A stretch of DNA of 64,000 bases from the human T2T-CHM13v2.0 reference genome, Homo sapiens, in the NCBI GenBank assembly GCA_009914755.4, contig CP068257.2, positions 13,088,001-13,152,000 on the forward strand. Direction: 5' to 3'. How positions within the stretch are numbered: position 1 is the stretch's first letter; each line of letters opens with the position of its first letter. The notes beneath the pieces are model-generated. The model searched no databases. It was not told the DNA's origin and saw only the letters and a program-made list of their open reading frames with translations. Both the position numbers and the translations under genes were made by a program. Of this stretch, positions 1-64,000 are shown piece by piece.

Positions 1-509
1 ATTTAATGCAATCCACTCAGTCCATGAGCTTGGAAATTGTATTGTCTTCCAGCTGGCATATTATAACACAATTACTGTTCAAACAAAACTTTGTTAGAAT
101 AATTAAATATATACAAATGTGTCCTTTTTACAATATTAAACATTATATAATAGTAATGTTAGCTTATTTGATCAGTAAACTTGGTTAAGTTTAAGAAAAA
201 CAAACCCAAATAGAATAAAATGCATGCTTATATATTAGCATTGATAAAAAGGAGAAGACTGCTGTTGCTAGTAAACTAAAATTATAGATCTAGTTTCATT
301 TACCAAAGATTTACCTTTGTTATAGAAATTGGAGTTCTTAAAGCATTTCCAAGTTAACTCACGTAAGAATGTTTTAATTCAAGCACATTTAAAGTATTAG
401 AAGTTTATTTTTTATTTTTCTAGACATTTTAGTAATATTCATTTTTATGTATTTTTAATCTACTCAGAATACAGCTCCTATAACTTTAGAGGCTTTGCAG
501 TCTAATTAA

Positions 510-834
<325 letters not shown>

Positions 835-1699
835 AAGAAGATAGTTTACAGTTAAAGTTTTTTCTGAATTATAGAAGCATAAACATACAGAGTCACCAAG
901 AGTGTATAGTTTCAGATTTAAAACTTTAGCCACAGGTCAACTGTAAACAGAGAAACACAAAAATCTCAGTCCAGATATCAAATAGCTGCACTCCTTTCTA
1001 GTGAGCACAAAATTCTTAAGTATTCTAAGCACAAAAATAAACAAGTTAACAAACAAGCAAAAACATTAGTAAACGAGTTTACCTCTTGTCTCTTACCCAA
1101 CAGAGAATATATCTCTATCTACCATCTACAGAGACCACAAATAATCAGACCATAAAAACAAATTCCCAATTATCACTACCACCAGTGCATAACTCATTGG
1201 CCATGCACAAACCAGAAACAAAAACAAAACACGAGATCATTAGAAAGGAAAAAGAATTACAGAAACAGAGGTTAAGTAAATGTATAGTTCTATTGCGGAT
1301 TGTGATTCACTTCTGGGAGTCAAGAAGAGAGGTGTCTGGGCTTAGGCTGCCTATGAGGTGCACCTCTCCAGCAATGTGGCTTACCAGGCTATGTCACATG
1401 AATTTTGGGCATCTTCGTGGAAACTTCAAAACTATTAAAGGGTAATTTTTAAAAGAGGACATAATCATCACTCTCATACAAATATCAAGTGAACAGATGC
1501 TCAGAGAGCAGAGTCAAGAGTCTTGATGACATTTGTGTACCAGGTTTTCATTATTCCTGGTCCCAGATAAATTTCTGTTCTTGGGGTCTGTGAGTCACTG
1601 TGTATCTTGACAACTTCTTCTTTTTTTTTTTTTAACATAGTTTGAGTCAGGTTTCAGTTACTTCATTTAGGAAGCATTTTTACCGGGGCCACAATGCAG

Positions 1700-1870
1700 C
1701 GCTACTCTAGGAGGTGCTGTCCAATACAGCAGCCATCAGCCACACGTAGCTATTTAAACTTAAATTACTAAAAATTAAATAATATTTAAAATTTGGTCAC
1801 ACTAGTCATATTCCAAATGCTCAATAGCCACATGGAGCTGGTGGCTACTATGTTAGATACCACAGACCCA
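1700..1870. mobile_element. Palindromic non-autonomous DNA transposon remnant (hAT/MER-like)
   Basis: Inverted termini, ctgtccaatacagcagcca…tagccacacgtagctatttaaa on the left and ctcaatagccacatggagctggtggctactatgttagat on the right, around an AT-rich core. This resembles a mammalian MER-type palindromic element. The family name is not certain. Confidence 0.45.
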
Positions 1871-2195
1871 CAGGGACTTTCTCGTCCCCAAGCCATATTG
1901 TAAAGCAGAGTCTACAGCAAATAGTTGCTGAGTTTACATCTCAGTTCAGTAGACTGAGCAAGAAGCATTCTAAGAAACTTAGAACAAACTGTGATCAAAA
2001 GATGGTTACTTTAGTAATAATGTAAAAGAGAGTTTCTATATAAAAGTGGATGCAAACAAAATCATATGTCAAGTACAACCAAGATTTTTATTAGATCAAA
2101 ACCAGGAAGATTTAGTGTCTGTGAGGTTGCTGTTTAAATTATTTTCTTACATTGCAATGGAAAGAAATAGATTGTATGAACCAAGTTTCTAGTAT

Positions 2196-2615
2196 AAGAA
2201 ATTGTTACGGGTTGAATTGTGTCCCCCAAAAAAGTATGTTGAAGTCCTAACCTCCAGCATCTCAGGAAGTGACCTTATTTGGGAATAGTGTCATTGCAGA
2301 CGTCATTAGTTAAGATGAGATCTTGCTGGAGTAGAGTGGGCCTTTAATCCAATATAAATACTGTATTTAAGAGAAGAGACACAGAGAAAACATAGGGAGA
2401 AAATGGCCCTATGATGGTGGAGGCAGAGAATGATTGGAATGATGCATTTATAAGCCAAGGACAACCAGCAAATAGCAGAAGCTAGAAGCAAGGTAAGATT
2501 CTTCAGGTTTCAAAAGGAACATGGCCCTGCCAACACCTTGATTTCAGAATTCTTGTCTCCAGAACTGTGAAAAAAAGAAATTTCTGTTGTTTAATCCATC
2601 CAATACAATAAAATA
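2196..2615 (+). mobile_element. Solo ERVL-MaLR LTR (MLT-type)
   Basis: Starts gggttgaattgtgtcccccaaaaaagtatgttgaagtcctaacc and ends ccagaactgtgaaaaaaagaaatttctgttgtttaa, the canonical MLT/MST LTR termini. The ORFs 2306..2491 and 2503..2685 lie inside it. Confidence 0.7.
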
Positions 2616-5600
2616 AACATATCTGAAAGATTTTATTTAATTCATCAATTAATGAGGAAACGTCTACAATATCACAAACCTTCAAAGACTAAATCAAAGT
2701 ACTACACATGTAAAAACAACAATGCTTAAATAAATGTACAAGTGAACACAAAAATGGCTTATTCTGTGGGAGTGAGAGAAGGATTTGGAGAAGGAGCTTA
2801 ATTGTATTTCCAATGGGCAAAATTTACTTGTATGGCTAAGGATAAGAATCATTTGCATTGCTGTTAGTCATATACAGTTGAAAGAGTTGTAAAGTAGCTC
2901 AAAGACAACAAAAGGTACAGACAATCCATGGATAGTCGTGGAATAGGAGAACCCAGAATGTATGAGTAGACATAACCTTTTTGGTACATTTTAAAATCTT
3001 TCATGATTTCTTCCTGTATCCATAACAAAAAGCTTTTAAAACCAACATTCATTTTTAACTTTATATTCTATTTTTTGAGGCCAAAATGATTTAGAAACTT
3101 CAAAAAATTATTTACGAAGGAGTAGTCTAAATTATAAGAAACTGTAAGTTTTCTGAGAAACAGAAATTAAAATTCTCAGGTGAGTGGGAAGGTTCCATTT
3201 CTTAAATCCATTTTCCATTTTTCTTAAATTTTACTTATGATTGATTTCAATTCAAATGTAGGAAGACCCAGTTAAAAGTATAGTAGCTAAATGAATTTAC
3301 AGATAGTCTAAGACAAAAATATGAGTTTGAATAAAGTTTATTTGATTACTATATTAAGATAGAAATGTTAGCTGCTCTAACAAACACCTGTCTCTCAGTT
3401 TTAATGAAATAACATTTTATTTCTTGCTCATAGGAAGTCCAAAGGTATTGGGCAGATTTCTTAGATGTCTCTCCTTCAAAGCATAACTCAGGAATCTAAG
3501 TTCCTTTCATTATATGGTTCTGCCATTTGGGAGCCTTTCACTTCCACACACACACAGAACACAAATGAAAAACCTCATGAGAGATGTTAGGTACTAAGCC
3601 TGGGTTTGACTTTCAGTTCTTGTCTCAACTAGGCACGTGGCCCTAACTCAACTGCAAAGAATTCTAAGAAATGTATTCATCCTGAGTGCACTGAAAAAGA
3701 CAACAGGTTTCTCAGCAGCTAGCCTATTACTTCTATCATCCTTCTTACTTATATAATTAATTGCCAGTTACAACTGTTCCTCGTAAACCATGATAATTGA
3801 TTTGACTTATCTTTTTTAAATTCTTTTAATTTATCTCTATTAATTTATAGCCAATGGAAAGTTGCCCAACTTTCTGACTTTGTCACTCTGAAGACCCAGT
3901 ATGGAAGGTTCTTAACAGCAAAAGCTGTATCACATTCAGAAGAGGACAACCACATGGAAATAAATGAGCAGTGAAGCTGACAGGGGTATCAATGTGTCTT
4001 TCAATGCTTCGTGCATCATCAGCTATTTATTTCAATATTTTGTATGTCATCAGCACTTTGTCTGACAGCTCCATTTGTTCACTTTTCATACTTCTTTTGG
4101 GTGAACAGCATGTATAAGAGCTCCATTTTGGAACAGCACATTAATCTTCCCTAGTTAAGGGATGACTTGTTCTCACACTTATCATTGCACCTCTCTTGTG
4201 ATATGACATCACCCCCTCATTTGCTGAGATAAATGCCAAACAAAAACATCACACCGGCATCTGAATTTCTACATTGTCTATTTGATTTGTATCACAACTT
4301 TGAAATATAAGGAAAGGAGGACACTAGTCATTAATGAAGCTACTTTTTTTTCTTGGCGCTTTTATATTTTCTACAAGATTTGTACTTAATATTGAGAAAC
4401 TCTGACAGTCCTAAGCCAATTCTGTGGCTTGCCCAGTAGGTTAAATCAAGTTGTGCCAGAAAACCCAGACATATACCCATCTTCCACACAATGGAGTGGC
4501 AACCAGCCTCCCTTGTCCTTCGGCATCCATGGCAAGTTTGTCCTCTAGAGCACTGAGTTATATGACCCATGAGCCAATGGCTGCATTTACAACAAAGACC
4601 CGTGAAAGTTGTAATTCCTTTACAAATAACTCATGAGTTCAGTCCTATCCAGAAGGTGATGCTGAAATACTGCACAATAACAATGTTTGTTTGCCTAAAA
4701 AGGACATTCAGCAGCAATGGTTCACTACAGGTTAGGCACCATATTTCAATTCCTAATCAAATTCTATTTGGACCTTTCATTTCCTGAAATGACCCTGAAA
4801 ATGTTATCTCTACTCTAGCTGTCACCCTTCCTGCTTGTGATCTCAGTTTGAAATCTAAGTATTAGAAACCGTAGAAGACTGTGGCTGGATTTGGCATTAT
4901 TCCAGTTCACTATGAAGACACATTTAAACTGAAAAACTTACATAAACTAAGTGAGATGAACTGGTCTCCATAACAGGAGAAGGTAATACGATGATGGCTT
5001 ATAATTTGGAATAAAAATCATGTAGTGTCTTTAATATCTTTCACCCACAAGACATTATGTGTATAAAGACTTAGAAAATTAGAAAATAATGGGAAAACAC
5101 CCAAATGTCCAAGAGCAAGAGAATAAATAAATAAATTATGCTATGCTCAAATAATGAAATAATATGCAACAGAGAAAAGCAATAAACTACAGGCATGACT
5201 GACAATGTGCAGGATTCCCATGAACAAAAATGTTGGAAGAAAATGTCAAATGAACACAGAACAATATGGTATAAGATTTTGTATACAAACTTTTAAAACG
5301 TACAAAAGGATATTATATACAGCTAAGAGTACCTGCAATTATTGTACTAAAAACACAGTGGAAGATAAATACCGGTGGCTCCCTCTAGAGGCAAGGAAGA
5401 AATGAGACGTGATCAGAGAGGAATGCTTAACGGCACTTCAAATGTGCAGGGCGTGTTTTATTTGCTAAGCTGGTGTTCACTTTATTTTTCTTTATACTTT
5501 CCTTGTATGTGTAAATATTTGCAAAATAAAATGTAATAAAACCATGTAGGTGGCGATCCCTGCCCTTAGAAATTAAAAAAATCTTATTATGGAGAAAAGA

Positions 5601-5697
5601 TATTTGCACATTTTTTCAACTTTATATATATTTTATTGTTGCAATAATATAGACTACAAGAAATTAGCTTATTAAATAAAATCTACCTTCATTCATA

Positions 5698-6175
5698 TAT
5701 ATATAATACTTTGAGTTCTGGAGCACGTGTGCATAACGTGCAGGTTTGTTACATAGGTATATATGTGCCATGGTGGTTTGTTGCACCCATCAACCCTTCA
5801 TCTACATTAGGTATTTCTCCTAATGCTGTCCCTTCCCTAGCCCCCACCCCCCAACAGGCCCCAGTGTGTGATGTTCCCCTCCCTGTGTCCATGTGTTCTT
5901 ATTTTTCCACTCCTACTTATGCGTGAGGACATGCAGTGTTTGGTTTTCTGTTCTTGTGTTAGTTTGCTGAGAATGATGGTTTCCAGTTTCATCCATGTCC
6001 ATGCAAAGGACATGAACTCATCCTTTTTTATGGCTGCATAGTATTCTATTGTGTATATGTGCCACATTTTCTTTATCCAGTCTATCATGGATGGGCATTT
6101 GGGTTGATTCCAAGTCTTTGCTATTGTGAATAGTGCTGCAATAAACATACGTGGACACTTGCACATTTTTTAAAA
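5698..6175 (-). mobile_element. 5'-truncated L1 (L1PA-like) 3' end: ORF2 C-terminus plus 3'UTR
   Basis: The minus-strand ORF 5837..6166 translates to MFIAALFTIAKTWNQPKCPSMIDWIKKMWHIYTIEYYAAIKKDEFMSFAWTWMKLETIILSKLTQEQKTKH, the L1 ORF2 C-terminus. The 3'UTR motif gggtgggggctagggaagggacagcattaggagaaatacctaatgt follows in reverse complement. Confidence 0.9.
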
Positions 6176-9100
6176 GGTAGACGACAACACAAGATGACAA
6201 ATGTGTAAATTCCAAATGAATCTTACAGATAACCTGATAATATTCCTGGAGTCTTCAGGGAAATTTTATTTGTGGAAATAAAATGTCTTATTATCAAAAA
6301 AGCAGATGGAAACAGGGAGAGGACTAAGAAGAATATGATCCATGTCCATACAATTATAATGTATATCTTTTTACTGGAATGTTATCTCCATGAAGGCAGG
6401 ATCATCTGTTGTGTTTAGTGCAAATCTTGAGTCCCTGGTATATCCTAGGTAAAACCTACGTACAATAACTTTCATGGAGGGAAGACTGGCATTCTCTAAT
6501 ACCAGTATTCTTGAGATAGAAAACTCATAGACATTCTGACAGTTTAGTAATATACAGTGTTTTACACAGCAGTTCTCAACCTCATAGAACTCCTTTTTCC
6601 AGAGAAAACATATGGTAGATATTTTAGGTTTAACATTTGTGGCTGACAGATCTGTATTGCATGAGAAAGAGAATGTAAGGGTGTATCTGATAAAGCAACT
6701 AGTTTGATCTCTTAACCTGAACCATGATGCTCCTGTAGCAAATAAAAATTAAAGTGGAACAATAACAACTAAATCTAGGACACTTCAACCATTGATGTCA
6801 AAAATACTGAATTGAGAATTAGTACACATAAAATAAAATTTACTCTGTTGTTTGCACTTGATCTAGAGGTTGTATGGAAAAAAATAAAAACAGAAACAGA
6901 AAATAGTGATGGATTTTAAATAGTTCTTTGTGTCCTAAAAAGCCAACCAAACAACAACAACAAAAAACATAGATCTCAGAGGCCTTTGCAGGCTGTACAT
7001 TTCAAGACCAGATAAAAGGTGAGAGGTCTCAAGTGACAGACCAAGATGGGTCACAGGATGCCTGAGAAACCACATGATTAGGTGCAGTCAGACGAACAAC
7101 TGTAGAGTCAGTGAAAAATCAATCTGGTAGTGACAGAAGCCTATGAGTGAAATGTCTTTTCCATATTTTTTAGCTATCACTCTGTCAATACACGCACTTG
7201 AAACTGGATGCACTTGAGAATTAAAAGATGTTAGATCTATAAAGCATTAGAACAGTGTCTACTAGGTACTAACTTCTCAATAAATACTGTCTACTTTGCT
7301 GAAGTAATAAGTATATTAATAACAAAATTTTTAAATATTGAATTAAATTTTTTTATTGTATATACAGAAGCTCCTTCAATGCTATCTTTTATTTTCACCA
7401 TGGCTTCACATTAGCCTATCACAAAATTCTACTCCTTACCTACGATCTCAGTGAGAGGTTCTTGCATTAGGATGTACTAAGAACACCAAAGAATCTAAAG
7501 AACTCACGGTTATGGCAATTTCTACAATGAAGATAAACAGGGATTATGCAGTTTGGTTGACATTCAGGTCTCCAGTGTGTGCTCTTTGGCCTTTCGTGGT
7601 CACACTATGTGCTGCTCTGCTTCTATTTATATCATCTTCATCAAATAACAGGCCTAGTAGGAGAATTGGAGGCAGGGGGTGAAGGAAAAAACAAAATGTA
7701 TGAAACCTTCAACCAAACACAGTGACTTTATGTTACCAGTACTGGTGGGAGATTTGTTATAGGACTAAAAAAGATGCAGAAGAATTCATATAAGAATCAG
7801 GAGATCCAAGGCCTACTCTAATTTGCCACTAACTATCTGGGTCACCATGGGACTAATTCCTTAACGTCTGTGAGTACAATACTATACTCAAATTAGAAAA
7901 TCTTCCAGATCCCTCCCATTCCATATTTATGATTCGTTGATGTTGCACCTTCCCAGATAACCAAGAATCACCTATAAATAGGAAGGGGCAGGCATTTCTC
8001 TTTTCTCATCACATTCTCTTTTCCAATAGGTGTTACTACCCTCTAATTTTTTTTTTAATAAAATCCTCTAGCAAAGGCAATGATTCCTCTATTACTCATC
8101 ATGAACAAGAGTGCCAGATATGTTTCCTGACTGATAGAAATATCTGAATAAACACGTGGTGCAGTGTCAAAAGCCCTGGACATGGAAGACCTGCAGCTAA
8201 CCTCTGATTTACTACTTACTAGCAGTTTTACTTTAGAAGTGATATAGAAATTATAATATTGGTGGCTATTGTCTTGGAGATTTTGTCTTTGATTTCACTC
8301 ACTTTAGAGAAGAGCAAACACCCTCAGTGAGACAGGATAGATACTGCCGGAGACATGATGGGAACCTAGTGATTTTTCCCCCAAGACTTTGAAAACAATT
8401 TTTTGGTTTCAAAGACTGAAAAAAAAAATGTATTAACTATAACAAAAAATTCTTCAAGTAAAGCCCCATGTGCAACTTTAATATATTATCAGATCGAAAT
8501 GATATCATTGTGGTGAAGAGAAGCAAGAGCCTTAGGGACTTTCACCTGACTTCTCCCACCTCCCTTCCCAGCCCCACAAGGCAATAAAAACTCTGACTCC
8601 TAGGACTCTTCCAAAGCTCCTCCTTGAAGTGGCCATTTGCATCACCTGAGAGCATGAAAGCCTTGAAAAATCTCAGGCCCCATTCCAGGTTCAGTGAATC
8701 AGACTCTACCATGTGACAAGATCCCCAGGTGGTATGTGTACACAGTGAACTTGAGAAGCACTGATCTAGAATACAATTTTAAAACTACCAAATTACCCCA
8801 TGCTGTTCTTCCTAATTAAAATCTCTGGCTTAGCTTTCCCAATGCCTACTTCGCAGTGTTGTTAAAACCATGAGTGTGAACTCATTTTGTAAAGTACACA
8901 TTCTATAAACAAAAGGTACTCTTATTAGTTCCAAGTTCCTGGAAGTTTCCGCTACCTCTCTGCTTGTGTTCTAGCTTAAAATCTTGAAATTTCCATTAAA
9001 ATAATTCTATATGATAAAGCTATCCCCATGTCTTAGCAGATATTCACTAGGAAATCAATCCTTGTTTGATTTGCTTATAGAATTTCTGTGTAACAAATAA

Positions 9101-11368
9101 TTCCATATCAGTTGTTTCTCTGATCTCTGCTTATCTAAGTCACTTTCTATGATTGAAGTATTTAATTGTGTGTTATTTGCACTGTGTACTGGGTGAGCTG
9201 TATTTGATAAGTCAAGTGCTTTACCCAGTAATCACACTTAAATCCCCTTCCCAATTAGTATACCCCACCTTAAATATTTCAAATAATGAAGTAAAGTCCA
9301 TTTTAAAAAATTAATACGGCTAAACAACATATGAACTAATAGGTTATTAATAAATGATGGACACTCAAATATATTGAATGAATGAATTAAAAATTTGAAG
9401 AAATAAATTTCAAGAAGGTTCAGCAAATTCCTCACCAACTATTGTATTTAATCCTTTGTTTTTACCTGAAAATTCATTTCAGCGAGGCTACTCTGTAATG
9501 CTAGTTTTTTTCCAACTTATAATGTGATATGTAAAAACTTATTTTGGCAAGTTTCCAAAAAGCTCAAAACTATGCAGCTAACCTAAGTTCATGATGAAAA
9601 GATTTGACTCATTGTGCTTTTTGTGTGTACGCTCACTGGTTAATTAATTTAAGAAGAAGTCTCACTTATATAACTGAGATGTTAAATGGCTGGATGATCT
9701 CATGATTCCCATTTCAGTACATTGACTTTTTTTAAAAAAACTTAATTATAAGAGTTGTCATTAGACTACTTAGAAACAAGAGTATTAGAGTGTGGATTGA
9801 TTCCTCTCTCTGTTTTCTTTCTATAAAAACTCTACAGATATATGCATCTCCTGGAAGGAAAAGAAATAAAATTAACCCCATATCTATGTTTAATTGTCTT
9901 AATGTGAAATATATGATATTTTCAATCACCAGTATATTGTATATTCAATCATGTCATTTTACAGCTGGATCTTAGAGATTACTATTACATATCTCACACT
10001 CATGCCCTATTTTCTCTCCAAACTGGTTGCATTTCCTTCCCTATTTCTGTATATTTTATTTTATTTTTTGCTTTCTTGCTCTCTTTTTACAGTACTTTGG
10101 AATTTTGAAAGCCAACATTAAGGTAGCATTAAGGTTATGAATTTAAAATGCTGGAGGTGAGCATAGGCAAAGAGTAAGTTTCTTCAAGTAACACTATATA
10201 TGATTAAAAACAAACTACATGCTTTCAAAAATGCATGCCATAAGGAAGAAATGAGGGGTGGGATGCTCACTGTTATATTGTATGAAAAGAACACATTAAA
10301 AAGAGTCATATAATTTGTTTTCTAGGGTATAGACCATGAAAAAGGTATACTTAAACTCTTAAATGCAGTATATTATTCTTCCCCATTAAATACTTTAGAA
10401 AAATTTAATCCAAATATCCAAAAAAATTTTAGTTTATTAAGATTGTAAGTGGCTAATAGCTTCAGATTCAGAGGGAACAAGGGGGTAGAGGGACAGCCCT
10501 TCATAGGCAGCTACCATTTAAGTGTTTCATTGTCATCCTTAGTGTCAGGAGAGCTAGGACTTTTAGGTTACAGAGGATTTTCCAAGTAAATAATACTGAG
10601 TAACTCTGCCAACTGAAGTCTACACGATCTGAAAGAGAAAATAACACAGAAGTCCCCCTTTAGGTTTAGTTTTAAATACAATATTCACTGAGATAATAAG
10701 AAACTACTAGTGTTCCAGAACTGTAGAGCCTAGAGCAGCTTGATGCTGTCTCACAATAAACTGACAGAGTTCATTTGGAGGAATTCAAAATTCGCTCAGA
10801 AAAATTTCTGAATCTACTAATTTTTTTTCAAAGACTATAACTTGTGATTCTAGCATAAAAGATAAAAGACAAAAATATCAAAAGTAACTATAGCTACAAC
10901 AATTTGTTAATGGATTTATAAAATTAAAAGATATAAGTTGTGACACAAATAGCATAAAATATGGTGGGGGTGCAGAGTGAGAGTGTAGACATTTTGTATG
11001 CAATTGAAGTTAAGCTGTTATTAGCTTAAAATAGACTGTTATAACCCTAAAATGTTACACATAAACTCCATGGTAACCACCAAGAAAAAACTTCTAGAAG
11101 ATACCAAAAAGATAAAAAGAAAGGAATCAAAGCATAACACTATAAAAATTCAACAAATCACAAAGGAAGACAAATCACAAAGGAAGACAAATCACAAAGG
11201 AAGACAGCAAGATTGGTAGAAGAGAACAAAGGAAATAGTAATAAAATGGCAACAGTAAGTTCTTGCATGTCAATAATTATCTTAAGTGTAAATGGATTAA
11301 ATTCGCAATCAAAAGACACGGTAATTAGATGGAGTAAAATTTTGTATAAGTCTATTTTCACACTACCT

Positions 11369-13995
<2,627 letters not shown>

Positions 13996-14344
13996 CATAT
14001 CATCTTTTAAGGATTTATTTTTAGAAGATCATAGGGTATAAACATTCTTATGACAGAGGGCATGACATAAGAATTTAGAAAACAGAGAATTTAGAAAATA
14101 GTCCAGAATTGCTGTCCAGAAAATATTAACTATTGAAAAGGAAATAAGCATTTGAAATAGAAATATAAAGTTAAGCATAAAAGTATTAACATCTAATTAT
14201 TATAAACTTTCTGTAATTGAAGTTGAACTGTTAGGACAATTTTTAAAGGCAGTATAGTGGTTAAGCATTGCCTTTGAAGCCATCCTTTATGGGTTTAATT
14301 CCATTCTGCTATTTGCTTGTTGGGTATTGTATAATTTTCTATGG

Positions 14345-14705
14345 TTTTCATAAGCGAATACCACAGATTTGGTGGCATAAACAACAGAATTTTATTTTCC
14401 TAACTCTGAAGGCTGGAAGTCCATGATCATGGTGCAGGGTTAGGTTCTAATGAGGCCTCTCCTCTTAGTTTGCAGATGGCCATCTTCTTGCTGTGCCCTC
14501 ACATGGTCTTCTTTTCTGTGCGTGTGCATGCCTGGTGTGTCTTCCTCTTCTTAGAAGGTCATCGGTCCTATTGGATTATAGCCCCACACTTGTGACCTCA
14601 TTTAACTTATTAACCTCCTTAAAAACTCTGTCTCCAAATATAGTCACATTAGGGGTTAGTGATTCAACACATGAATATTGGGAGGACACAATTCAATCCA
14701 TAACA
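14345..14705 (+). mobile_element. Solo MaLR LTR (MLT1-type)
   Basis: Starts ggtggcataaacaacagaattttattttcctaactctgaaggctggaagtcc and ends gtcacattaggggttagtgattcaacacatgaatattgggaggacacaattcaatccataaca, the MLT1 termini. Confidence 0.7.
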
Positions 14706-14789
14706 CGTATACTTGGCCAAGTTACTCGATGTCTGCATATCTGAGTTATCTCATTTGTAAAATCAAGGTAATAATACTTTATTGGCTAT

Positions 14790-14870
14790 GATGGGATTAA
14801 ATGTGCTTTTATGCATAAAGCATTCAAGAACAGTGCCTAGCACATGGTAAGTGTTCAATAGATAAGTAGT
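14790..14870 (+). mobile_element. MIR SINE 3' fragment
   Basis: aacagtgcctagcacatggtaagtgttcaatagataagtag matches the MIR core/3' consensus (agtgcctggcacatagtaggtgctcaataaatg). Confidence 0.4.
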
Positions 14871-15333
14871 GTCACATTTAAAAATTGAAAGTTTACATGG
14901 ACATTGTATGCATTAATCATAATACACTATAAAAATAGCTTCCATAACAGGATTTCTAAATTGGATACAATAACAATTCTTATAATTATTAGGAGTAATT
15001 AGTATTAACAGAGAAGAAATAGAAACATTAAGCAAGTAATCCAAAATCATATAATGAATTGACAGCATGATTAAGTGCAAATGTTTCAAGAAAAGTTATA
15101 TCCTTTTAATTCCTTTTAAATTAAAATAACTGTCATAAAGAAGACTAGTCATCTTCTATAGTAAATATTTTTGAATTTTAGTAGGTAGAAACATGGGCTT
15201 AAAAATTTTTTAAATCACTTGGAAGATTTCACTTATTTCAGCTTTTTTAAACTGCTCCATCCACATAGAAAATAAACCTCCCAATACAACTAGCTCCAAA
15301 ATGTTTAGTAGGATGTTTAAGAATAAGAAAAAT

Positions 15334-15653
<320 letters not shown>

Positions 15654-17614
15654 CTAACAGCATCCATATTACCTCCTTATTGAAATAAACTTACTGGAAA
15701 ATGAAGCAACCCACAAGTAATACCTGAGTTGTATTTTGTGAGGAGTAGTAGGCAAGGTAACATTGAAAATGCAAAGGAAGGTATGATATATAAACAGGTA
15801 ATTAAGATAATATAGATATTCACATAATATCTTTGAGTATAGCTGAAGGACACCTAACTCAGCATGGCAGGGAGAGATTGGGCAAGAATTCCAGCATCAT
15901 AGTGGTCATCTTGGAATAAATGGAGAAATGGCATTGAGCTGAAGATGACTACAAGATAGCTGCCAATAGGGGCAGTGGAAAGGGATAGCTTAGGCAGCAG
16001 AGGTGTAGAAGACAGGCTTAAATGTGACAAAACTAGAGGCAGAGAGAGTAGTAAAAACAGCTATGATGATCCAGCCAGAATTAGCTAGTGGGGATAAAAG
16101 AAAAAGAGCAGAAAAAGTGGAGAAACACTTAAGCATTAAAAGTATTAGAACTATGGATGGGTAGATATGGAACTGTGGGAGAGGAAAAGGATTAGACAGC
16201 AATTCAGGAAGAGGAGCCATTTAGAGGGAAGATGACACATTCAGATTTCAAACTATTAGGATCAACGTGATGATAAGTGGTTGACGGAAGTTTGAATATA
16301 TAAATCTAGAGCATGGGGATTAAGGCTGGGCTGTATAGAAGTTGAAACAAGAGACTGGACAAGATCACCCATAGAGTATTAAAAATGACAAACGGGTAGG
16401 GAGAAGAAAGGGATAAAGTGAGGTATAAAAATATAGTCAGATAGAAGAAATAATCCCTCGTATTAAGTAAATCAGTAATTATAGTAAACAGTAACCTATT
16501 GTACATTTCAAAAGAGGTAGTGATGAATAATTACAATGTTTCCAGCATAAAGAAAATATGAATGTTTAAGGTGATGGATATCCAAATAACCCTGATTTGA
16601 TTATTACACATTATGTGAATGTATCGAAATGTCACATGTACCACAAACACATTTAAATTTATCGTGTATCAATAAAAAATATTTTGACCAATGACTTAGA
16701 GACAGAAGCCTGGAAAACATCAATATTAAAGGAAAAAACACATAGAAGAAACCCATGAAGGATCCAGAGGAGAGATGAGAACCAGCAAAAAACTGAGTTA
16801 CAGAAGATAAATGTGCAGAGATTCTAACATAGGGGAGGCTTTGATAAAAGCCCATTGAATATGCCAAAAAGAAATTAATTTGTGACCTTAGAGATGTCAG
16901 TGTCTGTATGGTGAGGGAACTAGGAAGATGAACAGATTGTAGTGAATTCCTCTGAGTAGGAGATGAATGTCTAGAAATACCTTAGAGTATTTCTCAGCTT
17001 ATACAGGCAAGAAATAGTGTCTCACCTAAGGTAATATCTCTGTAGTGAAACAAACATAGACAGAAGTGTTCAAAGTAAATGATGTGCAGAGACTAGATGG
17101 AGAAGTCTGGCCCAGATCGGAGACTACAGTTCAAGCTGGGATTATCAGCCTAATGAAATGCTTTACTTAGGAGAAAACAGAATTTCAAATGGAGAACTAA
17201 CCAATGACAAAAGAAAATGCATCATTATTTCAAACAGAAAACGAAGGACCCACAAGCAGAATTAGCAGTAATGTTGACTTTTGATGTCATGTCCTGCAAG
17301 TTACTCATAAAGGATTCCTTAAATACCCTAGACTAAGGGCAGGACAAGTTTCAGAGAATGAACTGGGCTTGAATGTGTCAGTAAAGATCAAGTTGCTCCA
17401 ACAAAAGGAAAGGAGGGTGGGCACAGGGAGCTCAGGAAGCATAGGAATAGATTGACAGGGGAAAACATGATTATACAAGTTTAATCTGCATAGATATGCA
17501 AGATGGACTTCACAGCTAAACTACTAGGACACATGAAAGAGTCAGGGAAGTAAATTATCCAATGGAATAAGAAATGGACAAAGGAAGAAAGAATAGCATG
17601 TCACAAGTCAAATA

Positions 17615-17700
17615 CATGAGAGTTTCCATGCCTGGCACATAAGAATGTGGTAAAGTTTTTTTGAATGAAGAAATGAATGAGTAAACAAATTAATGAAAAA
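17615..17700 (+). mobile_element. MIR SINE 3' fragment
   Basis: gcctggcacataagaatgtggtaaag…gaatgaagaaatgaatga resembles the MIR 3' end. Confidence 0.35.
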
Positions 17701-18945
17701 AATAATAAATGCAAAGACTGGTCACAGTTTTATTGTTTCACTTTATCTAAATTAAGACAGAAACACAGTATCCATCCTTCATCTAAAATTTCCATTTTTA
17801 AATTATGCATGGATTATCCCCCTCACCCCCAAATTTCTCTAGACAAGAGTTGACTTTATAAAAGAAAATTAAAAGTTACTTAAGTTTTATTTATTTGGAA
17901 AATTGAAAAGAATTAGTGGAAGCCATTGATGAAAATCACTTACAAACATAAAGAATTAGTTTTCCTTTACTATTGTCCTACTTTTCAGTTTCCTCTCAGT
18001 AGGAAAGTTATTAATCTGTTGTGTTTTATTGTAGGATCATAATTGTACATTTAATTATACATACAACCTGCACTAAGCATACCCTCACTAAATGGCATAC
18101 CTTAATAAAGACGATAGAACATGCCTCTATAACCTAGCAAGGTCAATCTGTGAGAAGAATAAATAAAAACGTAATTTAGTAACTGCTAGAATAATCTGAG
18201 AAGGTAGAAATGAAGATCATGTCTGGAGGACAAAATGATTTTTAAAAAATAGAAAATGATGAGGTCACAAGGTAAATGATGAAAAAGGCTGGATTTGGAG
18301 TCAGAAGACAGTTCTTGTTCTGTGATTTACCTTGTAGTCTAGGACAAACCATTTAATGTGTCTTGCTTTGTTTTCCTCATCCACTATGCAGAAGCCATAG
18401 TGATCTTTTTAAAACATAAATCAAATCACATCGCTTCCCTGCCTAAAATCCTCCAATAGTTTCTTCTTACAATTGGAATAAAATCTAACCCCATCCTCGT
18501 GACCTTCAGCATTGTGAACATGAACGGAACCCTGCCTACCTCTTTAAACTCCTTTCTTTTCCTTTTTCCTTTTATTCACTGTTCCTAGATTGTTCTTAAA
18601 CCCTGTGAAGCTCACATTTGCTGTTTGTCTGCCTGAAATACTGAGTTCTAGGTCCTCTTGTTGTTGAATATTTCTTGTTGTTTAGGTGTCAGCTCAGATG
18701 CTACCTGCTCAGAGATGCCTTACTTTACTTTCTATAGAAAAATAGCTACCTTACTCTCATTTACCAATCTCTTTCAAATAACTATAACTTATTTTCGTTT
18801 AACTAAGTATAGAAAATAATATATATTATTTATTATTTATGTCTATATATTGTGTGTGTCCTCCTATCAAACATCTCCTTGCCTATCTTGTTCATCACTG
18901 AAATCTTTGACTCTGGCTAACAATTTGCTTCACAAGAATTTGTAG

Positions 18946-19062
18946 ATGAAAGGAGAAAAAAGGAAAAAAAAGGAGAGGAGAGAACAGGAAAGGAGAGAAG
19001 AGGAGAAGAAAGGAAAGGAATGAAAGGGGAAGGAAAAAAGAGGAAGAAAGGGAGGGAGAAAA
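18946..19062. repeat. Purine-rich (GGAA/GAAA/GGAG)n low-complexity tract, about 115 bp
   Basis: aggagaaaaaaggaaaaaaaaggagaggagagaacaggaaaggagagaagaggagaagaaaggaaaggaatgaaaggggaaggaaaaaagaggaagaaagggagggag. The S/F/L-rich ORFs at 18895..19086 and 18930..19133 are produced by this tract. Confidence 0.9.
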
Positions 19063-22000
19063 CAAATAAATAAAATACTTAGGCAATAAAATGAGAAAAA
19101 ATATGAGAAACTATACTGGGAAAAAACTATCAAGGCATTGTTTTAATATCACTTCATGCTTGAATATATTTAAATACCACAAACTTGTTATGATTTAAAG
19201 GAACTCAAAAGACTATTGTTTTCGTTCTCTTGATATTTCAGTGAAGCCTGCAAAATGTATATGTGGGGAAGTGCGAGTAGATGTGTGATTTAATTTTTGT
19301 GCTTTATTTGGGTGAAACTGGAGTATGAAGAAACATAAGAGACACCCTCAGAGCACAATCAAGATGTCAGCATTCACAAACCCATGTGCTCCCCCTCTAA
19401 ATTATACTCCTCCAGATGGCTTGGTTAATTTTGAAGTGGATAAAGCTAACAGTGCCAGATCACACCCAAGCAGTATAAAACTGTATAAGAACACAATAAA
19501 ACAGTAATAAACAATAGACTATTTTAGTGGCATATGGCAGATACTGAGTCAGGCCAGCCTCAAATGTAATCTTTGGATTCTGTTTAAAAATCAGTGTCTG
19601 AATTATAGCATTAGCATTCAAAGCACTCCTGTAAGCAGTAAGCAACTATTCTAAAGAAGAGAAAGGAAGGGTCAGATAAAGGAGAAAAGGAAAACACAAT
19701 GGTCACTGGAGAAGAAAGATAAACAAGAAATAATAAGCAGTGCTTGCATGACAATCTACAAGGGGAAATATAGAATTCATGAAAGCATTCAACAGGAAGA
19801 GATGGCAACAAGTAGACCAATATGAAGGAAATGGGTATGGGAACTCCCAGCAAGAAGGGGAGCAAAGGAGAAAGAGGAAAATACACACAAACAAAATAAC
19901 AATTCCTCCCTTCTCTGAATATCTGGACATAAAATTTATTGTCTTCCATTAAAATGACAAAAATTGTATGTTGCATCATCAAAGTTGGAAATATATTGTT
20001 AAAACCTTAACTCTGCAATCCCTAAGTAAAAATTCCCTCTTCTGAACATGTCTTCACCCCTACACTAAACCCAACCATCTTCTCCTGGGAGAGGGATGTT
20101 TCAGAACAATGAGAGATCTGTTCAAATTGCTGAAATTAAAGCTTCCAAGTGAAGAGCCCAAGATATAGCCCCCTTTTATCTACTTATATCCTATTTATAG
20201 TACGCATTTCAATGTAAACAAGACTTCCTCCATACCAAGTAGAGATTGTACACCTAGACACTAAATAAAAAAGTATTTTTTCCAGAAAAATACTTTTCAA
20301 GTGAGAATTTTGTTAATGGATAGTTTCTTGATAACATGAGTGATCTGAATAAAGTTAGTTATCCACATAATTAACTATATATGGCTGAATAGGAAGTCCC
20401 AGCCTTCATTCCCACACAGAAACATGAATTGCTCACAAATGTACACACTAAACATTTTTATATGAATTCCAGACTTCAATTAAGATGTTGCAGTATTCCA
20501 AGTGTGCACAAAGTACAGAATAGTCAAATTGAATTGAGTTAAGAAGAGCAATTTCATTTACCTGCATCAGCCTCTCCCCCAAGTTAGCACAGCTCAGTGC
20601 CAAGACAGAATGCCTCTTCACATCTTTTTCCTCTGGGAGAAAAGAATAGAGCATGCCTCCAACATTCCAGCTTTTCAGAGAGCTGCCCAAGAAACAGGTC
20701 TCTTACTTCCTTGATTGGTGTGCCCACAGAACTAGCATAATTTGAATGTCTGGGGGTCACTGAGGACAATGGAAAGCAGCAGGTGGCTTGATATGGTTGG
20801 CACAGCATGGCACAATTGGGGGAGGAAGTGCACAAGTTAAGACTTCTTCCTTGGCAAGGAGGGAGAAGAGTGGAGCATGTGTTGGCATTCTGGCTCTTCA
20901 GAGGGCTGCCCAAGGGACTAGTCTCTGTCTTGCCTCACTTGGAGCACTCATGGAACTAGCATAGTTTCGATGCCTTGGAGCCACTGAGAGCAAAAGTTAA
21001 AAAAAAAGGCAGTAGGCAGTTTGCTATAGCTACCATACCTCAGTAAAATCAAGAGAAGATGCACAACTCAAGGCTTCTCCTTCAAGAGGGAAGGAGAAAG
21101 GAGCGAGAAATGAGTCTGTCATTCTAGCTTCTTGGAACACCAGCTTCTGAGAAACTGATATCTGTCTCACCTTACTCAGTGTACTGATAGGAAGCTTGCA
21201 TGCCCTGGATATTTGCCAGCCACTGACAACAAAAGAGAGTGGGAAACTTGCAGCTGTAGAACCAGATAACTTGTGGTGGCACAGACAGACATCAGAAAAG
21301 ATAATGAGTTCCTGAGGGGAAACAAAAAACACAGTAAGCCTCTCTGAGAAATTGCATGCACAGGCCCAGATACCCCAAAAAGTTTCAGAGGATTCCAGAA
21401 TCTCTTTATGGGCTACTTAGTGGGAGTCTTATCTAAACAAAGCCAGTCTGAAGACTGGGAGAAGTGACAGATCCTAATACAAAGCCACAAGGTGCATGAA
21501 AAAACAAGGAAACATGGCTCAATCAAAGGAATAAACTAAATCTCCAGAAACTGGATCTACAAAGAGGTATGTGGACAACTTGAAAGAGAATTCAAAATAA
21601 TTGTCATAAAGATGCCCACTGAGCTCAAAGAAATAACAAACGAACAGAATAAAGTATTAAGAAAGATACAGAAAATATAAAAAAGAAGTTTTGGAGCTGA
21701 AAAAGAAAATAAACTGCAAAACTCACTAGAGAAGTTTAATGGCAGACTTGATATTCAGAAGAAAACATCAGCAAACTTGAATATGAGTCATGTGAAATTA
21801 TCTGCTAGAGGCTCAAAATGAAAAAAGAATGACAAAGAATAAAGAAAACCTAAGGGACATACAAGGCACCATCAAATGGACCAATATTTGCATTATTGTT
21901 GTTTCAGAAGGGGAAGAGAGAGAGAATGGGGCAGAAACATTACTTAATAAAATAATGGCTGAAAACTTCCCAAATGTAAGGATGGAAATGGACATCTAGA

Positions 22001-22451
22001 TTTGAGAAACTCTGCACGCTCCAACTAAGATGAATTCAAAGAAATACACACCAAGCAACATCATAATCAAATTGTCAAAAGTCAAAGAAAAACAATTTTG
22101 AAAGCACCAGGAGAAAAGCAACTTGTTATGAACAAGAGACTAACACCAGATTTCTCAGAAGAAACCTTCCAAGACAGAAGAGAAGTGGGATGATATATCA
22201 AAACACTGACAGAAAAAAAACCTGCCAGTCACGAATACTGTATCCAGAAAAACTATCCTTTAGTAATTAAGGAAAAATACTCTCCCAGATAAAGAAAAGC
22301 TGAGGGAATTCATCATCAGTAGACCGCCTTACAAGAAGTTCTAAAGGGAGTTTATCAAGTTGAAATGAATGGATGCTAAACAGCAGCATGAAAGCATACA
22401 TAAATACAAAGCTCACTGGTAAAGGTAAATACATAAAAACATAAAGAATAC

Positions 22452-22810
22452 TATTGCTGTGATCTGAATGTTTGTGTGCATTCAAAGTTGATTTGTTGTC
22501 ATCTTAACCCCCAAGATAATGGTATGAGGAAGTGGGGCCTTTGGGAGACAATTAGGTCATGGGAGCCAAGCCTTCATAAATGGGATTAATGCTTTTACAA
22601 AAGAGGCCCCTGTGATCTTGCTTGCCTCTTCTGCTATGTGAGAACACAGAGAGAAGGCATAGTCTATGAATAGGAAGTGGGCCCTCATCAGATACCAAAT
22701 CTCTTGATACCTTCACCTTAAACTACCCAGCCTCCAGAACCATGACAAATAATTGTTTGTTGTTTATAAGCTACACAGCTTATGGTATTTTATTACAGCA
22801 GCCTTAACAA
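22452..22810 (+). mobile_element. Solo MaLR LTR (MLT-type) nested in the old L1
   Basis: Starts ctattgctgtgatctgaatgtttgtgtgcattcaaagttgatttgttgtcatcttaaccccc. It contains ggcctttgggagacaattaggtcatgggagccaagccttcataaatgggattaatgc and ends tggtattttattacagcagccttaacaaactaagacaa. Confidence 0.7.
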
Positions 22811-24510
22811 ACTAAGACAACTGTAATATTGTAACAATGCTGTATAAATCTTTTAATTATTGTATAAAAGTTAAAAGATAAAAGTATAAGAAATAATTAT
22901 AAAAATCTAGCAATGGGTATACAATATAAAAAGATGTAATTTGTGACATCAATAGCATAAAGTATGGGGGAAGTTATCAGTGTAAAGTAGATTATTTTAA
23001 CAATAACATGTTTTATGTAAGTTTTATGGCAACCACAATGAAAGTACCTATATAGCAGATATTCAAAAGAAAATGAGAAAGAAATCAAAACATGCCACTA
23101 CAAAAAAGTCAGAAAAATACAAAGTAAGACAGTGAGAGCAAAAGTGAGTCAAAAAGCTATGAGACAGCTAAAAAGCAATTTAAGAAGTGGCAATAGTAAG
23201 TCCTTTCCTATCAATAATTACTTTAAATGTAAATAAATTTAACTCTCGATTAAAAGACTGATATAGTGGCTGAATGGATTTAAAGAAAACAAGACTCAAC
23301 TATATGCTGTATACAAGAAACTCACTTTGGACTTTAAGACCCACACAGGCTGAAAGTGAAAGGATAGAAAAAATAATCCACACAAATTGTAGTCAAAAAA
23401 GACAGCAAGAGTGGCCAAATTTATATCAGACAGAGTAGATTTTAAGTCAAGAACTGTCCAAAAAGACAAAGAAGGACAAAGACATTATATAATGATATAA
23501 GGGTCAATCTGCCAGGAATATGTAACAATTATAAATATACATGTGCCCATAATCAGAGCACCCAAATACAGGAAGCAATCAATGAAAGAATTTAATAGAG
23601 AAATAGACAACACACAATAACAGTAGGGAATTTCAATATACCACACTCAATAATTGATAGAACATCCAGACAGAAGATCAATAAGGAAATAAATAAATAA
23701 GAGGATTTGAACCAGACTATAGATCAAATGGAACTGACAGACATTTGCAGAACATTCCACCTTGCAGCAGCAGAATACATATTTTTCCCAAGCATGCATG
23801 AAACATTCTCCAGAATAGATCACATGTTAAGTCACAAAGAAGTCTTAACAAATTTAAGAAGATTCAAACTGTGCCAATTATATTTTCCAACAACAATGGA
23901 ATGAAACGAAAAGCAAAGGAAAATGGAAAAGTTCTTAGATATGTGAATATTAAACAACACACTCTTGAATAATCAATGAGTCAAAGAATAAATCAGAAGG
24001 TAAACTTTAGAAAAATATTTTGAGACAAATAAAGATGAAAAGAGAACATAACAAAATATATAGGATGCACCATGACCAAGTCAGATTTATCCCTGGGTTA
24101 CACGGATGGCCAAAATACAAAAATAATCAATATGAGACACCACATTAACAGAATAAAGGATAAAAATTACATTATTATCACAATATATGCAGAAAAAGCA
24201 TCTGAAACATTTAACACCCTTTCATGATAAAAACACTCAATAAACTAATAGAAGAAAATTACCTCAACATAATACAGGCTACAGTTAATGTCATGCTATA
24301 CAGTGAAAAACTGAAAGCTTTTCCTCTAAGATCAGGAATCAGTTAAGGATGCCCACTCTGACCACTTTCATTCAACATACTACTGGAAGTCCTAGCCAGA
24401 GAAATTAGGCAAGAAATATAATAAAAAGGCATCCAAATCAGAAAGAAAGAAAAACAAATTTTCACTGTTGGCAGATAATATGACGCTGTATGTAGAAAAC
24501 CTTGACAATT

Positions 24511-24540
24511 ACACACACACAGACACACACACACATACAC
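24511..24540. repeat. (AC)n microsatellite
   Basis: acacacacacagacacacacacacatacac. Confidence 0.9.
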
Positions 24541-24766
24541 AAACCATTAGAACTAATAAACCAATTACGCAAAGTTGCAGGATACAAAATCAACACACAA
24601 AAATCAGTTGAGTATATGTACATTACCAGTGAACAATTGGAAACAAAAATGAAGAAGACAGTCCATTTACAACTGAATACAAAAGAATAAAATTCTTAGT
24701 AATAATCTAAACTGAGAAGTATTATAAAATATCTAGACACTGAAATCTATAAAAGATTGCTAAAAC

Positions 24767-24790
24767 ACGCACACACACACACACACACAA
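24767..24790. repeat. (AC)n microsatellite abutting the 5' junction of the POLR2C retrocopy
   Basis: acgcacacacacacacacacacaa, directly followed by atagggggcatgatgccataagccaacc. Confidence 0.9.
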
Positions 24791-24793
24791 ATA

Positions 24794-26440
24794 GGGGGCA
24801 TGATGCCATAAGCCAACCAGCCCACAATGTCAAGTTTATCATCCAGAACACCAATGCGGCAGTGGCCATTTCGATTCGGAGTGTCTTCTTCTCTGAGGTG
24901 CCCATAATAGTCATTGACTGGGTTCAAATTGATGCCAATTCCTCAGTTCTTCATGATGAGTTCATGGCTCACAAACTTAGATTAATTCCCCTCATTAGTG
25001 AGGACATTGTGGACAAGCTGCTATCCTCCCGGGACTGCCCATGTGAAGAGTTCTGCTGAGTGCTTGGTGGAGTTCACCCTCGATGTGCAGTGCAATGATG
25101 ACCAGATTTGACATGTCACATCTTGAGACCTCATCTCCAACAGCCCCCAGGTCATTCCAGTGAAACAAGATGATGACCCTAATGACTACGTGGAGCAGGA
25201 TGACATTCTCATCATCAAGTTGAGAAAGGGCCAGGAGCTGAGACTTTGAGCCTATACAAAAAAGTGTTTTAGCAAGGAGCATGCCAAGTTGAACCTTACT
25301 GCAGGGGTGGCTTTTGAATACAATCCAGACAATGCCATGAGGCATGCAGTGTACCCCAAACCCAAGGAGTGGCCAAAGAGTGAGCACTTGGAGCTGGATG
25401 AGGATGAGTCACAGGTGCCCTGTGACCCCATGGGCAAGCCAGAAAGGTTTTACTACAACATGAATTCCTAAGGCTCTCTGTGTCCTTAAGCCATGTGCTC
25501 TTAGCCCTCACTGGATTGAAGAAGAAGCTGAGTGATTTAAAAACTCAATTAAGCCACGAGATCCAGAGTGACATGCTAACTATAAACTAGCTGCAGCTTG
25601 CTGCTTCAGCAAGAATGGGGATTCAAGCCAGCAGCTGGATTTGGGGGGTCTCTCTTGAGACTCTTCTAGTTTTTGGAAATCTAGTCTACTGTTGCTTGAG
25701 CTTCTTGGCAGGTCATCAGTACCAACTAGAAGCGGGTAATAGATTACTAGGGATGCCAGCGGCATTTAAGCAGGACAGTTTTTTACTGGCCCTAACTGCT
25801 AATCGCCAGCAGTGCTCCACAGATCCTAAAACATCCCTTTTAGCCTGTTTCCTAATGCGTCTGTAGGGGAGCCAACCGGACTTCTCTCCTGGTTAGTTCA
25901 GTTCTTTACTTTAAACGCTTTCTGTCCAAAAGGAATAATTTCAGTTGTACCTTAGATTTCTGGTATTAGGATTGAATGTCACAGCCTTCATTCAAAGGGC
26001 CTATAAACCCTTCCAGTTCTTTCCCCAAGTCTGTCCTACTAGCACTTCAAATTCACAGGCATCTTTAATTTGAGAAGTAACCTTCTGGGAAGAGCATCAG
26101 GCCATGGCTGTGCCCTCTCCCCTATGTAGATACAATATTTCACTCTCTACCCAGCAGTTACAAACCCCTTCACCACCAATACCTGATTATTTAGTTTGGT
26201 GATGGTGGTGGTGGTAGTGGTGGCAGTGGCCAGCAGGAGCAAGGGCCCCTCCCACATACACAGAAGTATTTCATTTCTCCCAAATGAAGGCTCTGGCCCT
26301 GACCTCTTAACACTGTCTCCAGGGAGGAACATACACAAAGCAGTTAATTAGCAGCCTGGAAAAAACACAGAAAGAAAGAGATATTTATTGATTAACAGAA
26401 GTTGTGTTTTTAAAAGTGTTTATTTTTGGCAATGAAGAGC
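24794..26440 (+). pseudogene. POLR2C: Processed pseudogene of POLR2C (RNA polymerase II subunit RPB3): intronless CDS homolog 24803-25590 plus 3'UTR
   Basis: The translation ANQPT…[77 protein letters not shown]…[22 protein letters not shown]…[65 protein letters not shown] collinearly matches RPB3 ([26 protein letters not shown]…[16 protein letters not shown]…). It carries in-frame stop codons, a roughly 30-nt N-terminal deletion, and a frameshifted C-terminus. The coding sequence is contiguous with no introns, which is the signature of a retrocopy. It is inserted inside L1 ORF2. Confidence 0.8.
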
Positions 26441-27695
26441 ACAACATAATCTCAAAAAAGTTAAAAAAAGAAAAGAAGACACAAATAAATGGAAAGACTT
26501 CCCACGTTCATGGATTAGAAGACATTGTTCAAATGTCCATACCACCCAAAGTCTACACATTTAATGCAATTCCTATTAAAGTCATAGTGACATTTTTTGC
26601 AGAAATTGACAAAACAATTCTAAAAATTGTACAGAAGTACAAATGACCCCAAAGTAGCCTAAACAATCTTGACAAAAAGAGCAAAACTGGAGGCCTCAAA
26701 CTTTTTAACTTTAGAACATATTACAAAGCTATAGTCATCAAAAGACCATGGTACTGGAATAAAGATAGACATATAGGCTAATGGAACAATACTGAGAGTC
26801 CAGAAATAAACCCACACATATACAGTCAAATGATCTTTGACAGGATGCCAAGAGTACACAATGGGAAAAGGATAGTATCAAAAAATTGGTGCTGGAAAAA
26901 CTAGATATTCACATTCAAAAAGAATAAAATTGGATCCTTATTTTATATCATGCACAAAAATCAACTCAAAATAGATTAAAGACTTAAACATAAGACATGA
27001 ATTTATAAAACTCCAAGAAGGCAACATAGGGTAAAATTTTCATAACATTTGTCTTGGCAATTAATTCTTGGATATGACACCAAAAGCACAAGTAACAAAA
27101 GCAAAAATAGACAAATGGATTTACATCAAATGAAAAAGCCAGAAACTAAAAATCTTCTGCATAGTGAAGGAAATAATCAACCGAGTACAAAAGCAACCTA
27201 CAGAATGAGAGAAAATATTTGTAAACCATATATCTGACAGGGGGTTAATATAAAAATATACAAGAAACTCAATAGCAGAAAATAAAAATAAAAATAACTA
27301 TCTTCAAAGAAGAGATACAAATGACCGACAGGCATATGAAAAGACATTCTTCACTAATCATTAGAGAAATGCAAATCAAAACCACACTGAGGTATCATCT
27401 CACACTCATTATGATGGTCATTATAAAAAATTAAAAATTAAAAAAATAAAGTGTTGGCAAGGATGTGGAAAAATTTGAACCGTGTGCACTACTGGTAAGA
27501 ATATAAAATGATGTTGCCACTATAAAAAAAACAGCATAGAGATTGATAGAAAAATTAAAAATAAAAACTACCATTTGATCCAGCAATCCCACTTCTGGGC
27601 ATTTATCCAAAAGAGCTGAAATCAGGACATGGAAGATATTTGCCCTTCCGTGTTCATTGCAGCATTATTCACAATAGATAAGAATTAGAAACAAC

Positions 27696-27999
27696 TGGTC
27701 GGGAGCGGTGGCTCATGCCTGTAATCCCAGCATTTTGGGAGGCCGAGGCGGGCAGATCACGAGGTCAGGAGATTGAGACCATCCTGGCTAACATGGTGAA
27801 ACACCATCTCTACTAAAAATAAATAAATAAAAAAATTAGCCGAGCGCGGTGGCAGGCAGGTGCCTGTAATCCCAGCTACTCCGGAGGCAGAGGCAGGAGA
27901 ATGGCGTGAACCCAGGACGGCGAGCTTGCAGTGAGCCGAGATCACGCCACTGAACTCCAGCCTGGGTGACAGAGCGAGATTCCGTCTCAAAAAAAGAAA
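27696..27999 (+). mobile_element. AluY-like SINE with 15-bp TSDs (agaattagaaacaac at 27681-27695 and 28000-28014), nested in the old L1 3' region
   Basis: Starts ggtcgggagcggtggctcatgcctgtaatcccagcattttgggaggccgaggcgggcagatcacgaggtcaggagattgagaccatcctggctaacatggtgaaac. The flank is duplicated perfectly. The ORF at 27757..27990 is Alu-derived. Confidence 0.93.
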
Positions 28000-30900
28000 A
28001 GAATTAGAAACAACCTAAAAGTTTATCAGCAATATGTATGGATAAAGAAAATGTACTATATATTTATACAATAGAATATTATTCAGCCATAAAAAGAAGA
28101 AAATTCTGTTACATAGATATACCTTGAGGACATTATGCCAAGTGAAATACGCCAGTACAAGAAAGACAAATAGTACTTGATTCCACTATGTGAAGTATCT
28201 AAAATAGTCAAACTCATGGAAATATAGAGTAAAATTATGGTTTCTAGATGCTAGGAAGAGGGACAAATGGGAAAATTGCTGTTCCGTGAGCATAAAGTTT
28301 TAATCATACAAGAGACAAAATTTTCACAGATCTGCTCTACAACATTATGCTTATAGTTAACAATGCTGTACCATACACCCAAAATTTAAGAGGAAAGATC
28401 TTACGTGTTTTTTACCACAATAAAAAAATTTTGTAACATTCACAGAAAAAATTTTTTTTTACTTTATTTGTACATATAATGGAACCTTTTGATCTACAGC
28501 TCAAAGGCAAAAAGCAATCATTCCAAATTAAATTATCTTGGTTAATATGGCTGTTTACAATAGGGAATATGGCTCATCACACTCCAACTGAAAAATAAAG
28601 ACTTTCTAATCTCAATAGCCTGGCCTGTAATAAGAATATAAAATTATAAACGCAAACTTTCAACTCCCAAGTGAAGCATGAATTCCAGAGCCACTGTATA
28701 TTGAGAGTGGGGAGAAGTGTATGCTTAAGGGTAAGATTCATATTTTATATTTTATCTCCCTGGAGGAACAGCGTCTCTCCTCAAAGAGAGAGCCATCACA
28801 GTGTAAAGCATAATACAATGGCAATCAAAGGGGCATCCACAGATAACCATGTTCATTACATTGCCTTTAATTGCTTTAGCCTAAAAGACAGCAGCCCAAA
28901 AGTATAGATCCATGGCAGATCATTGTACTTAAACAGTCAAATATGTATCCTTCATATTTTAAAATATAGCCACTGGCCCACCAAATAGGAGTTCTACTGT
29001 CCACTTCTCTCACACTGCCTTCTACACAGTATAAAACCTTTCATCTTGACATAATTAGAAGAATCTTCCAAACAAGTAAAACTATGACTTGCTCACATGC
29101 CTACTTTTCCCACATGACCGTGGCAAAATCAGATATTGTCAGACAACTTGAGGACCTCAATTCACCATAGAATTTTCATAAAATGGTTAAGAGGTAGGAT
29201 CCTATGGTTCATGGAGGAAATTTGGGAAGAATTCATGCTTAGGCTAATAAAAAATACAGTTCATTCATTCATCTCCATGAAGACAGGAAAACTATGCCAT
29301 TCTGATCTTCACTGTATCAATCAATGGTCTGTAATTGTTCAGTAAAAATTCTTCAAATGAAGGAATGTCCAAAGTTGTCTGGATTCAGTCTGTAAAAGAG
29401 TAATTAAGCTTTTGCTTTTGCTTAATATACATGCCTTGACAGTATATTAAAGTGCTTAATTAAGCAGCTTTTTTATGGTCACAGAAGTCTTTGTGATATT
29501 TAACATTATGAAATCTACATATTCAGAGCCACCTCTAGTCTATAAAATTAAAGTATTTACATATAATTTAATCACATATTTTCTTCACAAAAGGCATTAT
29601 TTAAGATATGGCAACTAAATCAGAGAATTCTGGACAATTGCTTTTGTTCATAATTTTATCCAAATGATGAAGTTCATAATTACACAATGTTACAGTTATG
29701 AATATATTAAGGTAGACCTTAAAAGCTCACAGCAAAAGAGTAACACAGTGTCTGAGATTGTGCAATGTACCAAAGAGGATATTGACTTTACTCTGGATAA
29801 TACGCAGACAAATTTACATTTATGTCTTAAACTTAACCCCTAACCTTATAAATGATTGAATGCACCCAGTGGCTTATTTTCTGTAAATCAGTAAGTAACC
29901 TCAAATGAATGCATCAATTTTCATAATGCATGCATTGTTAGTATCATCTAATATTTTTATTTCAAGTAAATAACCATATTATTCATGCTAGTAGCTGGTA
30001 CAAACCTTTACCATTCTTCTTAAATTACTTAGCTGGACTCACCCACTCATTTTAACAGATGGCCAAGCCTCCTACCTCACAGAGAAAATAGCAGCCATCA
30101 GTCACAAACCGCACCTCTTGTATTATCTGCATGTTCCCCAGCTTTCTCTCCTTCCCTTCTGTCCCAAAGGATGTCTTGCCTGTCTTCCAAAGATAACACT
30201 TTAATCTGTACTCCTGATTTCATCTTCTTCCTTTCTTCCTCTCTATGTTTACTGAGTGCCTTCTGATGCCAGAATATTCTAAGCCTGGGGACACAGTGTG
30301 AAACAAGACACAAAGCCCCTCTCCTTGTGGACTTTGCATTCTATTATGTGTCCTCCAACGCCTTTTCAATATTCACCACCGTTTTTTGAATCTTCACTGT
30401 ATCCTCTGTCGTGGCTGTTCTCTTTTAGCTTACAAACCTGTCTAACTTGTCCTCATCCTTAAAATGAATCTGCTTATTTTGCTGAATTTGAAGGCATGTA
30501 TTTCCTTCCCTTACTGCTGTACTTCTAGAATCAGCTGCAGTTTCTGTTTCTACTTTCACTTCCCTTTTTCACTCCTCAGTGCACAGCTATCTATTTTTCT
30601 TTTGTTCTCTGTACTCCAGTGAAACATTTATCCTCAGCCTTTGACACACTCTTCCTTCCCTTGAGTCCTCATGAATCCTAGGACAGAATATAGTTTATTC
30701 TTCTGGCTACACTTTTTGCTACTGCTTCATTCTCTGCTTGCAACCTTACTGTTTGACTCCCCAAGATTTCTTCTTTGGCCTTCTTTTCTCATTCTGCCCA
30801 TTCTTCTTGAATTATCCTACCCACACCCATGGTTTCAACTACTACCTATGTGCTAACAACTCCAAAATTCTGTTTTCAGAGCCTTCTGAATTCCTTATCT

Positions 30901-62290: not shown

Positions 62291-62407
62291 CCATGTATTG
62301 TGGTCTACACCTATAATCCTAGTGCTTTGGGAAGCCAAGGTGAGAGAATCACCTGAGACCAGAAGTTCAAGACCAGCCTGGTCAATATAGCAAGACCCCA
62401 TCTCTAA

Positions 62408-62459
<52 letters not shown>

Positions 62460-62487
62460 TAGCCTGGCCTGGTGGCACACGCTGTAA
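62291..62487 (+). mobile_element. Truncated Alu (left monomer, then an (AAT)18 expansion at 62407-62458, then the start of the right monomer)
   Basis: ccatgtattgtggtctacacctataatcctagtgctttgggaagccaaggtgagagaatcacctgagaccagaagttcaagaccagcctggtcaatatagcaagaccccatctctaaaat(aat)n attagcctggcctggtggcacacgc. The ORF at 62174..62401 is Alu-derived. Confidence 0.85.
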
Positions 62488-64000
62488 AAATAAAATTACA
62501 AAAAGAAAATATTAACTTAAAATGAGCAACCATAGAAGTAACCAGGGTATAAACCCTCAGCTGGTGATAAACTCAGTTGGTTTTAGTGGTCTCATAGGGT
62601 GAGAGGAAAAGAAGCTAAAGTCTGGGCTTACCCAAAACGCTGAAATTTAATAAGGCACTCCAATATTAAGCAAGGATACCAAAATAATATGCTACCAAGA
62701 TAAAGATGAAATAAAAGTAAACACCCCTACCCCCAAGGACCTGAAAATAAGTTTTTTTCTAACAGAATAAGCAGAGAAAAGAAAAAGGAAGCAGTCCTCA
62801 GAGATTATAAATCTGAAGCCACAAGCCAACCTCTTGGGCACTTATGTCTCAAACTTACATCACATGGGTGATGAAGAAAACAAAATAAATTTTTAAAAAA
62901 AGAAATAATGAGAAAAACTTAAATTGAGAATTTGGTTTTTAGCTTTCCAGAGTGGTTGTGTCTTGATATACCTGTCAGAAACAGATACACATCTTCTCTA
63001 GAGGATACATTTTTACCTTGAGACTCAAACTCCTCATTAATAGAATTTCAAAGCCAATGAACAACACAGAGCTAAACTAAGTACACCCACACATGCACAC
63101 ACCCCACCACCACCACTACCATGAGCATAAACCTGCAGAAACAACAGACACCCACATAAATCTATAAAAATACTGATATAAGCTTATCAGACACAGATGT
63201 TTTCAATGTTTAAAGAAATTAAAAACAAGCTTGAAAATATCTGCAGAATACAGAAAACTATGAGAAGTTTGGCAAAAAATCAAATACATATTTTGGAATT
63301 AAAAACTATATAACCAACAAAATTCAAACTCAATGTATAGTTTTAACCATCAAGTCCTCACAAGAAAGGTTAATGGGAAACATGCAAAATGATAGATTAG
63401 AAGTATGTGAAATTCATGTGTACTTGAGGCTGAGCAATGCTGCCACAGAGCATAGGAAAACTCTTGCTATGGTTTTTTGCTATTTTTGTATGGTATAATA
63501 ATATGGCTATTTATTTATTGTTTGTAAACACTTATTTTTCAAAAAAAAATTCAACAGTAATAGCTTCAGAATTCTCACTTTTAATGTATAATAAAGTATT
63601 TTTCAAGGAAGTTGATAATAAATAGGTTACTTGCACCAAATGTATGTTAATATTTTCCACATAACATGAAACCATAGTGACATCAGTGACATGAAATTAT
63701 TAGAATCATCTTCAAAAGTTACTAGCCAGTCACATCAGGAAGATGGAAGAATTAGAAGTTCCAACCCTCATGCCCCACAAAGAAAAGCCAATTTTGGCAA
63801 TAACTCAGATAAGAATACTTCTGTGAGAGCCCCAAAGTCTAAATGAAAGTTCCAGAACTCCAGTGGAGCACAAAACCTGAGTGAACCCAATCAGAAGGGT
63901 AAAAAGAACAGTTTCACTTCACTCACATAACCTCTCTCCAAATGTAGCACAGCTTGGTGATAAGAGACGCACCCTCAGCCCACAATTTCTCCAACATGGA

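What the first reader, a model, noticed from the sequence alone, without database searches (positions are those of the whole stretch)
24794..26440. POLR2C (RPB3) retrocopy inserted into ORF2 of an old L1
The POLR2C homology is contiguous and intronless. It runs from the start codon (24803) to the stop (25590) and is followed by about 850 bp of 3'UTR-like sequence. It is bounded on both sides by collinear L1 ORF2 sequence: [13 protein letters not shown] before it, then the insert, then …IISKKLKKEKKTQINGK…YTFNAIPIKV after it. So it is a retrocopy mobilised by L1 machinery into another L1. It carries premature stop codons (CEEFC*) and a roughly 30-nt deletion removing RITELTDEN. It is probably non-functional but about 80% identical at the amino-acid level, which points to a moderately old, primate-lineage insertion. 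An (AC)13 repeat sits exactly at the 5' junction.
Basis: partly seen in the sequence, partly recalled or inferred. Interest (0 to 1): 0.5.

Follow-up and report, generated by a model that had tools for sequence, protein, structure and literature searches.

The report
Dead POLR2C retrocopy inside old L1
This is an ordinary, long-dead processed pseudogene: a spliced, polyadenylated POLR2C (RNA polymerase II subunit RPB3) mRNA that LINE-1 machinery copied into an older LINE-1 element in a primate ancestor, and it has decayed neutrally since.

Summary

- **What it is.** Window 24793-26453 is an intronless copy of the POLR2C mRNA. It holds about 10 nt of 5'UTR, the whole 828-nt coding region and the whole roughly 860-nt 3'UTR.
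- **Intronless.** It runs without a break across all 8 exon junctions of the 9-exon parent gene.
- **3' end.** It stops at the parent's cleavage site, 17 nt after AATAAA (now AATGAA). A degraded poly(A) tract follows.
- **Host.** It splits one old L1 ORF2 at about residue 790. A second L1 in the window is continuous across that point.
- **Target-site duplication.** It is only partly recognisable (AAAA...ACACAAATA). The (AC)12.5 repeat lies inside its left copy.
- **Dead.** It carries 6 point-mutation stops, 3 frameshifting deletions (28, 2 and 1 nt) and a 9-nt in-frame deletion. Parental CpGs have fallen from 40 to 13. Substitutions are spread evenly over codon positions.
- **Age.** Comparison with monkey, cat and another mammal's POLR2C places insertion late on the primate stem, roughly 45-65 Myr ago, near or before the Old World/New World monkey split.
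- **Source.** The window is human: it is 100% identical to host-DNA contigs from human gut metagenomes.

Interest is low.

The parts
22137..24765 (+). Left half of the host L1. It is old, riddled with stops, and covers the ORF2 endonuclease and reverse-transcriptase region up to about ORF2p residue K790 (...KDLYTENYKTLLK, read here as [13 protein letters not shown]).
   Evidence: phmmer to human L1 ORF2p structures 8sxt/8uw3. Collinear blastn to the younger L1 at 47917-50396. MAFFT against 50560-50720.
24511..24541 (+). An older (AC)15.5 microsatellite inside the host L1 ORF2. It shows that CA-rich L1 sequence here tends to expand.
   Evidence: TRF; sequence read.
24762..24793 (+). Probable left copy of the target-site duplication: AAAA + CACG(CA)n + AAATA. 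The (AC)12.5 tract (24765-24789) appears to have expanded from the ACACA seed and replaced the middle of the duplicated segment.
   Evidence: The 9-nt exact match ACACAAATA at 24785-24793 equals 26479-26487. The left copy abuts the insert's 5' end; the right copy lies about 25 nt after the mRNA-derived 3' end. Such a match is found in 53 of 5000 random host-L1 47-mers. TRF. The parental 5'UTRs show no homology upstream of about 24793.
24793..24802 (+). Remnant of the POLR2C 5'UTR, about 10 nt (AGGGGGCATG against monkey ACGGGGAGCG). The retrocopy is 5'-truncated within the 5'UTR.
   Evidence: Multiple alignment with 7 parental genes.
24803..25590 (+). Disabled POLR2C/RPB3 coding region: 788 nt of the parental 828.
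- Deletions: 28 nt after 24825, 2 nt after 25055, 9 nt after 25161, 1 nt after 25493.
- Point-mutation stops at codons 3, 113, 118, 162, 236 and 242.
- Exon junctions map to 24860|61, 24910|11, 24979|80, 25032|33, 25159|60, 25202|03, 25371|72 and 25446|47, with no intron sequence at any of them.
25591..26453 (+). Complete POLR2C 3'UTR. It includes the poly(A) signal (AATAAA in all parents, AATGAA here at 26431-26436). It ends at the parental cleavage site (...CATAATCTC).
   Evidence: Differs from monkey 3'UTRs at 15-17% of sites and from cat at 26%. Parental genomic sequence continues CTTCATGCG..., whereas the window switches to A-rich sequence at exactly this point.
26454..26465 (+). Degraded poly(A) tail (AAAAAAGTTAAA). 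Under the alternative duplication model only 26454-26459 is tail.
   Evidence: Sequence read; alignment end.
26466..26487 (+). Probable right copy of the target-site duplication (AAAAGAAAAGAAGACACAAATA). This is also where host L1 ORF2 resumes (…KEDTNKW…). The implied first-strand nick is CT|AAAA on the top strand, i.e. TTTT|AG on the bottom strand.
   Evidence: The endonuclease-site reading is an inference from the established L1 TTTT/AA preference.
26466..28100 (+). Right half of the host L1 ORF2 (about residue 791 onward). It is itself interrupted by an Alu at 27702-28003.
   Evidence: phmmer to ORF2p residues 809-1186. blastn 26467-27695 to 50637-51895 and 27998-28100 to 51879-51977. Alu core match at 27710.

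Best explanation
This is a processed pseudogene of POLR2C.

**Origin (inferred mechanism).** A mature POLR2C mRNA, spliced and polyadenylated, was captured in trans by the ORF2 protein of a then-active L1. It was reverse-transcribed by target-primed reverse transcription at a CT|AAAA site. That site lay inside the ORF2 of an older, already dead L1, in the same orientation. Reverse transcription or integration stopped about 10 nt upstream of the start codon.

**Fate.** The copy had no promoter of its own and was never under selection. It accumulated stops, frameshifts and CpG decay at the neutral rate.

**Timing.** Insertion occurred late on the primate stem lineage, roughly 45-65 Myr ago. This is close to or before the split of Old World and New World anthropoids.

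**The (AC)n.** The repeat at the 5' junction most likely grew afterwards from the ACACA motif of the left target-site duplication.

**Shown:** homology, intronlessness, the exact poly(A)-site end, the single split L1, the disablements, the neutral substitution pattern, and primate-lineage affinity.

**Inferred:** L1 endonuclease/reverse transcriptase as the agent, the exact limits of the duplication, the origin of the (AC)n, and the absolute age.
For: **Identity and structure**
- RPB3 homology at E=1e-131 and both Pfam RPB3 domains.
- Contiguous alignment over all 8 exon junctions of a 9-exon gene whose structure is identical in 7 mammals.
- Homology stops at the conserved cleavage site 17 nt after AATAAA and is followed by an A-tract.
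- In all 7 mammals the parent gene has a PH+IRS-domain gene downstream, and a COQ9 gene upstream in 6 of them. This copy sits inside an L1 instead.

**Host L1**
- The flanks are collinear L1 ORF2.
- A second L1 at 47.9-52.0 kb is uninterrupted across the equivalent point, about 50633-50637.
- A 9-nt duplication match gives p of about 0.01.

**Neutral decay**
- Against the inferred anthropoid-ancestral CDS there are 75 differences in 763 sites.
- They are spread 10.7% / 7.2% / 11.8% over codon positions 1 / 2 / 3.
- Synonymous: nonsynonymous: stop is 21:48:6. The random expectation is 22%: 73%: 4%.
- CpG count fell from 40 to 13. Of 29 conserved parental CpGs, 16 are now TG or CA.

**Age**
- 0-fold-degenerate sites differ at 8.7%, or 6.9% outside CpG.
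- Intron divergence between the two monkey groups is 11.7%.
- 44 of 56 primate-stem-derived bases are shared. Only 5 of 21 and 2 of 19 lineage-specific derived bases are shared.
Against: - The target-site duplication is not clean. Its left copy is mostly replaced by (AC)n.
- An alternative 7-nt duplication (GCTAAAA / GTTAAAA) fits the host L1 length slightly better, with a 1-nt rather than a 4-nt indel relative to the other L1.
- The poly(A) remnant is short and interrupted.
- The age estimates depend on assumed rates. Different estimators gave about 48 to about 70 Myr.
- The species of the comparison loci were inferred from divergence levels, not given by the tools.
Confidence: 0.96

Rival explanations
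1. A DNA-level (segmental) duplication of part of the POLR2C gene, not a retrocopy.
For: None beyond the homology itself.
Against: - All 8 introns are absent. Each is about 150 bp to over 9 kb in the parental genes.
- Homology ends exactly at the mRNA cleavage site and is followed by A's.
- No promoter or upstream sequence is present beyond about 10 nt.
Confidence: 0.005
2. A functional or recently functional retrogene encoding an RPB3-like protein.
For: Amino-acid identity of 79.5% is fairly high.
Against: - There are six point-mutation stops, including one at codon 3, and three frameshifting deletions.
- Substitutions are spread evenly over codon positions, and the synonymous/nonsynonymous/stop ratio matches random mutation.
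- The longest sense ORF with RPB3 similarity is about 85 codons.
Confidence: 0.01
3. A chimeric retrotranscript made by template switching between L1 RNA and POLR2C mRNA during one retrotransposition event, or two unrelated L1 fragments that happen to flank the retrocopy. Either would replace the reading of an insertion into a pre-existing L1.
For: L1 and retrocopy are in the same orientation. The 5' junction is untidy, with (AC)n and no clean duplication.
Against: - L1 sequence resumes after the poly(A) within a few bases of where it stopped, at ORF2p about 790/791. It continues collinearly for more than 1.2 kb.
- A template-switch chimera would place L1 sequence on one side only and would end in a single poly(A).
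- A 9-nt direct repeat brackets the insert.
Confidence: 0.025

Closest known systems
L1-mediated processed pseudogenes (retrocopies) of housekeeping genes in primate genomes
   Same: Intronless. Covers the mRNA from within the 5'UTR to the poly(A) site. Has a poly(A) remnant and a T/AAAA-type target. Has a (degraded) target-site duplication, sits at an unlinked AT-rich, L1-rich locus, carries multiple disablements and shows CpG decay.
   Different: Nothing essential. The target-site duplication is partly overwritten by an (AC)n microsatellite, and the target happens to be another L1.
Parent gene POLR2C (RPB3), with conserved neighbours (COQ9 upstream, a PH+IRS-domain gene downstream) in the fetched mammals
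   Same: Differs from monkey POLR2C at 11-12% of CDS sites and 15-17% of 3'UTR sites (88-89% and 83-85% identical). Has the same poly(A) signal position. Encodes Ile74, as human and monkey RPB3 do, where cat RPB3 has Thr.
   Different: No introns, no promoter, and a reading frame destroyed by 6 stops and 3 frameshifts. The genomic context is unrelated.
Nested transposable-element insertions (for example, the Alu at 27702-28003 in the same host L1)
   Same: It is another L1-machinery-dependent insertion into the same dead L1. This illustrates that A-rich L1 ORF2 sequence is a frequent target.
   Different: The cargo is a cellular mRNA rather than a SINE.

Membership tests
Processed pseudogene / L1-mediated retrocopy | Homology to the spliced mRNA of a multi-exon parent gene, with every intron absent | tested here: met
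   All 8 exon junctions of the 9-exon gene are contiguous in the window.
Processed pseudogene / L1-mediated retrocopy | 3' end at the parental polyadenylation cleavage site, followed by a poly(A) tract | tested here: met
   Homology to 7 parental genes stops at ...AATAAAGAGCACAACATAATCTC (window 26453). AAAAAAGTTAAAAAAA follows.
Processed pseudogene / L1-mediated retrocopy | Flanking target-site duplication of about 7-20 bp | tested here: inconclusive
   AAAA...ACACAAATA (left) matches AAAAGAAAAGAAGACACAAATA (right). The 9-nt exact part gives p of about 0.01. The middle of the left copy is replaced by (AC)n. An alternative 7-nt duplication, GCTAAAA / GTTAAAA, is also possible.
Processed pseudogene / L1-mediated retrocopy | Insertion at an L1-endonuclease-type site (TT/AAAA on the strand carrying the poly(A)) | tested here: met
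   The reconstructed target is ...GATTGCT|AAAAGAAAAG.... This is a CT|AAAA variant. The reading depends on the preferred duplication model.
Processed pseudogene / L1-mediated retrocopy | Location unlinked to the parent gene | tested here: met
   The parental loci have a PH+IRS-domain gene downstream in all 7 mammals, and COQ9 upstream in 6 of them. This copy lies within an L1 in a 37%-GC, repeat-rich window.
Processed pseudogene / L1-mediated retrocopy | Loss of coding capacity and neutral evolution (the 'pseudogene' part) | tested here: met
   6 stops, 3 frameshifting deletions, an even spread of changes over codon positions, and CpG count falling from 40 to 13.
Functional RPB3 (RNA polymerase II subunit 3) | Intact open reading frame of about 275 codons with both RPB3 domains | tested here: not met
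   There is a stop at codon 3 and the frame is lost three times. The domains are recognisable only after manual frame correction.
LINE-1 (host element) | ORF2 with endonuclease and reverse-transcriptase homology, collinear on both sides of the insert | tested here: met
   The left flank matches ORF2p residues 22-294 and 718-790. The right flank matches about 791-1186. Both are collinear with a second L1 in the window.

The most novel reading that the evidence does not exclude
The decayed retrocopy, or its GC-richer 1.7-kb body within an AT-rich L1 desert, might have been co-opted as a non-coding element. Examples would be an antisense or competing-endogenous RNA acting on POLR2C, or a regulatory element. 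Alternatively, the junction (AC)n might be non-templated or template-switch sequence that records an unusual 5'-end resolution of target-primed reverse transcription, rather than a later microsatellite expansion. Nothing found here favours either idea. They are simply not excluded by sequence analysis alone.
Probability: 0.03. Interest if true: 0.3.

Novelty: already known. Interest (0 to 1): 0.06.

Why it matters
It matters little.

Processed pseudogenes of highly expressed housekeeping genes number in the thousands in the human genome. They are systematically catalogued, and insertion into older L1s is commonplace because L1 ORF2 is A-rich.

The locus is a clean textbook example. It shows all-exon splicing, an exact poly(A)-site end and neutral decay.

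It could serve as a neutral-rate marker or as a phylogenetic presence/absence character for early anthropoid branching. It opens no new question.

Tried and rejected
- **Rfam scan of the whole window at gathering thresholds:** no match.
- **Literature search for POLR2CP1 / 'POLR2C pseudogene':** zero papers. Annotation status could not be confirmed. I recall from memory, unverified, that HGNC lists a POLR2C pseudogene.
- **Look-up of gorilla isoform P0081:** not on record.
- **Direct look-up of typed human RPB3:** It worked after the sequence was registered through the listing of cluster members.
- **Look-up of the 130-aa antisense ORF 24995-25387:** not on record. It is a chance ORF on the antisense strand of the coding region.
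- **Scan of JGI metagenome contigs with the 20-mer spanning the 28-nt deletion junction:** two hits, both chance matches in an unrelated sequence. No orthologues were found.
- **L002 as a parental mRNA reference:** rejected. It has a TAA at codon 3 and a frameshift, so it is probably a retrocopy of another mammal.
- **L012:** it looked like a 98%-identical orthologue but is an assembly chimera of this pseudogene and the intron-containing parent gene.
- **Naming the host L1 subfamily:** not possible, because no repeat consensus library is available.

Full report

Yes. Reading 24794-25600 in three frames shows RPB3-like peptide running through frames 1, 3, 1, 3. A frame-corrected translation with stops as X gives these matches:
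- Human RNA polymerase II subunit RPB3 (PDB 5iy6 and others, chain C) at E=1.2e-131, ahead of bovine and pig.
- Both Pfam RPB3 domains, PF01000 and PF01193.
- 209 of 263 aligned residues identical to human RPB3, or 79.5%. The human sequence used was confirmed to be RPB3_HUMAN by exact look-up.

**2. Is it intronless?**

I fetched the cat POLR2C gene as L001. It has a COQ9 gene upstream and a PH+IRS-domain gene downstream. I derived its 9 coding exons (86/50/69/53/129/52/169/75/145 nt) by enforcing GT-AG introns and an exact translation.

Six further genes encoding the human-identical protein have the same 9-exon structure. A PH+IRS-domain gene lies downstream in all of them, and COQ9 upstream in five.

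By blastn, the window matches nine separate cat exons in order. A global alignment to the spliced model is continuous over all eight junctions. In window coordinates these are 24860|61, 24910|11, 24979|80, 25032|33, 25159|60, 25202|03, 25371|72 and 25446|47. No intron sequence is present.

**3. The two ends**

*3' end.* Homology continues through the whole 3'UTR. It differs from monkey 3'UTRs at 15-17% of sites and from cat at 26%. It ends at window 26453 (...CAATGAAGAGCACAACATAATCTC).
- All seven parental genes read AATAAAGAGCACAACATAATCTC there and then continue with genomic CTTCATGCG....
- The window instead switches to AAAAAAGTTAAAAAAAG.
- This is the mRNA cleavage site 17 nt after the poly(A) signal, followed by a degraded poly(A) tail.

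*5' end.* Only about 10 nt of 5'UTR are recognisable (24793-24802). Upstream of that the window has no similarity to any parental 5'UTR. The copy is thus slightly 5'-truncated.

**4. The host element**

Translations of both flanks hit human L1 ORF2p structures (8sxt, 8uw3).
- The left flank covers the endonuclease (residues 22-294) and residues 718 to about 790.
- The right flank covers about 791 to 1186.

A second, younger L1 in the same window (about 47.9-52.0 kb) aligns collinearly with both flanks. It is uninterrupted at the equivalent point, about 50633-50637. One L1 was therefore split by the insertion.

The host L1 spans at least 22137-28100. It also carries a later Alu at 27702-28003.

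From memory, the older-L1 consensus there reads KDLYTENYKTLLK.

'IISKKLKK' is not L1. It is the translated mRNA end plus poly(A). In the proper frame L1 resumes as KEDTNKWKDFPRSWIRR.

**5. Junction details**

The bases immediately before the insert (ACACAAATA, 24785-24793) recur at 26479-26487. There they are genuine L1 sequence (…GAAGACACAAATAAATGG = EDTNKW).

A match of this length abutting the insert occurs in about 1% of random host-L1 47-mers.

*Preferred model.* The target …GATTGCT|AAAAGAAAAGAAGACACAAATA|AATGG… was duplicated over 22 nt after a first-strand nick at a TTTT|AG site on the bottom strand.
- The right copy is intact (26466-26487).
- In the left copy (24762-24793) the middle has been overwritten by (AC)12.5 (TRF), which grew from the ACACA seed.
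- A second (AC)15.5 lies 250 bp upstream in the same L1 (24511-24541). This shows the tendency for such expansion.

*Alternative model.* A 7-nt duplication (GCTAAAA / GTTAAAA) with an A6 tail cannot be excluded. In that case the (AC)n-AAATA would be filler at the 5' junction.

**6. Is it dead, and did it ever evolve under selection?**

Relative to the parents the copy has these changes:
- Deletions of 28, 2, 9 and 1 nt in the coding region. Three of them shift the frame.
- Six point-mutation stops: codon 3 TAC>TAA; three CGA>TGA at codons 113, 118 and 162; and codons 236 and 242.
- About 14 further indels in the 3'UTR.

I inferred the anthropoid-ancestral coding sequence from sites where the two monkey groups agree. 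Against it, 75 of 763 sites differ.
- The differences are spread 10.7% / 7.2% / 11.8% over codon positions 1 / 2 / 3.
- Synonymous: nonsynonymous: stop is 21:48:6. Random mutation would give 22%: 73%: 4%.

CpG dinucleotides fell from 40 in the parents to 13. Of 29 conserved parental CpGs, 16 are now TG or CA. This is the signature of neutral decay in methylated DNA from the time of insertion.

**7. Age and lineage**

The copy is much closer to monkey POLR2C than to the non-primates:

| Comparison | CDS divergence | 3'UTR divergence |
|---|---|---|
| Monkey POLR2C | 11.2-11.7% | 15-17% |
| Cat (L001) | 15.1% | 25.8% |
| Other non-primate (L004) | 15.2% | 31.5% |

L003 and L005-L007 differ from each other by 2% or less. 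L008 differs from L005, one of that group, by 11.7% in introns. That is the magnitude of catarrhine-platyrrhine divergence, so I infer Old World and New World monkeys. The tools gave no species names.

Evidence on timing:
- There are 56 sites where all the monkeys share a base that differs from cat and L004. The retrocopy has the primate-derived base at 44 of them and the ancestral base at 10.
- At sites derived in only one monkey group it is mostly ancestral: 14 of 21 and 14 of 19.
- RPB3 protein is frozen across mammals, so divergence at 0-fold-degenerate sites measures decay since insertion. It is 8.7% (JC 9.3%), or 6.9% outside CpG.
- The neutral branch length since the monkey split is about 6.4% (half of JC 12.8%).

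Together these put insertion late on the primate stem, near or before the catarrhine/platyrrhine split. My estimate is roughly 45-65 Myr, using published split times from general knowledge. The estimators ranged from 48 to 70 Myr.

**8. Source of the window**

The 100-codon ORF 24757-25059 is on record on 13 contigs, several from assemblies labelled 'human gut metagenome'. Two contigs (L013, L014) are 100% identical to the window over 1002 and 955 bp, and L009 is 99.9% identical over 2467 bp. This is host DNA, so the window is human. Alu elements in the window agree with a primate origin.

**9. Comparison with what is known, and verdict**

The locus meets five of the six defining features of an L1-mediated processed pseudogene that I tested. 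The sixth, a clean target-site duplication, is only partly recognisable.

It is not a functional RPB3 gene, not a segmental duplication, and not a template-switch chimera.

Such pseudogenes are abundant and systematically annotated in the human genome. I could not confirm the annotation of this particular one with the available tools (no genome browser, and no paper found). The kind is thoroughly known, and nothing about the anatomy is unusual.

Interest is low. The finding is a correct identification of an ordinary feature.

Noticed in passing
window 47900-52000 (+), with ORFs at 48768-49349 and 49971-50348: A second, much younger L1 with ORF2 fragments still open for up to 193 codons. It is only 65-68% identical in DNA to the host L1 of the retrocopy, so the two belong to very different L1 generations.
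   Followed up: partly
window 27702-28003 (+); other Alu cores at 788-821 (-), 11382-11415 (+), 56311-56344 (+): Alu elements. One is nested in the same host L1 about 1.2 kb downstream of the retrocopy. It is 83% identical to the Alu at 56303-56593.
   Followed up: partly
window 24511-24541: An (AC)15.5 microsatellite has replaced part of the host L1 ORF2, just before the ...LINQLRKVAGYKIN motif. It is independent of the (AC)12.5 at the retrocopy junction.
   Followed up: partly
window 26197-26229: A (TGG)9 / GTGGTGGCA tract in the retrocopy's 3'UTR. The monkey parents have a shorter GGTGGTGG-type tract there, and cat and L004 have almost none. This is a primate-lineage 3'UTR microsatellite that expanded slightly further in the copy.
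   Followed up: partly
L002 (Logan SRR29686987 contig, 1426 nt), positions 323-1298: An intronless POLR2C-like sequence from an unidentified mammal, about 88-90% identical to all the parental CDSs. It also has TAA at codon 3 and a frameshift. It is probably an independent retrocopy in another species. The shared TAC>TAA looks coincidental.
   Followed up: partly
L012 (Logan SRR29668531 contig), positions 1-734 versus 735-1184: An assembly chimera. It joins this pseudogene to the genuine POLR2C gene and continues into intron 7, exon 8 and intron 8. Retrocopies like this one can mis-assemble with their parents in short-read data.
   Followed up: yes
window 12000-13000 and 46000-47000: Two local GC peaks (about 50% GC) in an otherwise 30-40% GC window. 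Each holds a 154-codon ORF on the minus strand (12119-12583 and 46257-46721). I did not examine them. They could be CpG-rich repeats or exons.
   Followed up: no
L015 3242-3261 and L016 317-336 (JGI metagenome contigs): The 20-mer spanning the pseudogene's 28-nt deletion junction occurs by chance in an unrelated sequence shared by two JGI metagenome contigs. There is no further similarity to the window.
   Followed up: yes
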